Assembly: GCA_047602405.1 (NCBI GenBank)
Contig: JASGHJ010000001.1
Coordinates: 1,152,001 to 1,216,000, forward strand
From: Anaeromyxobacteraceae bacterium
GTDB taxonomy: Bacteria; Myxococcota; Myxococcia; Myxococcales; Anaeromyxobacteraceae
DNA length: 64,000 nt
Reading direction: 5' to 3'
The translations under genes were made by a program, and so were the position numbers. Shown here one piece after another: positions 1 to 64,000 of this stretch. How positions within the stretch are numbered: position 1 is the first letter of the stretch; each line of letters begins with the position of its first letter. Under the pieces are notes generated by a model. It saw only the letters and a list, made by a program, of their open reading frames with translations. It made no database searches and was not told the origin of the DNA.

Positions 1-702
1 GAGGACGTCCCAGTCGTCGCCGGCGAGGGCGGAGGCGAGGCCGTGGACCGGCGTGCCACCGTCCTGGAGGACCATCGCCATCTCGGGATCGGCGCGGAGG
101 GCGAGGAGCTCGGCGGCGTCGTCCATGAGCTTCTTCGCGGCGGGGCCCGAGTACAGCTGGCGGAAGTTGGCGGTGAGGCGGGAGGGCTTCACCTTGAAGA
201 GCCAGTCGGCGCCGGGCTTCGCGTTCACGGCGACGACGGTGCCGTCGACGGGAGACAGCGCGGAGACGGACTTGCCGGCGGTGGAGAGGTCGATGGCGGC
301 CTCGCCCTGGACGACGTGGGCGCCGACGTGGGGCGCGGCCGTCTTCTCCGCGGCGACGAGGCGGCGGGCGAGGTCGTCGAGGCCGACCGCGACGGTGCCG
401 TCGGCTTCGAGGCGAGCCCAGGTGTGGCCGGGGTGGAGCCAGGCGCCCGCGGGCGGCGGGGCGAACCAGTCGGCGCCGGGGCGCGGGGCGGGCTTCCTCG
501 CGGCGGGCTTCGCGGCCACGGCCACCGGGGCCGTCTCGGCGAGCGCGGCGGCGGGGACGTTCACGCGGACGTTCGCGGTCGTCTCGGCGCGGCGGGCGCC
601 CTGCACGTAACGCCAGAAGGGGATGAAGAGGAGGAGGTAGCTGACGGCGAGGAGGTACTCGGCGGCCTTCGCGGGGTAGATGCTCAGGAACTCGTGGCCC
701 AT
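1..702 (-). CDS. Glycine-cleavage H-like (lipoyl/biotinyl-fold) protein with N-terminal membrane anchor; 3' end runs off the window
   Basis: Not in the ORF track. Manual translation from ATG 702 gives MGHEFLSIYPAKAAEYLLAVSYLLLFIPFWRYV...HPGHTWARLEADGTVAVGLDDLA...SAVSPVDGTVVAVN. The HxW, VGxDD and SPVxGxVxxVN motifs match the GcvH fold. Confidence 0.7.
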   Translation of the reverse strand, partial: MGHEFLSIYPAKAAEYLLAVSYLLLFIPFWRYVQGARRAETTANVRVNVPAAALAETAPVAVAAKPAARKPAPRPGADWFAPPPAGAWLHPGHTWARLEADGTVAVGLDDLARRLVAAEKTAAPHVGAHVVQGEAAIDLSTAGKSVSALSPVDGTVVAVNAKPGADWLFKVKPSRLTANFRQLYSGPAAKKLMDDAAELLALRADPEMAMVLQDGGTPVHGLASALAGDDWDVL

Positions 703-789
703 GACGCGCTCTCGTTCTGCCGGTTGCTTCGGCGGTTTCTCGCGGGCGGCGCTGCCGCCGGCGTGCTGCGTTGAGTTGACCTCGGGTGA

Positions 790-864
790 CTACCGGGTGG
801 CGAGGTGGTTGAGGGTGGAGACGACGGCGGCCCCGAACATCGCGACGACGAAGGCGAACATCAT
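790..864 (-). CDS. Putative 24-aa hydrophobic small peptide MMFAFVVAMFGAAVVSTLNHLATR
   Basis: AGGAG RBS just upstream of ATG 864, GC3-rich codons, TAG at 790-792. Confidence 0.5.
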   Translation of the reverse strand: MMFAFVVAMFGAAVVSTLNHLATR

Positions 865-918
865 GGCTGGCTCCTGCTTCCGGTTTGGGTGACCTGCGCA
901 CTTCCTGAGGCCACCTAT

Positions 919-935
919 TGCGTGTGCCGGGCCAA
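919..935 (-). promoter_or_regulatory. sigma54 (-24/-12) promoter
   Basis: Minus strand reads TTGGCCCGGCACACGCA, with GG and GC at the canonical spacing, about 55 nt upstream of the small ORF. Confidence 0.6.
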
Positions 936-995
936 CCGAACCGCGGGTGTCCGGCACCGAGGGAGCTCAGTCATTTCAGCGGCTTGAAAGAGGCG

Positions 996-1022
996 CGTCG
1001 GCGGAGCGAGGCTCCGCCGACG
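996..1022 (-). terminator. 12-bp perfect inverted repeat; likely terminator of the TPR gene or an activator site
   Basis: CGTCGGCGGAGC-GAG-GCTCCGCCGACG. Confidence 0.4.
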
Positions 1023-1078
1023 TGGGGTTTCTCTTCACCTGTGGAGGAGTTCAGCGATCCGGCGGGAGCGATTCCGCC

Positions 1079-1873
1079 TCAGCGATCCCGCTGGTCCTGC
1101 TCGAGGACGCGGTAGCCCTCGGCGCTCGGCCGCGACGGCGCGCCGCTCATCGCCATCGCGCCGAGCGCGACGGCCACGAGCACCACCACCGCCACGAGCG
1201 CCGGGCGCCAGGGCCGGATGCGCCACGCGTACGGCCGCTCCTCGGCGCGCTTGAACCGCGGCAGCGCCGCGTACTCGCGCCAGGCCTCCTCGCGCGCCCG
1301 CGCCGCGCCCGCCGGATCGCCGAGCCCGTCGAGCCCCTTCGCGAGGAGGTACCGCCCCTGCACCGTCCCCGGTCGCGCCGCCACCAGCGCGACGAGCGCG
1401 TCCCGGGCGCCGGCGAGGTCGCCCTTCCCGAGCCGCGCCCGGCCGAGCTCGAGGTCGATCTCGCCGAGCCGGTACCCGGGCTCGAGCGAGCGCGCGAGGC
1501 CGAGGACGCGCTCCGCCTCGGCGTGCTGCCCGGTGCGGTCGAGGAGCACGCCGTAGAGGAAGGCGGTGTGCACGTCCTCGTCGCCGGCCTCGAGGTTCGG
1601 CCGGAGCACCTCGAGCGCCCTCCCCGGCCGCCGCGCCTCGAGCAACAGCTGCGCGAGCTCGAACCGCGCGCGCCGGTCGGACGGGTTCGCGGAGAGGGTC
1701 CGCTCGAGCTCGCCGCGGCGGGCGCCGCGCCGCCACGCGCGGAGCGGGTCGGGCAGGAGCCGGAAGGTGACGCGGTCGCCGAAGAACCAGACGGCGAGGA
1801 GCACGAGCGCCGCGGTCACCGGGCTGCCGGTGATCCACGAGAGGAGGATCCACAGGAGCCAGCTCGTGCTCAT
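1079..1873 (-). CDS. Membrane-anchored tetratricopeptide repeat protein
   Basis: Starts MSTSWLLWILLSW (transmembrane), then TPR-like helices (ARFELAQLLL, AFLYGVLL, GRYLLAKGL) and a C-terminal transmembrane segment. Confidence 0.75.
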   Translation of the reverse strand: MSTSWLLWILLSWITGSPVTAALVLLAVWFFGDRVTFRLLPDPLRAWRRGARRGELERTLSANPSDRRARFELAQLLLEARRPGRALEVLRPNLEAGDEDVHTAFLYGVLLDRTGQHAEAERVLGLARSLEPGYRLGEIDLELGRARLGKGDLAGARDALVALVAARPGTVQGRYLLAKGLDGLGDPAGAARAREEAWREYAALPRFKRAEERPYAWRIRPWRPALVAVVVLVAVALGAMAMSGAPSRPSAEGYRVLEQDQRDR

Positions 1874-1884
1874 GGCCGCGCATG

Positions 1885-2562
1885 CTACCGCAGCTTCACC
1901 CCGAGCGAGAGGCCCTCCGCGGTGGGCAGCATCGTCGCGAGGAACCGGCCGCCGCGCGCGAGCCGCTCGGAGAAGACCCTGAGTGCGGCCATCGCGGCCG
2001 CGTCCTCGCCCGCCGGGCGCTCCTCGTGCACGTGGCCGAAGCCGAAGGTGTTGTCGGCGAGGAGCACCCCGCCCACCCGCAGGTGCTCCGCCGCCCAGTC
2101 GAGGTAGGCCGGGTAGCCGGTCTTGTCGGCGTCGACGAAGACGAGGTCGAAGGGCCCCTCCGCCTCGACGTCCCGGAGCCGCTCGAGGGCCTTCCCGAGG
2201 TGGACCCGCGCCTGCCGCGCGACGCCGGCCTTCTCGAACGACGCCTGCGCGACCGCGGCGTTGTGGGCCTCGAGCTCGAACGTGTGCAGCACGCCCGCGG
2301 GCCCCATCCCGCGCAGCAGGCACACGCCGCTGTACCCGCCGAGCGTGCCGATCTCGACCGCCTTCCGCGCGTCGGCCAGGCGGGCGAGCACCTCGAGGTG
2401 CCGCCCGTCGAACGTCCCCACCGCGATGGCCGGCAGCCCCTCCCGCACGGAGCGCTCGCGGATCTCGCGCAGCACCGGGTCCTCGGGCGCGTACGTCGCC
2501 TCGGCCCAGGCCGAGAGCGCCGGATCGCCCTGGCCGAACGCCTTCACGGGAGGAGAGCCCAT
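1885..2562 (-). CDS. SAM-dependent O-methyltransferase (caffeoyl-CoA/COMT-like)
   Basis: VEIGTLGGYSG and FDLVFVDADK motifs; GGAGG RBS before ATG 2562. Confidence 0.9.
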   Translation of the reverse strand: MGSPPVKAFGQGDPALSAWAEATYAPEDPVLREIRERSVREGLPAIAVGTFDGRHLEVLARLADARKAVEIGTLGGYSGVCLLRGMGPAGVLHTFELEAHNAAVAQASFEKAGVARQARVHLGKALERLRDVEAEGPFDLVFVDADKTGYPAYLDWAAEHLRVGGVLLADNTFGFGHVHEERPAGEDAAAMAALRVFSERLARGGRFLATMLPTAEGLSLGVKLR

Positions 2563-2622
2563 GGCCACCTCCTAGCGGCCGCCCCGCGACGCCGCCGCGC
2601 CGGGCCGTGGTAGAACCCGCCC

Positions 2623-3651
2623 GTGATCACCCTGACGGTCTCCGCCGACGCGGCCGGGCAACGGCTCGACAAGTACGTCCGCAAGGCGCTCCGCGACGTG
2701 CCGCTCAGCCACGTCTACAAGATGTTCCGGACGAGGAAGATCCGGGTCAACGGCGCGCGCGGGAAGGCCGAGCAGCTCCTGCAGGGCGGCGACACCATCG
2801 TCATCCGCGGCGACGAGGAGCGGCTCCTCGAGAAGGCGCCCGAGGGCTCGAAGGGGCGCGCGCCGGGCGCCCAGGACCGGATCAAGGTCACCTTCGGCGT
2901 GCTGTACGAGGACGGCGACCTCCTCGTCGTCGACAAGCCGGCCGGCCTCGCCGCGCACCCGGGCACCGGCATCGAGGGCGCGACGCTCGTCGAGATGGCG
3001 CGCGCGCACCTGAAGGTCCCCTCGGACGTGCCGCCCGGCGAGTTCAAGCCCTCGCCCGCGCACCGGCTCGATCGCGAGACGTCCGGCATCGTCGTCGTCG
3101 CGAAGACGCGCCGGGCGATGGTGGGGCTCACGAGGACGTTCACCGACGGCGAGGACGTCGCGAAGGCCTACCTCGCGCTCGTGAAGGGCAAGATGCCGCG
3201 CGAGGCCGGCACCATCGACCAGCCGCTCTCCGAGCACGAGCAGACCGCGCGCTCGAAGGAGAGGCGCGGCACGAACTTCCAGGAGGCGCTCACGCGCTGG
3301 AAGGTCGTCGCGTCGATGAAGGAGGCGTCGCTGCTCGAGGTGCGCATCGAGACCGGCCGCACGCACCAGATCCGCCGGCACATGGAGTCCTCGGGCCACC
3401 CGGTGGCGGGCGACAAGCGCTACGGCGACTTCAACTTCAACCGCACGGTGAAGCAGCGCTGGGGTTTGAAGCGCATGTTCCTCCACGCGTGGAAGCTCGA
3501 GCTCCCGCACCCGGTGACGGGCGCGCGACTGAAGCTCGAGGCGCCGCTCCCGGCGGAGCTCGTGGACGCCCTGGGCAGGGCGAACCTGCAGGGGCCCGCG
3601 AGCGCCCGCCCGGCCGGCCGCAGCGGGACGAAGGACCCGTCCCGGGCGTAG
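2623..3651 (+). CDS. RluA-family (RluC/D-type) 23S rRNA pseudouridine synthase
   Basis: N-terminal S4 domain (GQRLDKY), VDKPAG, catalytic HRLDRETSG, TGRTHQIR. Confidence 0.95.
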   Translation: MITLTVSADAAGQRLDKYVRKALRDVPLSHVYKMFRTRKIRVNGARGKAEQLLQGGDTIVIRGDEERLLEKAPEGSKGRAPGAQDRIKVTFGVLYEDGDLLVVDKPAGLAAHPGTGIEGATLVEMARAHLKVPSDVPPGEFKPSPAHRLDRETSGIVVVAKTRRAMVGLTRTFTDGEDVAKAYLALVKGKMPREAGTIDQPLSEHEQTARSKERRGTNFQEALTRWKVVASMKEASLLEVRIETGRTHQIRRHMESSGHPVAGDKRYGDFNFNRTVKQRWGLKRMFLHAWKLELPHPVTGARLKLEAPLPAELVDALGRANLQGPASARPAGRSGTKDPSRA

Positions 3652-3722
3652 GGCCGTGGGTGCGGCCCGGGGCCGATGGAGCCTTGAGGCGAGCCGCAGT
3701 CCGCGCATAGATTCCTCTCCAC

Positions 3723-6263
3723 GTGACCGACACCCCCGAGAAGACCCCCCCGCCGAGGATGGTCGTGGACGGGCTGCCGCCGCGCCGTCCGTGGTGGAGG
3801 GCGGCCCTGCGCTGGACCCTGTTCCTCGGCCTCGGCGCCGTGAACGCGGCCGTCGTCGCGGGCGTCGTCGTCTACGTCGTCTTCTCCCGCGACCTGCCGG
3901 ACCTCCCGAAGCCCGAGGACTACCGGCCGCCGATCATCACCGAGCTCGTCTCGGCCGACGGGCAGATCGCCGGCGAGTTCTTCACCGAGCGCCGCAAGGT
4001 CGTCCCGTACGAGCGCATCCCGAAGCGGCTCGTGCAGGCCTTCGTCGCCTCCGAGGACCAGTCGTTCTTCGACCACGGCGGCATCGACCTCAAGGGCACG
4101 CTCCGCGCCGCCATCAACACCTTCGTGCTGCGCAAGCGCGTCCAGGGCGGCTCGACCATCACCCAGCAGACCGCGAAGTCGCTCCTCATCTCCAAGGAGG
4201 GCTTCGCGCAGGGCACGAAGAAGAGCCTCTCGCGCAAGCTGCGCGAGCTCATCCTCGCCCGGCGTCTCGAGCAGGAGCTCTCGAAGGAGCAGATCCTCTG
4301 GCTGTACCTGAACGGCGTCTACCTCGGGCACCACAGCTACGGGGTCCAGACCGCCTCCGAGAACTACTTCCGCAAGAACGTCGAGGACCTCACGCTCGAG
4401 GAGGCGGCGCTGCTCGCGGGCCTGCCGCAGGCGCCCTCGCGCTACTCGCCCTTCTCGCACCCGGAGACCGCGAAGGACCGCCGGCGCTACGTGCTCCGCC
4501 GCATGGCCGAGGAGGGGATGATCACGCAGGACGAGCGGCAGCGCGCCGCCGAGGCCGAGGTGAAGGTGCACGGCCTCGACGACATCTTCCGCGAGACCGC
4601 TCCGTTCTACGTCGAGACGGTCCGCCGCGACGTCGTCGCCCGCTACGGCAACGACCGCCTCCTGCGCGACGGCCTCAGGGTCGAGCTCGCCATGGACCTC
4701 GAGGGCCAGCGCGCCGCGCAGGCCGCGATGCTGAAGGGGCTCATGGAGGTCGACCACCGCCAGGGCTACCTCGGCCCGGTCGCGAAGGTCGCCGGAGACG
4801 AGAAGAAGGCCCTCGCGGCGCGCCTCGCGAAGGCGTGGCCGGAGGGCGCGGTCGGCCCCGGCGACTACGCGGTCGGCATCGTCGAGCGGGTGGACGAGAA
4901 GGCCGCCGAGGTCTCCGTCGGCGCGAACCGGGGCCTGTTGCCCATCTCCGGCATGCGGTGGGCGCGCAAGGTGAACCCCGAGCAGCGCTACCCGGACGCG
5001 CTCATCGCGCGGCCGGCGACCGCGGTGAAGGCCGGCGACGTCGTCCTCGTGCGGCGCGTCTCGCGCGAGGAGCTCGTGAAGCGCGAGACCGACGCCGGCC
5101 CGATCGGCAAGCCCAAGGAGGTCCCGGAGGCGCCCCTCCTGCTCTCGCTCGAGCAGGAGCCGAAGCTGCAGGGCGCGCTCGTGTCGGTGGACCCCTGGTC
5201 GGGCTACGTCATCGCGATGGTCGGCGGCTACGACTTCGACGCCTCCGAGTTCAACCGCGCCTTCCAGTCGTGCCGGCAGCCCGGCTCCGCGTTCAAGCCG
5301 GTGCTCTACTCGGCCGCCATCGAGAAGCTCGACTTCAACCCGGCCACCATCCTGACCGACGCGCCCATCGTCTTTCGCGACGACGAGAACAGCTGGAAGC
5401 CGCAGAACTACGGCGAGGAGTTCAAGGGCGACGTGACGCTGCGCACGGCGCTCGTCAACTCCATGAACATCCCGGCGGTGAAGACCTACGAGGCGCTCGC
5501 CGCGAAGTACGGCATGCCGGTGCTCGCCGACTGGGCGAAGACGCTCGGGCTCTCGACGCCGGTGAAGCTCGAGCTCGGCAGCGCGCTCGGCAGCTCCTGC
5601 GTGAACCTGTGGGAGCTCACGAACGTCTACGCGCTCCTCGCGCGCTACGGCGAGAAGCGCCCCTCCACCTTCGTGAAGCGCGTGCTCGACCGCGACGGCC
5701 GGCTCCTCGAGGACCACGCCGACGCGCGCGACGCCTGGGTGCCGCTCGGCGAGCGCCTGGCCGGCGCCGTGGCCGAGGTGAACCGGCCGGTGACGCGGGT
5801 GATGGAGGACAAGACCGCCTACATCCTCGTGCACCTCCTCCGCGAGGTCGCGACCGTCGGCACCGGGGCGCGCGCCGCCGCCCTCGGCAAGCCCGCCGCG
5901 GGCAAGACCGGCACCACCAACGACTCCTTCGACACCTGGTTCATGGGCTTCACCCGCGACGTCGCGACCGGCGTCTGGCTCGGGTACGACATCAACGAGA
6001 CGCCGCTCGGCCGCTACGAGACCGGCGGCCACGCCGCCCTGCCCATCTGGCTCGACTTCATGTCCGCGAAGCTGCGCGGCCGCGAGCAGCCCGAGTTCGA
6101 GGCGCCCGAGGGCATCGTGGAGGTCCGGATCGACCCGGAGACCGGCAAGCTCGCGCGGGAAGGCCAGAAGGGCGTCGAGGAGCCGTTCAAGGTGGGCACC
6201 GAACCCACCGAGGAGTCCGAGCAGGAGAAGAAGCAGGACGTGCAGGACCTGTTCATGCAGTGA
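3723..6263 (+). CDS. mrcA: Class A penicillin-binding protein 1A
   Basis: Transglycosylase motifs EDQSFFDHGG, GGSTITQQ, RKLRE; transpeptidase motifs SAFK, SMN, KTGT. Confidence 0.92.
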   Translation: MTDTPEKTPPPRMVVDGLPPRRPWWRAALRWTLFLGLGAVNAAVVAGVVVYVVFSRDLPDLPKPEDYRPPIITELVSADGQIAGEFFTERRKVVPYERIPKRLVQAFVASEDQSFFDHGGIDLKGTLRAAINTFVLRKRVQGGSTITQQTAKSLLISKEGFAQGTKKSLSRKLRELILARRLEQELSKEQILWLYLNGVYLGHHSYGVQTASENYFRKNVEDLTLEEAALLAGLPQAPSRYSPFSHPETAKDRRRYVLRRMAEEGMITQDERQRAAEAEVKVHGLDDIFRETAPFYVETVRRDVVARYGNDRLLRDGLRVELAMDLEGQRAAQAAMLKGLMEVDHRQGYLGPVAKVAGDEKKALAARLAKAWPEGAVGPGDYAVGIVERVDEKAAEVSVGANRGLLPISGMRWARKVNPEQRYPDALIARPATAVKAGDVVLVRRVSREELVKRETDAGPIGKPKEVPEAPLLLSLEQEPKLQGALVSVDPWSGYVIAMVGGYDFDASEFNRAFQSCRQPGSAFKPVLYSAAIEKLDFNPATILTDAPIVFRDDENSWKPQNYGEEFKGDVTLRTALVNSMNIPAVKTYEALAAKYGMPVLADWAKTLGLSTPVKLELGSALGSSCVNLWELTNVYALLARYGEKRPSTFVKRVLDRDGRLLEDHADARDAWVPLGERLAGAVAEVNRPVTRVMEDKTAYILVHLLREVATVGTGARAAALGKPAAGKTGTTNDSFDTWFMGFTRDVATGVWLGYDINETPLGRYETGGHAALPIWLDFMSAKLRGREQPEFEAPEGIVEVRIDPETGKLAREGQKGVEEPFKVGTEPTEESEQEKKQDVQDLFMQ

Positions 6264-6341
6264 CCGGGTTTTCGTAACCGGCCGAAACCTGGGGTACAGT
6301 CGCGGGGTCCCGGGCCCTTCTCGCGCCCGGCGCGGACCCCG

Positions 6342-8420
6342 ATGAACCAGCTCCTCACCAGGCTCGGCGTGAAGCGGACCCTCCTCGTGGTCCTCGCCGC
6401 AGCCGCCATCATCTCGGCGACCCTCACCGGCGCGCTCCTCGGCCGCTCCACCCTGGCCGCGCTGCGCGAGGAGGTCCATCGCCGCGCCCAGGCCGAGGCG
6501 AAGCTCGTCGCGCGCGAGATCGCCTCGCCGATGACGGCGGAGCTCGACAGCGAGGTCGTGGCCGCCCTCGCCTCGTCCTACCGGGACCCGGACCTCGTCT
6601 ACGTCGTCGTCGTCCGCCCTGACTTCGGCTACGTCGCCTCCGACGTGAAGCCCGGCGTCGCCGTCGAGCCGGAGACCCTGCGCAAGCGGCACCTCGAGCG
6701 TCGCGACACCGGCTTCGTCGAGGGGCGCGACATCCTGGGCGTCACCGTTCCGATCGAGGTCCCGGTCGCGGGGGGCATGAACCGGACCGTCGGCTACGTG
6801 CTCGCCGGGCTCTCCACCGCGCGCAACGCCGCGACGGCGGCGAGCATCATCGCCTGGCTCGCGGTGGAGGTGCTGGTCGGCGGGGTGGTGCTCGCGCTCC
6901 TCGCGTTCTTCGCCATCTCCCGCCTCGTGCTGAAGCCCCTCGAGCAGATGGGCCAGGTGGCGCGGCGGGTCTCCGACGGCGACCTGCAGGCGCGCTCCGA
7001 CAAGCTCGGCGACGACGAGCTCGGCGTGCTCGCCGAGGCGATCAACCGGATCGGCGAGAGCCTCAACGAGACGCTCACCCGCGTGCAGAACGTGACCGGC
7101 GGCGTCGCCACCGTCATCGACCGCATCTCCCGCACCGGCTCGGCCGTCTCCTCCGGCGCCGGCACCGTCTCGTCGGAGGCCGTGAAGACCTCCACCTCGA
7201 TGGGCGAGATGATCGCGAGCCTCAAGGGCATCGCCGACAACGTCGAGGTGCTCGCCCAGAGCGCCGAGGAGTCGTCGTCGTCGATCCTCGAGATGGCCGC
7301 CACGAACGACGAGGTGGCCGAGAACATCCAGGCGCTCGCCGCGTCCGTCGAGGAGACCACCGCCGCGATCGAGGAGATGACCTACTCGATCAAGGAGGTC
7401 GCGAAGAACATCGAGGACCTCTCGGCGACCACCGAGGAGACCTCCTCCTCGATGAACGAGATGGACGTCTCCATCTCCCAGGTCGAGACGAACGCCAACG
7501 AGACCGCGAAGCTCTCCGAGCAGGCCCAGCGCGACGCCGAGATGGGCGCCGAGGCGCTCTCCCGCACCCTCGCCGGCATCGACAAGATCAAGGAGTCGTC
7601 GAAGGAGGCCGCGAACGTCATCGAGGCGCTCGGCAAGAAGACCGCCGCCATCGGCAACATCCTGAACGTCATCGACGACGTCGCCGAGCAGACGAACCTG
7701 CTCGCCCTCAACGCCGCCATCCTCGCCGCCCAGTCGGGCGAGCACGGCAAGGGCTTCGCGGTCGTCGCCGACGAGATCAAGGACCTCGCCGAGCGCACCG
7801 GCGCCTCGACGAAGGAGATCTCCGACCTCATCCGCGCGGTGCAGGAGTCCTCGCGCTCCGCCGTCAGCGCCATGGACCGCGGCGTGCGGAACGTCGAGGA
7901 GGGCGTCCGCCTGGGTCAGGAGACCGAGACCGCCCTCAAGAAGATCCAGGAGTCGTCGCAGAAGTCGACGCAGATGGTGAAGGCCATCGCCCGCGCCACC
8001 ATCGAGCAGGCGCGCGGCTCGAAGCAGGTCACGATGGCCATCAATCGCATCGCCGAGACCGTGCAGCAGATCGCGAGCGCCACCGCGGAGCAGGCCCGCG
8101 GCTCCGAGCAGATCATGAAGAGCGCGGAGAAGATGAAGGCGATCACGAAGCACGTCGAGCGGAGCGCGCAGGAGCAGGCGCGCGGCTCGAAGCAGATCAC
8201 CCGCGCCATCGAGTCGATCTCCGAGATGGTCCACCACCTGAACCGCGCCCAGAAGGAGCAGACCAAGGGCTCGGAGCAGGTCATGACCGCCGTCGTGCAG
8301 ATCAAGCAGGTCGCCGAGGCGCAGACGCACTCGGTCCGCGACCTCGAGGCCGCGATCGTGGACCTCGCCAGCCAGGCCGAGATCCTCCGCGGCGAGGTCC
8401 GGCGGTTCCGGGTGAGCTAG
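6342..8420 (+). CDS. Methyl-accepting chemotaxis protein (TM, HAMP, long signalling domain)
   Basis: [34 protein letters not shown] hairpin; HAMP ([11 protein letters not shown]). Confidence 0.95.
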
Positions 8421-8470
8421 CGGCGGCGGGGCGTTGCCTGGCCCCGCACGCTCCGCACATACTCGCCGGC

Positions 8471-9301
8471 ATGCGCCGATCCTTCAGCGTCGCCGTGCTC
8501 GCCCTCGTCGCGTGCGCGGCCGAGCCTCGCGTGGAGAAGCCCGCAGCCGCACCCGTGGGGCCTGAGCCGTATCCGGCCGAGTGTGTCGAGCCCGTGGCGC
8601 GCGCTCGGGCGCTCGGGCGCGCGCTCTTCGAGGACGACCTCGTCTCGGCGTGGGGGACGGACGCCGCGATGGCGGCGGGCCTGGAGCGCGAGGCGGGCCT
8701 CAAGACCTGGATCACGACACGCGACACGAATGGCTGGGAGGTTCACTTCCTCGCGGAGCGGGACGGGCGCCTCGTGGAGCCTCTCAAGGTGGGATTTCCG
8801 GCGCAGCCGAGCCTGTCGACCGCGAAGGTCACGCGGAGCGATCCACCGAAGGAGCCTCACCCGGACGTGCGCTTCATGTACGAGGCGTATCGCACGGCGG
8901 CCGAGCCCCCGCACCGCGTATGCAGCCCTCGCTACAACCACGTGGTCTTGCCGGCGGCACGCATCGGAGGCGACGGGTGGCTGATCTACCTGCTCGCCTC
9001 GAGCACGGAGCCTGGCGCGCTCGTGGTGGGTGGTCACGTCCGGCGGATGGTGTCGGCGGACGGCGGGAAGGTGCTCGAGGACGCCGAGATGTCGAAGGAC
9101 TGCATGACGCTGAGAGAGAAGGACGTGCCCCCGGACTCCAAGGTGAAGGCCAGCGTGGTGTCGAACCTGCTCTGGCCCTGCCCGACGGAGGTCCACGTCT
9201 GGCTGTCGCTGCTCTCCCGCAAGGACCTCTACGTCGTGAACAAGACAGGTCTCTGGGAGATTGACGGCACGAAGGTCACTTACCTCGGCGAGGCGAAGTA
9301 G
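8471..9301 (+). CDS. Hypothetical lipoprotein
   Basis: Signal peptide with LVAC lipobox; 276-aa ORF. Confidence 0.65.
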   Translation: MRRSFSVAVLALVACAAEPRVEKPAAAPVGPEPYPAECVEPVARARALGRALFEDDLVSAWGTDAAMAAGLEREAGLKTWITTRDTNGWEVHFLAERDGRLVEPLKVGFPAQPSLSTAKVTRSDPPKEPHPDVRFMYEAYRTAAEPPHRVCSPRYNHVVLPAARIGGDGWLIYLLASSTEPGALVVGGHVRRMVSADGGKVLEDAEMSKDCMTLREKDVPPDSKVKASVVSNLLWPCPTEVHVWLSLLSRKDLYVVNKTGLWEIDGTKVTYLGEAK

Positions 9302-9779
9302 CGGCGCGCCGCTTCGGCGGCGCGCTGTCGGCGCTGCGCTTTGCAATGTCCGCCCGGCCCTTCGCCGTGGCGGCCGGCTTCTTCTTCGCGAGCCCCAGGA
9401 GCACCTTCCACTGCGCCGCGTCGAGCGGCACGACCGACAGCCGCCCCTGCTTCACGAGCGGCGAGCCGGCGAACGCCTTCTCGGCCTTCAGCCGCTCGAG
9501 CGTCACCGGGTTCGCGAGCGGCGCCTGCGGCGCGAGATCCACGCAGACCAGGCGATCCGAGCCGGGCTCGGGGTAGGCGGCGCGCACGACCTGCGCGATC
9601 CCCACGGCCGCCTTCTCGCCGCCCGTGTGGTAGATCGCCGCGAGGTCGCCCTCGGCCATCGCGCGCAGGTTCAGCTGGGCCTGGGGGTTCGCGACGCCGG
9701 TCCAGGCGGTCCGGCCCTCTCGCGACAGGTCGTCCCAGGAGTACGTTCCAGGCTCGGTCTTGAGGAGCCAGCGGTTCAT
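9276..9779 (-). CDS. EVE domain-containing protein
   Basis: MNRWLLKTEPGTYSWDDL...WTGVAN...IYHTG...RLSVVP. Confidence 0.9.
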   Translation of the reverse strand: MNRWLLKTEPGTYSWDDLSREGRTAWTGVANPQAQLNLRAMAEGDLAAIYHTGGEKAAVGIAQVVRAAYPEPGSDRLVCVDLAPQAPLANPVTLERLKAEKAFAGSPLVKQGRLSVVPLDAAQWKVLLGLAKKKPAATAKGRADIAKRSADSAPPKRRAATSPRRGK

Positions 9780-9869
9780 GCGCCCGGACCTAACCCCAGG
9801 CGCGGCGCGGGCGCAACGGGGCACCCCGTGGATCCCTCCGCGCGCCCCCTGTGGTAAACCGGTTGCCCT

Positions 9870-10265
9870 ATGTTCGGCCTCGGGATGGGCGAGATCGTGA
9901 TCATCGCCATCCTGGCGCTTCTCCTGCTCGGGCCCGACCGGCTCCCCGACGCGGCGAAGCAGCTGGGTAAGACGATGCGTCAGCTGAAGAGGCACACGGA
10001 CGATCTCAAGGAGCAGTTCGAGGCCGAGCTGTACGCCGAGGAGCGCGGGGCCGCGAAGCCCTCGCTCGTCGCGCCGATCCCGACCGGGAAGCCCGCCGGC
10101 CCGTCCGAGCCGCCGCCGCCCGCCACCCTCGCGAACGTGCCCGGCCTCGAGGCCGCGCTCGTGGGCGACGAGCCCGCCCCGGCGGCCGCCACCGTGGTTC
10201 GACAGGCTCACCATGACCGGGAGGCGCCCGCCGCCCCCGTCACCGCCGAGAAGCCCACCGCATGA
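9870..10265 (+). CDS. tatB: Twin-arginine translocase subunit TatB (TatA/B family)
   Basis: MFGLGMGEIVIIAILALLLLGPDRLP; ATGA overlap with tatC. Confidence 0.85.
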   Translation: MFGLGMGEIVIIAILALLLLGPDRLPDAAKQLGKTMRQLKRHTDDLKEQFEAELYAEERGAAKPSLVAPIPTGKPAGPSEPPPPATLANVPGLEAALVGDEPAPAAATVVRQAHHDREAPAAPVTAEKPTA

Positions 10266-11077
10266 GCGCCGTGCCGACCCTGCCGCCTCCCGAGAAACCG
10301 AGCGAGCCCGAGAACGAGGTGAAGCTCAGCTTCTTCGACCACCTCGGCGAGCTGCGCAAGCGCCTCACCCAGTGCCTCATCGGCGTCGCGATCGGCATGC
10401 TCGTCGTCGGTGTCTTCACGAGCGAGATCTTCGACTGGCTGATGGTGCCGGTGCTGCAGGCGCTGCCGGAGGGCGCGAAGAAGCTCAACTACACCGATCC
10501 CATCGAGCCCTTCATGATCTACCTGAAGGTCGCGATGTACGGCGGCATCTTCGTCTCGGTGCCGTGGATCCTCTACCAGCTCTGGCTGTTCGTCGCGCCC
10601 GGCCTCTACAAGAAGGAGCGCGGCATCGTCGTGCCCTTCATCGTGTCCGGCACGATCCTCTTCTACGCGGGCGCCGCGTTCTGCCGCTGGCTCGTGATGC
10701 CGCCCGCGTTCCCGGCCATCCTGGCCATCGCGAACTCGCAGACCCTCACCCCGATGCTGACGATGAGCGCGACGCTCTCGCTCGTGCTCGCCATGCTGCT
10801 CGGGTTCGGGATCGTCTTCGAGGTGCCGGTCGTCATCGCGTTCCTCGCGATGATCGGCCTCGTCGAGGCGAAGACGCTCGCGAAGTACCGCCGCTTCGCG
10901 ATCGTCGTGAACGTCGCGGCCGCCGCGATCATCACGCCGACCGGCGACCCCATCAACCTCGCCATGATGGCGGTGCCGATGATCTTCTTCTACGAGATCG
11001 GCATCGTCCTCGCGCGCATCCTCGGGAAGAGGCGCAAGGAAGACCAGGCGAAGGCGCTCGCGAAGCTGGCGCAGTAG
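10262..11077 (+). CDS. tatC: Twin-arginine translocase subunit TatC
   Basis: DHLGELRKRL, YQLWLFVAPGLY, FEVP, ITPTGD motifs. Confidence 0.95.
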   Translation: MSAVPTLPPPEKPSEPENEVKLSFFDHLGELRKRLTQCLIGVAIGMLVVGVFTSEIFDWLMVPVLQALPEGAKKLNYTDPIEPFMIYLKVAMYGGIFVSVPWILYQLWLFVAPGLYKKERGIVVPFIVSGTILFYAGAAFCRWLVMPPAFPAILAIANSQTLTPMLTMSATLSLVLAMLLGFGIVFEVPVVIAFLAMIGLVEAKTLAKYRRFAIVVNVAAAAIITPTGDPINLAMMAVPMIFFYEIGIVLARILGKRRKEDQAKALAKLAQ

Positions 11078-11160
11078 CCGGGCGCCTCCGCGCAGCCCTC
11101 GAGAGGCTCCGGCCCCCGATTCCGACCCCCGGCGTCCCGTTCCGGGCGTAGCATCCGCGC

Positions 11161-11352
11161 GTGCTGGCGCTCCAGGCCGTCCTCGCCCTCTACGCCGTCG
11201 TGATGATCTGGCGTTACCTCCCGGCCGCACTCCGGGGGGTGAAGGGCGAGCGGGGCCCCCGCACCTACGTCGCCCTCTTCATCGTCGCCATGGCCGTGGC
11301 CATCCTGGTCGTGGCCGTGAAAGACCTCGCCCGGAGCCTTATCTCCAGGTAG
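11161..11352 (+). CDS. Small two-TM membrane protein
   Basis: 63-aa hydrophobic ORF lying in line between tatC and the thiolase gene. Confidence 0.55.
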   Translation: MLALQAVLALYAVVMIWRYLPAALRGVKGERGPRTYVALFIVAMAVAILVVAVKDLARSLISR

Positions 11353-11372
11353 CGCACCCCAGGAGGCACACC

Positions 11373-12569
<1,197 letters not shown>

Positions 12570-13316
12570 ATGGCGCGACGGGGCGGCGGAGAGTTCGAGC
12601 GGCTGTTCTCGTTCGGCGGGCGCGTGGCGCCGGGGGCGGGCTTCCTGCTCGCGGCGCTGGTCGTGCTGTTCCTCGCCGACAACCTCATGGGCGGCGCGGC
12701 GAGCGCCTGGCTCGCGCTCTCGCCGCCGCTCGTGGTCGAGGGCGGCCAGCTCTGGCGGCTCGCCACCTGGACGCTGCTCGAGCGCCAGCCGATCAACCTC
12801 CTCTTCGCCGGCCTGTGGATCTGGCAGACCGGCGGCCAGCTCGCCTGGGGCTGGGGCACCGGCCGGTTCCTGGGCGTCTGGTTCGGCATGACCATCGGGG
12901 CGGGCTTCCTCCAGACGCTCGCGGGCTTGTTCCTCGGCGGTTCGTTCGCCGCCGCGCAGGCCAGCCCCTGGCCGATCCTCGTGGCGCTCCTCCTCATGTG
13001 GGCGATGGCGCACCGGGGCGCGCAGATGAGCTGGTTCGGCGTGCTGCCGATGACCTCCGAGACGCTCGCGTGGGTCATCCTAGGCGGCACCGTGCTCTTC
13101 GCGATCGCCTCGCCCGCGCGCGGCACGTTCGTCACCAACTTCGCCGCGCTCGCCATCGCCTACGCGCTCGCCGGCCCCGGCCTGCCGTTCCAGCGCTGGT
13201 GGTACCGGATGCGCGCGGAGCTGCACGTGCGCGACTCGAAGCGCCGCGCCGCGCGCTCGAACCTCAAGGTCGTCGGCAAGAACGGCCCGAACGACCCGCC
13301 GAGGTGGATGAACTGA
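12570..13316 (+). CDS. Rhomboid-like/DUF1751-like multi-pass membrane protein
   Basis: GQLWRLATW motif and several TM segments; no clear catalytic GxS/H. Confidence 0.65.
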   Translation: MARRGGGEFERLFSFGGRVAPGAGFLLAALVVLFLADNLMGGAASAWLALSPPLVVEGGQLWRLATWTLLERQPINLLFAGLWIWQTGGQLAWGWGTGRFLGVWFGMTIGAGFLQTLAGLFLGGSFAAAQASPWPILVALLLMWAMAHRGAQMSWFGVLPMTSETLAWVILGGTVLFAIASPARGTFVTNFAALAIAYALAGPGLPFQRWWYRMRAELHVRDSKRRAARSNLKVVGKNGPNDPPRWMN

Positions 13317-13317
13317 G

Positions 13318-14130
13318 TCAGGGTGCGCGCTCTGGGAGCCGCTCCGCGGCGAGGGTGAGCACCTCGGGCAGCCAGATCGACTCGTACCGGTCGGACGCCG
13401 CGCGCTCGATGCGGGCGGCCACCGCCGCGTCGAGGCGCTCGTCGGGCACGCCCTTCACGAGCGGCAGCAGGAGGGTGAGGTCCTCGGTGCCGCTCGGGTC
13501 CTCCGCGTAGGACCGCGCGAGCGCCGCGCGCTGCGCGCCGGTCAAGCGCGAGGCGAGCGCGGGTTCGCCGCGCTTCGCGCCCCATGCGCGCCACCGTTCG
13601 GGGGCGAGGTCCTCGAGCCCGTGGCAGCGGGTCGCGGCATGGCTCGCCGCCTCCAGGGCCCATGTGAGCCGTTCCGCCTCGGTGACCCGGCCACGCTGCT
13701 GCAGCGCGAGTGCCTTCCGCGCGAGGGTACGGAACTGGCGGAGCCCCTCGACGTCCGCGTAGACGAGGCCGTAGGCGAAGCCGTAGGGGTACCAGCGAGG
13801 CGGGCCCTCGTCGGCGCGGCGGAAGAAGCCCCATCGCGCGTCCCGGGACAGGAACGCGAGCACGAGCCGCCCGGGCTCGAACCTCCCGGGCGCCGGGCAG
13901 ATGACCCGCTCATCGCTGTAGACCTCGAGGACCTCGGGCGCCCGGCCCTTCCACGTCTCGAGCACGCGCAGCCGCTCGTTTGACTCGACGTATCCGACCA
14001 CGACGAGCGGCGCGCGCTCGAGCTGGCCCCACAGCGGTTGAGGTGGGATGGGCTCCCCGGAGGCTGGCGCGGGGAGCGTCAGCGCGAGGAGCGTGGCAGC
14101 GACCAGGGAGGTGTTCTCGCTCCATCCCAT
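13318..14130 (-). CDS. Hypothetical secreted protein
   Basis: Signal-like N-terminus; 270-aa ORF. Confidence 0.6.
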   Translation of the reverse strand: MGWSENTSLVAATLLALTLPAPASGEPIPPQPLWGQLERAPLVVVGYVESNERLRVLETWKGRAPEVLEVYSDERVICPAPGRFEPGRLVLAFLSRDARWGFFRRADEGPPRWYPYGFAYGLVYADVEGLRQFRTLARKALALQQRGRVTEAERLTWALEAASHAATRCHGLEDLAPERWRAWGAKRGEPALASRLTGAQRAALARSYAEDPSGTEDLTLLLPLVKGVPDERLDAAVAARIERAASDRYESIWLPEVLTLAAERLPERAP

Positions 14131-14282
14131 GCCGCGAGGTTAGCGACCGCGTTCGTGCTTGTGACACACGATGCAGCCCTCGGGCCGCGGCGTGCAGGGA
14201 ACGGGCGCTCCTCGTCTCCGCCGCCCGCTTCGCCGCGGCTACGCCAGGGGCGTACGGCTTCCAGGGCCAGGAACCCGGCGCT

Positions 14283-17144
14283 CTACCCCACCGCCACCTG
14301 CTTCACCGCCGCCCGGTAGATCCAGATGCGGCCGGTGTTGGTGCGGTTGTCGGCGGGGATCATGAAGAAGCCGATCCCGCCCTCCTGGTAGTCCGGGCTG
14401 AAGCCGGCGACCTGACGGCCGTCCTTGAACGTCACGCGGACGCGCTTGCCCTCGGGGGCGGGCGACGACTCGCCGGGCGCGAGCATGAAGAAGATGGCCT
14501 TCACGCGATCGGCGCCGAGCACCTCGGGCTCCGCGCTGGGCGACGGCGCGAGGCCGAGCACGGGCGAGGCGAGGTCGGCGTCGGTGAGGACGCCGCGCTT
14601 CACGAGCCCCTCGAGCGTGTGCACGACCACGCGGTGCACGCCGGGGACGTACGCCGCGGTCTGCTGCGGCTCCTCGACGTCGAGCTCGTCGATGGGGAGC
14701 GCGACGTCCTCCGGCTCCGGGGCGGGCGCGGCCGGGGGCGGCGAGGCGGGCGGCGCGACCGCGGCCATGGGCTGCGGGGTCAGCATCGGCGGCGGCCGGC
14801 GGGCGGGGGCCGGCGGCGCGGCGGGCGGAGGAGGTGCCGGGTCGGGCAGCGGGGCCGCAGGGCGCGCGGACACCGCGGCGGCCGCGACCGCAGCGGGCGA
14901 CGGCGAGGGCGGGAAGGGCTCGGCGATCGCGGACGGGAAGTCGAGGTCGGGCGCGGCCTCGCCGGCCGCCTCCGGCGCCTGCACGATCTCCTCGAGGACC
15001 TCCTCCTGGACGGGGGTCTCCTCGACCTCCACGGGCCCGAGGTCGACGGTCTCGATCGGCTCGACGAACTCGTCGGCCTCGAGCTCGGGGATCTCGTCGA
15101 TCGACGGCACCGGTTCCGGCGGGAGCGAGGCGGTCGGGGCGATGGGCGCCGGCGTCGGGGCCGGACGCGAGATCGTCCGAGGGGCAGGAGCGGGGGCCGG
15201 CGCAGGCGCGGGAAGGGCCGCCGCGCGGAGACCCGGCGGCGGGCCCGCCGGGGCGCGCGGCGCGGCGGGCGGCGGGGGGGATGTGGGGGGCGCCGGCGGC
15301 TCCGGCTCGCGCCCGAGGTCGAGGCTGTCGAGCGCGCCGAGCTCCGGCTCGGCCTCCGGCTGCGGTGCCGTCGCCGGTGTCGCGCCGGGCCCGCCGAGCG
15401 CGAGCGGCGGCGCGGAGATCGCGAAGAAGTCGTCGGCGACGTCGCCGGTGAGGTCCGGCGCGGAGCGGTCGAGCTCGACCGGCGCGCCGAGGTCGCGCTC
15501 CGGCTCGGGGTCGGTGAGCTCGGCGCGCTGCTCCCAGGGCTGATCCGCCTCGGGCGCGGCGCCGGCCCACTCGGGCGAGCGCGCGTCAGCGGCGGCGTCG
15601 AACGAGCCGCCCGACGCGAGCGCGAAGCCCTGGTCGAGCGCGGCGTCGGGCTGCCAGCTCGGCGCCTCGGCGTGGGCCGCCTCGTCGCCGAGGTGCGCGA
15701 CCTGCGGCGCCTCGTACCCGGTGACGCCGAAGCCGGCGTTGTCGTCGTACTCGCCCGGCACCGCCTCGAAGCCCTCGGGGAGCTGCGCGGGGTCGATCGC
15801 GGACGCGGCCGCCGCGTCGAACGGGAGCGAGCCGTCCTCGGGCGCCTGCGCGGCGAACGCCGTGGGCCCCGCGCCGTCGTACTCGCCGAGCGCGACCTCT
15901 CCCTGCGGCGGCTCGACGGGCGCGCCGCTCGGATCCCAGGCGTCCGGGAACGCAACCCCGGTCGCGTCGGCCTCGGGCACGAGCGCGTAGGGATCGTCGG
16001 CCTGGGCGGGGCCGGGCTCGCCGGGGTACCCGACGCCGTCGTGCGGCGACGCTGCCGGGGCGCTGGCCGCCCAGTCGCCCTGGGCGCCGTCGGCGTCGGT
16101 CGCCATCGAGAAGGCGGGGTCCCCCTCGACGAGGGTCGCCTCGGGGAGGTGAGCCTCCTCCTCGGCGGGCACCGTCGACGCGGGCACGTAGTCGGCGTCG
16201 TACTCCGCCGGCGCCGCCTCGACGGCCGGGACGGCCTCGAACGCCGCGACGGCCTCGACCGCCTCGACCGCCTCCACGCCCGGGACCTCGGCCGGCGCGG
16301 CCTCGGCGCCCGCGAGCGAGGCGGGGTCCCACGCCGCGTCGGCGGGCGCGGCCGCGTACGGGTCGGCGTAAGCCTGCGCGTTCGGATCCCAGCCCGCCTG
16401 CGCGGCGGTGTTCGGGTCGTAGGGCTGTGCGTTCGGATCCCAGGCCGCGTTCGGATCGTACGGCGGCTGCGCGGCGTTCGGGTCCCAGGCGGCGTTCGGA
16501 TCCCAGCCGGCCTGTGCGGCGGCGTTCGGGTCGTAAGGCTGCGCGTTCGGGTCCCAGGCCGCGTTCGGATCGTACGGCGGCTGCGCGGCGTTCGGATCCC
16601 ACGCGGCGTTCGGGTCCGCGTACGCCTGCGTGTTCGGATCCCAGGCCTGGTTCGGATCGTAGGCGGGCTGCTCGCCCGCGGCGGCGGCCTGCAGGTCGGC
16701 GGCGTACGCCGGCTGCTCCTCGCCGCCGAGCGACGACGGATCGAAGAGCGCGTCGGCCGGCGCGGCCGGCGTCTCGAGCGGCGCGAAGGGCTGTTCGGCC
16801 CACGCCGCCTCGAGCGCCTGCGCCTCGGGCGCGGGCGCGGGCTGCGCGAAGGAGCCGGGCGCGGACGAGAAGAACGCCTCCTCCGCCGGCGCGAGCTGCT
16901 CCGGGGTGACGGGCTCGGGCGGCGGCGGCGGGCGGTTGCGCAGGCCGGCGGGGAGCAGCGACTCGCGCAGCTTCGCCGCGGCCGCGGTCACGTCGAAGCC
17001 GCCCCGGGGCGCGCCGGCCCCCTCGGGCCCGACGAGCGACTTCAGCTCCGCGTGCCGCTGCCCCTCGGCCGAGGTGAGGCCCTGCGCGAGCCGCTTCTGC
17101 TCGAGGGCCCGATACTCCTTCAACACGCTGCGCTGGTCGGACAT
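14283..17144 (-). CDS. Large acidic Pro/Ala-rich protein with (W/Y)DPN repeats and a compact C-terminal domain (DUF6982-like, from recall)
   Basis: 953 aa with a disordered centre; C-terminus VVVHTLEG...RVRVTFKDGR...GFFMIPAD. Confidence 0.8.
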   Translation of the reverse strand: MSDQRSVLKEYRALEQKRLAQGLTSAEGQRHAELKSLVGPEGAGAPRGGFDVTAAAAKLRESLLPAGLRNRPPPPPEPVTPEQLAPAEEAFFSSAPGSFAQPAPAPEAQALEAAWAEQPFAPLETPAAPADALFDPSSLGGEEQPAYAADLQAAAAGEQPAYDPNQAWDPNTQAYADPNAAWDPNAAQPPYDPNAAWDPNAQPYDPNAAAQAGWDPNAAWDPNAAQPPYDPNAAWDPNAQPYDPNTAAQAGWDPNAQAYADPYAAAPADAAWDPASLAGAEAAPAEVPGVEAVEAVEAVAAFEAVPAVEAAPAEYDADYVPASTVPAEEEAHLPEATLVEGDPAFSMATDADGAQGDWAASAPAASPHDGVGYPGEPGPAQADDPYALVPEADATGVAFPDAWDPSGAPVEPPQGEVALGEYDGAGPTAFAAQAPEDGSLPFDAAAASAIDPAQLPEGFEAVPGEYDDNAGFGVTGYEAPQVAHLGDEAAHAEAPSWQPDAALDQGFALASGGSFDAAADARSPEWAGAAPEADQPWEQRAELTDPEPERDLGAPVELDRSAPDLTGDVADDFFAISAPPLALGGPGATPATAPQPEAEPELGALDSLDLGREPEPPAPPTSPPPPAAPRAPAGPPPGLRAAALPAPAPAPAPAPRTISRPAPTPAPIAPTASLPPEPVPSIDEIPELEADEFVEPIETVDLGPVEVEETPVQEEVLEEIVQAPEAAGEAAPDLDFPSAIAEPFPPSPSPAAVAAAAVSARPAAPLPDPAPPPPAAPPAPARRPPPMLTPQPMAAVAPPASPPPAAPAPEPEDVALPIDELDVEEPQQTAAYVPGVHRVVVHTLEGLVKRGVLTDADLASPVLGLAPSPSAEPEVLGADRVKAIFFMLAPGESSPAPEGKRVRVTFKDGRQVAGFSPDYQEGGIGFFMIPADNRTNTGRIWIYRAAVKQVAVG
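16325..16665 (-). repeat. Coding tandem repeats, (W/Y/A)DPN x13, including a 114-bp duplication
   Basis: GCGTTCGGATCGTACGGCGGCTGCGCGGCGTTCGG recurs at 16447 and 16561. Confidence 0.9.
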
Positions 17145-17309
17145 GGGAGTCGGGTTCGGGCGTCCCTCGACTCCGGCCTGCCTACGGCAGGCCTACGCTC
17201 GGGATGAGCGGGTCTTGGGGTGAGCGGCCAATGATAGCCCGGCCCAAGCCCGCAGGAAAACGGGAGGCCGGCTTGCGCGGGACGCTCAACGCGGGCATGT
17301 AGGCAGCGC

Positions 17310-19242
17310 GTGAAGCGAGCACTCCCGGTCGTCGGCAACCGCCCGAAAGCACCGCTCCCGGCGAGGGAGCGATTCCTCCCGATCTCGCGCGATGACATGG
17401 CCGCGCGCGGCTGGGACGCGCTCGACGTGCTGATCGTGACCGGAGACGCCTACGTCGACCACCCGAGCTTCGGCGGCGCGGTCATCGCCCGGGTGCTCGA
17501 GGCGCGCGGGCTCAAGGTCGGCGTCGTCGCGCAGCCGGACTGGCGCTCGCCCGCCGACGTGCTGCGGATGGGGAAGCCGCGCCTGTTCGTCGGGATCACC
17601 TCGGGCGCGATGGACTCGATGGTGAACCACTACACCGCGCACAAGCGCAAGCGCTCCGACGACGCCTACACGCCCGGCGGCGAGGCGGGCAGGCGCCCGG
17701 ACCGCGCGACCTCGGTGTACGCGCGCCTCTGCCGGGAGGCGTTCGGGCCCACCACGCCGATCGTCCTCGGCGGCATCGAGGCGTCGCTCCGGCGCATCTC
17801 GCACTACGACTACTGGGACGACCGGGTGCTCCCGTCGGTGCTCGTCCCGTCGGGCGCCGACCTCCTCGTCTACGGGCAGGGCGAGAAGCCCATCGTCGAG
17901 ATCGCCCGGCGCCTCGCCGCCGGCGAGGACGTCTCGGGCCTCACCGACGTGCCCGGCACCGCGGTGCTCCTGCCCGACCTCGCCATCGCCGACCTCGCCT
18001 CGCGTCCGCGCGGCACGCTCGAGCTGCCGGGCCACGAGGACGTCGCGCGCGACAAGAAGGTGTTCGCGGAGTTCAGCCGCCTCTACCACCTCGAGCACAA
18101 CGGCGACAACGCGCGGATCCTCGTCCAGCAGGTCGGGAAGGGCGCGAACAGGCGCTACGTCGTCGTGAACGAGCCGATGGCGGCACCCTCGACCGAGGAG
18201 CTCGACCGCATCGCCGAGCTGCCCTACGTGCGCGACCCGCACCCGGTCTACGGCGGCGCGCACATCCCGGCGATGGAGCAGATCAAGTGGTCGATCCAGA
18301 ATCCTCCGCGGCTGCGCGGCGGGCTGCTCGTTCTGCTGCATCACCGAGCACCAGGGGCGCGACGTCTCCTCGCGCTCCGAGGCGAGCGTGCTCCGCGAGC
18401 TCGAGACCCTCGCCGCGCGCCCGGACTTCAAGGGCACCATCACCGACGTCGGCGGCGCGACCGCCAACATGTGGCAGATGGGCTGCGGGAGCCCGGAGGC
18501 GCACGCCGTCTGCCGCCGCGCCTCGTGCGTCTACCCGACCGTCTGCAAGTTCTTCACGACCGACCACGGCCCGCTCATCGACCTCTACGAGAAGGCGCGC
18601 GCGGTGAAGGGCGTGAAGCACCTCTTCGTCGGCTCCGGCGTCCGCTACGACGTCGCGCAGGCCGATGAGAAGAACGGCGGGCGGTACCTGAAGGAGCTCG
18701 TGGCGCACCACGTCTCGGGCCAGCTCAAGGTCGCGCCCGAGCACGTGTGCGAGCCCGTGCTCGCCGTCATGAAGAAGCCGAAGGTCGACTCCTTCGAGCG
18801 CTTCCGGAAGGACTTCGCCCGCTACACGAAGGAGGCGGGAAAGGAGCAGTACCTCGTCCCGTACTTCATCTCGTCGCACCCGGGCTCCTCGCTCGAGGAG
18901 GCGGCGCAGCTCATGGAGTACCTGCAGCGCAACAACTGGCGGCCGCAGCAGGTGCAGGACTTCATGCCGACGCCGATGACGCTCGCGTCCGACATGTTCT
19001 GGTCCGGCTACCACCCGATGACCGGCAAGCCCGTGCACGTCACGCGCGACATGCACGAGAAGAAGCTGCAGAAGGCGCTGCTGCGCTGGGGTGATCCCGC
19101 GAACAAGCCGCTCGTCGAGGAGGCGCTGCGGCGCACCGGGCGGCTCAAGCCCGGCCAGCGGCTCGGGCCGGGCATGCGCCCGCCCGGCCAGGGTCCGCGG
19201 CGCGGACGGCCCCTCCGTAAAGCGCCCACCCGCCGGCCCTGA
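17310..19242 (+). CDS. ygiQ: YgiQ-family radical SAM protein, split by a 1-nt insertion at ~18300 (probable sequencing artefact)
   Basis: GDAYVDHPSFG, GGIEASLRR. Removing one A from GAATC (18299-18303) restores QILRGCAAGCSFC (CxxxCxxC) and joins the two ORFs. Confidence 0.9.
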
Positions 19243-19358
19243 GCCTCACCCGGGGGTGAGCCCGGCCCCGGCGACCGGATGACCGAAAAGCCCCTGGAAA
19301 CGGGCCCCTGGCGCGTGTCCGGCACCGGCCCGCCGCGTGCTCAGGTGGGTGCTCCGAG

Positions 19359-19850
19359 GTGGCCTTGGAGCTCACGGTCGACGAACGGTTTCCCGAGTGC
19401 CTGATCGGCCACGCCGGTCCGCTCGCGGTGTGCGTGTGGCGCGGCGCGCCCACGCTGCCGGCGCTCGAGGCCTTCGGGCGCTGCGAGGAGCAGCTCCTCG
19501 AGGCGCACCCCCGCATCAGCTCGCTCGTGGTCGTGCGCGAGCACAAGGGCCGCGCCGCCCGCCCCGACCCGGTGGTCGAGGCGCTGGAGGTGAGGCTCGC
19601 CGACGTCCTCTCGCCACGCACGGTCGGCGCCGCGTTCGTGGTCGAGGCCCGCGGCCTCGCCGGCGCCATCGCGCACGGCGCCCGCGCGAAGCTCATCCCG
19701 CACCTCTCGGCGCCGAACGAGGCCTTCCCGCGCGTCGCCGACGCCCTGCAGTGGCTCGCGCGCCTGCCGGGCCAGCATCCGGAGCTGTACGCCGCCCCCG
19801 AGCTCGCCTGCGACCTCGAGCTGCTCGGCCGGGGCGACCGCGACGCCTGA
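19359..19850 (+). CDS. Hypothetical protein (STAS/SEC14-like fold possible)
   Basis: 163-aa ORF with GC3-rich codons. Confidence 0.55.
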   Translation: MALELTVDERFPECLIGHAGPLAVCVWRGAPTLPALEAFGRCEEQLLEAHPRISSLVVVREHKGRAARPDPVVEALEVRLADVLSPRTVGAAFVVEARGLAGAIAHGARAKLIPHLSAPNEAFPRVADALQWLARLPGQHPELYAAPELACDLELLGRGDRDA

Positions 19851-19930
19851 AAAGGGCGTGCCGGACACGAAGCCGTCTCCCAGGACAGGATGAGGCAGGG
19901 CGGGCCGGCGCTCGCCCGAGGGAGACGCGC

Positions 19931-21340
19931 GTGCACGGAACCGGACCGGAGGAACTTCGAGCCCTGCTGGCCCGCGCGGCCGAGCTCGCCGGCGGCTGGC
20001 TGGGCTCCCTCGATCAGCGCGGCGTCGGATCGACCGCGCCGCTCCAGGTGCTGCGCGAGGCGCTCGGCGGAGCGCTGCCGGAGGGCCCGGCCGAGCCGCG
20101 CGAGGTGCTCGAGCGGCTCGCGGCCGCGGCGGAGCCGGGGCTCGTGGCGTCGCCGGGCGGGCGCTTCTTCGGGTTCGTGGTCGGCGCGAGCCTGCCCGCC
20201 GCGGTCGCGGCCGACTGGCTGACCACCGCGTGGGATCAGAACGCGGGCCTCGCCGTGCTCGCGCCGGCTGCGAGCGTGGTCGAGGAGGTCGCGCACCGCT
20301 GGCTCGCGGAGCTGCTCGGGCTGCCGGCCGGGACCTCCTTCGCCGCCACCACCGGCTGCCAGATGGCGCACTTCACCTGCCTCGCGGCGGCGCGGCACGA
20401 GCTCCTCCGGCGCGCGGGCTGGGACGTGAACCGCGACGGCCTAGAGGGCGCGCCCCGGCTGCGCGTCGTCGCCGGGGAGCGGCGCCACGTGACCATCGAC
20501 CGGGCGCTGCGGTTCCTGGGGCTCGGGCAGGCCGCGCTCCGCGCCGTGCCGTGCGACGGGCAGGGGCGCATGGTCCCCGCCGCGCTCGCGGCCGCGCTCG
20601 GCGCGGAGGAGCGCGTCGCCACCATCGTCTGTGCGCAGGCCGGCGAGGTGAACACCGGCGCCTTCGACGACCTCGACGCCGTCGCCCGGCTCTCGGCCGC
20701 GGCCGGCGCCTGGCTCCACGTCGACGGCGCCTTCGGCCTCTGGGCGGCCGCGAGCCCGGCGCGCCGCGGGCTCCTCGCGGGCGTCGAGCGCGCCGACTCC
20801 TGGGCCACCGACGCGCACAAGTGGCTGAACGTGCCCTACGACTGCGGCCTCGCGTTCACCGCCCACCCCGCCGCGCACCGCGCCGCGATGGGCGTGACCG
20901 CCGCCTACCTCGAGCCCACCTCGCCCGACGCCGGCCGCGACCCCGTGGACTGGACGCCCGAGTTCTCGCGCCGCGCCCGCGGCTTCACGCTCTGGGCGGC
21001 CCTGCGCGCGCTCGGCCGGCGCGGCGTCGCCGGCCTCGTCGACCGCTGCTGCGCGCACGCCGAGCGCTTCGCCGCCGCGCTCGCGGCCGAGCCCGGCTGC
21101 GCGATCCTGAACGACGTCGTGCTCGACCAGGTGCTGGTCCGCTTCGGCGACGACGACGCGGCGACGCGCGAGGTGGTCCGCCGCGTCCAGGCGAGCGGCG
21201 AGGCCTGGATGTCCGGCACCACGGTCGACGGCGAGGCCGCGATGCGGATCTCGGTCGTGAGCTGGCGCACCACCGAGGCCGACGTCGACCGCGCCGTGGA
21301 GGCGATCCGGGCCGCCTGGCGGGCGGTGCGGACGAGGTGA
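19931..21340 (+). CDS. PLP-dependent group II (aromatic/glutamate) amino-acid decarboxylase
   Basis: WLHVDGAFG, DSWATDAHKWLNVPYDCG (PLP lysine), PEFSRRARG. Confidence 0.92.
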   Translation: MHGTGPEELRALLARAAELAGGWLGSLDQRGVGSTAPLQVLREALGGALPEGPAEPREVLERLAAAAEPGLVASPGGRFFGFVVGASLPAAVAADWLTTAWDQNAGLAVLAPAASVVEEVAHRWLAELLGLPAGTSFAATTGCQMAHFTCLAAARHELLRRAGWDVNRDGLEGAPRLRVVAGERRHVTIDRALRFLGLGQAALRAVPCDGQGRMVPAALAAALGAEERVATIVCAQAGEVNTGAFDDLDAVARLSAAAGAWLHVDGAFGLWAAASPARRGLLAGVERADSWATDAHKWLNVPYDCGLAFTAHPAAHRAAMGVTAAYLEPTSPDAGRDPVDWTPEFSRRARGFTLWAALRALGRRGVAGLVDRCCAHAERFAAALAAEPGCAILNDVVLDQVLVRFGDDDAATREVVRRVQASGEAWMSGTTVDGEAAMRISVVSWRTTEADVDRAVEAIRAAWRAVRTR

Positions 21341-21348
21341 GGCCGTCG

Positions 21349-22152
21349 ATGAGCCCGCGCCGCGTCGAGGTCCAGGGAGCCTCCATCGCCGTCGAGGTCG
21401 CCGGGAGCGGCGATCCGGTCCTGCTCCTGCACGGCTTCCCGGCCACGGGCAGGCTCTGGTCCGGCGTCACCCCGGCGCTGGCCGCTGCGGGCTTCACGGC
21501 CGTCGTGCCCGACCTCGTCGGCTACGGCGCCTCGAGCGCGCCCGAGGGCCTCCGCATCGACATGGCGAGCCAGGCGACGTGGCTGCTCGGCCTCCTCGAC
21601 GCGCTCGGTTTCGACCGCGCCGCCGTCGTCGCGCACGACGTGGGGACCGCCGCCGCGCAGCTGCTCGTGACCCGGGCCGCTCCGCGCGTGCGCGGCCTCG
21701 TGCTGATGGACGGCGTCCTCGGCGCGAACTGGGCGATGGAGGCGATCACCGGCATCCAGGCGTGGGATCCCGCGGACGCGCACCGGCTCCCGCCCGTCCT
21801 GCTCAGGCGGCTCGGCAAGACCGCGGTCATGCGGGAGGTGCTCTCGGCCTACCGGGGCGCGGAGGGCGGGCTCCAGCTCATCCGCGCCGCGCGCGACCTC
21901 GAGCCGGCCCAGACCGCGGACCTCCACGACGTGCTGCGCTCCTGCGGCGTCCCCGCGCTGGTGCTCTGGGGCGAGCGCGACGCGTACTTCCCGGTCGAGC
22001 GCGTGGCCCGCCCGCTCGCGCAGCTCCTGTCCGCGCCGCTGCGGCTCGTCCCGGGAGCGCACTTCAGCCCGGCCGACTGCCCGGCCGAGGTGGCGGCGGC
22101 CCTCGTCGAGTTCCTGCGCGGCCTCCCGCGCGAGCCGGGCCAGGCGCCCTGA
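21349..22152 (+). CDS. Alpha/beta hydrolase (epoxide hydrolase/dehalogenase-like)
   Basis: LLHGFP, PDLVGYG, AHDVG (Asp nucleophile), LWGERD, GAHF. Confidence 0.9.
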   Translation: MSPRRVEVQGASIAVEVAGSGDPVLLLHGFPATGRLWSGVTPALAAAGFTAVVPDLVGYGASSAPEGLRIDMASQATWLLGLLDALGFDRAAVVAHDVGTAAAQLLVTRAAPRVRGLVLMDGVLGANWAMEAITGIQAWDPADAHRLPPVLLRRLGKTAVMREVLSAYRGAEGGLQLIRAARDLEPAQTADLHDVLRSCGVPALVLWGERDAYFPVERVARPLAQLLSAPLRLVPGAHFSPADCPAEVAAALVEFLRGLPREPGQAP

Positions 22153-22170
22153 GCGGGCGGCGCTTCCTGC

Positions 22171-22860
22171 TCAGGGGTGCGCGCCGAAGGCCGCGAGGAA
22201 GCGCCCGCCCTCGTCGACGGTGGTGAGCCCGCAGCCCGAGTTCACGTCCACGGTCGTGCCCGGCCCGCCGATGGTGCAGGCCTGGGAGAGCGCCGTGCAC
22301 TTCGCGTCCGCGACGCACATGCAGTCGCCGGCGTCGGTGGACGCGGGCACGGCGTGCCCGAGCCCCAGCGCGCCGACGACCTGCCGGGCGGCGTCGTGTC
22401 CGGTGGCGGCGTCGAAGACGAGGCCGACGTGGTGCGGTCTCGCGCCGGAGCAGTCGACCGGCGCCGCGCCGAGCACCCCCGCGGGCAGCCCGGCCTGGGT
22501 GGAGGCCCCGCCGAGGACCACGAGGTCGAAGCCGCCGCTCGCGGGGCGGGCCGTGGTGACGAGCACGTCGTACGGGGCGAGGACCGCCTTCACCTCGTCC
22601 ACGATCGCCTGGAGCTTCGCGGCCCGGGCGGCGTCCCCCGCGCGGTAGGCCGGCAGGGTCGTGGTGCCGGACACGAGCTGGGAGGTGCCGGTCGAGGGAT
22701 CGTCCAGCCCCGGCGTCAGGACCTGCCCCTCCGCCTGGAGGAACAGCACGTGCGCGCCCGAGGCCGACTTCGGGCCGGAGCCCGACGAGGAGCCTCCGCA
22801 GGCGGCGAGGGCTCCGCCGAGGCTGGCCAAGGCGAGGAGCAGGCAGGCGAGGGGTCTCAT
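22171..22860 (-). CDS. Hypothetical Cys-rich lipoprotein with a degenerate zincin-like segment
   Basis: LAAC lipobox; ARQVVGALGLGH...DCM. Confidence 0.7.
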   Translation of the reverse strand: MRPLACLLLALASLGGALAACGGSSSGSGPKSASGAHVLFLQAEGQVLTPGLDDPSTGTSQLVSGTTTLPAYRAGDAARAAKLQAIVDEVKAVLAPYDVLVTTARPASGGFDLVVLGGASTQAGLPAGVLGAAPVDCSGARPHHVGLVFDAATGHDAARQVVGALGLGHAVPASTDAGDCMCVADAKCTALSQACTIGGPGTTVDVNSGCGLTTVDEGGRFLAAFGAHP

Positions 22861-22985
22861 GCGAGACCTCGTCTAAGGAGGACCCGCGGTCGCGTCCAAT
22901 CCCCTGCGTGGGCCCGCGGGGCGGGCCGGCGTCGAGCGACCCGACTGGAAACCCCGCGCCCCGCCGGGATAGCCTCCCCGGCCTC

Positions 22986-24362
22986 ATGGCCCCGACCCCG
23001 GAACAGGCCGCCCGTCACGCGCGCCTCGCCGCCGCCGACCACCGGCACCTCTGGCACCCCTTCACGCAGATGCAGGGGTGGCTCGAGGAGGATCCGCTCA
23101 TCGTCGACTCGGCGGAGGGCATGGTCCTCACCGACACGCTCGGCCGCCGCTACCTCGACGGCGTCTCCTCGCTCTGGTGCAACCTGCACGGCCACCGCGT
23201 GCCGGAGCTCGACGCGGCGGTTCGGGCGCAGCTCGACCGCATCGCCCACTCGACCTTGCTGGGCCAGGCCTCCACCGCCTCGATCGAGTGCGCCGAGGAG
23301 CTCGCCCGGCACCTGCCCGCGGAGCTCACGCGCATCTTCTACTCGGACGCCGGCGCGACCGCGGTCGAGATCGCGCTCAAGATCGCCTTCCAGCACCACC
23401 AGCTCCGCGGCGACCGCGCACGCACCGAGTTCATCGCGCTCCGCGGCGGCTACCACGGCGACACCGTCGGCGCGGTCTCGCTCGGCGGCGTGGACCTCTT
23501 CCACGAGATCTTCGGGCCGCTGCTCTTCCAGGTGAACCGCGCGCCGCAGCCGTACTGCTACCGGTGCCCGCTCGGGAAGTCGCCCGAGTCCTGCGGGATG
23601 GCCTGCGCCGACGAGGTCGAGAAGCTCTTCCGGGCGAGGCCGGGCAAGATCGCCGCGCTCGTCATCGAGCCCGTCATGCAGGGCGCCGACGGCATGATCG
23701 CCCAGCCGCCCGGCTACGTGCGGCGCATGCGGGAGCTCTGCGACCGCCACGGCGCGCTCCTCGTCTGCGACGAGGTGGCGACCGGCTTCGGCCGCACCGG
23801 GAAGACCTGGGCCGTCGAGCACGAGGGCGTGGTGCCGGACCTCCTCACGACCGCGAAGGGGCTCACCGGCGGCTACCTCCCGCTCGCCGTCACCGCCACG
23901 ACCGAGCACGTCTTCGAGTCGTTCCTCGGCCCGTTCGAGTCGAAGCGGACCTTCTTCCACGGCCACACCTACTGCGGGAACCCGCTCGCCTGCGCCGCGG
24001 CGACCGCCTCGATGAAGCTCTTCTCGGCGCGGGTGCTCCCGGCCCTGCCGCGCCGGGTGAAGGTGCTCGAGGAGGCGCTCCGGCCGGCGCTCGAGCTCCC
24101 GAACGTCGGGGAGCTCCGCCAGCGCGGGCTCATGGTCGGCATCGAGCTCGTGAAGGACCGGCGCACGAGGGAGGAGTACCCGTACGCCCTCCGCGCCGGG
24201 CACCAGGTCTGCCTCGCGGCGCGGCCGCTCGGCGCGCTGCTCCGCCCGCTCGGCAACGTGGTGGTCCTCATGCCGCCGCCCGCGATGGCCGACGATCAGC
24301 TCCGGGAGCTCGCCGGGATCGCGATCGAGGCCATCCGGCGCACGGCCCCGGGGCTCGCCTGA
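22986..24362 (+). CDS. bioA: Adenosylmethionine-8-amino-7-oxononanoate transaminase
   Basis: LWHPFTQM, DEVATGFGRTG, AKGLTGGYLP, HGHTYCGNP; adjacent to bioD. Confidence 0.93.
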   Translation: MAPTPEQAARHARLAAADHRHLWHPFTQMQGWLEEDPLIVDSAEGMVLTDTLGRRYLDGVSSLWCNLHGHRVPELDAAVRAQLDRIAHSTLLGQASTASIECAEELARHLPAELTRIFYSDAGATAVEIALKIAFQHHQLRGDRARTEFIALRGGYHGDTVGAVSLGGVDLFHEIFGPLLFQVNRAPQPYCYRCPLGKSPESCGMACADEVEKLFRARPGKIAALVIEPVMQGADGMIAQPPGYVRRMRELCDRHGALLVCDEVATGFGRTGKTWAVEHEGVVPDLLTTAKGLTGGYLPLAVTATTEHVFESFLGPFESKRTFFHGHTYCGNPLACAAATASMKLFSARVLPALPRRVKVLEEALRPALELPNVGELRQRGLMVGIELVKDRRTREEYPYALRAGHQVCLAARPLGALLRPLGNVVVLMPPPAMADDQLRELAGIAIEAIRRTAPGLA

Positions 24363-24364
24363 GC

Positions 24365-25036
24365 ATGCGCGGCCTCTTCGTCACCGGGACCGACACCGGC
24401 GTCGGGAAGACCGAGGTCTCCTGCGCGCTCCTCGAGGCCGCGCGGGCGACCGGGGTGGACGCCGTCGGGATGAAGCCGGCGCAGTCGGGCGTCACCTCCG
24501 ACGAGCCCTCCGACGCGCAGCGGCTCCGCGAGGCCTCCGGGCGGTGCGAGCCGCTCGAGGCGCTCTGCCCGTACACCTTCGAGGCGCCGCTCGCGCCCGC
24601 GGTGGCAGCGCGGCTCGCCGGCGTCACGATCGCGGTCGAGCGGATCGAGGAGGCCGCGCGGGCGCTCGCGGCCCGGCACGCGACGGTGCTCGTGGAGGGC
24701 GCGGGCGGCCTGCTCGTGCCGCTCACGGACGAGCTCACCTACGCCGACCTCGCCGCGCGCCTCGGGCTGCCGGTGCTCGTCGTGGCCCGCGCGGGGCTCG
24801 GCACCGTGAACCACACCGCGCTCACGGTGGAGGCGATCCTCCGCAGGGGGCTGCGCCTGGCGGGGATCGTGCTCAACCGGACCACGCCCACCGACGATCC
24901 CTCGGTGCCCCACAACGCGAGCGAGATCGCCCGCATCACCACGCGTGAACCCATCGCGATCCTGCCGTACGAGGCCGATATCGAGGCCCGCGGGCGCGCC
25001 CTGCGATCCATCCTCCGCGGAAAGATCCAGTTCTAG
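24365..25036 (+). CDS. bioD: Dethiobiotin synthase
   Basis: FVTGTDTGVGKT, VEGAGG, LGTVNHT. Confidence 0.95.
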   Translation: MRGLFVTGTDTGVGKTEVSCALLEAARATGVDAVGMKPAQSGVTSDEPSDAQRLREASGRCEPLEALCPYTFEAPLAPAVAARLAGVTIAVERIEEAARALAARHATVLVEGAGGLLVPLTDELTYADLAARLGLPVLVVARAGLGTVNHTALTVEAILRRGLRLAGIVLNRTTPTDDPSVPHNASEIARITTREPIAILPYEADIEARGRALRSILRGKIQF

Positions 25037-25092
25037 GCGGGCGCGGCGAAAAATGGATCGAGCCCGCGATCGATCGTAACGATCGCGCGTCG

Positions 25093-25368
25093 ATGCCGAC
25101 CGTCGTTGACCTCACCCTCGTGTCCAAGGCGCGCCGCGTCCTCCACAAGACCCTGGAGGAGCGCGGGCTCGGGTTCTTCCTCAAGCCCGAGTCCCGCCGC
25201 ACGCCGCGCCTCGATCCCCGCCGCATCGCCTGGATCGTCGAGCTCGCCCGCCGCCAGGTCGGCCCGCGCGCCCGCAGGGATCCCGACGCGCTCGCCCGCA
25301 CCCGCCGCGTGCTCCGCCGGGAGTTGATCCGGCGGCTCGCCGAGGCGATGCTCCAGGCCGGGCTCTGA
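25093..25368 (+). CDS. Small basic hypothetical protein
   Basis: 91-aa Arg-rich ORF with GC3-rich codons. Confidence 0.65.
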   Translation: MPTVVDLTLVSKARRVLHKTLEERGLGFFLKPESRRTPRLDPRRIAWIVELARRQVGPRARRDPDALARTRRVLRRELIRRLAEAMLQAGL

Positions 25369-25388
25369 ACCGCCCTCCGGAGGTTTCC

Positions 25389-25991
25389 GTGCAGAGGCTC
25401 CTCGCGCTCTCGGCGCTCGTCGCCGCCCTCGCCGCCCCCGCCGCCGCGCGCGCCGAGCCCGTGGTCGGGCTCCGGCTCGGCTGGGCGGTGCCCGCCGGCC
25501 AGTCCTCGAAGGGCTCCGATCTCTCCGCCGTCACCTCCGGCGCCGCCTTCGCCGAGGTGGACGCCGGCTGGCGCGTGTGGCGCGCCCTGACGATCGGCGC
25601 CTACGCGAGCTACGGCGTCGCGCGGATCGACACCTACCTCGACAACGAGTACGAGAAGCGCGGCGAGTCCACCCGCGGTGACGTCACGCACGTCGGCGTG
25701 CGCGCGCAGTGGGACTTCCGCGACCTCGCGCAGGGCCTCGAGCCGTGGATAGCGCTCGGCGCCGGCTGGGAGCGCGCCGGCTTCGACGTGGGCGGAGCCT
25801 ACGCGTACACCGGCTGGGAGCTCGTCCGGCTCGAGGCCGGCGCGAGCTGGCGGGCGTGGCGCGGACTCGCCGTCGGCCCGTACGTGACCTGGAGCCTCGG
25901 CCGCTACGCCCGGCTCAACGGTGGGTCGCTGCCCGGGCAGGCCGGCCACGCCTGGGCCGCCTTCGGGCTGAGAAGCACCTGGGATTTCTAG
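25389..25991 (+). CDS. Outer-membrane beta-barrel protein
   Basis: Signal peptide, alternating aromatic beta strands, C-terminal Phe (STWDF); GGAGG RBS. Confidence 0.75.
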   Translation: MQRLLALSALVAALAAPAAARAEPVVGLRLGWAVPAGQSSKGSDLSAVTSGAAFAEVDAGWRVWRALTIGAYASYGVARIDTYLDNEYEKRGESTRGDVTHVGVRAQWDFRDLAQGLEPWIALGAGWERAGFDVGGAYAYTGWELVRLEAGASWRAWRGLAVGPYVTWSLGRYARLNGGSLPGQAGHAWAAFGLRSTWDF

Positions 25992-26057
25992 GTCCCACAC
26001 CTCCCACATGCGCGAGGGCGCGCACTCCCGACCGGGTACGGAGTAATCTGCCGGCGC

Positions 26058-26495
26058 TTGAGCTCCCGGGCCGCCCTCCTCCTCGCTGCACTCGTCGGCG
26101 CCGTCGCGTGCCACGACGCGCCCGGGCCGGCCGGCTTCTGGGCCCGGTACCACCCCGAGCTCCTCGAGCGCCACGAGCTCGCCCAGGACGCGCGCGGGGG
26201 CCAGCGCACGCTCTACTGGCAGGCCCGCGACGACTTCCGCTTCTCGGTCGCCGACGTGATGGCGTTCGCGGCGTGGAACGACTGGACGCCCGCGGACGGC
26301 CCGCCGCCCGGCGCGACGCACCTGTCGGCGCCCGCGACCGTGCTCCGCTTCCGGGTCCGCGCGCCCGGGAAGGGCGACGCGGCGCCCGCGTTCGCCGAGA
26401 TCGCGAACGACGGCACCGCGCTCGTGATCACGCACGCGTGGGGGACGGCGGCTCCGTCGGCCGCCTCGAAGACCACCGCGGCGGCCGCGCCCTAG
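26058..26495 (+). CDS. Hypothetical lipoprotein
   Basis: AVAC lipobox. Confidence 0.55.
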   Translation: MSSRAALLLAALVGAVACHDAPGPAGFWARYHPELLERHELAQDARGGQRTLYWQARDDFRFSVADVMAFAAWNDWTPADGPPPGATHLSAPATVLRFRVRAPGKGDAAPAFAEIANDGTALVITHAWGTAAPSAASKTTAAAAP

Positions 26496-26821
26496 CTGCG
26501 CCGCTCGACCGACCGCCGCCAGAGGAGGAAGCCGCCGCCCACCACGGCCGGCGGCAGGAACCCCGCGAGGAACGAGCCGGGCCCGCTCGCGAAGAACGCG
26601 GTCGCGACCGAAGGCAGCGCGGCGGAGGCGAGGAACCCGGCCGCCGCCGCGAGCACGACGCCGAGGAGCCGCGAGGGCCAGCGCAGCCGGAGGGCGGTCG
26701 CGAGGGCGAGCGCCACGGCGAGGCCCGCCGCGTTGCCGATGGGGACGAGGAAGAGCGCGTGCCCGTGCGCCCAGGGGTCCGCCGCGGCGGCCTGCGCGGC
26801 CGCGGCCGCGACCGGCGGCAC
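26492..26821 (-). CDS. Small membrane protein
   Basis: Three hydrophobic segments; abuts the DUF1844 gene. Confidence 0.55.
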   Translation of the reverse strand: MPPVAAAAAQAAAADPWAHGHALFLVPIGNAAGLAVALALATALRLRWPSRLLGVVLAAAAGFLASAALPSVATAFFASGPGSFLAGFLPPAVVGGGFLLWRRSVERRS

Positions 26822-27100
26822 CTACGCGCCCTTCCCGCTCTGCCTGGCGACGTAGCGCAGCTTGAGGTCGGTGAGGAGGCTCTCCATGAACTTCGCCTCC
26901 TCCTCGGTCAGGTTGCCCCGCGTCTTCTCCTTCAGCATCGCGAGGATGTCGATCGTCTGCTTCGCGAGCGGGAGGTCCGGCTCGGCGGGCGCGCCGGTCT
27001 CCGGGTGGGGCGCGTCGCCGAGGTGGATGAACGCGCTCGACGCGAGCGAGAGGACGAACGTGTAGAAGTCGATCTGCCCCGGGTCCTTCGTGTCGGTCAC
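26822..27100 (-). CDS. DUF1844 domain protein
   Basis: IDFYTFVLSLASSAFIHLG...AKQTIDILAMLKEKTRGNL. Confidence 0.85.
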   Translation of the reverse strand: MTDTKDPGQIDFYTFVLSLASSAFIHLGDAPHPETGAPAEPDLPLAKQTIDILAMLKEKTRGNLTEEEAKFMESLLTDLKLRYVARQSGKGA

Positions 27101-27145
27101 GGCTCCAACCTCCTGACGGAACCTGCCACCTGCGCGGCCGCCGCG

Positions 27146-28510
27146 CTACTCGAAGTCGAAGGCGATGCGCTCGGCGGCGTACCCGCGCCGGAAGAGCAGC
27201 ACGAGCTGGCCGGTGCGGCGCGCCGCCAGGGCGGCCTTGTTGAAGTCGGCCACGGTCGCGATCTCGCGCGAGTTCACCTCGAGCACGAGGTCGCCCGCCA
27301 TGATCCCGGCGCCCGCCGCGGCGGAGCGCGGGGCGACCTTCTGCACGACCACCACCGTGCCGCCCTGCACCCGCTCCTGGCCGAGCGTGAGCCCCGTGCG
27401 CCGGAGCACGAGCCCGGCGACCTGGCCGGCGCCGAGCTCCACCGCCTTCACGAGCACGGTGCGCTTCTGGCCGTTCGTGGAGAGCTCCACCTTCGCGGTG
27501 CCGCCGACCGGGAGATCGCGCACGCGGAACCGGAACTCCTCGGCGCTCTCGGGCGAGAAGCCCTGCACCGCCTCGACCCGCTCGCCCTTCCGGATCCCGG
27601 CCTGCGCCGCCGGCGAGCCCGGGTCCACCGAGGTCACCGCGACGCCGCCGCGGGCGCCCTCGGCGCTGCCGGGGGGCGCGGGCAGGTCGTCGACCTGGAT
27701 GCCGAGGTAGCCCTCGCGGACCTCGCCGTGCGCGATCAGGTCCTCCGCCACGCGGCGGGCGCGGTCGATGGGGATCGCGAAGCCGATGCCGGCGCTCCGC
27801 TCGCCCAGGATCGCCGTGTTGATGCCGATGAGCCGGCCCTCGATGTCGAGGAGCGGGCCGCCCGAGTTGCCGGGGTTGATGGAGGCGTCGGTCTGCAGGA
27901 AGTCGAAGAGCTGGCGGTCGCCGCTGCGGAAGGAGCGGTTCACCGCCGAGAGCACGCCGGTGGTGACGGTGTTGGCGAGGCCGAAGGGGTTGCCGATCGC
28001 GATGACGGTCTCCCCGATGAGGAGCTCGTCGGAGCGGCCGGTGGTGACGAACGGCACGCGCTCCTTCGTCTCGAGCTTCAGCACCGCCAGGTCGGAGGAC
28101 GGATCCGCGCCGACGACCTTCGCGAGGAGCTCGCGCCCGTCGACCAGCTGCACGCGGAAGCGCGCGCCGCGCTCGACCACGTGGTTGTTCGTGAGGACGT
28201 AGCCGTCGGGCGAGACGATCACGCCCGAGCCGAGCGAGGTGACCTGGTAGCCGCGGCGGTAGCGCGGCCGCTCGAAGAGGTCGGAGAAGAGGTCGCCCGA
28301 CGAGCCGCGCGACGGCACGCGGATGCGCACGAGCTCCTCGGCGGAGACGTTGACGACCGCCGGGCGCACGCGCTCGACGGCCGCGACGACCGGGGTCCGG
28401 CGGGCCTGGGCGGGGGTCGACTCGGCGCGGGGCAGCGCCTGCGCGAGCGCGGAGGCGGGGAACAGCGCGAGCGCGGCGGCGATCGCCGCGCCGGTCGAGG
28501 AGCGCTTCAC
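27146..28510 (-). CDS. HtrA/DegQ-type serine protease with two PDZ domains
   Basis: LGSGVI, TNNHVV, DLAVL, DASINPGNSGG. True start is GTG 28510, overlapping the upstream TGA; the longer ORF in the track is a frameshift fusion. Confidence 0.92.
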   Translation of the reverse strand: MKRSSTGAAIAAALALFPASALAQALPRAESTPAQARRTPVVAAVERVRPAVVNVSAEELVRIRVPSRGSSGDLFSDLFERPRYRRGYQVTSLGSGVIVSPDGYVLTNNHVVERGARFRVQLVDGRELLAKVVGADPSSDLAVLKLETKERVPFVTTGRSDELLIGETVIAIGNPFGLANTVTTGVLSAVNRSFRSGDRQLFDFLQTDASINPGNSGGPLLDIEGRLIGINTAILGERSAGIGFAIPIDRARRVAEDLIAHGEVREGYLGIQVDDLPAPPGSAEGARGGVAVTSVDPGSPAAQAGIRKGERVEAVQGFSPESAEEFRFRVRDLPVGGTAKVELSTNGQKRTVLVKAVELGAGQVAGLVLRRTGLTLGQERVQGGTVVVVQKVAPRSAAAGAGIMAGDLVLEVNSREIATVADFNKAALAARRTGQLVLLFRRGYAAERIAFDFE

Positions 28511-28720
28511 GACTGCGCGGTGTCCTCGTCCTCGAGCTCGTCGTCCTCGTCCTCGAAGTCGTCGTCGTTCTCCATCGTCGACTCGACGGCGATCGCGCGG
28601 TCCGCGAGAATCCTCCAGCGCCTTCTGGTGCTGGGTGAACTCCTTCTCGTCGAGGAGGCCCTTCCTGAGGTACCGGTGCGAGACGCGCTTGTCGAGGTGG
28701 CGGGGGTCGATCTCAGCCAT
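28507..28720 (-). CDS. 70-aa protein with basic N-terminus and acidic tail; 1-nt insertion at ~28610
   Basis: Reads MAEIDPRHLDKRVSHRYLRKGLLDEKEF...EDLADRA...DDDFEDEDDELEDED after correcting GATTC to GATC; GGAG RBS. Confidence 0.75.
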
Positions 28721-28801
28721 GGATTTGACTCCGGATTTTCGGGAGGGGCGGACAATATGCAGCGCCTTGCGGGGGCGTCAAGCGCGTGTTACCCGGACCC
28801 C

Positions 28802-29476
28802 GTGCCCGGCACCGGCCACACGCCCCCGCGCGACCGCCTGGCCCGCCTCCGCGGGCTGTACGTCATCGTCGGCGGGCGGGGCCCCGACGCCACCGCCGGG
28901 CAGGCGAGGGCCGCCCTCGAGGGTGGCGCGACCGTGCTGCAGGTCCGGGTGAAGGACGCCCCGGCGGGCGAGGTGCTCCGCGCGGCGCGCGAGGTGGTGG
29001 ACCTCGCCCGTGGCCGCGCGCTCGTCATCGTCAACGATCGCGCGGATCTGGCGGTGCTCGCCGGCGCCGACGGCGTCCACGTGGGCGACGAGGACCTGCC
29101 CCCGGCGGAGGCGCGCCGGATCGTGGGGCCGGACCTCCTCGTGGGCCGCACGTGCCGCACCGAGGCCGACGCGCGGCGCGCGCTCGACGAGGGCGCCGAT
29201 CACGTGGGGTTCGGGCCCATGTACGTGGCGCGCGCGAAGGTGGTCGACGCCCCGCCGCGGGGGCTGCCCGCGCTGCGCGCGCTCGCGGCGGCCCTGCCCG
29301 CGCCGGTCGTCGCGATCGGCGGCATCGACCTCTCGAACGTCGGCGAGATCGCCGGGGCGGGTGCCGCCTGCGCAGCGGTCATCTCCGCCGTGCTGGACGA
29401 CCCCGACCCGCGCGCCGCCGCCGCGCGCCTCGCCGCGGCGTTCGACGCGGCCCGCCCTGGAGCCAAGGCGCCATGA
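28802..29476 (+). CDS. thiE: Thiamine phosphate synthase
   Basis: LQVRVKD, VNDRADLA, DGVHVGDED, VAIGGI. Confidence 0.9.
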   Translation: MPGTGHTPPRDRLARLRGLYVIVGGRGPDATAGQARAALEGGATVLQVRVKDAPAGEVLRAAREVVDLARGRALVIVNDRADLAVLAGADGVHVGDEDLPPAEARRIVGPDLLVGRTCRTEADARRALDEGADHVGFGPMYVARAKVVDAPPRGLPALRALAAALPAPVVAIGGIDLSNVGEIAGAGAACAAVISAVLDDPDPRAAAARLAAAFDAARPGAKAP

Positions 29477-30180
29477 CCCCTCGCCCCCGCATCGGCCTCA
29501 CCCTCGACGCCGCGGAGCGCCGCTACGAGCTCCCCCGCGCGTACGCCGACGCCATCCTCGCCGCCGGGGGCCTGCCCATCCTGCTCCCGCACGCGCCCGA
29601 GACGGCGGGCGCGTACCTCGCGCTCCTCGACGGCCTCGTCGTCTCCGGCGGCGCGTTCGACGTGCCGCCCGACCTCTACGGCGAGGCCGCGCGCGCGGAG
29701 CTGGGCACCACGCGCCCGGAGCGCACCGCCTTCGAGAAGGACCTCCTCGAGGCCGCGCTCGCCGCGAACCTGCCCGTGCTCGGCGTCTGCGGGGGCATGC
29801 AGCTCCTCAACGTGGTGCGCGGCGGGACCCTCTTCCAGGACCTGCCGGCGGACACCGGCATCCGCGGCCACGAGCAGCCGCCGCCGAAGGACGTGCCGTC
29901 GCACGAGGTGCAGGTGACGCCCGGCACCGTGCTCGCCGGCATCGTCGGCGCGGCGCCACTCCAGGTGAACTCGACGCACCACCAGGCCGTGCGGGAGCCG
30001 GGCGCAGGCGTGCTGGTCTCGGGCCGCGCCGCCGACGGCGTGGTCGAGGCGATCGAGCTCCCCGACCTGCGCTTCGCGCTCGGCGTGCAGTGGCACCCCG
30101 AGGCGACGTCCCGCAACGACCCGCGCCAGGCCGCGATCTACGGGGCGCTGGTGGCCGCCTCGCGGGAGCGAGGCCGGTGA
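29473..30180 (+). CDS. Peptidase C26 / gamma-glutamyl-gamma-aminobutyrate hydrolase family protein
   Basis: LGVCGGMQLLNV, VNSTHHQAV, GVQWHPE. Confidence 0.9.
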   Translation: MTPRPRIGLTLDAAERRYELPRAYADAILAAGGLPILLPHAPETAGAYLALLDGLVVSGGAFDVPPDLYGEAARAELGTTRPERTAFEKDLLEAALAANLPVLGVCGGMQLLNVVRGGTLFQDLPADTGIRGHEQPPPKDVPSHEVQVTPGTVLAGIVGAAPLQVNSTHHQAVREPGAGVLVSGRAADGVVEAIELPDLRFALGVQWHPEATSRNDPRQAAIYGALVAASRERGR

Positions 30181-30932
30181 CGCGGCCCCGCGTCCTCGTC
30201 GTCGCCGGCCTCGACCCCACCGGCGGCGCCGGGCTCGTCGCGGACCTCGAGGCCCTCTCCGCCGTCGGGGCGACCGGCTGGGCCGTCGCCTCCGCGCTCA
30301 CCGCGCAGGGCCCCGGCGCGCTCCGGCCCGGCCGCGCGCGCGGCATCCGGCCGACCACGCCCGACTTCCTCGAGGACCAGATCGACGCGCTCCTCGGCGG
30401 CGCCGAGCGCCCCGCCGCCGTGAAGACCGGCATGCTCGGCACCGCCGCGCTCGTCGCCGCCCTCGCCGACCGCCTGCGCGCGCGCCCCTTCACCCGCGTG
30501 CCGCTCGTCGTGGATCCGGTCCTGCTCGCGACCTCCGGGCTGCCGCTCCTCGAGCGCGGCTCGGCCTCCTTCGCCGAGGTCCTCGCGCCGCTCCTCGCGC
30601 GCGCCCGCGTCGCGACGCCGAACCTGCCCGAGCTCGCGCTCCTCACCGGCCTCGACGTCTCGACCGAGGCCGCCGCCGTCCGCGCCGCGCGGCTGCTCCC
30701 GTCGAGGGCCGTCGTCGTGAAGGGCGGCCACGCCGAGGGCGAGCCCGCGGATCTGCTCGTCGAGGGCCGGAGGGTCAGCCGCCTCACCGGCCGCCGCAGG
30801 CCCGGCACGGCCCGCGGCACCGGCTGCCGGTTTGCGTCCGCGCTCGCCGGCCTGCTCGCGCGCGGCGAGCCGCTCGAGGTCGCCGCGCGCGGCGCGAAGA
30901 GGGTCGTGGAGCGGTACCTGGACGGTCGCTAA
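30177..30932 (+). CDS. thiD: Hydroxymethylpyrimidine/phosphomethylpyrimidine kinase
   Basis: AGLDPTGGAGL, VKTGML, VVDPV, TPNLPE, KGGH, GTGC. Confidence 0.9.
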   Translation: MTRPRVLVVAGLDPTGGAGLVADLEALSAVGATGWAVASALTAQGPGALRPGRARGIRPTTPDFLEDQIDALLGGAERPAAVKTGMLGTAALVAALADRLRARPFTRVPLVVDPVLLATSGLPLLERGSASFAEVLAPLLARARVATPNLPELALLTGLDVSTEAAAVRAARLLPSRAVVVKGGHAEGEPADLLVEGRRVSRLTGRRRPGTARGTGCRFASALAGLLARGEPLEVAARGAKRVVERYLDGR

Positions 30933-31342
30933 GACGCCGTCGTCCCCGTCGCGACCTTCTTCCCCGCCTTCGTCCAGCCGTCGATGCCGGCCGGCATGAT
31001 GAAGACCTTCGTGTACCCCGCCTTGACGGCCGCACGGGCCGCCTGGTGGCAGGCGTGTCAACGCTCGTTCTTGCAGTAGAAGACGAGCCGCGTCGCCTTG
31101 TCGGCGGGGAGCTTCGAGGTCGGGTCGAGCTCGCTCCAGATCGCGCCGGGCACGTGCCCCTTCGCGTAGACCTCGGGGCCGTTCACGTCGAAGATCCTGG
31201 CGTCGGGCTTGCCGACGAGCGCCTCGACCTCGTCCACCGAGAGGCTTCCGAACGGGTCGGACTCGGCCCGCGCGGCGCCGGCCACCGCGAGGAGGCCGGC
31301 GAGCGACAGCGTGAGGGTGATGCGTTGCATGAGGAGGTTCAT
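30929..31342 (-). CDS. Exported rhodanese-domain protein, probable selenoprotein (in-frame UGA at 31058-31060)
   Basis: IFDVN...GHVPGA...LVFYCKNER-UGA-HACHQAARAAVKAGYTKVFIMPAGIDGW. The rhodanese C-terminal half continues in frame to TAG at 30929. Confidence 0.85.
31019..31057 (-). promoter_or_regulatory. Bacterial SECIS-like stem-loop
   Basis: GGCGGCC-CGTGC-GGCCGTC hairpin whose GU-containing loop starts 21 nt 3' of the UGA; lower stem CGCCT/AGGCG. Confidence 0.65.
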
Positions 31343-31433
31343 GCCGCAGACATAACCGCGGCCGGGCGCCGGCGCTCGCGCGGCCGGGCGCAGCCTCGAG
31401 AGGAGGTGGAGCGGCACCTCGCCGCCCCCACCC

Positions 31434-33524
31434 TCAGTGTTCGAGCTTCAGGACGCTCGCGCCCGCGGCGCCCTGCACGAGGACCCAGATGACCCCGTCG
31501 TCGGTCGCCGCGATCCCGCTCGGCGTCCCGAAGGTGCTCACCGGGTAGGTGTCGTTCTCGAAGGTCGCGGTGTCCATCCACCCGACGACGTTCGATCCCG
31601 AGTACCAGACGCGCCCCTTCGTGTCGCGGTTGATGCGGCCGACCACGAGGCCCCCCGGCGTGCCGAGCGCGTCGCGGTCGGTGAGCGTCCCGGTGGGCGT
31701 GATCACCCCGAGCTTCCCGTCGTTGAACCAGACGTTCCCGTCCGAGCCGGTGACGAGCCAGAGCGGGTTCGAGAACGTGAGCGCCGTGTCGGTGGCGGGC
31801 GGCGGCGGCGACGGTTCCGGCAGCTCGGTGAAGACGCCCGCGGGCGTCGTGCGACGGAGCTTCCGGCGGTTGTACTCGGCCGACCAGAGGTTCCCGTCGG
31901 CGCCGAGCGTGATGCCGAAGAGGAGCGGGAAGGAGCCGGTAACCGGGAACGACTGCTGCGCCGCGACGTTCGCCGTGTCCACGCTGCCCACGTGGTTCTG
32001 GCCGCCCGCCGGGCAGTGATCCTCGTTGAACCAGACCGTGGTCCCGGGTCCGTGGGTGATGCCGAAGGTCGTGCAACCGCTCGCGAGCGGCACCATGGTC
32101 ACCGCGCCCGCCGGCGTGACGTACCCGACCCGCGCCAGCGCCCAGTCGGAGAACCACAGGTTGCCGTCGGCGCCGGCCGCGATGTCCACCGGGTCGCCGG
32201 TGACGGCGTTGCCGTTCACGCTCCCGTCCGGCACCGAGAACTCGGTGACCACGCCCGCCGGCGTGACCCGCCCCACCTTCCCGCGTGCTCGCTCGGTGAA
32301 CCAGAGGTTCCCGTCGGGCCCGAGGGCCATGCCGCCCTGCCCGCCGCCGGTGGGCACTGCGTAGGCGGTGAAGTGGTAGCTCCCGATCCGATTGGCGGCG
32401 AGGGTCGGGCTCGTGCCGCCCGGCGTGGTCACCTGGACGTCCACCACGCCGGGCGGGACCGCGGGGGCCTTCACGGTAAGGGTGGTCCTGCCGAGCACGC
32501 TCTGCACGACGCCGGCGACGCCGCCGAAGGTGACCGTCGCGCCGGGCACGAAGTCGGTCCCGGTCACCGTCACGTTCACGCCGGCGACCGTGAGGTCGGC
32601 CTTCTTCGGGGAGACGGCCGCGACCGACGGCACCGGCGGCACGAAGGCCACCGACACCTGCGGGTTCCCGCCCCCCGCGACCGTCGCGGGCGACCCGTTG
32701 ACCTGCGGTGTGAACGCGACCGGGAAGGTCCCGCTCGCCGAGGTGAAGGCGGTGGCGTCCACGGTGTAGGTGCCGGGCGCGAGGCCGGAGAAGGTCTGGG
32801 GCGAGGTGGTGAGGGTCGCCGCGTAGCCGCCGGGCCCGCTGACGGTCACGTGGGCCCGGCTCTCCACGAGGTTGATCCCGCCCGTGACGTTGACGGTGAG
32901 CTGCCCGTTCGCGACCACCTCCGCATACGCGGCCGTGGCCGCGGCGGTGGACCCCGCGGTCACGTTCGCGGGGGAGCCGCCGATCACGGCGGCGTACGTC
33001 TTGCCCGCGCTCGGGACCGTGGCGGCGGCGACGGCGTAGCTCCCCGGCGCGAGCCCGGTGAGCGTCGTGGTGGCGGTGAGGTGCTGCGAGAAGTCGGCGG
33101 GTCCGGTCACCGTGACGTCGCCGGCCGCGCCGGCGGGGAGCCCACTCACGGTGACGGTCAGCCTCCCGGTCGTGGCCGCGTAGGCGACGGTGACGGCCGC
33201 GGTCCCGCCGTCGGTGACCGCCGCGGGCGAGCCCGTGATCAGCGCGGCGTAGGAAAAGCCCGCGCTCGCGACGTCGCCCGCGGCGACGGTGTAGCTGCCG
33301 GGCGCGAGGCCGGTGAGCGTCTCGCTCGAGCCGATCGTGCGCGAGAACGCGGAAGGACCGCTCACCGACACGTCCGCGGCGGCCCCGCCGGGCAAGCCGG
33401 CCACGGCGACCGCGAGCGAGCCGGTGGGAGCGGCGCCGCCGTCCCCCGCGCCACCGCCCGAGCAGGCGGTGAGGAAGGCAGCCAGCGCCAGCGTGGCGCC
33501 GGCTGCGAAGGAGCGACCGGTCAT
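31434..33524 (-). CDS. Surface lipoprotein with repeated Ig-like modules, IPT/TIG domain and Vgb/NHL-like beta-propeller
   Basis: LTAC lipobox; three LxVxVxG...GLAPGxY modules; repeated GxDGNLWF. Confidence 0.85.
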   Translation of the reverse strand: MTGRSFAAGATLALAAFLTACSGGGAGDGGAAPTGSLAVAVAGLPGGAAADVSVSGPSAFSRTIGSSETLTGLAPGSYTVAAGDVASAGFSYAALITGSPAAVTDGGTAAVTVAYAATTGRLTVTVSGLPAGAAGDVTVTGPADFSQHLTATTTLTGLAPGSYAVAAATVPSAGKTYAAVIGGSPANVTAGSTAAATAAYAEVVANGQLTVNVTGGINLVESRAHVTVSGPGGYAATLTTSPQTFSGLAPGTYTVDATAFTSASGTFPVAFTPQVNGSPATVAGGGNPQVSVAFVPPVPSVAAVSPKKADLTVAGVNVTVTGTDFVPGATVTFGGVAGVVQSVLGRTTLTVKAPAVPPGVVDVQVTTPGGTSPTLAANRIGSYHFTAYAVPTGGGQGGMALGPDGNLWFTERARGKVGRVTPAGVVTEFSVPDGSVNGNAVTGDPVDIAAGADGNLWFSDWALARVGYVTPAGAVTMVPLASGCTTFGITHGPGTTVWFNEDHCPAGGQNHVGSVDTANVAAQQSFPVTGSFPLLFGITLGADGNLWSAEYNRRKLRRTTPAGVFTELPEPSPPPPATDTALTFSNPLWLVTGSDGNVWFNDGKLGVITPTGTLTDRDALGTPGGLVVGRINRDTKGRVWYSGSNVVGWMDTATFENDTYPVSTFGTPSGIAATDDGVIWVLVQGAAGASVLKLEH

Positions 33525-33643
33525 GGGCTCACCTCACAGGGGATGAGCCTCTCTAAGCCGCTCGCGCCGCGAGGGCCGAGCCCGTGGCCCTCCCGACCCC
33601 ACAGGGGCGGGGGCGTCGCGACCGTGAGCCGCGGCCCTCCGCG

Positions 33644-36600
33644 TCACGGCCCCAGCCGGTACCGCACCGTGAGCTCCACGTAGTCGGTGGCCACCTCGCC
33701 CATGCCCGTCGCGCGGCCGCTCACGGCCGCGGGCACGAGCGCGAGGTGGAACAGCCGCTGGTCGCCCACCATGAACCGCTGCCGCTCGGCGACCGGGGTG
33801 GACCCGAGCGACGCGTCGCCCGAGAGCGTCCAGCGCAGGGTCTCGGTGGCGGACGGCGACGCGGTCGCGGAGGACGCGAGCGTGCGCCAGGCGCGGTTGT
33901 CCCAGAGCTGCAGCGAGGCGCCCGGCGTGGTCGTGCCGTTCGGCGCGCCGGTGCCGCCGCCCACCCAGGTCACGTCGAGGTCGAGCACGTCGTGGGCGCG
34001 CGTCACCTGCGCAGCGTCGAAGCTGAACGAGGCCAGCTGCCCGGGCTTCTCGTCGCCGCCCCCGTGCCACCACCAGCCGGCGAGCGAGCCCGAGGGGCCC
34101 GGGTTGATGACGCCGAAGCCGAGCCGCCGGAGCGTGTCGAAGGCGACGCCGTCGACCTGCGAGGGGACGGGCTGGCCGTCGCCATACAGATTGACCGGGA
34201 ACACCCGGGTCCACGCGGCGCCGTTCCACTCCCAGAAGTCGTGGCAGTTCACGCCGCCGTAGTCGTCGACGCAGTTGATGTTCGACACCACGGCCGCCGG
34301 CGCCCCGCCGAACAGGAGCGCGCGGTTGCGCGCGGTGTCGAAGAACATCCCCGCCCGCGTGCGCGCGGAGGGCTGCGTCGCGCTCGCCGTCCCGCCCGCG
34401 GAGAGGCGGGTCCAGGTGGTCCCGTTGAAGGACCACAGGTCGTTGAAATCGCCGCTGCCGTTGCCCCCGAAGACCAGCACCGGCGCGCCGGTGAGCCCCG
34501 TTGCGCGGGTCATGGCCGGGCCGAACCGCGCCGACGGGCCGGACGCCGGGCACGTCGCGCTCCCGGTCCAGCTGCCCGAGGTGATCTCCCAGACGTCGCA
34601 GAACTCGGTGCCGCTGCCGTTCGATTCCGCCGAAGAGCAGCGCCCCACCCGGTGACGCGCGCGTCGAGGCGGCCATCCCGAGCCAGTAGCGCGCGGCCGG
34701 GGCGGTGCCGCCGACGAGGGTCCAGTTCGAGCCATTCCAGGTGTAGCCCGTGCCGACCGGGCCGCCGGCGCTGGTGCCGCCGAACATCGCGACGACGTTC
34801 GACCCCGGGATGTACGTCGCCGCGTACTCGGAGCGGGCGCCGGGGATCGTGATCGGCGCGGCCTTCGTCCAGCGCGCGCCGTCCCAGAGCCAGGTGTCGG
34901 TGGTCGAGCCCGGGCCGAAGACCACCACCCGGTCGCGCGCGGCGTCGTAGGCCGGCGCGACGCCGCTCCCGGCCGGCGGGGCCGCCGTCGGCTCCGGGAC
35001 CGCCGTCCAGGTGGTGCCGTCCCACTCCCACTCGGTGTCGCAGAACGGGCCCACGTGGCAGTCGCCCGAGACGCTGAAGGGCACCGCGCCGCCGAAGAGG
35101 ACCGTCCTCGCCCGCTCCGGATCATAGTAGACCGACGGGCTCGAGCGCCCCATCGGGCGCGTGGCGGCGCAGGGGTTCGCGGTGCAGCCCTGCGTCCAGG
35201 TGGTGCCGTCCCACTCGAAGACGGTGTCGAGGGTGCCCGCGTTCTGCCCGCCGAAGAGGACGAGGCGCGAGCGGGCCGGGTCGTACGCCGCGCCGGCCTC
35301 CTCGCGCTGCGCCGCCGTCGCGCAGGCGCCCGTGGAGCAGCGCTGCGTCCAGGCCGCGCCGTCCCACGTCCAGGTCGCCGCGTCGTAGGCCGGGACCGCG
35401 CCGGTGTTGCCGCCGACGAGCACCACGACCTTCCGGGCGGCGTCCCACACGAGCGTGTGGCCGCTGCGGCCGGCGGGCTTCGCGGCCGTCGAGCAGGGCG
35501 CCGTCGCGCAGAGCTTCTTCCAGGAGTGGAAGTCCGTCTCCCAGAGGTCGGCGAGCTTGGTCGTGCCGGACGTGCCGCCGAACAGCAGGAGGCGCTGGCG
35601 CGCCTCGTCGTAGGCGATCGCCTGGCCGGTTCGGGCGGGCGGGTTCCCGTCGCCCTCGGGGTCGGTCATGACGAGCTTGCGCCAGGAGACACCGTCCCAC
35701 TCCCACAGGTCGGTGCCGTCCGAGAGCACCGAGGCGCCTCGGCCGCCCGCGAAGACGAGCGGCAGGTCGGACCCGAGCACCGGGTTGCCGTCGCCCTCCG
35801 GATCGGCGGGCACGGGCTTCACCCACGAGGAGCCGCGGCACGACTCCCACTGGCTGCAGTAGAAGCCGGAGTCGCAGCCGTCCCAGCCCGCGCCGCTGTA
35901 CGCCACGCGGCAGCCGCGCACCGGGTCGTGGATCATCCCGGTGCCGCCGCGCGCGCTGAGGGTCTCGAGCTTCCGGGCCGGGATCCAGTACGGCGCGCCG
36001 CGCACCGACGCGCCGGCGCCGTCCTTGCGCGACACCTGGGCCGGCGTCGCGAGCGGCTTCCCGCCGAACTGCCAGAGCGTCGGGGTCCAGGCCTCGCGCC
36101 CCTCGAACGCGTGCGGGTTCGGGAAGACGCGGCCCGGGACCTTGCCCTGGAGCGTCGCGGTCCAGGCGACGTCGCGCACGAGCGCGGCCTGCTCGCCGTT
36201 CGCGGCGCTCGCGTCGGCGTCGCTCACGTTGCCGGCGGCGTCCACCGCGGCGACGTAGAGGTCCGGCGCGTCCCCCATGAAGAGTGGAAGGGCGCCGGGT
36301 CGCCGACGTCGCCGCCGAAGCTGCCGTCCGCGGCCGCGGTGGTCCGGCCGATTCCGCGGCCGACGAGCGCGCCCTGCGCGGAGACCACGAGCGGCGCCGA
36401 GTAGGCGATGACCGTCGCGTTCGCGGGGACCGAGCCCGCCGCACCCTTCAGGAAGAACGCCTGCGCGCCGCCGGTCGCCTCGCTGCCCCACGGCACGCGG
36501 TGGAACAGGACCGCGTTCGCGGTGCCGACCGCGGGCGTGGCGGGCGTCTTCGTCGAGATCGCGACCGTGCCGAGCGACGCGTCGGCGAGGTTGCCGGCGA

Positions 36601-37405
36601 GGTCGGTGAGGTGCACCGAGAGCGGGGCGGCCCCGTCGGGCAGGCCCGCGGCGAGCGTCGCCTCGTAGACGAAGGAGAGGCCGTTGCCGGAGACCTGCGC
36701 GAAGGTCACGGCGGCGCCGCCCGAGCCGAGCGTGACGACCGGCGCGCCCGCGCCGCTCGCCACCACGAACTCGGTCGTGGCGAAGCCGATCCGCACGCCG
36801 GTGCCGACGGTGGCGGCGGTCACGTCGCGCACCGGGCTCGTCGCGGGCGGGGTGAGCGTGACGGAGACGACCGGCTTGTTCGTGGCGTCCTCCAGGATCC
36901 CGGGCGGCGTGAAGTCGAAGACCACCGCGTTGTTGGTGCTCGCCGGGGCGAGGTTGCCGGTCACGTCGGAGAGCGTCGCCACGAAGTCGGCCACGCCCTC
37001 GGGGTCGGTCGCCGGCCTCGGGACGTAGCTCGCCTCGTAGGCGTGGGTGGCGGCGTCCTTCTCGGCGATCGCGAGGGCGAGCGTCTCGCCCGACGCGCCG
37101 AAGACGAGCGTCGCGGCCGAGTCGCCGCCGAGCGCCTCGGTGGTCGTGAAGGCCACCGTGACCTGCGCGGTCGTCGCGCCCACCCGGCCCGGCGTGACGA
37201 CCGGCGAGCCCACCAGCCCGGGCGCGGTGACGTCGCCGCCCGCGCGGAAGCAGCGGCCCTGGTTCTGGCGGCACACGTAGCCGTCGGGACAGTCGGCGTC
37301 GGACGCGCACGACACCCGCGCGCCGTCGGGGAGCTTCAGGTCGGCGCTGCAGGCGGCGAGGAGGCCGGCCGCGAGCGCGGCGGCGAGCAGGGCGTTGCGG
37401 TGCAT
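33644..37405 (-). CDS. ~1250-aa surface lipoprotein with Ig-like and Kelch-like (WxWDGxxW) repeats; two compensating frameshifts (~36285, ~34625)
   Basis: MHRNALLAAALAAGLLAAC start. Three ORF-track fragments join; total span 3762 nt is a multiple of 3. Confidence 0.8.
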
Positions 37406-37497
37406 GCGGCGATGGTCCCCTGGAGTCGGAGGACGCACAACCTCCGGCGAGGGACGCACCGGGTCGTACGCCCCGTCGGGGGCTGCAGCACGGACCG

Positions 37498-38913
37498 CTA
37501 CCCGTCGCGCCGCTTCTCCATCTCCGCGAAGTACGTCGTCGTCTTCATGAAGACGAGCGGGATGGTGCCGACCGGGCCCTGGCGCTGCTTCGCGACGATG
37601 AGCTGGACCTCCTGGGTCTCGCTCTGCTGCTGGGGCTGGCCGTCCTTCGACTCCTCCTCCTGGCGGTGGAGGAACATGACGACGTCGGCGTCCTGCTCGA
37701 TGGCGCCCGACTCGCGGAGGTCGGAGAGCATCGGCGGCTCGCCCTTGCGCTTCTCGACGCCTCGGTTGAGCTGCGAGAGCGCGATGATCGGGCACTCGAG
37801 CTCCTTCGCGAGCCCCTTCAGGGAGCGCGAGATGGTCGCGATCTCCTGCTCGCGCGACTGGTTCTGCCGGTCGGAGGGCGCGTGCATGAGCTGGAGGTAG
37901 TCGATGCAGACGAGGTCGAGGCCGCCGTTCTCGCGCTTGAGCTTGCGGCACTTCGAGCGGAGCTCGACCGGGGTGAGCACGAAGTTGTCGTCGAGCCACA
38001 TGCTCGCCCCGCCGACCTTGTCGGCGTGGGTCGCGATCTTCTGCCAGTCGTAGGTCGAGAGCTGGCCGGCCGAGAGCCGCCGCCAGTCGAGCTTCGCCTC
38101 GGACGCGAGCATGCGGAGCGCGAGCTGGTCGGACGGCATCTCCAGCGAGAAGAACGCGACCTTCTTCCCGTGCTTCGTGGCCGCGTGGGTCGCGATGTTG
38201 AGCGCGAAGGCGGTCTTGCCGACCGAGGGGCGGGCGGCGAGCACGATGAGCGCGCCGGGCTGCAGCCCGAGCGTGTTCTTGTCGAGCGTCGGGATGCCGG
38301 TCGGGACGCCGGTGATCGGCGAGAGGCCCGACTGCACCCGCTTCTGGACGGCCTCGAGGTTCTCGAGGGCCTTCATCACCGGCTCGGAGATCTTCCGCAG
38401 CGTCTCGGACGAGCTGCCCTGGCCGGCGCTGAAGACCTCCTGCTGGGACGAGTCCAGGTAGTGCTGGACGTTGGTGCCCGACTCGTAGCCCCGCTCCACC
38501 ACCTGCTGGGCGGTGAGCATCATCTTGCGGAGCTGCGAGAGCTCGCGCACCGTCCGGGCGTAGTGGCGGATGTTGGCGGTCGTGCCGATGGCGCGGGCGA
38601 GCGAGAGCGGCAGCTCGCGCGGGACCGCCCCGCCGAGGAGCCCCTTCGCGTCGAGCCGCTGCTGCACCAGGATCGGATCGATCGCCTTCGACTCCTTGGC
38701 GAGCTCCTCGCACACCGAGTAAACGTGCTGGTGCGCCATCAGGTAGAAGTCGCCCGAGCGCAGCTCGGCCGCCACCTGGTCGAACGCGGTCTCCTCGGTC
38801 AGGATCGCGCCGAGCACGGCCTGCTCGGCGTCGACGCTGTGGGGGAGATCCCGGCCGGTCCGGAGGGAAACGGGCGCTTCTGGCGCGCGGCGGGCGGGGT
38901 CCTGATCGGCCAT
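37498..38913 (-). CDS. dnaB: Replicative DNA helicase
   Basis: PHSVDAEQAVLG, AARPSVGKT, FSLEM, IDYLQL, DLRESGAIEQDAD. Confidence 0.97.
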   Translation of the reverse strand: MADQDPARRAPEAPVSLRTGRDLPHSVDAEQAVLGAILTEETAFDQVAAELRSGDFYLMAHQHVYSVCEELAKESKAIDPILVQQRLDAKGLLGGAVPRELPLSLARAIGTTANIRHYARTVRELSQLRKMMLTAQQVVERGYESGTNVQHYLDSSQQEVFSAGQGSSSETLRKISEPVMKALENLEAVQKRVQSGLSPITGVPTGIPTLDKNTLGLQPGALIVLAARPSVGKTAFALNIATHAATKHGKKVAFFSLEMPSDQLALRMLASEAKLDWRRLSAGQLSTYDWQKIATHADKVGGASMWLDDNFVLTPVELRSKCRKLKRENGGLDLVCIDYLQLMHAPSDRQNQSREQEIATISRSLKGLAKELECPIIALSQLNRGVEKRKGEPPMLSDLRESGAIEQDADVVMFLHRQEEESKDGQPQQQSETQEVQLIVAKQRQGPVGTIPLVFMKTTTYFAEMEKRRDG

Positions 38914-38953
38914 CGGAGCGCGGCAGACTAGCAGCCGGATCCGACGGGGACAC

Positions 38954-39052
38954 CGTGGATGTGCCGTGGACAAGCCGGGGAAAAGCTGGGGAAAACGCGG
39001 GGGATTACCGGGTGGATGGGCCGTGGAGCGGACGTGGAAAGCCTGTGGACGG
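38954..39052. promoter_or_regulatory. Array of nine phased DnaA-box-like 9-mers
   Basis: NGKGGANNN motifs start at 38954, 38965, 38976, 38987, 38999, 39011, 39022, 39033 and 39044. Confidence 0.7.
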
Positions 39053-39194
39053 TTCGGCGGGGCTCACCCGCCGGTGTGAGGGGGTTCTTGCGGTTCGGGT
39101 GGAGAACCCACCGGGAAACGGGCGAAACTTGCCCGGCCCGGACGGCTCGCGTGCCCATCACGTCGAAGCCACTTCGAGCCTCCGGAGCCCGCGC

Positions 39195-42026
39195 ATGACC
39201 CGCCTCGCCCGCGCCACCGCCGCCCTCTCCCTCCTCGCCCTCGCCGCGTGTGGGTCGTCCTCGTCCGGCACCGGCCACCGCATCGGCGACGAGACCTTCG
39301 TCTCCTCGCCCCCGGGCGGCGGCAGCCGCGACGGGCCGGTCGGCGCCGGGGACGGCGCGGCCGGATCGCCGAGCGCGTCGCCGGCGCCGCCGACGACCGA
39401 CGGGAAGGGCACCGCGGCGGCCGACCGCGCCATCGAGGAGTCGGACCTCTACGCGCGGAGCGGCGCGACGCTGCTCGTCCAGAACATGTGGCGCGGCCTG
39501 CAGCTCGTCGACCTCGCGGATCCGTCGCACCCGAGGCTCACCGGGCGGCTCCCGCTCCGCGGCACGCCCGCGGGCCTCTACCTCCGCGGCACGACCGCCA
39601 TCGTCCTCGCGCGCGATCACCTCGCCTGGTCGCTCGTCGACGACGTGGCGGTGCCGGAGGTGACCTCGCTCCTCTGGACCGTCGACGTCTCGAACCCCGC
39701 CGCGCCGAAGATCCTCTCCGAGACCCGGCTCGACGGGCAGGTGCAGGACTCGCGCCTCGTCGGCGACGCGCTCTACCTCTTCACCGGCGGCCTCTCGTGG
39801 TGGGGCATCGGCCCGGTCGCGGCCGCCGCGCGCGCGCCCGGCGGCGCGGGGGCGGCGGACGTCGCGCCGGCGTCGGGTGACTACGGCGTCTCGTCCTACG
39901 ACCTCTCCGACCTCGCCGCGCCCAGGAAGGTGGACGCGATCGACTTCCCGACCGCGGCGTGGGGCTGGGACCTGCACGCGCACGTGGCCGACGGGCGGAT
40001 CACCATCGCCGCGCCCGGCTGGGACACGGTCGGGCCGCGCACGAAGCTCGTCGCCGTCGACGCGAGCGATCCCGCCGGCACGCTCGCGCTCGGCGCCGCC
40101 GTCACGCTGCGCGGCACCGTGCAGGACCGCTGGGCGATGGACCTCGACGCCGCGGGCGGCACGTTCCGGGTGGTCACCGCCGACGGGTGGAACCTCGGCG
40201 CGACGCTCACGGTCCTGAAGTGGGCCACGCCCGGCACGGTCGCGCCGCTCTCGCACCTCCACGTCGACGTCCCCGAGACGCTCACCGCGGCGGCCTTCGA
40301 GGGCGCGCGCGGCTACCTCGTCACCTCCGTGCGCGTCGACCCGCTCTGGGTGGTCGACCTCTCCGACCCGGCGAAGCCCGCGGTCACCGGCGAGCTCGCG
40401 ATGCCCGGGCAGCTCGACTTCCTGCGCCCGCGCGGCGACCGCCTGCTCGCGCTCGGCCACACCGCCGAGGCCGGCAAGGCCTTCCAGCTCCACGTCTCGC
40501 TCCTCGACGTCGCCGACCCCGCGAAGCCCGCGCTCCTCGTGCGCCGCACGTTCGGGCCGGACTGGGGCTGGGTGCCCGCCTCCGCCGACGACCTGCACAA
40601 GGCGTTCGTCGTCGCCGGCGACCTCGTGATCGTGCCGTTCGAGGGCTGGGACCAGGCGGCCGGCGGCTGGGCCGGCGGCACGCAGCTCCTCACGCTCCAG
40701 GGCGACGCCCTCACCCTCGGCGGCTTCGTCGCGCACGCGGGCGACATCCAGCGCGCGTTCCCGTTCGGCGCGCAGGCGCCCGGCGTCCTCGCCGCGTTCT
40801 CGAACGCGAAGCTGCAGACGCTCGACGCGACCGACCGCGCGAAGCCCGTCGAGCTCGCCTCGATCGACCTCGCGCGCGAGGTGACCTCCGTCGCGGTCGT
40901 CGGCGGCGCCGCGGCCGAGCTGAGCGGCGAGGCCTGGCGCGGCACGGGCGAGCTCGTCGTGGCGCCGGCCGCCGACCCCGACGCGCCGGTGCCCACCGCG
41001 AGGTTCGCGGTCGACTCCGCGTGGGGGAGGCTTTTCCGCGACGGCACGGTCGTGTGGACGTTCGGCAACGACTGGCGGACCGGCACCACGGTGCTCGAGG
41101 GTTTCGACCTCGCGGACGCGGCGAAGCCGGTGCGCCGCGGGAAGCTCACGGTGCCCGCGCCGGCCTCGGGCGGCTGGTGGTGGGTCGGCGACGCCGTGAA
41201 GGTGGGCCGCGCGCTCGTCGCGACCCAGTCGACCTGGACCTGCGAGGCCGTCAAGGGCTGCGAGTCGCACACCCAGCTCCTCGTGCTCGGCCTCGCGAAC
41301 CCGGACGCGCCCGCGGTGGTCGCGACCGTCGAGCTGCCCTCGAAGGCGTGGACGGGCGCGCTGCGCGCCGTCGGCACCGACCTCTGGTACACGCAGTACG
41401 CCTGGGAGGGCGACAGCGCGGTCCGCTACTTCGTCGGGAAGATCGGGCTCGCGAACCCGGCGAAGCCGGTGCAGGGCGCGCCGGTGAACGTGCCGGGCGA
41501 GTTCTACTCGGCCTCCGACGACGGCGGCACGATCTACACGACCGAGATCGAGTGGCCCGCGGCGCCGTTCGCGGGCGCGACCCAGCCGCGGACGCGCTTC
41601 CACACGCTCGCGCTGACCTCGCGGGGCACGGCCCGGCTCGTCGGCACCGTCGAGGCCGGTGGGTACTTCTGGGGCGCGGTGCGGTCCGGGCCGCGCGCGT
41701 TCGCGGCGGGGACGGTCTGGTCCGGCTCCGGCGCTTCCACCACCTCGCGCGGCGCGGTCGTCACGGTGGACCTCGAGCGCCTGCGGGTCGCGAACGTGCT
41801 CGGCACCGACGCCTCGTGGCCGCAGGTCCTCGCGGCCGAGGGCGGGAAGCTCTTCGTCGCGGAGTACTGGCCGCTCGCGGCGATCGAGGTGTACGGCCTC
41901 GGCACCGGGAAGCCCGTGTTCGAGCAGGCGGTGCCCACGTTCGGCTGGATTTGGCAGGTGGTCGTGGAGGGCGGCGTCGCCTACCTCCCGTCGGGACCGT
42001 ACGGCGTGGTGCGGATCCCGCTGTAG
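39195..42026 (+). CDS. Secreted beta-propeller-domain lipoprotein
   Basis: LAAC lipobox; IEESDL, VDPLWVVDLSDPAKP...GELAMPG, repeated DxxxP blade motifs. Confidence 0.85.
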   Translation: MTRLARATAALSLLALAACGSSSSGTGHRIGDETFVSSPPGGGSRDGPVGAGDGAAGSPSASPAPPTTDGKGTAAADRAIEESDLYARSGATLLVQNMWRGLQLVDLADPSHPRLTGRLPLRGTPAGLYLRGTTAIVLARDHLAWSLVDDVAVPEVTSLLWTVDVSNPAAPKILSETRLDGQVQDSRLVGDALYLFTGGLSWWGIGPVAAAARAPGGAGAADVAPASGDYGVSSYDLSDLAAPRKVDAIDFPTAAWGWDLHAHVADGRITIAAPGWDTVGPRTKLVAVDASDPAGTLALGAAVTLRGTVQDRWAMDLDAAGGTFRVVTADGWNLGATLTVLKWATPGTVAPLSHLHVDVPETLTAAAFEGARGYLVTSVRVDPLWVVDLSDPAKPAVTGELAMPGQLDFLRPRGDRLLALGHTAEAGKAFQLHVSLLDVADPAKPALLVRRTFGPDWGWVPASADDLHKAFVVAGDLVIVPFEGWDQAAGGWAGGTQLLTLQGDALTLGGFVAHAGDIQRAFPFGAQAPGVLAAFSNAKLQTLDATDRAKPVELASIDLAREVTSVAVVGGAAAELSGEAWRGTGELVVAPAADPDAPVPTARFAVDSAWGRLFRDGTVVWTFGNDWRTGTTVLEGFDLADAAKPVRRGKLTVPAPASGGWWWVGDAVKVGRALVATQSTWTCEAVKGCESHTQLLVLGLANPDAPAVVATVELPSKAWTGALRAVGTDLWYTQYAWEGDSAVRYFVGKIGLANPAKPVQGAPVNVPGEFYSASDDGGTIYTTEIEWPAAPFAGATQPRTRFHTLALTSRGTARLVGTVEAGGYFWGAVRSGPRAFAAGTVWSGSGASTTSRGAVVTVDLERLRVANVLGTDASWPQVLAAEGGKLFVAEYWPLAAIEVYGLGTGKPVFEQAVPTFGWIWQVVVEGGVAYLPSGPYGVVRIPL

Positions 42027-42077
42027 GCCGGGCATTCGGCAGTCGCACCGGAGGGCGGACGGGGCTAGAAGGGGGGC

Positions 42078-42926
42078 ATGCGCACCGCCCCCATCCGCCT
42101 CGCCGCCGCCGCCCTCGCCCTCGCCGCCCTGGCCGGGTGCGCGGGCCTGAAGGACCTCGCCGCCGCCGCGTTCACGAAGCCGAAGCTCGACTTCAAGGGC
42201 GCCGTCGTCGAGGGGCTCGACCTCGAGGGCGCGACCATCGGCCTGCAGGTCGACCTCACGAACCCGAACGGCTTCGGCCTCGACGTCGCGCGCGTCGGCT
42301 GGTCGCTCGACGCCGAGAACACCCGCGTCGCGACCGGCGACATGCCCGGCGGGCTCACCATCCCCGCGAAGGGCACCGCGCCGCTCACCATCCCCGTGCG
42401 CCTGCGCTGGAAGGACGTGCCGGGCATCGTGAACCTCTTCGGCTCCCGGCACGCCGATGGGCTCGGCTACAAGGCCGCGGCGACCGTGGGCGTGAACACG
42501 CCGATCGGCGTCGTCGAGCTGCCCGTGTCGCACGCGGGCACCGTGAAGCTCCCGTCGCTGCCGGCGTTCTCCATCCAGGGCGTCTCCGTGAAGGGCGTCT
42601 CGCTCTCCGACGTGACCTTCGACGTGAAGGTCGGCGTGAAGAACCCGAACATGTTCTCGATCCCGGCCGGGAAGCTCGGCTGGTCGCTCGCGCTCGGCGG
42701 CGGCGCCCCGGTCGCGCGCGCCGAGAACGCGCCGCTCAAGGGCGTGGCCGCGGGCCAGACGGGGACCATCGACATCCCGCTCAAGCTCGACTTCCGTTCG
42801 GCGGGGCGCGCGGCGATGGACGTCGCGAAGGGCGGCGACGTGCGCGTGCAGATGAAGGGGACGGCCGACGTCGCGGGGCTGCCGATCCCGCTCGACCTCG
42901 ACACGACGGTGCCCGCGCGGAGGTAG
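42078..42926 (+). CDS. LEA type 2 (WHy) family lipoprotein, two domains
   Basis: LAGC lipobox; two NPN motifs (TNPNGF, KNPNMF). Confidence 0.88.
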   Translation: MRTAPIRLAAAALALAALAGCAGLKDLAAAAFTKPKLDFKGAVVEGLDLEGATIGLQVDLTNPNGFGLDVARVGWSLDAENTRVATGDMPGGLTIPAKGTAPLTIPVRLRWKDVPGIVNLFGSRHADGLGYKAAATVGVNTPIGVVELPVSHAGTVKLPSLPAFSIQGVSVKGVSLSDVTFDVKVGVKNPNMFSIPAGKLGWSLALGGGAPVARAENAPLKGVAAGQTGTIDIPLKLDFRSAGRAAMDVAKGGDVRVQMKGTADVAGLPIPLDLDTTVPARR

Positions 42927-42956
42927 GCGCGGCGCGCGGCGCGCCGGCGAGCGCGC

Positions 42957-43032
42957 AAAAAAAAAGCGCCCGCGCGGGAATGGGAGCCGCGGGGCGCCTT
43001 GAGGCCGGCGAGGGAGGGGGGGTGCCGACCCT
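42957..43032 (-). ncRNA. Putative sRNA with two hairpins, C-rich loops and a U9 terminator
   Basis: AGGGUCGGC-ACCCCCCCUCCCUC-GCCGGCCU followed by the hairpin GCGCCCCGCGG...CCGCGCGGGCGC and U9; promoter immediately upstream; no ORF. Confidence 0.7.
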
Positions 43033-43038
43033 GGTTCG

Positions 43039-43067
43039 AACGTATTCGGCGGGCGGCGCAGCGGCAA
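43039..43067 (-). promoter_or_regulatory. sigma70-type promoter of the putative sRNA
   Basis: TTGCCG-N17-TACGTT. Confidence 0.65.
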
Positions 43068-43164
43068 CTCGGTAGCGGGGTATCCAGTCGGCCCGTTGGG
43101 GCCCGCCCATGGTGGGGTAACGAAGCAATATCGGGGCAAACCCGAGGACTCGGCAGGCACTTCG

Positions 43165-44484
43165 ATGGCTGACGCGGTGAGCGACGATCTCCTCTCGGCG
43201 GACGAGCTCCGCCACGCGTGGCCCGCCCTGTCGATGGAGGAGCGGCTCGAGGGTTTCCACGGCCTCGTGCGCGGCGACGCGGACGACTTCTTCCTCGACC
43301 TCACCGCCGCGGACCAGGCGGAGCTCCTCGTGGCGCTGCCGCAGGAGGAGCGGCGGCTCTGGATCCGGCTGCTGGCGCCGGACGACGCCGTCGACGTCGT
43401 GCAGGGGCTGCCCGAGGTGGAGCGCCCGCGCTTCATGGAGCAGCTCGATCCGGTCTCGCGCCGCGAGGTGAGCGCGCTGCTCGCGTACGCCGAGGACGCG
43501 GCCGGCGGCCTCATGAGCCCGCGCTTCGCGCGGATGCGGCCGGAGATGACCGCCGACGAGGCGATCCGCTACCTGCGCCGCCAGGCGCGCGAGCAGGCGG
43601 AGACCATCTACTACGCCTACGTGCTCGACCCCGACCAGCGGCTCATCGGCGTCGTCTCGTTCCGGGACCTCCTCACCGCGACGCCGGAGGCCCGCGTCGA
43701 CGGCCTCATGAAGCGCGACGTCGTGAGCGTGCCGGACACGCTCGACCAGGAGGCGGTGGCGCGCCTCATGGCGAGGGAGGACGTGAACGCGCTGCCGGTG
43801 GTCGACGGCGAGGGGCGGATGCAGGGCATCGTGACCGTCGACGACGTGGTCGACGTCGTCCAGCAGGAGGCCACCGAGGACATCCAGAAGCTGGGCGGCA
43901 TGGAGGCCCTCGACGCGCCGTACCTCGCGACCGGCTTCCTCGAGATGGTGAAGAAGCGCGCCGGCTGGCTCGCGGTGCTCTTCGTGTCGGAGATGCTCAC
44001 CGCGACCGCGATGAGCGGCTTCGAGGAGGAGATCGCGAAGGCGGTGGTGCTCGCGGTGTTCGTCCCGCTCATCATCTCGTCGGGCGGCAACTCCGGCTCC
44101 CAGGCCTCCACGCTCGTCATCCGCGCGATGGCGCTCGGCGAGATCACGCTCGGTGACGCGCTGCGGGTGGCGCGCCGGGAGCTCGTCACCGGCCTCTCCC
44201 TCGGGGCGATCCTGGCCACCATCGGCGTGGTGCGGATCTTCATCTGGCAGGGGCTCTTCAACTCCTACGGCCCCATCACGCCGCTCCTCGCCGCGACGGT
44301 GGGCCTGTCGGTCGTCGGGTGCGTGAGCTGGGGCACGTTCGCGGGCGCGCTGATGCCGCTCGCGATCCGCCGGATGGGCTTCGATCCGGCGAGCGCGTCG
44401 GCGCCGTTCATCGCGACGCTCGTCGACGTATCGGGCGTGGTGATCTACTTCACCACCGCGAGGATGATCCTGGGCATCTCCTAG
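43165..44484 (+). CDS. mgtE: Magnesium transporter MgtE
   Basis: MgtE N-domain, CBS pair, GGNSGSQ, PFIATLVD. Confidence 0.95.
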   Translation: MADAVSDDLLSADELRHAWPALSMEERLEGFHGLVRGDADDFFLDLTAADQAELLVALPQEERRLWIRLLAPDDAVDVVQGLPEVERPRFMEQLDPVSRREVSALLAYAEDAAGGLMSPRFARMRPEMTADEAIRYLRRQAREQAETIYYAYVLDPDQRLIGVVSFRDLLTATPEARVDGLMKRDVVSVPDTLDQEAVARLMAREDVNALPVVDGEGRMQGIVTVDDVVDVVQQEATEDIQKLGGMEALDAPYLATGFLEMVKKRAGWLAVLFVSEMLTATAMSGFEEEIAKAVVLAVFVPLIISSGGNSGSQASTLVIRAMALGEITLGDALRVARRELVTGLSLGAILATIGVVRIFIWQGLFNSYGPITPLLAATVGLSVVGCVSWGTFAGALMPLAIRRMGFDPASASAPFIATLVDVSGVVIYFTTARMILGIS

Positions 44485-44615
44485 AGCGGATCGTGCGCGG
44501 ATCGGGGGCTGCCCGGAGTCCGGCTTGGTACGCACCTGCGTCCCACGGTCACACTGCTCGCGGACCGGCGGTGCGTGCGGCATGTTGGCGCCGTCACCCC
44601 CTGGAGAGCGCGTCC

Positions 44616-45095
44616 TTGGATCCGAAGCCGGGCCACCCGCCGCACGACCTGCAGCAGCTCGAGGTCGAGCACCGCCAGATCGGCCGCCGCGTCGAGCGGC
44701 TGCAGGCCGCGCTCGCCGCGGGCAGCGTCGCCGACGTCCGCGCGGGCCTGCAGTTCCTGGAGCGCTACCTCGTGGAGCACTTCGCTCACGAGGAGGCCTG
44801 GATGGAGGAGCGCGGCTACCCCGGCGCGCTCGAGCACGCCCGCCAGCACGCGTCGCTCCTCGCGACGCTCGGCGACGCGCGCCGCGCCCTCGAGCTCATC
44901 GGCTCGGCCGTCCGCGCCGTGCACACCATCGCGGCGGCCCTCGACCGGCACCTCGCCGTCGACGACGCGAAGCTCCAGCGCTTCCACCAGGCCCGCGAGA
45001 GCCTGCGGAGGCTCGCCGGTCTGGAGCGCCGCGAGCGCCGCACGCCGCCGCCGGTCCGGCCCGCGCGCGAGCGGATGACGCCCATCCCGCGGTAG
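44616..45095 (+). CDS. Hemerythrin-domain protein
   Basis: EH...YLVEHFAHEEAWM...YP...HARQH...H...DD; TTG start with GGAG RBS. Confidence 0.8.
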   Translation: MDPKPGHPPHDLQQLEVEHRQIGRRVERLQAALAAGSVADVRAGLQFLERYLVEHFAHEEAWMEERGYPGALEHARQHASLLATLGDARRALELIGSAVRAVHTIAAALDRHLAVDDAKLQRFHQARESLRRLAGLERRERRTPPPVRPARERMTPIPR

Positions 45096-45204
45096 CGCGG
45101 CGCGATCCGGGGGCGCGACGAAGTCGCCCCCCGCAGCCCGGCCGGATCGTGTTATCCGGGGATCTCACGCATCGTGCGGGTGCCGTTGCCCCGGGGGGGT
45201 CCAC

Positions 45205-46635
45205 GTGAAGCGCCTCCACGCCATCCTGCTGCCCATCGCCTGCGCGGCGACGCTCGGGTGTGCGCCGCGCTCGCGCGGCGACGCGCCCGCCGCGGAGGAG
45301 GCCCCGGCGGCGCCGCCGTCCCGGGCGAGCAGCCGCCCGCGTCCGGTCGCGAGCTACGACGTGACGATCCTGCCGCCCGAGCGCGGTCCCGGTGGCACGC
45401 GCGTGCCGGGGCGCGCGGTGTTCACGATCCTCCCCGAGGGTCGCGACGGGCACCCCGGGACCAACCCGCCCCGCACCGTCGAGCTCAAGGGCGGGCCTTT
45501 CGTGTGGGGCTACACGGACGCGTGCTTCACGTCCGGGATCTCGACGCCCGTCACCGTCACCAACTTCCTGCCCGAGCGGCTCGCCGACGTGCACGTCGCC
45601 TTCACCATCGACGACTCGGAGCACCCGCTCTGCGGGGCTCAGGCGCAGCCGACGGGCGGCGAACCGCCGCTGCCGAAGACCACCGTCGTGTTCCAGCCGC
45701 CTCCCGCCGGCGCCGGGCCGAGCGGCTACCTCCAGTACGTCCTGCCCGACCAGTATCCGAAGCGCGTGCTCGCGGGCTCGCCCGTCGACGACGGCTCGGC
45801 CCCCGGCGGCGCTGCGACCGTGGACTGGGCGTTCGTGTACCTCGTCGAGGAGGCGCCCCCCTTCCACCTCCGGGCGGACCTCTGGGCGGATCCGTACCCG
45901 GCGGCGCCCATCGCGCTCCCCTTCCCGGTCGTCGAGCCGGGTGAGCCGGTCGTCCTCCAGATCCTCGACGTGGCGGACCAGGTCATGGGTCCCCTGCCGG
46001 CGCGGGTCACCCAGGTGGACGTCCGCGTCTGCGACGCGCCCTTCGCCGCCGACGGGACCTGCAGCGGCGCCGAGCTCCAGGTGCCCACCTTCGTCTGGGG
46101 GACCTACGAGTACCGGGTCGAGGTGCTGACCCACATCCCCGACGCCGTCGTCCCGGGCCGCACCTACCACTACCGCGCCGTCGGGATGTGGGACGCCGAC
46201 GGGAACGCGGCGACGCCGCCGGTGCGCGGCTCGTTCCCGCTCGCGACCACCTTCGTGGCGATGGGGGTCCCCACGGTGGGGACCTACCCGCTCCCGACGC
46301 CGCCCGACGCGTTCGTGTGGACGGTGGAGGGCGCGCAGGTCACCGCGCCGGATGGCCGGCAGGTGCTCCGGATCTGCACGGCGCAGGACTGCCGGTTCGA
46401 CCCTCCGCCGGCGACGATCGTCTACGCGACCTCCACCTTCACGGCGGTCGAGACGCCGCCCGGCTCGGGGACGTGGCGCTACGAGGCGGACGCCGCGGAG
46501 ATCCAGGCCGCGCTGCAGGCCTCGGTGTCGAACGGCCCCTTCTACCTCGCGGTGCGGAACCTCCGCCCGCTGAGCGAGGGCGCGTGGCGGCAGGCCGACG
46601 CGCCCTTCTACTACTACTGGCCCCTCTCGCCATGA
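45205..46635 (+). CDS. Hypothetical Pro-rich lipoprotein
   Basis: TLGC lipobox; ATGA overlap with the next gene. Confidence 0.7.
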   Translation: MKRLHAILLPIACAATLGCAPRSRGDAPAAEEAPAAPPSRASSRPRPVASYDVTILPPERGPGGTRVPGRAVFTILPEGRDGHPGTNPPRTVELKGGPFVWGYTDACFTSGISTPVTVTNFLPERLADVHVAFTIDDSEHPLCGAQAQPTGGEPPLPKTTVVFQPPPAGAGPSGYLQYVLPDQYPKRVLAGSPVDDGSAPGGAATVDWAFVYLVEEAPPFHLRADLWADPYPAAPIALPFPVVEPGEPVVLQILDVADQVMGPLPARVTQVDVRVCDAPFAADGTCSGAELQVPTFVWGTYEYRVEVLTHIPDAVVPGRTYHYRAVGMWDADGNAATPPVRGSFPLATTFVAMGVPTVGTYPLPTPPDAFVWTVEGAQVTAPDGRQVLRICTAQDCRFDPPPATIVYATSTFTAVETPPGSGTWRYEADAAEIQAALQASVSNGPFYLAVRNLRPLSEGAWRQADAPFYYYWPLSP

Positions 46636-47555
46636 GGGGCGGCGCGGCGAGCCTGGCGATCGGCCTCCTCCTCTCGTCCTGCGCGGGCGAGGCCACCACC
46701 GCCCCCGCGGGTCCGTGCGGCGAGCCCGGCGCCGGCTGGCTCGCCTACACCACGCGCCGGGCGGGCCAGTTCGACGTCCGGCTCGTGCGGGAGGACGGTG
46801 CGTGCGACCGCGCCCTCGCGGAGAGCCCGGCCGAGGAGCTCGACGGCTCCCTGTCCGCGGCGGGCCGCGTGGCGGTGCACTGGGTGTGGCGGGAGGGACG
46901 AGGGCGGCTCGCCGTCACCGACCTCGAGAAGGGCGCGGTCCGCGAGCTCGACACCGGCGCGCTCGTCGTCGCGAACCCGGCGGTGAGCCCGGACGGGCGA
47001 GAGGTCGCGTACGAGGGCGCGCTGCCGCCCGCCGGGCCCGAGCTCCACGTCCGCTCGCTCGCCGACGGGACGGATCGCGTCGTCGCGCCGGATCCTGCGG
47101 CCGACGTCGCGCCCGCCTGGACCGAGGGCGGTTCGGCCCTCGTGTTCGGCTCCATGCGCGGGGGCAGCTACCAGCTGTGGCGCGTCCGGCTCGACGGCTC
47201 CGCGCCGGTGCGGCTCACCGACGACGCGCGCGCGGCCCTGCGCTGCGGGGACGCCGCCTGCCCGGTCAACGGCCGTCCGGCGCCGCGGCCCGACGGGACC
47301 GCCGTCGCCTTCGCGCGGGCCTCCGGGACCGGCGCGAGCGTGGTGGTGCTCGAGCTCGGGACCGGGGTGGAGCGCCTCCTCGCCGACGCGCTGGACGCGG
47401 AGCCGTCCTTCAGCGCCGACGGGCGGCGCCTCGCGGTCATGAACCTCGACCTCGGCGACCCCGAGGTGCTGATCCGCGACGCGGCGACGGGCGCCGTGGT
47501 GCGCCGGCTCACGGCCTCGCCGGGCGTGGACGGCGCGCCGGCCTACGCCCGCTGA
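46632..47555 (+). CDS. TolB-like (PD40 repeat) lipoprotein
   Basis: LSSC lipobox; NPAVSPDGR, PAWT, PSFSADGR. Confidence 0.8.
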   Translation: MRGGAASLAIGLLLSSCAGEATTAPAGPCGEPGAGWLAYTTRRAGQFDVRLVREDGACDRALAESPAEELDGSLSAAGRVAVHWVWREGRGRLAVTDLEKGAVRELDTGALVVANPAVSPDGREVAYEGALPPAGPELHVRSLADGTDRVVAPDPAADVAPAWTEGGSALVFGSMRGGSYQLWRVRLDGSAPVRLTDDARAALRCGDAACPVNGRPAPRPDGTAVAFARASGTGASVVVLELGTGVERLLADALDAEPSFSADGRRLAVMNLDLGDPEVLIRDAATGAVVRRLTASPGVDGAPAYAR

Positions 47556-47601
47556 AGGTTCACCTTCGGGGCCGGCGACCGCGGCGCGGTGGAGGCAGGG
47601 C

Positions 47602-47982
47602 CTACTTCACCGTCGCGAGGAAGTCCTTCGCCTGCTCCACGGTCGCGAACACGTGGAACTCGCGGCCGGTGAGGACCTTCACGGCGGTGAAGATCATCCG
47701 GTGGAGCGGGCCGAGCCCGGTCACGCAGGCCGCCTTCACGTGCGGGCGGTTGGCCTCCACGAACGTGCGGAGCTTGTCGACGAGGCGCCGGTCGAGCGTC
47801 GCACCCTCGACGTGGGTGATCGTCATCACCGAGGCAGGGGGCTGCGAGCGGATCTCGGGGCCCGCGAGGTCCGCGAGCGCCAGGATCTGCTCGAAGTCCA
47901 GGTGGGACGCGTCGATCAGGAACATGCGCTTACCCTTGTGATCGACGAAGCGCGCGCGTCCGCGGAGGGCTGGATCCGTCAT
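47602..47982 (-). CDS. Hypothetical protein (STAS/SEC14-like)
   Basis: 126-aa ORF ending HVFATVEQAKDFL. Confidence 0.7.
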   Translation of the reverse strand: MTDPALRGRARFVDHKGKRMFLIDASHLDFEQILALADLAGPEIRSQPPASVMTITHVEGATLDRRLVDKLRTFVEANRPHVKAACVTGLGPLHRMIFTAVKVLTGREFHVFATVEQAKDFLATVK

Positions 47983-48156
47983 GCGGACGCCAAGCTACAC
48001 GCGTCGGAGGCCGGGATTGAATCGGCGGACGTCGCGGGGCCCCCAAAGGTAGCCGACGGGACGACTTCACGAAGAGTGAGATCGTCGGCCCGGACCCTGA
48101 GGGGTGGGGAGCGAGACGCAAGGTGCGCGGGGAGGGTCCGGGGTTACGCCTCCCAC

Positions 48157-49935
48157 ATGCGCCGACTGCCCGCCCTCCTGCTCTCCTGCCTGGCCGCCTG
48201 CTCCGGCGGCGGCGCCGAGAGCGGCTCGAAGCCGACGGACCCGTGCGACCCGAACCCGTGCTTCGCCGGCGTGGCCTGCGTCGCGAGCGGCGCCACCCAC
48301 GCGTGCGGCGCGTGCCCGGCGGGCTACGGGGGCGACGGCGTCACCTGCGCCGAGGCCGACGGCTGCGCGGGCAACCCCTGCCTCGCCACCACGACCTGCA
48401 CCGACGTGCCCGCCCCGGGCACGGGCTACACCTGCTCCGCGTGCACGGCCGCGACGTGCCCCATCTTCCGCGCGCTCGCCGGCCCGGACCGCGACGCCGT
48501 GGCCGGCGCGGAGGTGACGCTCACGGCCGAGGTGCTCGGCCACAACGGCGCGTTCACCTGCGCGTGGACCGCGACCGGCGCGGCGGCGCTCGCCGGGTGC
48601 GAGGTGAAGGTCACCCCCGCCGCGACGACCGAGTACACGCTCACGGTCACCGACGCCTCGGCCCGGACCGCGTCCGACGCGGTGGTCGTCCGCGTCGCCG
48701 GGCTCCTCGCCGACGCAGGGCCGACCCGCAACGTCCCGGCCGGCGGGAGCACGACGCTCACCGCCACCTGGAGCGGGGCCTCCTGCGCCGACGGCGCCTG
48801 CGTCACCTGCGCCTGGAAGGACTCGGCGGGCGGCCCCGTCGCGAGCACCTGCTCGACCGAGGTCTCCCCGTCGGTCACCACCGCCTACACCCTCACGATC
48901 ACCGACGGCGGCAACGCGCGGACCGCCACCGACACCACCACCGTGTTCGTGCTCGGCGAGCCCGCGCGCCTGTGCGGCTGGGACGTCGTCGTGATGACGA
49001 GCAACGAGTACCCGTCCACGCCGAACCCGAGCTACGTCTGCGACGCGAACCAGGTCGCGCGGCGCCAGACGGTGAACGGCAAGCCCGCCATCGTCCTCTC
49101 CGACCTCGTGGTGGGGAACGCGCGGATCGTCGGCTACATCTCGGTCGAGACCTCCGCGGACGACGACCTCGTCGGCTTCCTGTGGGGCTGGCAGAACCCG
49201 AAGCACGCGTACCTGCTGACCTGGAAGCAGCTCAACCAGGCGTGGACCGCCGCGTGCGGCAACGCGCCGGCCGGGATCGCGGTCAAGAAGCTCGACGGCG
49301 CGAGCGCGGACCCGGCCACCGTCTCGTTCAACGCGAGCTTCGGCTTCAACGCGACCGACTACGTCTACAGCTGCGCCGACCTCTGGTCGCAGAGCCGCGC
49401 CAACGACGCGCTGCTCGGCGACGACACCATCTTCCTGCTCGCGCCGCAGGACGCCGGCGGGTACACGGGCGGGTGGGCGGACTTCACCACCCACCGGTTC
49501 GAGTTCTACTACACGCCCTCGCGCACGAAGGTGCTCGTGTACTCGGACGACGCGGCGACCGGCTCCACCGCGAACCTCCTCACCTCGTTCACCGTCGAGG
49601 ACTCGAGCTACCCGGAGGGCAAGTTCGCCTTCTTCTCGAACTCGCAGGAGCAGGTCGCGTTCGGCAACTACACGCTCGCGTCGCTCGACGGCTTCGCGGC
49701 GAACGCGGGCCCGGACGTGACCGTCGCGCCGGGCGCCACCGCGCAGCTCACCGGGGCCGCGGAGCTCGCCGTGCCGCCGTACACCTGCGCCTGGAAGGAC
49801 GGCGCCGGCGCCGCCGCCGGGGCGGCCTGCGCGCTCGGGGTGACGCCCGCCGCGACCACCACGTACACGCTGACGGTCACCGACGCCTTCGGCAGGACCA
49901 CCTCCGACGCGGTCACGGTGACCGTGGGGACCTGA
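48157..49935 (+). CDS. Lipoprotein with two EGF-like modules, PKD/Ig-like repeats and a thrombospondin C-terminal-like domain
   Basis: LAAC; CDPNPCFAGVAC...CGACPAGYGGDGVTC; QTVN...DDDLVGFLWGWQ...YLLTWKQ. Confidence 0.8.
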   Translation: MRRLPALLLSCLAACSGGGAESGSKPTDPCDPNPCFAGVACVASGATHACGACPAGYGGDGVTCAEADGCAGNPCLATTTCTDVPAPGTGYTCSACTAATCPIFRALAGPDRDAVAGAEVTLTAEVLGHNGAFTCAWTATGAAALAGCEVKVTPAATTEYTLTVTDASARTASDAVVVRVAGLLADAGPTRNVPAGGSTTLTATWSGASCADGACVTCAWKDSAGGPVASTCSTEVSPSVTTAYTLTITDGGNARTATDTTTVFVLGEPARLCGWDVVVMTSNEYPSTPNPSYVCDANQVARRQTVNGKPAIVLSDLVVGNARIVGYISVETSADDDLVGFLWGWQNPKHAYLLTWKQLNQAWTAACGNAPAGIAVKKLDGASADPATVSFNASFGFNATDYVYSCADLWSQSRANDALLGDDTIFLLAPQDAGGYTGGWADFTTHRFEFYYTPSRTKVLVYSDDAATGSTANLLTSFTVEDSSYPEGKFAFFSNSQEQVAFGNYTLASLDGFAANAGPDVTVAPGATAQLTGAAELAVPPYTCAWKDGAGAAAGAACALGVTPAATTTYTLTVTDAFGRTTSDAVTVTVGT

Positions 49936-49983
49936 GCGGCGCTCCGGCGGCCGGCCCGGCGCGGCCTGGGCTATCATCGCCCG

Positions 49984-50553
49984 GTGAACGTCGACGACCG
50001 CGTCCGCGCGCTCCTCGCCGGCGGCGACCTCGCCGGCGCCGCCACCGCGGTGATCCAGGCCTTCACGCCGGTCGCGCTGAGCTACCTCCGTCCGATGCTC
50101 CGCGACGAGGAGGACGTGAAGGACGCCCTCTCGATCTGGGCGGAGAACGCCTGGCGAGGGCTGCCGCGGTTCGAGTGGCGCTCGTCGCTCAAGACGTGGT
50201 GCGTGCGCCTCGCGTGCAACGTGGGGCTCAACTTCAAGGGCCGGGCGCACCACAAGCGGGTCCGCCGCTTCGAGCCGGGCGAGGCCTCCGCGCTCGCCGA
50301 GGACTTCCGCACCGCGAGCGCCCTGCGGGTCGAGCGCCAGCGCCGCGGGATCCTGGCGCTCCGGGAGGAGCTGACGCCCTCCGAGCAGACGCTGCTCTTC
50401 CTGCGGGCCGACCAGGAGCTCCCGTGGGAGGAGGTGGCCTCGATCCTGAGCGAGGTGGGGCCGGCCGTGACCCCCACGACGCTCGCGAAGCGCTTCGAGC
50501 GGCTGAAGGAGCGCCTCGGCCAGCTCGCGCGGGAGCGCGGGCTGATCGACTGA
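49984..50553 (+). CDS. ECF RNA polymerase sigma factor
   Basis: sigma2 region (WRGLPRFEWRSSLKTW) and sigma4 region (LPWEEVASIL). Confidence 0.85.
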   Translation: MNVDDRVRALLAGGDLAGAATAVIQAFTPVALSYLRPMLRDEEDVKDALSIWAENAWRGLPRFEWRSSLKTWCVRLACNVGLNFKGRAHHKRVRRFEPGEASALAEDFRTASALRVERQRRGILALREELTPSEQTLLFLRADQELPWEEVASILSEVGPAVTPTTLAKRFERLKERLGQLARERGLID

Positions 50554-50649
50554 GGGTCGGTCCCGGCCGGGTCGTGTCGACTTCGGGCCCGGGCCCTGTC
50601 CAAACGTCGAGGGGCGTGCGCCGCGGGTGGCCGCCTGCCAGGAGCGTTC

Positions 50650-50826
50650 ATGGGCGATCGGCAGGGACAGCTGCACCTCGTGGTGAAGCCGACGCGCCTG
50701 GCCGTCGTGCGCGACGTCGTCGTCATCGTGCTGTGCGCCGTCGTCCTGACGCTCATCGCCGTCGATCTCCTGCGCGGCGCACCGACCGCGAGCCCGGTCC
50801 AGGTCCACGCGGGCACGGGGAGGTAG
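50650..50826 (+). CDS. 58-aa single-TM protein
   Basis: AGGAG RBS; MGDRQGQLHLVVKPTRLAVVRDVVVIVLCAVVLTLIAVDLL... (below the ORF-track cutoff). Confidence 0.6.
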   Translation: MGDRQGQLHLVVKPTRLAVVRDVVVIVLCAVVLTLIAVDLLRGAPTASPVQVHAGTGR

Positions 50827-50898
50827 GGCCGGAGGGGGGGAAGCCGGGCCCGGCGCGTGGCAACTTCCTCGGCCGTTCTGTAGGCTCGCGCCGCGCAG

Positions 50899-53826
50899 GT
50901 GCGAACCGAGAACCCGAACGAGGAGGCCACCGCCGGGCCCGGCGCCGGCGTCGAGCCGGGCACGCTGTCGCGCCTGATCCGCGACATCGCGGCCGACGGC
51001 GACGCACGGGGCGAGGACGGTCCGGCGCCGCTCGGGGAGGGCGCGGTGGTGGGCCGGTTCCGGCTCCTGCGCGAGCTCGGGCGCGGCGGCTTCGGGGTCG
51101 TCCACGAGGCGGAGGACACGGTCCTCCCGCGCCGGGTCGCGCTGAAGCTCGTCCGGACCGGCCCGCGGTCCTCGCTCCGCAGCGAGCGGCTCCTCGAGGA
51201 GGCCGAGGCGGCCGCGCGGCTCGCGCATCCGAACATCGTCACGCTCCACGACGTCGGTCGCTCCGAGCACGGGCCGTACCTCGTGCTCGAGCTCCTCGAT
51301 GGCGAGGTGCTGCAGCGCCGGCTCTCGCGCGGCGCGCTCCCGCCCGCCGAGGCCGTGCGGATCGCCGCTGGCGTGGCGCGCGGGCTCGCGCACGCACACG
51401 CCCGCGGCGTCGTGCACCGCGACCTCAAGCCCGGCAACGTCTTCCTCACCCGCGACGGCCACGTGAAGGTGCTCGACTTCGGCCTCGCCCATGCCTTCGG
51501 CCTGAAGCGCGTCGAGGGCGGCACGCCGGCGTACATGGCCCCGGAGCAGCGGGCGGGTGGCGACGAGGACGAGCGCACCGACGTGTACGCCCTCGGCGTG
51601 CTGCTCTTCCGAATGCTGGCGGGGCGCCTCCCCTTCGCGCCCGAGGACCCCGAGGCGGCGGCCCCCGGCGCGGGCCGGGCCCCGGCGCTCGAGCTCCCGG
51701 GGCTCCCGGCGCTGGGCGAGCTCGTCGCGCTGATGCTCGAGCGGGACCCGGCCGCGCGGCCGCGGGACGGCGGCGAGGTGCTGCGCGCGCTCGAGCCCAT
51801 CCTGGCGCTGCTCACGGCCGCCGCGCCGGCGCCGGAGGCCATCGCCGTCCGGCCTGCGCCGCGCGCCCCGCCGTGGTGGAGGACCCGCCGCGCGCAGGCG
51901 CTCGGGCTCGCGCTCCTCGTGGCGATCGCCGCGGGAGGCGCCGCCGCCGCGCGCCTGCTGCGCCCGCCGCCTCCGGCCCCGCGCCCGGTGGTCGCGGTCG
52001 CCGACGTCGAGAACCTCACCGGCGATCCGGAGCTCGACGGCCTCGGCGCCCTGCTCTCGACCTCGCTCGAGCAGTCGCGGCGGCTCGAGGTGCTGACCAC
52101 CGAGCGGCTCCGCGAGCTCTCCGCGCAGGCGGGCCACCCCGCCGGCGCCCGGATCGACGAGGCCCGCGGGCTCGAGCTGTGCCGGCGCGCCGCCGCGGAC
52201 GCGCTCGTCGTCACCGCCGTGCGCCGGCTCGGCACGAGCTACACGGTGGAGGCGAAGCTCGCGGAGCCGGGCCGCGCGGCCCACCGCGCGACGTTCCGCG
52301 AGCAGGTCGCCACGAAGGAGGCGCTCCTGCCCTCGCTGGACCGGCTCGCCGAGCGGCTGCGCGAGGCGCTCGCCGGGCGTGAGCGCGGGGGCGGCGGCCC
52401 GGGCGTGGAGGCGCTCGTCACCGGGAACCTCGAGGCCTACCGGCACTACCTGCGCGGGCGCGAGGAGTACCGGAAGGTCGAGTACGCCGAGGCCGCGCGC
52501 GCGTACCAGGCCGCCCTCGCCGTCGATCCCGACTTCGCGCTCGCCCACCTCGAGCTCGCGCGGATCGGCCGGCTCGGCGAGCTTCCCCGGGACCTCGCCG
52601 CGGGCCACCTCTCCGACGCGCTCCGGCTCGCGGCCCGGCTCCCGGAGAAGGAGCGGCACCTGCTCGAGGCGTGGCGGCTCGCCGACGCGGGCGACGCGGA
52701 CGGGGCGGACCGCACGTTCGAGGCGCTCGCCGAGGACTTCCCGAACGAGGCCGACGTCGCCCTCGAGCTGGGCCAGCGGCTCGCCGCGCGGGACCAGGTG
52801 GAGGCGGCGGTTCCCCACCTGAAGCGCGCGAGCGCGCTGCGCCCCGCGGACATCATCGCGGGCTGGGAGCTCGCGAGGGCGCTCGGCTGGCTCGGGCGCG
52901 CCGACGAGGCGGTGGAGCAGGCTCGACGGCAGCACGCCGCCACCCCGAGCCCGGGTTCGGCGGTGGTCCTCGGCACGGCGCTCGAGGTCGCCGGCCGCTA
53001 CGCGGAGGCCGTGCCGCTCGGGCGCGCCGCGCTCGGCGGCGGCGAGCCGCAGGGGCGCTCGCTCGTGATGAGCGCGTCGCACGCCTCCGAGGACTTCGCG
53101 ACGGTCGAGCGCGAGGTGAGCGAGAACCTGCGCGCGCCGCTCGCCACCGATCGCGCCCGGGCGCAGGGCAACCTCGCCGCGACCCTCGTCTGGCAGGGCC
53201 GGCGCGCCGAGGCGCTGCGTGCGATCGCGAGCGCCGAGGACGGCGACTTCCCCGGCTTCATGACGCGCTTCCGGGTCATGCTCCTCGCCGGCCTCGGCGA
53301 GCCCGGGCGGCTCCGCGCCGAGGCGCAACGCCTCGCCGAGGTGGACCCCGAGAACGCCATCCTCGCGGCGCCCGCGGTGGCGTGGGCCGGCGACCCGGGC
53401 TCGGCTGCGCTCCTCGCCCGCCGGCTCCCGCCGTCGGGGGCGAACGGCAGGCTCCACGCCGCGGTGGTCGGCTGGCGCGCCGGCGACGCGCGCGCGCTCG
53501 AGGAGCTCCACCGGCTCGCGGCGACGCACGCCTCGGGTGAGCTCCTCGACGGCTTCTTCTTCGGGGAGGCTGCGCTCGAGGCCGGGCGCCCCGAGGAGGC
53601 GCGCGCGGCGCTCGAGCGGTTCCTCCGGCTGCCGGTGAAGACCGGGTGGTCGGCGTGGGCGAAGCCTCGGGCGCGGCTCCGGCTCGCGCAGGCGCTCGAG
53701 CGGCTCGGCCGGCTCGACGAGGCCCGGGCCGTCGCCGAGCGGGTCGCGGTCACCTGGCGGCGCGCGGACGCGGACTACCCGCCGGCCGCGGAGCTGAGGG
53801 CGCTGCGGGACCGGCTCGGGCGGTAG
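50899..53826 (+). CDS. Membrane Hanks-type Ser/Thr protein kinase with C-terminal TPR region
   Basis: LGRGGFG, VALK, HRDLKPGN, DFG, GTPAYMAPE; TM segment; TPR helices. Confidence 0.93.
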   Translation: MRTENPNEEATAGPGAGVEPGTLSRLIRDIAADGDARGEDGPAPLGEGAVVGRFRLLRELGRGGFGVVHEAEDTVLPRRVALKLVRTGPRSSLRSERLLEEAEAAARLAHPNIVTLHDVGRSEHGPYLVLELLDGEVLQRRLSRGALPPAEAVRIAAGVARGLAHAHARGVVHRDLKPGNVFLTRDGHVKVLDFGLAHAFGLKRVEGGTPAYMAPEQRAGGDEDERTDVYALGVLLFRMLAGRLPFAPEDPEAAAPGAGRAPALELPGLPALGELVALMLERDPAARPRDGGEVLRALEPILALLTAAAPAPEAIAVRPAPRAPPWWRTRRAQALGLALLVAIAAGGAAAARLLRPPPPAPRPVVAVADVENLTGDPELDGLGALLSTSLEQSRRLEVLTTERLRELSAQAGHPAGARIDEARGLELCRRAAADALVVTAVRRLGTSYTVEAKLAEPGRAAHRATFREQVATKEALLPSLDRLAERLREALAGRERGGGGPGVEALVTGNLEAYRHYLRGREEYRKVEYAEAARAYQAALAVDPDFALAHLELARIGRLGELPRDLAAGHLSDALRLAARLPEKERHLLEAWRLADAGDADGADRTFEALAEDFPNEADVALELGQRLAARDQVEAAVPHLKRASALRPADIIAGWELARALGWLGRADEAVEQARRQHAATPSPGSAVVLGTALEVAGRYAEAVPLGRAALGGGEPQGRSLVMSASHASEDFATVEREVSENLRAPLATDRARAQGNLAATLVWQGRRAEALRAIASAEDGDFPGFMTRFRVMLLAGLGEPGRLRAEAQRLAEVDPENAILAAPAVAWAGDPGSAALLARRLPPSGANGRLHAAVVGWRAGDARALEELHRLAATHASGELLDGFFFGEAALEAGRPEEARAALERFLRLPVKTGWSAWAKPRARLRLAQALERLGRLDEARAVAERVAVTWRRADADYPPAAELRALRDRLGR

Positions 53827-54868
53827 CGGGGGTGCCGAGGACCACCGCGTGGACGAGCCCGCGCTCCGGGCCTTCGACGCCCGCGGCGGCCTCCGCGAGC
53901 ACCGCGCTGAAGGCGCAGGTGGGGACCGCGGCGAGGCCGAGGTCGCAGGCGGCGACGAGCAGGTTCTGCGCGACGTGGCCGGCTTCGAGGAGCACCGCCC
54001 TGAGGTGCGCGGGGTGGGCGTACTTCCACGCGGTGCGCGCCCAGGTGGCCTCGAGGAACACGATCGCGGCCGCGCCGTCGACCCAGGCCTGCCCGCCGAG
54101 CAGCGCTCCGCCCGCGGCCTGCGGGCCGAGGCGCACCGGGGCGAGCGCGCGGGCGAGGCCGTCGTAGCGGTAGAGCCCGGGCGCGAGGCCGCGGACCCGG
54201 CGCACGCTCACGAGCCCCTCCACCGGCTGCCGCGCGCCGCCGGACGGCGCGAGGCGGAGCGGATGGTCGCCGAGGTCGGGGTGGTGGACCACCTCGCGTA
54301 CGCCGAGGCCGGCGAAGAGGACGTCGGCGAGCGCGGCGCGGGAGAGCGGCGCGTCCGAGAACGTGCGCACGCTCCGCCGGCGCAGGAGGTGGCGGAGCAC
54401 GCCCGAGCGCGTGCGCGGGGCGGGCAGCGGCACGGCGGCGCGCGGCCGTGCGGAGGGCAAGGTGGGTGGCGGGCGGCGCCGGGCCTTCGCGGCGGCCCAC
54501 GCGAGCGAGCCCTCGACGCTGGCCCAGGGCGCGTCGCGGCCGAGGTGCCAGAACCCGCCGGCGATCGGGCCCCAGGGCCAGGCGCCCGCGAGCGCGACGT
54601 CCTCCCGATCGCGGCGGCTGCTGCGCTCGACGAGCACGCCGGCCGAGAGCAGCCGGAGCACCGTGGCGCGGGGCGAGGGGTCGCCGGCGGCGCGGAGGCG
54701 GGCCTCCACGGTGCGCGTGCTGGTCCAGCCGTCGAGCGCGCCGACCAGCGCCGCCGCGGCGCCGAGAGGGACCGGGCGCCCGAGCGCGTAGTTCTCGCCC
54801 ACGAGTGCGCCGCCCACGGCATGCGCGAGGAACGCGTGCGCGCGCCGGAGCGGCGGTGGCCGGGTCAC
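53750..54868 (-). CDS. SagB/ThcOx-family FMN-dependent peptide dehydrogenase (nitroreductase fold) with an N-terminal extra domain
   Basis: RRRSVRTF, PSGGARQP, PGLYRY, WKY, EAGHVAQN; GTGA overlap with the upstream peptide. Confidence 0.88.
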   Translation of the reverse strand: MTRPPPLRRAHAFLAHAVGGALVGENYALGRPVPLGAAAALVGALDGWTSTRTVEARLRAAGDPSPRATVLRLLSAGVLVERSSRRDREDVALAGAWPWGPIAGGFWHLGRDAPWASVEGSLAWAAAKARRRPPPTLPSARPRAAVPLPAPRTRSGVLRHLLRRRSVRTFSDAPLSRAALADVLFAGLGVREVVHHPDLGDHPLRLAPSGGARQPVEGLVSVRRVRGLAPGLYRYDGLARALAPVRLGPQAAGGALLGGQAWVDGAAAIVFLEATWARTAWKYAHPAHLRAVLLEAGHVAQNLLVAACDLGLAAVPTCAFSAVLAEAAAGVEGPERGLVHAVVLGTPATARAGPAAPSAPRPAGSPRPRAAR

Positions 54869-55014
54869 CGGCCGCGCCGGCGGGGCTTCGCCGGGCCGGG
54901 CCGCCGTCTCGGGGCGGGCTTCTTCGCCGGCTTCGTGGCCGGGCGGCGCGCGGGCGCCTTGCGCGTGGGGCTCGCCGGCGCGGGCTCGGTGGGATTGATC
55001 GGGAAGCCGATCAT
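54865..55014 (-). CDS. 49-aa peptide MIGFPINPTEPAPASPTRKAPARRPATKPAKKPAPRRRPGPAKPRRRGR (candidate precursor)
   Basis: GAGGAG RBS; ATGA overlap with the upstream gene and GTGA overlap with the SagB-type gene. Confidence 0.7.
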   Translation of the reverse strand: MIGFPINPTEPAPASPTRKAPARRPATKPAKKPAPRRRPGPAKPRRRGR

Positions 55015-55289
55015 CGGAGCATCTCCTCGGCGGGTGCGCACTCCGCGCCCGCGAAGGTCGCCCGCCACAGTGCCTTCGCGAGCTCCATCACGGCCTCCGC
55101 CCCGCGATCGGCCGGGAGGCGCGTGGCGAGTGCGTTCGCCTCCTCGAGCGGGGCGAGGATCCGTTCGTCCACCCAGGCGCGGCGCTCCGCCTCGGCGAGC
55201 TCCTCCGCCAGCCAGCCGGCCCGCTCGCCGAAGAACGCGATCGAGGCCTCGAGCAGCGCTTCCCGGGTCGCCTTCGTCACTCCGTCCAT
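55011..55289 (-). CDS. 92-aa helical acidic hypothetical protein
   Basis: GAGGAGGGAG RBS; MDGVTKATREALLEASIAFFG... Confidence 0.65.
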   Translation of the reverse strand: MDGVTKATREALLEASIAFFGERAGWLAEELAEAERRAWVDERILAPLEEANALATRLPADRGAEAVMELAKALWRATFAGAECAPAEEMLR

Positions 55290-55509
55290 GATCACTCCCT
55301 CCTCTCCAGCAGATGTCGCACCGGGACGGACTTGACGTTCAGGGCGGCTCGCCGCTGCACGTGGAGTGAGCCAGTGGCAGGCGCAGACGTTTGCGCCGAG
55401 GCTCGCGCAGGTGGGTGGGAGGAGCCCCACGACTTCCTCCGCGGAAGTGTTTGCGAACGGGTCGCAACAGCGCGGCCGATGGTCGCGCGGCCAGGCGTAT
55501 GCTCCACCG

Positions 55510-56122
55510 GTGCGCCTCGTCCTCGCCCTCGCGCTCCTGCCCGCGCTCGCGGCGGCGCAGACGTCTGCGCAGGACGACCTCGTCCCCGCGCTCGCCGCCG
55601 AGGTCCGGGAGCTCACGCCCTGGCGCGTCGGCGCCTGGGCCCGCGGGGACGAGCGGGTCCGCGCGCTCGACCCGGTGGCCCGCGAGCGGCTCCTCGTCGC
55701 CCTCGAGGAGCCCACGCGGTGGTGGGCGCCGCCGCTCAACCTCTATCCGGGGTTCGCGCTCGGCTCGCTCGCGTCCGGCGATCCGCGCGGCCTCTGGCTC
55801 CTCGTGGCCGACGGCGCGGCCATGGCGGTCATGACCGTGGGCATGGTGATTCTCGTTCGGCGAGGGCGCGGGTCGCCCGCAGGCGGCGGTCGACCGGCAG
55901 AAGCGGGTGGGCAACGGGCTCGTCTACGGAGGCCTCGGGCTCCTCGCGGTCTCGCGCGCCGCGGGGCTCGTCCTGCCGTTCACGTTCCACGGGCGGGCGC
56001 ACCTCGAGCTCTCGCGCGCGTTCGCCGCAGCGCCGGCGGCGCCGAGCGCGGCCGCGTTCGTGCTGTCGGTGCCGTCGGCGCGCGGGACGGGCGTCGTGGG
56101 CGGGCTGGCGGTGGTGTTCTGA
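55510..56122 (+). CDS. Exported membrane protein with a P13-porin-like motif; 1-nt insertion at ~55850
   Basis: Signal peptide; LNLYPGFALGSLASGD. Correcting GATTC to GATC joins it to the 55907-56122 ORF. Confidence 0.6.
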
Positions 56123-56237
56123 TGCGACGAGCGCCGCCCGCAGACGAGGGGCTGGACGCGGCTCGTCCGGACGCCCCTCGCCCCCCGTTGAGCGCACGGC
56201 CTCTCCGGACGAGCGCCGGTCGAGGCTGCGGGACCCC

Positions 56238-59200
56238 TTACGCCCCGCCCAGCCCCCGCACGATGAAGTAGATCGCCTCCGGGTGGTGCAGCACGATCGC
56301 GGAGGTCGACTGCTCCGGCACCATCTGGTGCGCCTCGGTGAGCGACACGCCGATGGTCCGGTCCGGCTCGAGCAGCCTCCAGACCTGCGTCTGGTCCGAG
56401 AGGTCCGGCCAGCTCGGATAGCCCGGCGAGTACCGCTTGCCGCCACCCTCCGGGATGCCGAGCTCGGCGCGCACCTTCCGGTGCCAGTACTCCGCGAGCG
56501 CCTCGGCCGCCTCGACGGCGAGGCCGTGCAGGAAGAGGCCGCGGGTGTAGTCGCCCCGGGCCTGCGCCTCCTCGGCGAGGTGCGAGGCCTGGTCGCCGAC
56601 GGTGACGACCTGGAACGTCGCGACGTCGGAGCCGGGCTCCTCGCGGAACCAGTCGGCGAGGCAGAGGTTCCGGTCGTCGGGCTGGCGCGGGAGCTTCAGC
56701 CGCGCGAGCTCGGCCTTCTTGTTCGCGGGGTCGAGGACGACGAGGTCGTTCCCCTCGGCGTGCACGGGGAAGTGGCCGTACACGACCTTCGGCGTGAGCC
56801 AGCCCTTCGCCTTCGCCTCGGCCTGCAGCTCGGCGAGCTTCGGGCCGAACTCCTCGCGCACGAGCTTCTCGTACTCGGCGCCCTTCGCGCGCACGCCCCA
56901 CTGCAGCTTGTAGAGCTCGTCGAGGTCGAGCATCGGCCAGAGCTCGTCGATGGAGATCGCGCCCGAGGGCACGACGCGCTTCCCCCAGAACGGCGGCGTG
57001 GGGATGCGGGGGGCGGGGGTCACGTCGGCGCGGCGGATTGCGGGCGCGGCGGCGATCGCCGGCGCGGCCGGCGCGTCACGGTTCGCGGTGGCCTTCTGGA
57101 GCACGGCGCTCTTCACGGCGTCGCGCCGCTTCGGGTCGACGAGCTGCTCGACCACCTCGAGCCCCTCGAACGCGTCCTTCGCGTAGAAGACGCCGCCGGC
57201 GTACGGCGTGCCGCCGTCGACGAAGTGTGCCTTGTAGCCGAAGCGCCGGTTGATGGCCGCGCCGCCGATGATGACCGGGAAGGCCAGGTTCCGCCGGTGC
57301 AGCTCCTCCACGCAGAAGGGCATCTGCTTCGAGGTCGAGACGAGGAGCGCCGAGAGCCCGATCGCGTCGGCCCCGGTCTCGACCGCCTTCTCGATGATGG
57401 TCGCGACGGGGACCTGCTTGCCGAGGTCGTGCACGGTGAACCCGTTGTTGACGAGGATCGTCTTCACGAGGTTCTTCCCGATGTCGTGCACGTCGCCGTA
57501 GACGGTGGCGAGCACCACCGTGCCCTTCGTGGTGCCCTCCTTCTTCTCGAGGAACTGCTCGAGGTGGGCGACCGCCTTCTTCATCACCTCGGCGGACTGC
57601 AGCACGAACGGCAGGATCAGCTCGCCCGCGCCGAACTTGTCGCCGACGTCCTTCATCGCCGGGAGCAGCACCTCGTTCAGCACCGCGACCGCCGAGCGGC
57701 GCTCGAGCGCGTCGTCGATGAGCGCCTGGATGCCCTCGGGCTTGCGGTGGAGGATCTGCAGGTGGATCCGCTCCTCGGCGGTCTTCCCGGCGAAGACGTC
57801 CTCCTGCACGACCTGCTTCTCGGCGCCCTTCGCGCCGAAGTGCTCGATGAGCCGCGCGAGCGCGTCGGGGCGGCGGTCGAAGACGAGGTCCTCGGCGAGC
57901 GCGCGCTCCTCGGCGGGGATCTGCGGGATGGCGCGGATGTCCTTGGGGTTCACGATGGCGAGGTCGAGCCCCGCCTGCACCGCGTGGAACAGGAACACCG
58001 AGTTCACGACCTCGCGCGCCTGCTTCGCGAGGCCGAAGGAGACGTTCGAGACGCCGAGCGTGGTGAACACGCCGGGGTTCTCGGCCTTGATCCGCCGGAT
58101 GCCCTCCAGCGTCTCGACGGCGCTCTTGCGGTACTCGTCGGAGCCGGTCGCGAGCGTGAAGGTGAGGCAGTCGAACACGAGCGCGTCCGCGGGGACGCCG
58201 TACTCCTTCGCGACCGCCACGAGGCGGCGCGCGATCTCGGCCTTGCGGTCCGCGGTCTGCGCCATGCCCTTCTCGTCGATGGTCATCGCGACCACCGCGG
58301 CGCCCCAGCGCCTCACGAGCGGCAGGACCTTCTTGACCCGCTCGCCGGACTTCTCGAGGTTGATCGAGTTGACGATGCAGCGGCCCGGGTAGGTCTTGAG
58401 CGCCGCCTCGATCACGTCCGCCTCGGTCGAGTCGACCATCAGCGGGGCGTCCACGCTCTGGGCGAGCAGCTTCACGAGGGTGCGCATCTGCGCGGTCTCG
58501 TCGTCCCGCTCGTTGAGCGCCACGCACACGTCGAGCACGTGCGCGCCGGCGTCCACCTGCCCGCGGGCGATCTCGACGAGCCCCGCGTAGTCGTCGGCGA
58601 GGAGCAGCTCCTTCACCTTCCTCGAGCCCTGCGAGTTGACGCGCTCGCCGACCACGAGCGGCCGGGGCTGCAGATCGAGCGGCACGGCCTTCATGGCCGA
58701 GCTGAGCTCGGGCAGCGCGCGCGGCCGGGCGCGCTTCTTCGTCTCCACCGGCCGGATCTTCTCGACCACCGCCCGGAGGTGCGCCGGCGTCGTGCCGCAG
58801 CAGCCGCCCACGAGGTCGACGCCGCTCTCGACCACGAAGTCGCGGAGCGCGATCGCGAGGTCGTCGGGGGAGAGCTTGTAGACGGCCTTCCCGTCCACGT
58901 TCTCGGGCATGCCGGCGTTCGGCAGCACCGAGATGTAGTGGCTGCACTTCTCGGAGAGCGTGCGGATCGAGGCCCGCATCTCGGCGGGGCCGGTCGAGCA
59001 GTTGAGCCCCACGCAGTCGACCGGCAGCCGCTCGAGCGTCGCGAGCGCGCTCGCGATGTCGGTGCCGAGCAGCATGCGGCCGTTCGCGTCGATGAGCGTC
59101 GGCTGCGCGATGAGGAAGACGTCGCGCATGAGCTCCTTGCGCACGGCGTCGACCGCGAGCACCGCGGCGCGGAGCTCCAGCATGTCCTGCTGGGTCTCGA

Positions 59201-59679
59201 CGATGATCGCGTCGACGCCGCCCTCGACGAGGCCGCGGGCCTGCTCGAAGAAGATCCGCTCGAGCGCGTCGGAGGTGATGTTGCCGAGCGCCGGGTCGCT
59301 CGACGACGGCAGCATGCCGGTCGGGCCGATGGAGCCGGCGACGAAGCGCGGGCGGTCCGGCGTCGAGAACCGCTCCGCGGCCCGGCGGGCGAGGATGGCC
59401 GCCTTGAAGTTCACCTCGTAGGTGCGGTGGCCGACGCCGTACTCGTCGAGCTTGAGGCGCGAGGAGCCGAAGGTGTTGGTCTCGACGACGTCGCAGCCGA
59501 CCGCGTAGTAGCGGGCGTGGATGTCCTCGATGAGGTCGGGGCGGGTCAGCGTGAGGAGGTCGTTCGCGCCCTCCTTGCCGCCGAACTCGGCCGCGGTGAG
59601 CTGGTGGCCCTGGATTCTGGGTGCCCATGGCGCCGTCGAAGACGAGGACGCGGCGCTCGATGGCTTCTCGGAAGGTCAC
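56238..59679 (-). CDS. metH: Cobalamin-dependent methionine synthase; 1-nt insertion at ~59615
   Basis: DGAMGTQ(I)Q, ETNTFG, GLNC, GGCCGTTP, GDVHDIGKN, RYSPGYP. Confidence 0.95.
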
Positions 59680-59819
59680 GGTGGGGGTCCTGACGCGGGG
59701 CCGTCCGCTGGGGCGGAGGTCGGGTAAGCCCTAGATAACAGGCCCTGGGCCCCGGATCGAGCCCCCGGCGGACGACCTGCCGCTTTGACGGAAGGACCGG
59801 GGGCCGGTCCGGGCCTGGC

Positions 59820-60458
59820 TCAGCCCGCGAGCAGGTTGTTCGCGGCGTGGACGGCGATCGCCGGGAGGATCGATCCGGTCCGCCAGGCGAGGAACCCGAG
59901 CGCGGCACCCTGCACGAGGAGGAAGGCGAGGCTGAACCCGAGCTCCGCCGCCGGCACGCCCTGGGTGAGCCAGCCGGGCGCGTGCATCGCCGCAAAGAGC
60001 GCCGCGGTGACGGCCTGGGCGCGCACCGGGCCGCTCCACCGGAGCTGCTGGCGCAGCACGAAGCCGCGCATCAGGACCTCCTCCAGCGCCGCGCGCAGGA
60101 GCGTGAGCGTGACGAACGCGGCGAGCGCCGGCCACGCGGTCGCCGGCCGCGCGCCGCCGGGGCCGGCGAGCGCGGCCGCGAGCGCGAGGTACGCGGCGGC
60201 CACGAGCACCGCGGCGGAGCGCCCGCGCCGCTCGAGCGCCGTGACGAGCCCGAGCGCCTGGAGCGGCGGCCTCGGATTGCTCGACCTCAGGTAGAGCGCG
60301 ACGGGGACGAGCCAGACCACCACGCGCAGGAGCACCTGGAGCGGCGCCTGCGCGGCGGCGGGCCAGTGCGCCTGCTCGAGCGGCAGGATGAAGGCATTGT
60401 GCAGCGCCCAGGCGCCGAGCACGGCGGCGGTGACCCACCAGAAGCGGCGAACCGGCAT
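59820..60458 (-). CDS. CPBP (CAAX/Abi) intramembrane protease
   Basis: LEEVLMRG, LFAAMH, HAANN. Confidence 0.85.
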   Translation of the reverse strand: MPVRRFWWVTAAVLGAWALHNAFILPLEQAHWPAAAQAPLQVLLRVVVWLVPVALYLRSSNPRPPLQALGLVTALERRGRSAAVLVAAAYLALAAALAGPGGARPATAWPALAAFVTLTLLRAALEEVLMRGFVLRQQLRWSGPVRAQAVTAALFAAMHAPGWLTQGVPAAELGFSLAFLLVQGAALGFLAWRTGSILPAIAVHAANNLLAG

Positions 60459-60640
60459 CCGGGCATCGTAACCGGGCATGCCGGCACGCCGGCGCCACCC
60501 CGCGATCGGGTGCGACGATTGGCCCGGGCTCCGCGGCTTTGACGCGGCGGAGCCCACGGGTCACGCTCCCCGTGAACGGCTCGCGCGCGGGGGTGCGCGG
60601 CCGGTCCGCCGTACTCGGAGCTCGCAGCAGGGGAGACCAC

Positions 60641-62773
60641 ATGACCGCCTCGTCCACGCGCCTCACCGTGCGCACGGCACTCGCCGTGCTCGCGCTCGCC
60701 TCGGGTTCGCTCGCATGCGGCAGCCGCGCTCCGGAGAAGGCCGCCGCCGCCACGACCCGCACGCAGGCGAGCGCCGCGGTCGCGACCGCGTGCGGCGGCG
60801 CCCAGACCTGCACGCCGACCGACGCGCACGCGCGTCACCAGGCGAACGGCCTCGACTGCGTCTCCTGCCACCCGTGCGGCGGTCAGTTCGGCTTCAAGGT
60901 GGGCTACACGTTCCCGGGCGGCACGACGATCCTCCCGACCGACCACTACACGCCGGCCTCCGGCGGAACGCCGGCCTCCTGCACCGTCGCCTGCCACGCG
61001 CCGATGGGCTCCCCGTCCGCGCCGGTGACCTGGAACGCGGCCTCGCCGCTCGCGTGCGTCGGCTGCCACGACGTCTCGGCGATGCTCCAGCGCTTCCCGA
61101 ACCACCCCGCCGTCTCCCCCACCGCCTCGCGCGCCGACTGCGAGGTGTGCCACAGCATGGACGCGCACACGACCGGCACGGTGAAGCTGCAGGGCCACCC
61201 CGCCGCGTGGATGGACCGCGCGAGCGCCGGCTTCCACGCGCCCGTGGCGAACCGTGGCCTCACGGCCTGCAAGGCCTGCCACCGCGCCGACCTCTCGGGC
61301 GGCCTCACGAACGTCGCCTGCACGGGCTGTCACCGCGCGAACGGCACCGCGAACGACTTCGCGAAGTGCACGGCGTGCCACGGCGGCACCCAGAACGCGA
61401 CCGGTGCGCCGCCCGCGGCGATCTGGGGCTTCGCGGGTGACCCGAACCGCGGCGGCGGGACCGCCGACCCGATCCGCGTGGGCGCGCACACCGCGCACGT
61501 CACCGCCGGCGCGTACGGCCCGGCCTTTGGCTGCGAGACCTGCCACGTCACCCCGCCGAGCATCGTCGCGCCCGGCCACATCGACGACACCGCTGGCGCC
61601 CCGCTCGCCTCGGTCACCTTCGGTGGCGTCGCCGTGAACGGCGGCCCGACGCCGGGCTGGACCCGCGGCACCGCGACCTGCTCGAACACCTACTGCCACG
61701 GCGCCTCGCTGCCCGGCGGCGGGCTCACGAACCCGGTCTGGACCGCCGGCGCGGGCCAGGTCTACTGCGGCAGCTGCCACGGCGTGCCGCCGCCGACCCC
61801 GCACGTCCCCGTCGACACGACGAACGGCTTCGGCGTCTGCAGCCCGTGCCACACCGACACCGTGGACGCCGCGGGCCACATCATCGCGGCGAGCGCGGGC
61901 GGCAAGCACCTCGACGGCTTCCTCGAGGCCTCCGGCCACGACGCGAACTGGATGGACCGCGCGAGCCCCGGCTTCCACGCCTTCGCGGCGAACCGCGGCC
62001 TCGACAACTGCAAGCCGTGCCACGGCGACCAGCTCGAGGGCGGCTCGGTCCGCACCGCCTGCACGCAGTGCCACAAGCCCGGCGGCCCGGGCAACGACTT
62101 CGCCACCTGCACGGCCTGCCACGGCGGCACGCTCGACGCGACCGGCGCGCCGCCCGCGGCCATCTGGGGCTACGCCGGTGATCCGCTCCGCGGCGGCGGC
62201 ACCGCCGACCCGCTCCGCGTCGGCGCGCACCGCAAGCACGTCGCGCAGACCACCGGCAAGGCGATCGACTGCGCCGCGTGCCACGTGAAGCCGGCGACCT
62301 GGACGGATCCGACCCACGTCGACGACGCCACGCCGCGCGCCACCGTCACGTTCGCCGGGGCGGTCGGCACCGTGCCCGCGGGCGCGACGCCGACCTGGAA
62401 CCGCGACGCGGGCAGCTGCGCGGCCACGTACTGCCACGGCAACTACTCGGGCGAGTTCCACTACACGACCTGGGACTGGGGCACCGACAGCGCGGTCGAC
62501 AACGTCTTCACGTACGTCGGCAAGCAGGCCACGCCGGGCTGGGCCGACGGCGGGCTCACCTGCGCCTCCTGCCACGGCAACCCCCCGTCGGGCGGCACCT
62601 GGCACACCCCGTACCACGGCAACAACGTGGCCTACACGAAGTGCCAGGTCTGCCACCCCGACGCGTCGACGTCGGCCACGGGCGCGAACGTCATCACGAA
62701 CGCCGCGCTGCACATCGACGGCAAGGTGGACGTGCAGCCGGTGTGGGTGAACCGCTGCTTCGGCTGCCACTGA
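60641..62773 (+). CDS. Multiheme c-type cytochrome lipoprotein (CxxCH/CxxxxCH family), 19 predicted hemes
   Basis: SLAC lipobox; 16 CxxCH, 1 Cx3CH and 2 Cx4CH counted. Confidence 0.92.
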   Translation: MTASSTRLTVRTALAVLALASGSLACGSRAPEKAAAATTRTQASAAVATACGGAQTCTPTDAHARHQANGLDCVSCHPCGGQFGFKVGYTFPGGTTILPTDHYTPASGGTPASCTVACHAPMGSPSAPVTWNAASPLACVGCHDVSAMLQRFPNHPAVSPTASRADCEVCHSMDAHTTGTVKLQGHPAAWMDRASAGFHAPVANRGLTACKACHRADLSGGLTNVACTGCHRANGTANDFAKCTACHGGTQNATGAPPAAIWGFAGDPNRGGGTADPIRVGAHTAHVTAGAYGPAFGCETCHVTPPSIVAPGHIDDTAGAPLASVTFGGVAVNGGPTPGWTRGTATCSNTYCHGASLPGGGLTNPVWTAGAGQVYCGSCHGVPPPTPHVPVDTTNGFGVCSPCHTDTVDAAGHIIAASAGGKHLDGFLEASGHDANWMDRASPGFHAFAANRGLDNCKPCHGDQLEGGSVRTACTQCHKPGGPGNDFATCTACHGGTLDATGAPPAAIWGYAGDPLRGGGTADPLRVGAHRKHVAQTTGKAIDCAACHVKPATWTDPTHVDDATPRATVTFAGAVGTVPAGATPTWNRDAGSCAATYCHGNYSGEFHYTTWDWGTDSAVDNVFTYVGKQATPGWADGGLTCASCHGNPPSGGTWHTPYHGNNVAYTKCQVCHPDASTSATGANVITNAALHIDGKVDVQPVWVNRCFGCH

Positions 62774-62876
62774 CGCTCGCTCGAGCGGCAGCACGGTGAG
62801 CCGGCGGGGCCGCGCCTCCGGGCGCAGCCCCGCCCGCCCCTGTTCCCGCGCCGCGCCGCGGGCGTAGCATCGTCGC

Positions 62877-63908
62877 GTGGCGACGGCGCTCCACGAGGCC
62901 CGCTGGTGGTCGCCCGTGCCCGATCGGCCGGGCGCGGTCCGCTGCGAGCTCTGCCCGCGCGGTTGCCGGCTCGCCGACGGTCAGGCGGGCTTCTGCGCGG
63001 TCCGCGCAAATGCGGGCGGCCGGCTCGTGCTCTCGACCTGGGGCCGGACGACCGGCTTCGCCCTCGACCCCATCGAGAAGAAGCCGCTCTCGCACTTCCT
63101 GCCCGGCGCGCGGGTCCTCTCGTTCGGCACCGCGGGCTGCAACCTCGGCTGCCGCTTCTGCCAGAACTGGTCGATCTCGAAGGCCGAGCTCGACCTCGTC
63201 GCGTCGGAAGCGGAGTGGACCCCCGACCGCGTCGTCGCCCTCGCCCGGGCGCGCGGGGCCCCGGGGCTCGCGTTCACCTACAACGACCCGATCATCTGGG
63301 CGGAGTACGCGCTCGACGTCGCGGCCGCCGCGCACGCCGCCGGGCTCTTCACGGTCTTCGTCACGAACGGCTACGTGTCGCCCGCGGTGCGCGCCGAGGT
63401 CTTCGGCGGGATGGACGCCGCGAACGTCGACCTCAAGGCGTTCACCGAAAGCTTCTACGCGCGCCAGACGCTCTCGCACCTCGCGCCGGTGCTCGACACG
63501 CTCGAGTGGCTGGCCCGCGACGGCAGGACCTGGGTGGAGGTCACGAACCTCGTCATCCCCGGCCTGAACGACGCGCCCGGCGAGACGCGCGACCTCGCGC
63601 GCTGGCTCGTCGACCACATGGGGCCGGACGTGCCGCTCCACCTCTCGGCGTTCCACCCCTCGTACCGGCTCACCGACCGGCCACGCACGCCGCCCGCCAC
63701 GCTCGTGCGCGCCCGCGAGGTCGCGATGGCCGCAGGGCTCCGGTACGTCTACACGGGGAACGTGCACGACCCGGCCGGCCAGACCACTTACTGCCCGGGC
63801 TGCGGCGCGGTGGTGATCGAGCGGGACGGCTACGCGGTCGGGGCGGTGCGGCTCGCGGGCGGCGCGTGCGCCGCCTGCGGGGCGCGGATCGCGGGGCGGT
63901 TCGGCTGA
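62877..63908 (+). CDS. amrS: AmmeMemoRadiSam system radical SAM enzyme
   Basis: CELCPRGC...FC, DPIEKKPL, GCNLGCRFCQNW, YVYTGN, CPGC. Confidence 0.9.
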   Translation: MATALHEARWWSPVPDRPGAVRCELCPRGCRLADGQAGFCAVRANAGGRLVLSTWGRTTGFALDPIEKKPLSHFLPGARVLSFGTAGCNLGCRFCQNWSISKAELDLVASEAEWTPDRVVALARARGAPGLAFTYNDPIIWAEYALDVAAAAHAAGLFTVFVTNGYVSPAVRAEVFGGMDAANVDLKAFTESFYARQTLSHLAPVLDTLEWLARDGRTWVEVTNLVIPGLNDAPGETRDLARWLVDHMGPDVPLHLSAFHPSYRLTDRPRTPPATLVRAREVAMAAGLRYVYTGNVHDPAGQTTYCPGCGAVVIERDGYAVGAVRLAGGACAACGARIAGRFG

Positions 63909-63926
63909 GCTGCGTTCCTGCCCGGG

Positions 63927-64000
63927 CTACGGGCTGGCGTCGTCCGGCAGGGCGATGCCGCACGCGATCTTGCCCTGCTCGCTCGAGACCCACGTGCAGA
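63927..64000 (-). CDS. 3' end of an unknown gene entering from the right edge
   Basis: ...CTWVSSEQGKIACGIALPDDASP* with GC3-rich codons. Confidence 0.4.
   Translation of the reverse strand, partial: CTWVSSEQGKIACGIALPDDASP

What the first reader, a model, noticed from the sequence alone, without database searches (positions are those of the whole stretch)
30929..31342. Hidden selenoprotein: exported rhodanese with a C-x4-U-x2-C active-site loop and SECIS
Seen: the ORF track stops at UGA 31058-31060, but the frame continues for 42 more sense codons that complete the rhodanese fold (AARAAVKAGYTKVFIMPAGIDGW) up to TAG 30929. The UGA sits in the active-site loop FYCKNER-U-HAC, forming a UxxC motif five residues after the catalytic-position Cys. 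A hairpin with a GU-containing loop begins 21 nt downstream. Established: this geometry matches bacterial SECIS elements, and rhodanese-like selenoproteins are known in deltaproteobacteria. Inference: a signal-peptide-bearing sulfur/selenium transferase with a redox UxxC.
Basis: partly seen in the sequence, partly recalled or inferred. Interest (0 to 1): 0.7.

Follow-up and report, generated by a model that had tools for sequence, protein, structure and literature searches.

The report
Hidden selenium-containing rhodanese of myxobacteria
A gene that databases cut short at a stop codon is very likely read through with the rare amino acid selenocysteine, giving a small, likely exported sulfur-handling enzyme; it is a single-domain variant of a selenoprotein type already predicted in other bacteria.

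Summary
Confirmed. The frame reads 137 codons with TGA at 95; the model folds as a rhodanese with Cys90 at the catalytic position. Of 151 distinct homologous loci, 106 have TGA and 45 Cys at that codon, nothing else; a SECIS-type hairpin follows 105 of 106 TGA versus 2 of 45 Cys codons, with compensatory changes. The genome has selA, selB, selD and tRNA-Sec. The hairpin and open frame alone are weak (49% and 44% of random TGAs pass). The Sec position is known: the catalogued 'rhodanese-like form 1' (UxxS, WP_010941598.1) has the same C-x4-U loop, but in a multi-domain protein of over 400 residues. New here: a stand-alone, mainly Myxococcota subfamily, truncated in three RefSeq records, and a UxxC-H subclade. 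Cys98 is Ser in 47 of 106 Sec forms, so the conserved pair is Cys90/Sec95. Likely role (inferred): periplasmic persulfide carrier-reductase with a built-in selenol. Long shot: UxxCH binds heme c through selenium. The scan noted this before only on this same DNA.

The parts
30929..31342 (-). Full gene, 137 codons with UGA read as Sec, ending at TAG
   Evidence: homologs end 33-55 codons after the same codon
31265..31342 (-). Predicted signal peptide, residues 1-26 (basic residue, hydrophobic stretch, A-R-A end); judged by eye, no SignalP here
   Evidence: sequence; low pLDDT for residues 1-27; hydrophobic N-terminal stretch in 148 of 151 homologs by a crude heuristic, lipobox-like in 61
30968..31240 (-). 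Rhodanese domain, residues 35-125
   Evidence: PF00581 E 2.5e-15; model pLDDT 88.9; GlpE 1gmx Z 15.9, rmsd 2.5 over 105 residues
31073..31075 (-). Cys90, catalytic-position cysteine
   Evidence: aligns with the loop Cys of YgaP; Cys in 151 of 151 loci (the pattern allowed Cys or Sec there)
31058..31060 (-). UGA codon 95, predicted selenocysteine
   Evidence: TGA in 106, TGC/TGT in 45 of 151 distinct loci
31046..31051 (-). Cys98-His99, completing U-x-x-C-H at the start of helix 97-107
   Evidence: His follows in 107 of 107 sequences with Cys98; DSSP of model
31025..31043 (-). bSECIS upper stem (7 bp) and CGUGC loop (31036-31032); a weaker lower stem may extend to 31056/31015
30929..30932 (.). 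4-nt tail-to-tail overlap of the TAG with the TAA of the convergent thiD-like gene
   Evidence: sequence; PF08543 on 30177-30929

Best explanation
The gene encodes a single-domain rhodanese whose conserved UGA codon 95 is very likely decoded as selenocysteine, and the likely exported protein is predicted to act as a periplasmic sulfane-sulfur carrier and reductase. Shown: reading frame, Cys/TGA alternation, conserved covarying hairpin, Sec machinery, rhodanese fold of the model. Inferred steps: (1) SelB bound to the hairpin inserts Sec at 95; (2) the signal peptide sends the protein to the periplasm; (3) Cys90 takes a sulfur atom from a donor such as polysulfide or thiosulfate and forms a persulfide, as rhodaneses do; (4) the selenolate of Sec95, held five residues on in a loop two residues longer than the usual one, attacks that persulfide as a built-in thiol acceptor, releasing sulfide and leaving a Cys90-Sec95 bond; (5) in this subclade Cys98 can take over the bond (Sec95-Cys98 at the helix start) and (6) a periplasmic DsbD-fed reductant resets it. 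Odds: Sec recoding about 0.97; export about 0.9; this mechanism about 0.5.
For: Recoding: 106 TGA / 45 Cys / 0 other of 151 distinct loci; of 113 database hits 65 have Cys there, 36 end exactly before it, 12 distant ones lack both Cys; hairpin 105 of 106 vs 2 of 45, 96.8% cells paired, 13 cells with two-sided changes, 0 of 500 shuffles as high; selA, selB, selD with its own UGA, tRNA-Sec; selA in 51 of 54 genomes with a TGA-type gene versus 25 of 51 with Cys-type only (G043 reassigned; kin not independent). Mechanism: Cys90 invariant at the catalytic position; loop residues 91-94 variable with no conserved basic residue; a dithiol acceptor turns a rhodanese persulfide into sulfide plus disulfide (PMC2593051, passages); a rhodanese-DsbD fusion selenoprotein with a UxxxxU motif is catalogued (PMC13188914 table) and its model is hit by 65 of 65 alignment members below cut-off; G000 has a separate gene matching the DsbD-like part (C1:2019619-2020830).
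Against: No activity, expression or selenium data: no RNA holder was listed. No conserved gene neighbourhood points to sulfur metabolism. The subfamily replaces the usual D-x-R with D-x-N (97-100%) and lacks conserved loop arginines, so thiosulfate may not be a substrate. The distances between Cys90, Sec95 and Cys98 could not be measured (model coordinates not available). That UxxxxU of TsoB is the same pair of positions is inferred from spacing, not aligned here.
Confidence: 0.5

Rival explanations
1. A periplasmic thiol-disulfide oxidoreductase or peroxide/metal scavenger built on a rhodanese fold: the UxxC/UxxS at the start of a helix works as in thioredoxin-fold proteins and no sulfur atom is transferred.
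For: U-x-x-C/S sits at the N-terminus of helix 97-107; Cys/Ser alternation at 98 resembles CxxC/CxxS redox families (recalled); D-x-N and no conserved basic loop residue.
Against: Cys90 at the rhodanese catalytic position is as invariant as Sec/Cys95; best structural matches are sulfurtransferases.
Confidence: 0.24
2. A plain sulfur or selenium carrier: Cys90 or Sec95 holds a sulfane sulfur or selenium atom and hands it to another periplasmic protein without reducing it.
For: PspE is a periplasmic single-domain rhodanese that stores sulfur on its Cys (PMC2593051); rhodaneses form perselenides (title seen in a reference list).
Against: A second, invariant thiol/selenol next to the persulfide would tend to discharge it; no partner gene is conserved nearby.
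Confidence: 0.15
3. In the Cys98 subclade U/C-x-x-C-H is a heme c attachment site (or, with Cys90, a metal site), making a rhodanese-heme hybrid with a selenoether link.
For: Motif matches CxxCH in an exported protein; His99 in 107 of 107 sequences with Cys98 versus 50 of 76 Cys-type sequences with Ser/Ala98; three cytochrome c assembly genes in the genome.
Against: His99 is also in 45 of 47 UxxS forms, so it predates Cys98 and the contrast is clade-confounded; keeping a costly Sec only to lock it in a thioether-like bond is hard to explain; the fold shows no heme-protein match; DsbC carries CxxCH without heme (recalled).
Confidence: 0.06
4. A Cdc25-like phosphatase or arsenate reductase.
For: Same fold superfamily and a lengthened loop; weak hit to 1t3k (E 4.8e-5).
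Against: The C-x5-R arginine (recalled motif) is absent: position 96 is mostly M, H, G, T or S.
Confidence: 0.03
5. The UGA is a real stop (94-residue product or pseudogene) or a sequencing error.
For: Public records end there; hairpin and open frame are common by chance here; one homolog, L113, has TGA without a hairpin.
Against: Only TGA, never TAA/TAG, in 106 loci; downstream protein conserved with invariant G109, G119, W123; stop would delete half of the fold; independent contigs agree.
Confidence: 0.02

Closest known systems
Rhodanese-like domain-containing selenoprotein form 1 (PF00581, UxxS; representative WP_010941598.1; PMC13188914 Table 1)
   Same: Sec five residues after the catalytic-position Cys: the representative reads FYC-x4-U-x2-S (deep-Sep supplement file 3); N-terminal export-like sequence; predicted only. 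A Cys version of that architecture (L233) is hit by our profile (E 2.5e-23) and by P0001 (43% over 49 residues).
   Different: Form 1 examples seen are 260 to over 400 residues with several rhodanese domains; this one is a lone 137-residue domain with D-x-N for D-x-R, and Cys-His instead of Ser at +3/+4.
TsoB, rhodanese/DsbD fusion selenoprotein (NF045694; 'form 5', UxxxxU)
   Same: Rhodanese domain with two chalcogen residues four apart; domain-level hit E 2.2e-10.
   Different: 39 bits against a cut-off of 805; no DsbD fusion; Cys rather than Sec at 90; none over cut-off in 301 genomes.
Rhodanese selenoproteins forms 2, 3, 4 (YUxxG; LYCAU, NF041203; SseA-like)
   Same: Rhodanese fold with Sec in the active-site loop.
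   Different: Sec is at the catalytic position (forms 2, 4) or +2 (form 3), not +5; NF041203 35 bits against 115.
E. coli PspE / GlpE / YgaP single-domain sulfurtransferases
   Same: Fold (GlpE Z 15.9), catalytic-position Cys, periplasmic location as for PspE.
   Different: One Cys only and a loop one to two residues shorter; no Sec.

Membership tests
Bacterial selenoprotein | In-frame UGA aligned with Cys in homologs | tested here: met
   106 TGA, 45 Cys of 151 loci
Bacterial selenoprotein | bSECIS: loop 3-9 nt, G in first two loop positions, 16-37 nt spacing, stem 4-16 bp, MFE at most -7.5 (PMC13188914 Fig. 2 legend) | tested here: met
   5-nt loop CGUGC, spacing 21, 7 bp, -13.3 to -13.9 kcal/mol; conserved with covariation
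Bacterial selenoprotein | selA, selB, selC, selD in the genome | tested here: met
   each over its cut-off
Bacterial selenoprotein | Selenium shown in the protein | not testable with these tools
   needs 75Se or mass spectrometry
Rhodanese (PF00581) | Domain score over cut-off and fold | tested here: met
   57.2 vs 22.2 bits
Rhodanese (PF00581) | Catalytic Cys at first loop position | tested here: met
   Cys90 aligns with YgaP loop Cys
Rhodanese (PF00581) | Sulfurtransferase activity via persulfide | not testable with these tools
   no assay
Rhodanese-like selenoprotein form 1 | Sec at +5 from the catalytic Cys | tested here: met
   by-eye comparison with the representative
Rhodanese-like selenoprotein form 1 | UxxS motif | tested here: not met
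   UxxC here; UxxS in 47 of 106 Sec-type relatives
Rhodanese-like selenoprotein form 1 | Multi-domain architecture of the representative | tested here: not met
   single domain, stop after residue 137
TsoB (NF045694) | Score over 805 bits, DsbD fusion, two Sec | tested here: not met
   39 bits, no fusion, one Sec
LYCAU rhodanese (NF041203) | CxU motif, score over 115 bits | tested here: not met
   34.8 bits; C-x4-U
c-type cytochrome | CxxCH motif in an exported protein, maturation genes present | tested here: met
   U-H-A-C-H
c-type cytochrome | Heme-binding fold | tested here: inconclusive
   listed matches are rhodaneses; absence from the list excludes nothing
c-type cytochrome | Covalent heme | not testable with these tools
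   needs spectra or heme stain
Cdc25-like phosphatase / arsenate reductase | C-x5-R loop (recalled) | tested here: not met
   no Arg at 96 among the common residues

The most novel reading that the evidence does not exclude
The Cys98 subclade has turned its Sec loop into a U-x-x-C-H heme c attachment site: a natural cytochrome-like protein with heme bound through selenocysteine, on a rhodanese scaffold, with Cys90 beside the heme doing sulfur chemistry. His99 is present in 107 of 107 sequences with Cys98, the protein is likely exported and the genome has cytochrome c assembly genes.
Probability: 0.05. Interest if true: 0.85.

Novelty: new variant of a known kind. Interest (0 to 1): 0.36.

Why it matters
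It fixes a systematic annotation error: 36 of 113 database hits, among them three RefSeq Anaeromyxobacter records, stop just before the Sec, and no NCBIfam model names the subfamily. It adds a widespread selenoprotein to Myxococcota. At about 111 mature residues, with natural U/C and C/S variants, it is a much handier protein than the multi-domain form 1 for asking what a selenol beside a rhodanese persulfide does, which is untested in the papers seen. The recoding principle and the Sec position are already catalogued, so surprise is modest unless the UxxCH motif binds heme.

Tried and rejected
Hairpin stability as evidence: rejected, no better than shuffles and common after random TGAs. Gene neighbourhood: 81 regions clustered; only clade-level synteny (OPT transporter, thiC-enolase, dnaB, citrate synthase), here thiE/peptidase C26/thiD convergent and a Vgb-like gene upstream that G010 lacks; no functional lead. 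Expression: no RNA holder listed; no evidence either way. Promoter/terminator scan: none found. TsoB in relatives: 0 of 301 over cut-off. NCBIfam: no family over cut-off for P0001. Tree (quick method, 106 columns, position 98 left in): all 59 UxxC and 8 CxxC rows lie in one 74-row group (SH-aLRT 92, unstarred) among UxxS rows; too weak for direction of change. Structure search lists held only rhodanese-fold proteins; this excludes nothing. Literature: ten searches found no description of a single-domain or UxxC form; Haft and Tolstoy 2025 was not held, Zhang and Gladyshev 2005 was not read, the Olavius supplement was unavailable, so those may already cover it. No search was made for Sec-linked heme. 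The Atlas look-up gave no result. No complex prediction was run since no binding is claimed.

Full report
Observation. The minus-strand frame from ATG 31342 to TAG 30929 has 137 codons and one internal TGA, codon 95 at 31060-31058, followed by 42 sense codons. The loop reads FYC90-KNER-U95-HA-C98-H99. Pfam Rhodanese covers residues 35-125, across the TGA. Downstream RNA folds into a 7-bp stem closing a CGUGC loop that begins after 21 nt; this meets every published bSECIS constraint (PMC13188914, figure legend seen). The TAG overlaps the TAA of the convergent thiD-like gene by 4 nt.

Chance. In this 74% GC genome these local features prove little. The hairpin is not more stable than shuffles. 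Of 700 TGA triplets sampled from 89,127, 346 passed my bSECIS-like test, 169 with G[G/U], 310 had 42 or more open codons and 72 had both.

Conservation. I examined 180 loci; 29 were duplicates, leaving 151. Codon 95 is TGA in 106 and TGC/TGT in 45, never anything else; Cys90 is in all. The sample is not unbiased: one of the two patterns required Cys at 95, and I chose regions by their stop annotation. Of 113 protein hits, 65 have Cys at 95, 36 end exactly before it and 12 distant ones lack both cysteines. The same 7-bp stem is complete in 63 of 106 TGA genes and 0 of 45 Cys genes; many other TGA genes use a shifted register, and a register-free test, written after seeing the data but following the published limits, passes 105 of 106 versus 2 of 45. 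In 22 aligned TGA genes 96.8% of stem cells pair and 13 cells change on both sides, some with amino-acid changes; 0 of 500 shuffles reach this, though relatedness inflates such scores. Contigs of a close relative in 4 of 4 runs cover the TGA without difference.

Machinery. tRNA-Sec (C2:1906940, 76.7 bits), selA, selB and selD, the last with its own in-frame TGA, are present. selA was found in 51 of 55 genomes sent as TGA-type and 25 of 50 sent as Cys-type (105 of 117 listed genomes were sent). G043 proved to have only Cys copies (L026, L154), giving 51 of 54 and 25 of 51. The three TGA-type genomes without a selA match are 82, 89 and 96% complete; three of the 54 (G228, G249, G078) were not checked for TGA position. 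Kin are not independent.

Protein. The model (pLDDT 88.9) has strand 85-89, loop, helix 97-107 and matches sulfurtransferases (GlpE Z 15.9, rmsd 2.5 over 105). Cys90 aligns with the loop Cys of YgaP; the loop is one to two residues longer than in solved relatives. Residues 1-26 look like a cleavable signal peptide; 148 of 151 homologs have a hydrophobic N-terminal stretch and 61 a lipobox-like motif by a crude heuristic that can over-call. Position 98 is Cys in 59 and Ser in 47 of the Sec genes, and Ser 32, Cys 8, Ala 5 in the Cys genes, so Cys90 with Sec/Cys95 is the fixed pair. The Cys98 forms group together in a weakly supported tree. The subfamily has D-x-N where rhodaneses usually have D-x-R, and residues 91-94 vary. 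Neighbourhoods are not conserved.

How it likely works. Inferred: SelB reads the hairpin; the protein is exported; Cys90 accepts sulfane sulfur; Sec95 acts as an internal acceptor. With an external dithiol a rhodanese persulfide yields sulfide and a disulfide (PMC2593051, passages); here the dithiol is built in. Cys98 could shift the bond to an exposed U-x-x-C at the helix start, and a DsbD-type system could reset it: the catalogued TsoB fuses a UxxxxU rhodanese to DsbD, and G000 has a separate gene matching that DsbD-like part. Against: no assay, no expression data, no genetic link, no measured distances. I put this at 0.5, a thiol-disulfide redox role at 0.24, a plain S/Se carrier at 0.15, heme or metal binding at 0.06, phosphatase/arsenate reductase at 0.03 and a true stop at 0.02.

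The UxxCH point. U-H-A-C-H is formally a CxxCH heme c motif, and natural Cys forms read CxACH. His99 follows in 107 of 107 sequences with Cys98 but in 50 of 76 Cys-type sequences with Ser or Ala at 98, and three cytochrome c assembly genes are in the genome. But His is also in 45 of 47 UxxS forms, the contrast follows clades, and DsbC has CxxCH without heme (recalled). It stays a long shot that a simple experiment settles.

Comparison with what is known. The 2026 inventory lists five rhodanese selenoprotein forms: UxxS, UxxG, CxU, UxxG and UxxxxU (PMC13188914, passages and section 7 part 1 of 3). The form 1 representative WP_010941598.1 reads FYC-x4-U-x2-S in a protein of over 400 residues (PMC12013277, supplement files 1 and 3, passages): the same Sec position. 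A Cys version of that architecture in a relative (L233) is hit by our profile and protein. So this works like, and descends from the same group as, form 1, but fails its UxxS motif and architecture. No NCBIfam family reaches cut-off. RefSeq records WP_248344582.1, WP_248359709.1 and WP_242334996.1 end before the Sec; a 2006 list for A. dehalogenans names no rhodanese (PMC1794560, passages), while the named record L176 (Anaeromyxobacter sp. PSR-1) carries the UxxS form. [quoted passage not shown] Also seen as passages only: PMC1976440, PMC9312934, PMC5877670, PMC13510729, PMC1914089, PMC11284452, PMC13047784. Not seen: Haft and Tolstoy 2025, Zhang and Gladyshev 2005, the Olavius supplement; they may bear on novelty.

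Verdict. A real, very likely selenoprotein gene; a single-domain, UxxC-bearing variant of a catalogued kind; useful for annotation and as a small test protein. Interest 0.36.

Noticed in passing
G000 C2:257287, C2:776837, C2:3601568, C1:1570133, C2:707865, C2:2215535: Other in-frame TGA genes with hairpins in this genome: SelD, two formate-dehydrogenase-like (UH), two peroxiredoxin-like (TxxU) and one Prx-like (labels recalled from motifs). The crude scan gave 16 candidates, most of the rest likely chance.
   Followed up: partly
L243, L245, L242, L050-L052, L229, L236, L238, L239: Further Sec-at-+5 rhodanese paralogs in relatives: two-domain forms, a separate single-domain clade, and a second copy in G010; each followed by a hairpin.
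   Followed up: partly
L113 (G276:C1:6138300-6139150): TGA at position 95 without a SECIS-type hairpin; possibly a decaying gene or a non-canonical element.
   Followed up: no
P0098, P0101, P0102, P0106-P0114: A related exported rhodanese family with Ser/Gly in place of both cysteines, probably catalytically inactive.
   Followed up: no
window 33644-37525, minus strand: What looks like one very large lipoprotein gene with Ig-like and Kelch repeats is spread over three frames, suggesting two frameshifts or assembly errors.
   Followed up: no
window 28507-28720, minus strand: A small acidic ORF upstream of the DegP-like protease appears frameshifted, its start running into the protease frame.
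   Followed up: no
window 31343-31362: No ribosome-binding site before the ATG; a TATG lies 9-12 nt upstream here and in G010, which might mark a leaderless transcript; the consensus promoter scan found nothing. The true start could also be the Met at residue 5.
   Followed up: partly
window 28871-30932 and L138, L139, L141, L155, L176: The gene abuts thiD here and thiC in other Anaeromyxobacteraceae, both tail to tail; other clades have unrelated neighbours, so a thiamine link is unsupported.
   Followed up: partly

Follow-up and report, generated by a model that had tools for sequence, protein, structure and literature searches.

A putative kinase-linked peptide-modification cassette with a stand-alone RRE-nitroreductase in an Anaeromyxobacteraceae genome

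Described systems and layout of the locus

Oxidases of the SagB/McbC/ThcOx group and BmdC act on azolines made by a YcaO enzyme or by an NRPS cyclisation domain (PMC8795117). YcaO-free nitroreductases of RiPP pathways were called rare and uncharacterised in the 2025 PflD study, which suggested other dehydroamino acids as well (PMC12636437). The nitroreductase domain of PflD, from the Pseudomonas pfl system, needs no YcaO and forms Z-dehydroPhe in an Ile-Phe context, with a mass change of -2 Da; PflD is fused to an MNIO, its partners are a HEXXH enzyme, a GNAT and transporters, and its precursor is of the NHLP type (PMC12636437). AlbA/AlbB and the TyzC-type N-acyl-tyrosine desaturases use small-molecule substrates and have no RRE (PMC12479983). 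NCBIfam also holds a "putative peptide modification system", whose entries are an NHLP-related peptide (TIGR04509), a cyclase-TPR protein (TIGR04510) and a peptide maturation dehydrogenase (TIGR04511). In the open-access literature, no paper naming TIGR04511 and no description of the present cassette were found.

The window, which is the whole 64-kb stretch of DNA analysed here, contains three minus-strand ORFs of 92, 49 and 372 aa (55011..55289, 54865..55014 and 53750..54868). These ORFs, their ATGA (55011-55014) and GTGA (54865-54868) overlaps, the SD-like stretches before the first two and the composition of the 49-aa ORF (1 Ser, 3 Thr and 0 Cys) were all found as the preliminary description had given them. 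The 372-aa product is an RRE-nitroreductase, a SagB/TIGR04511-like FMN oxidase. Its neighbours are a small membrane protein and, on the plus strand (50899..53826), a 975-aa protein composed of a Ser/Thr kinase, a predicted membrane helix and TPRs. The kinase-TPR gene is convergent with the oxidase gene, and their 3' ends overlap by 77 nt. A promoter and terminator scan found none. The cassette has no protease or transporter. The locus has no separate AlbB-like subunit or cyclodipeptide synthase, the neighbouring ORFs being of other kinds; the 92-aa ORF, which is the N-terminal portion of a 141-aa precursor and has no Pfam match, was dismissed as an AlbB candidate.

The cassette can be described as a kinase-linked variant of the TIGR04509/04510/04511 system. 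A precursor, a YcaO-free dehydrogenase and an adjoining large TPR protein are common to both, and the dehydrogenases fall in the same clade. The variant differs in that the large protein carries a Ser/Thr kinase instead of a cyclase domain, the precursor has no NHLP or TIGR04509 match, and the profile scores are below cut-off. The best family match of the oxidase was TIGR04511 with 127.3 bits (cut-off 240), compared with 472.9 for the true member L055; the kinase-TPR protein matched TIGR04510 with 136 bits (cut-off 400) over residues 321-706, corresponding to profile positions 203-589 of 814. Going by its published description, PflD resembles the present oxidase in its nitroreductase fold, its ribosomal precursor and the lack of YcaO, but the cassette has no MNIO fusion, HEXXH enzyme, GNAT or transporters. 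A TIGR04511 search of 401 Gammaproteobacteria genomes gave 3 true members, and no MNIO fusion was recognised at 6 loci. The fold, the FMN-binding Arg motif, the active-site Tyr and an RRE-like domain before the oxidase domain are shared with SagB/McbC/ThcOx and BmdC, whereas no YcaO or NRPS cyclisation domain is present in the cassette, and the TIGR03605 score of 75 bits is just below the cut-off of 78.4. The Lys-Tyr FMN oxidase of TOMM/LAP systems of the SagBCD type is present; their clustered YcaO and Cys/Ser/Thr-rich core are not, the 49-aa part having 0 Cys and 4 Ser/Thr. With AlbA/AlbB and the TyzC-type enzymes, the likeness would lie in nitroreductase-fold alpha,beta-desaturation of amino-acid residues.

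The oxidase and its probable independence from YcaO

The nitroreductase domain, the sole Pfam domain of the oxidase, covers residues 162-343 (PF00881, E 3e-17). The FMN-binding RRSxR motif and the Lys-Tyr pair noted earlier were located at R164-R-S-V-R168 and K282-Y283. Among 153 family members, R164 was conserved in 153, R168 in 152, K282 in 137 and Y283 in 151. The window oxidase and its ortholog in the same-genus genome G026 lack two family-conserved residues, His at 107 and Tyr at 289. In a quick tree of 155 rows (seven duplicate rows and partial rows excluded), the window enzyme was placed with a TIGR04511 member in a 67-row clade (SH-aLRT 99). A plasmid search gave 22 records with catalytic-domain matches only, none with 80% coverage.

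The three-dimensional model of the full oxidase had a pLDDT of 78.5; a single-sequence fold with a pLDDT of 40.8 was left out. The N-terminus of the model showed strands at 7-9, 13-18 and 21-26 followed by helices at 38-44, 51-60 and 66-75 (pLDDT 81-97). The extension of about 100 aa, proposed earlier as a peptide-recognition element, is accordingly a predicted winged domain that aligned to the RRE-like parts of BmdC and ThcOx; as read off the full-length model, residues ~1-95 are predicted to be RRE-like. The structure matched BmdC with Z 20.4 over model residues 3-349 and ThcOx with Z 20.3 over 1-353. AlbA was a weaker structural match (Z 15.4 over 149 residues; Foldseek rank 37).

The oxidase very probably acts on its precursor without YcaO, in agreement with the earlier proposal of a YcaO-independent system. 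No YcaO was found in the window, and a genome search located the sole YcaO on another contig, C2. A YcaO gene lay beside 1/68 full-length homolog loci (1/30 of those with 3 kb on both sides), and no YcaO was found in 4/5 family carrier genomes, which were 95-98% complete, or in 4/5 distant carrier genomes. At short SagB loci, used for comparison, YcaO was adjacent in 42/95 (18/39 with 3 kb on both sides), with a YcaO profile that was built from short-SagB-locus matches and favours detection there.

The precursor gene and its frame break

The 92-aa and 49-aa ORFs are almost certainly the two halves of one precursor (54865..55289) and a single working unit, judging from sequence comparison. The preliminary description had treated them as two genes; in G026, a single 141-aa ORF (P0028) takes their place. 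P0028 was the only other homolog returned for the 92-aa ORF, with 65% identity, and the 49-aa ORF is collinear with it. Alignment of the two precursor genes spanned 486 columns and showed a single internal gap, of 1 nt, at about 55018 (55015..55020). At each of the 6 other family loci, a single ORF of 85-141 aa lies immediately upstream of the oxidase gene, and in G026 the precursor and oxidase genes also share the GTGA overlap. The two halves had GC3 values of 0.91 and 0.96. The exact 49-aa sequence was absent from the protein collection.

Since both ORFs form one ORF in G026, MIGFP is internal, and instead of the separate peptide headed by MIGFPINP that had been proposed, there is a motif within a 141-aa protein. 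An M-x-G-x-P-I-x-P start was not conserved beside homologous oxidases either: of 68 related loci only that of G026 had the motif, and there it lies within the protein, at residue 93. The ATGA overlap arises from Met-Ile codons, and ATGA was found at 22% of 1,185 internal Met codons of G026. The second ATG is preceded, at a distance of 8 nt, by an SD-like GAGGAG that is absent at that place in G026; this second RBS is somewhat unusual, because an SD-like 5-mer precedes 3.3% and a 4-mer 8.7% of those codons.

The split at about 55018 is probably an assembly error with one base missing, as far as the aligned genomes indicate. In 389,601 aligned bases (~390 kb), the present assembly and G026 differed by 73 lone 1-nt gaps, of which 20 broke frames only in the present assembly and 1 only in G026. 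Extra bases accounted for 18 of the 20 breaks and missing bases for 2. GATC- or GAAGA-like words, patterns picked post hoc, were present at 20/20 breaks, and motif-linked long-read errors are presumably the cause of the indels in the assembly. A literature search found no paper on such errors. The metH gene, 4.6 kb from the precursor break, is also broken (at 59615) and is whole in G026. Small-ORF "operons" in this genome should be read with caution, as they may stem from 1-nt assembly errors, at about 1 per 20 kb compared.

Two other explanations of the gap were considered. The split could be real and functional, with a helical 92-aa protein that provides the leader-like part in trans to a translationally coupled 49-aa peptide. 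The GAGGAG word and the ATGA overlap at the second start fit this, as does the gap itself: loss of a base is the less frequent kind of error in this assembly (2/20), and the site as now read has neither a GATC- nor a GAAGA-like pattern within 8 nt. A functional split is nevertheless very unlikely given the one ORF in G026 and 5 other family loci, the loss of the SD in G026, the frequency of ATGA at internal Met codons, and the 20 frame breaks in this assembly against 1. A genuine, recent loss of the base, with a cassette that is dead or decaying in this strain and a chemistry that matters in relatives alone, is also unlikely. Such decay would suit the patchy distribution (6/92 family genomes), the kinase gene in pieces at the second G026 copy and the two changed family-conserved oxidase residues, but the reading frames of both oxidase and kinase are uninterrupted and their catalytic motifs intact, and the measured assembly error load suffices for one break.

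Read as one protein, the precursor is helical in its N-terminal part, carries P-M-I-G-F-P internally and has a basic tail of Pro/Lys/Arg/Ala. We infer that the 92-aa part is leader-like; it showed a weak likeness (26%, E 0.003) to a 136-aa ORF that precedes the second oxidase of G026. The tail had been suggested as a follower, but it is not conserved as such, the basic stretch being N-terminal in two family relatives. NCBIfam gave no match for P0028 or other family precursors, including TIGR04509 (the L204 precursor as control scored 94.7), and a profile search from three precursor sequences returned only those three.

Candidate target residue, kinase and proposed mechanism

An aromatic residue is slightly favoured as the oxidase target. 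In the tandem-repeat precursors of the oxidase clade, F/Y/W/H was found in 15/15 repeat units and Cys in 0/15, a modest signal as it comes from ~8 independent lineages with a chance of 0.5-0.9 each. Such repeats include AYPHMA (L009), MGHTFQP (L018), APWHQ (L024) and PHAPVA (L104). The repeat frames of L083, L084, L198 and L016 were set by the SD-bearing ORF or the higher GC3. Short alphaproteobacterial precursors replace Cys by Ile/Leu/Asn and keep the next Tyr/His (GLCYNK, GLIYNK, GLLYNK, GRNYNK and GICHNK). In the present precursor, the candidate aromatic target is probably the Phe of IGFP (codon 55003-55005, minus strand), which equals Phe96 of P0028. IGFP was found in two sequences only, and 5/7 family precursors have a Cys-rich C-x(5-7)-P-W/F/Y-C-like motif in its place. 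Some clade precursors, such as that of L086, have no aromatic residue near the end. The alpha,beta-dehydrogenation suggested in the preliminary description stands as the likely chemistry, given the PflD precedent and the F/Y/W/H in all repeat units.

A YcaO-free oxidase might instead act on a non-aromatic target, either a motif with Cys or one of the aliphatic residues Ile, Leu and Val. AlbA-type cyclodipeptide oxidases act on Leu. The Cys-rich motifs of the five family precursors, the NIVAC or NVIAC ends of Bacteroidota precursors, one of them without a nearby aromatic residue, and the TVVFC cores of the TIGR04509 precursors found here are consistent with such a target; it is still unlikely in view of the Cys-free repeat units and the alphaproteobacterial exchange of Cys beside a kept Tyr/His. 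An ordinary azoline oxidase that pairs in trans with the one YcaO of the genome to modify Ser/Thr/Cys is highly improbable. The oxidase is the sole TIGR03605-like match in a genome with one YcaO, the Lys-Tyr pair is kept, and the clade locus L108 has a YcaO gene directly upstream, all of which would suit it. The genome's YcaO, however, matched best with the thioamidation model TIGR03266 and has a TfuA gene ~10 kb off; 4/5 cassette-bearing relatives gave no YcaO match, and Ser, Thr and Cys are all missing from 3/15 repeat units.

The kinase-TPR gene belongs to the cassette. Its product has a Pkinase domain at residues 55-250 plus TPRs, and the hydrophobic stretch ~332-354 is the predicted membrane helix. 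In 92 genomes, the five best non-self matches to the kinase sensor region were the five oxidase-adjacent kinases. Similar kinase-TPR genes occurred in 62/92 family genomes, and a kinase was near only 11/30 well-flanked clade loci. Both this gene and the likeness to the TIGR04509/04510/04511 cassette were missed in the first reading. The kinase may sense the modified peptide, a role to which a little less than an even chance was given.

With an aromatic target, the predicted RRE would hold the precursor by its helical N-terminal part, and Tyr283, which is conserved, would serve as base with FMN as the hydride acceptor. This would leave the target residue in alpha,beta-dehydro form, with a change of -2 Da. 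For the present precursor the product would most likely be dehydro-Phe at I-G-F-P, and the convergent membrane kinase-TPR protein may sense it. The weakest step is the cutting, export and kinase reading of the modified peptide. The chances are evenly balanced for the scheme as a whole, in which one precursor, its gene split in this assembly, a YcaO-free RRE oxidase acting on an aromatic residue and a product-sensing kinase-TPR protein work together. More doubtful is the wider proposal that a widespread clade of stand-alone RRE-nitroreductases makes dehydro-Phe, -Tyr, -Trp or -His in unrelated, often tandem-repeat precursors, and that the dehydro-peptide of Anaeromyxobacteraceae is the ligand of a membrane Ser/Thr kinase. 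For testing, the clade provides simple two-gene systems whose cores hold Phe, Tyr, Trp and His, together with a candidate receptor. If the proposal is true, dehydro-His or dehydro-Trp made in this way would be new RiPP chemistry, and the cassette would be a peptide signalling system marked by a single C=C bond.

One precursor gene upstream of the oxidase

The preliminary description placed three genes on the minus strand: a 92-aa protein (55011-55289), a 49-aa peptide starting with MIGFPINP (54865-55014) and a SagB-type oxidase (53750-54868). Re-reading of the sequence bore out this description for the three ORFs and their two 4-nt overlaps, as well as for the SD-like stretches, residue counts and oxidase motifs. 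The division into two small genes did not hold. The 92-aa ORF matched only itself and P0028, a 141-aa precursor protein of the same-genus genome G026. In P0028 the sequence runs on directly into PMIGFPLDD, with a basic tail after it; the lengths add up (92 + 49 = 141 aa). The window, from the genome G000 (6.16 Mb, 2 contigs) and assigned through its relatives to the family Anaeromyxobacteraceae, was syntenic with G026 over about 40 kb at 81–93% identity, and the DNA alignment of the precursor gene, one ORF in G026, showed just one internal gap, 1 nt long, at about 55018. A single ORF of 85–141 aa preceded the oxidase in 6/6 other Anaeromyxobacteraceae loci. The ATGA overlap at the start of the 49-aa ORF is explained by Met-Ile codons, which yield ATGA for free; ATGA was present at 22% of 1,185 internal Met codons in G026. 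The comparison indicates that the two small ORFs are one precursor gene, and the three-gene peptide reading is probably an assembly artefact.

G026 carries a second cassette copy (L177, G026:C12, 3331-9811) in which the oxidase and its 136-aa precursor are followed by an SDR gene and, after that, a fragmented kinase-TPR gene. Four relatives (L163-L166) have CACGCTGGGTCAA in common, downstream of a TTGACG hexamer and about 40–80 nt upstream of the precursor. This word, a possible conserved promoter or operator, was not seen in the window.

Origin of the frame break

Across 389,601 aligned bases of G000 and G026, 73 lone 1-nt gaps were found. The coding frame was broken in G000 only at 20 and in G026 only at 1; 52 lay outside clear coding context. 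A looser phase test gave 25 (G000) versus 7 (G026), with 10 shifted in both. A G026 GATC lay within 3 nt of 9 of the 20 G000 frame breaks (background 5.6%), and GATC- or GAAGA-like words, patterns picked post hoc, occurred at 20/20 (background 11%). We take this pattern to resemble motif-linked long-read error; a literature search for a paper on such errors found none. The clustering of the 20 frame-breaking indels at GATC and GAAGA/TCTTC also hints at two methylated motifs in the organism. In the window, metH (56238-59679, minus strand) has one extra base at 59615, near the gene start, and its G026 ortholog has a whole 1147-aa frame. Further lone 1-nt indels relative to G026 lie at 55852, 36285 and 26056; the first of them splits a plus-strand gene for a small membrane protein (about 55505-56122).

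The base missing from the precursor gene is likely an assembly error. Against this, missing bases are rarer (2/20 G000 frame breaks), no GATC/GAAGA-like word lies within 8 nt of the precursor break as the sequence stands, and the second ATG has an SD-like word ahead of it (background 3–9%). One single-base insertion at the break would create GATC in the window sequence. A real recent mutation is unlikely, and a working split into two products is very unlikely.

Convergent kinase and related cassettes

The gene set first described was incomplete, with one partner overlooked: the gene for a 975-aa protein with kinase, predicted membrane-helix and TPR parts is convergent with the oxidase gene and overlaps its end. 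This arrangement was found in 6/7 family loci; the remaining locus has its kinase gene in pieces and about 1.8 kb off. In the wider clade, a kinase was near 11/30 well-flanked loci. Similar kinase-TPR proteins were present in 62/92 genomes, where the five best non-self matches to the sensor region of the window kinase were the five oxidase-adjacent kinases (42–85% identity; next 38%), a pattern also to be expected if the whole block had been inherited together. The kinase-TPR protein is a putative sensor on the outside. No evident signal peptide was seen by eye in the precursor, and the cassette contains neither protease nor transporter. An ECF sigma factor gene (49984-50553, plus strand) just upstream of the kinase is kept in G026 C3; in four other relatives uvrB, not the ECF sigma gene, precedes the kinase. 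A plus-strand gene at 60539-62773, also kept in G026, encodes a 744-aa multiheme cytochrome-like protein rich in CxxCH motifs. In the alphaproteobacterial loci L022, L025 and L027, a tiny G-L-x-Y/H-N-K-type precursor and the oxidase stood, by eye, behind a regulator-like gene, not a kinase.

The window cassette is laid out like the TIGR04509/04510/04511 cassette (NHLP-related peptide, cyclase-TPR protein and peptide maturation dehydrogenase), but was under the cut-off for all three families. The related cassette type is already known as a kind, with putative function; the window cassette is a variant of it and is not a TOMM. Open-access literature searches found no description of the window cassette; the accessible part of PMC8939145 mentions SagB-like enzymes in another setting, close to ATP-grasp loci, and that of PMC12710340 merely lists the Pfam.

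Oxidase, YcaO and likely target residue

The window oxidase (372 aa) has a nitroreductase fold, with TIGR04511 as best family match, under cut-off. In a model built from 22 homologs (pLDDT 78.5), residues 7–75 formed three strands, then three helices, and the BmdC and ThcOx structures aligned to it across both domains. In PMC8795117, the BmdC front domain is called RRE-like and a BmdC Tyr the likely base. The modelled strands and helices and the BmdC/ThcOx alignment suggest that the N-terminal extension, put forward earlier as a possible peptide-recognition element, is RRE-like. The oxidase family is large: with an E-value limit of 1e-30 it comprised 941 representatives, among which may be other SagB types. 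A quick tree built from 155 catalytic domains placed the window oxidase in a 67-row clade (SH-aLRT 99), together with a true TIGR04511 member.

YcaO adjoined 1/68 full-length oxidase loci versus 42/95 short-SagB loci, and 1/30 versus 18/39 when only loci flanked by 3 kb on both sides were counted. YcaO was not found in 4/5 family carrier genomes (95–98% complete, 30–670 contigs), nor in 4/5 distant carrier genomes of unstated completeness. The oxidase had been regarded as YcaO-independent, and these counts agree with that view. The proposed genome search located the lone YcaO of G000 on the other contig, with the thioamidation type scoring best; it and a TfuA gene are about 10 kb apart and non-adjacent (G000:C2:3380112-3392631, L201). 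At L108 (about 4100-4670), the sole such clade locus, the YcaO gene is directly upstream of the oxidase.

Clade precursors were unrelated in sequence to one another. Tandem-repeat precursors occurred at 15/60 clade loci with upstream DNA; F, Y, W or H was present in the repeat units of all 15, Cys in none, and three had no Ser/Thr. Azole chemistry is ruled out for those three, since their units lack Ser, Thr and Cys. The statistical weight of the aromatic signal is modest, because the repeat precursors represent about 8 lineages and the chance of an aromatic per unit is 0.5–0.9. Such precursors stand ahead of clade oxidases in several phyla (L008, L009, L014, L016, L018, L090, L092, L094, L100, L104, L198), with units containing His, Tyr or Phe in up to 19 copies. 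In short precursors, Cys was replaced and the following Tyr/His retained. L086 was an exception to the aromatic pattern, and five family precursors had Cys-rich motifs. The C-terminal part of the window and G026 precursors contains a single aromatic, the Phe in IGFP; in the second G026 precursor, LVYPF aligns there.

The Pseudomonas enzyme PflD has a YcaO-free nitroreductase domain that yields Z-dehydroPhe (PMC12636437), and nitroreductases are tied to dehydrotyrosine lipids in PMC12479983. The window oxidase may dehydrogenate its precursor, a chemistry that the cassette would share with PflD. The tandem-repeat precursors of the clade loci are suitable early test substrates.
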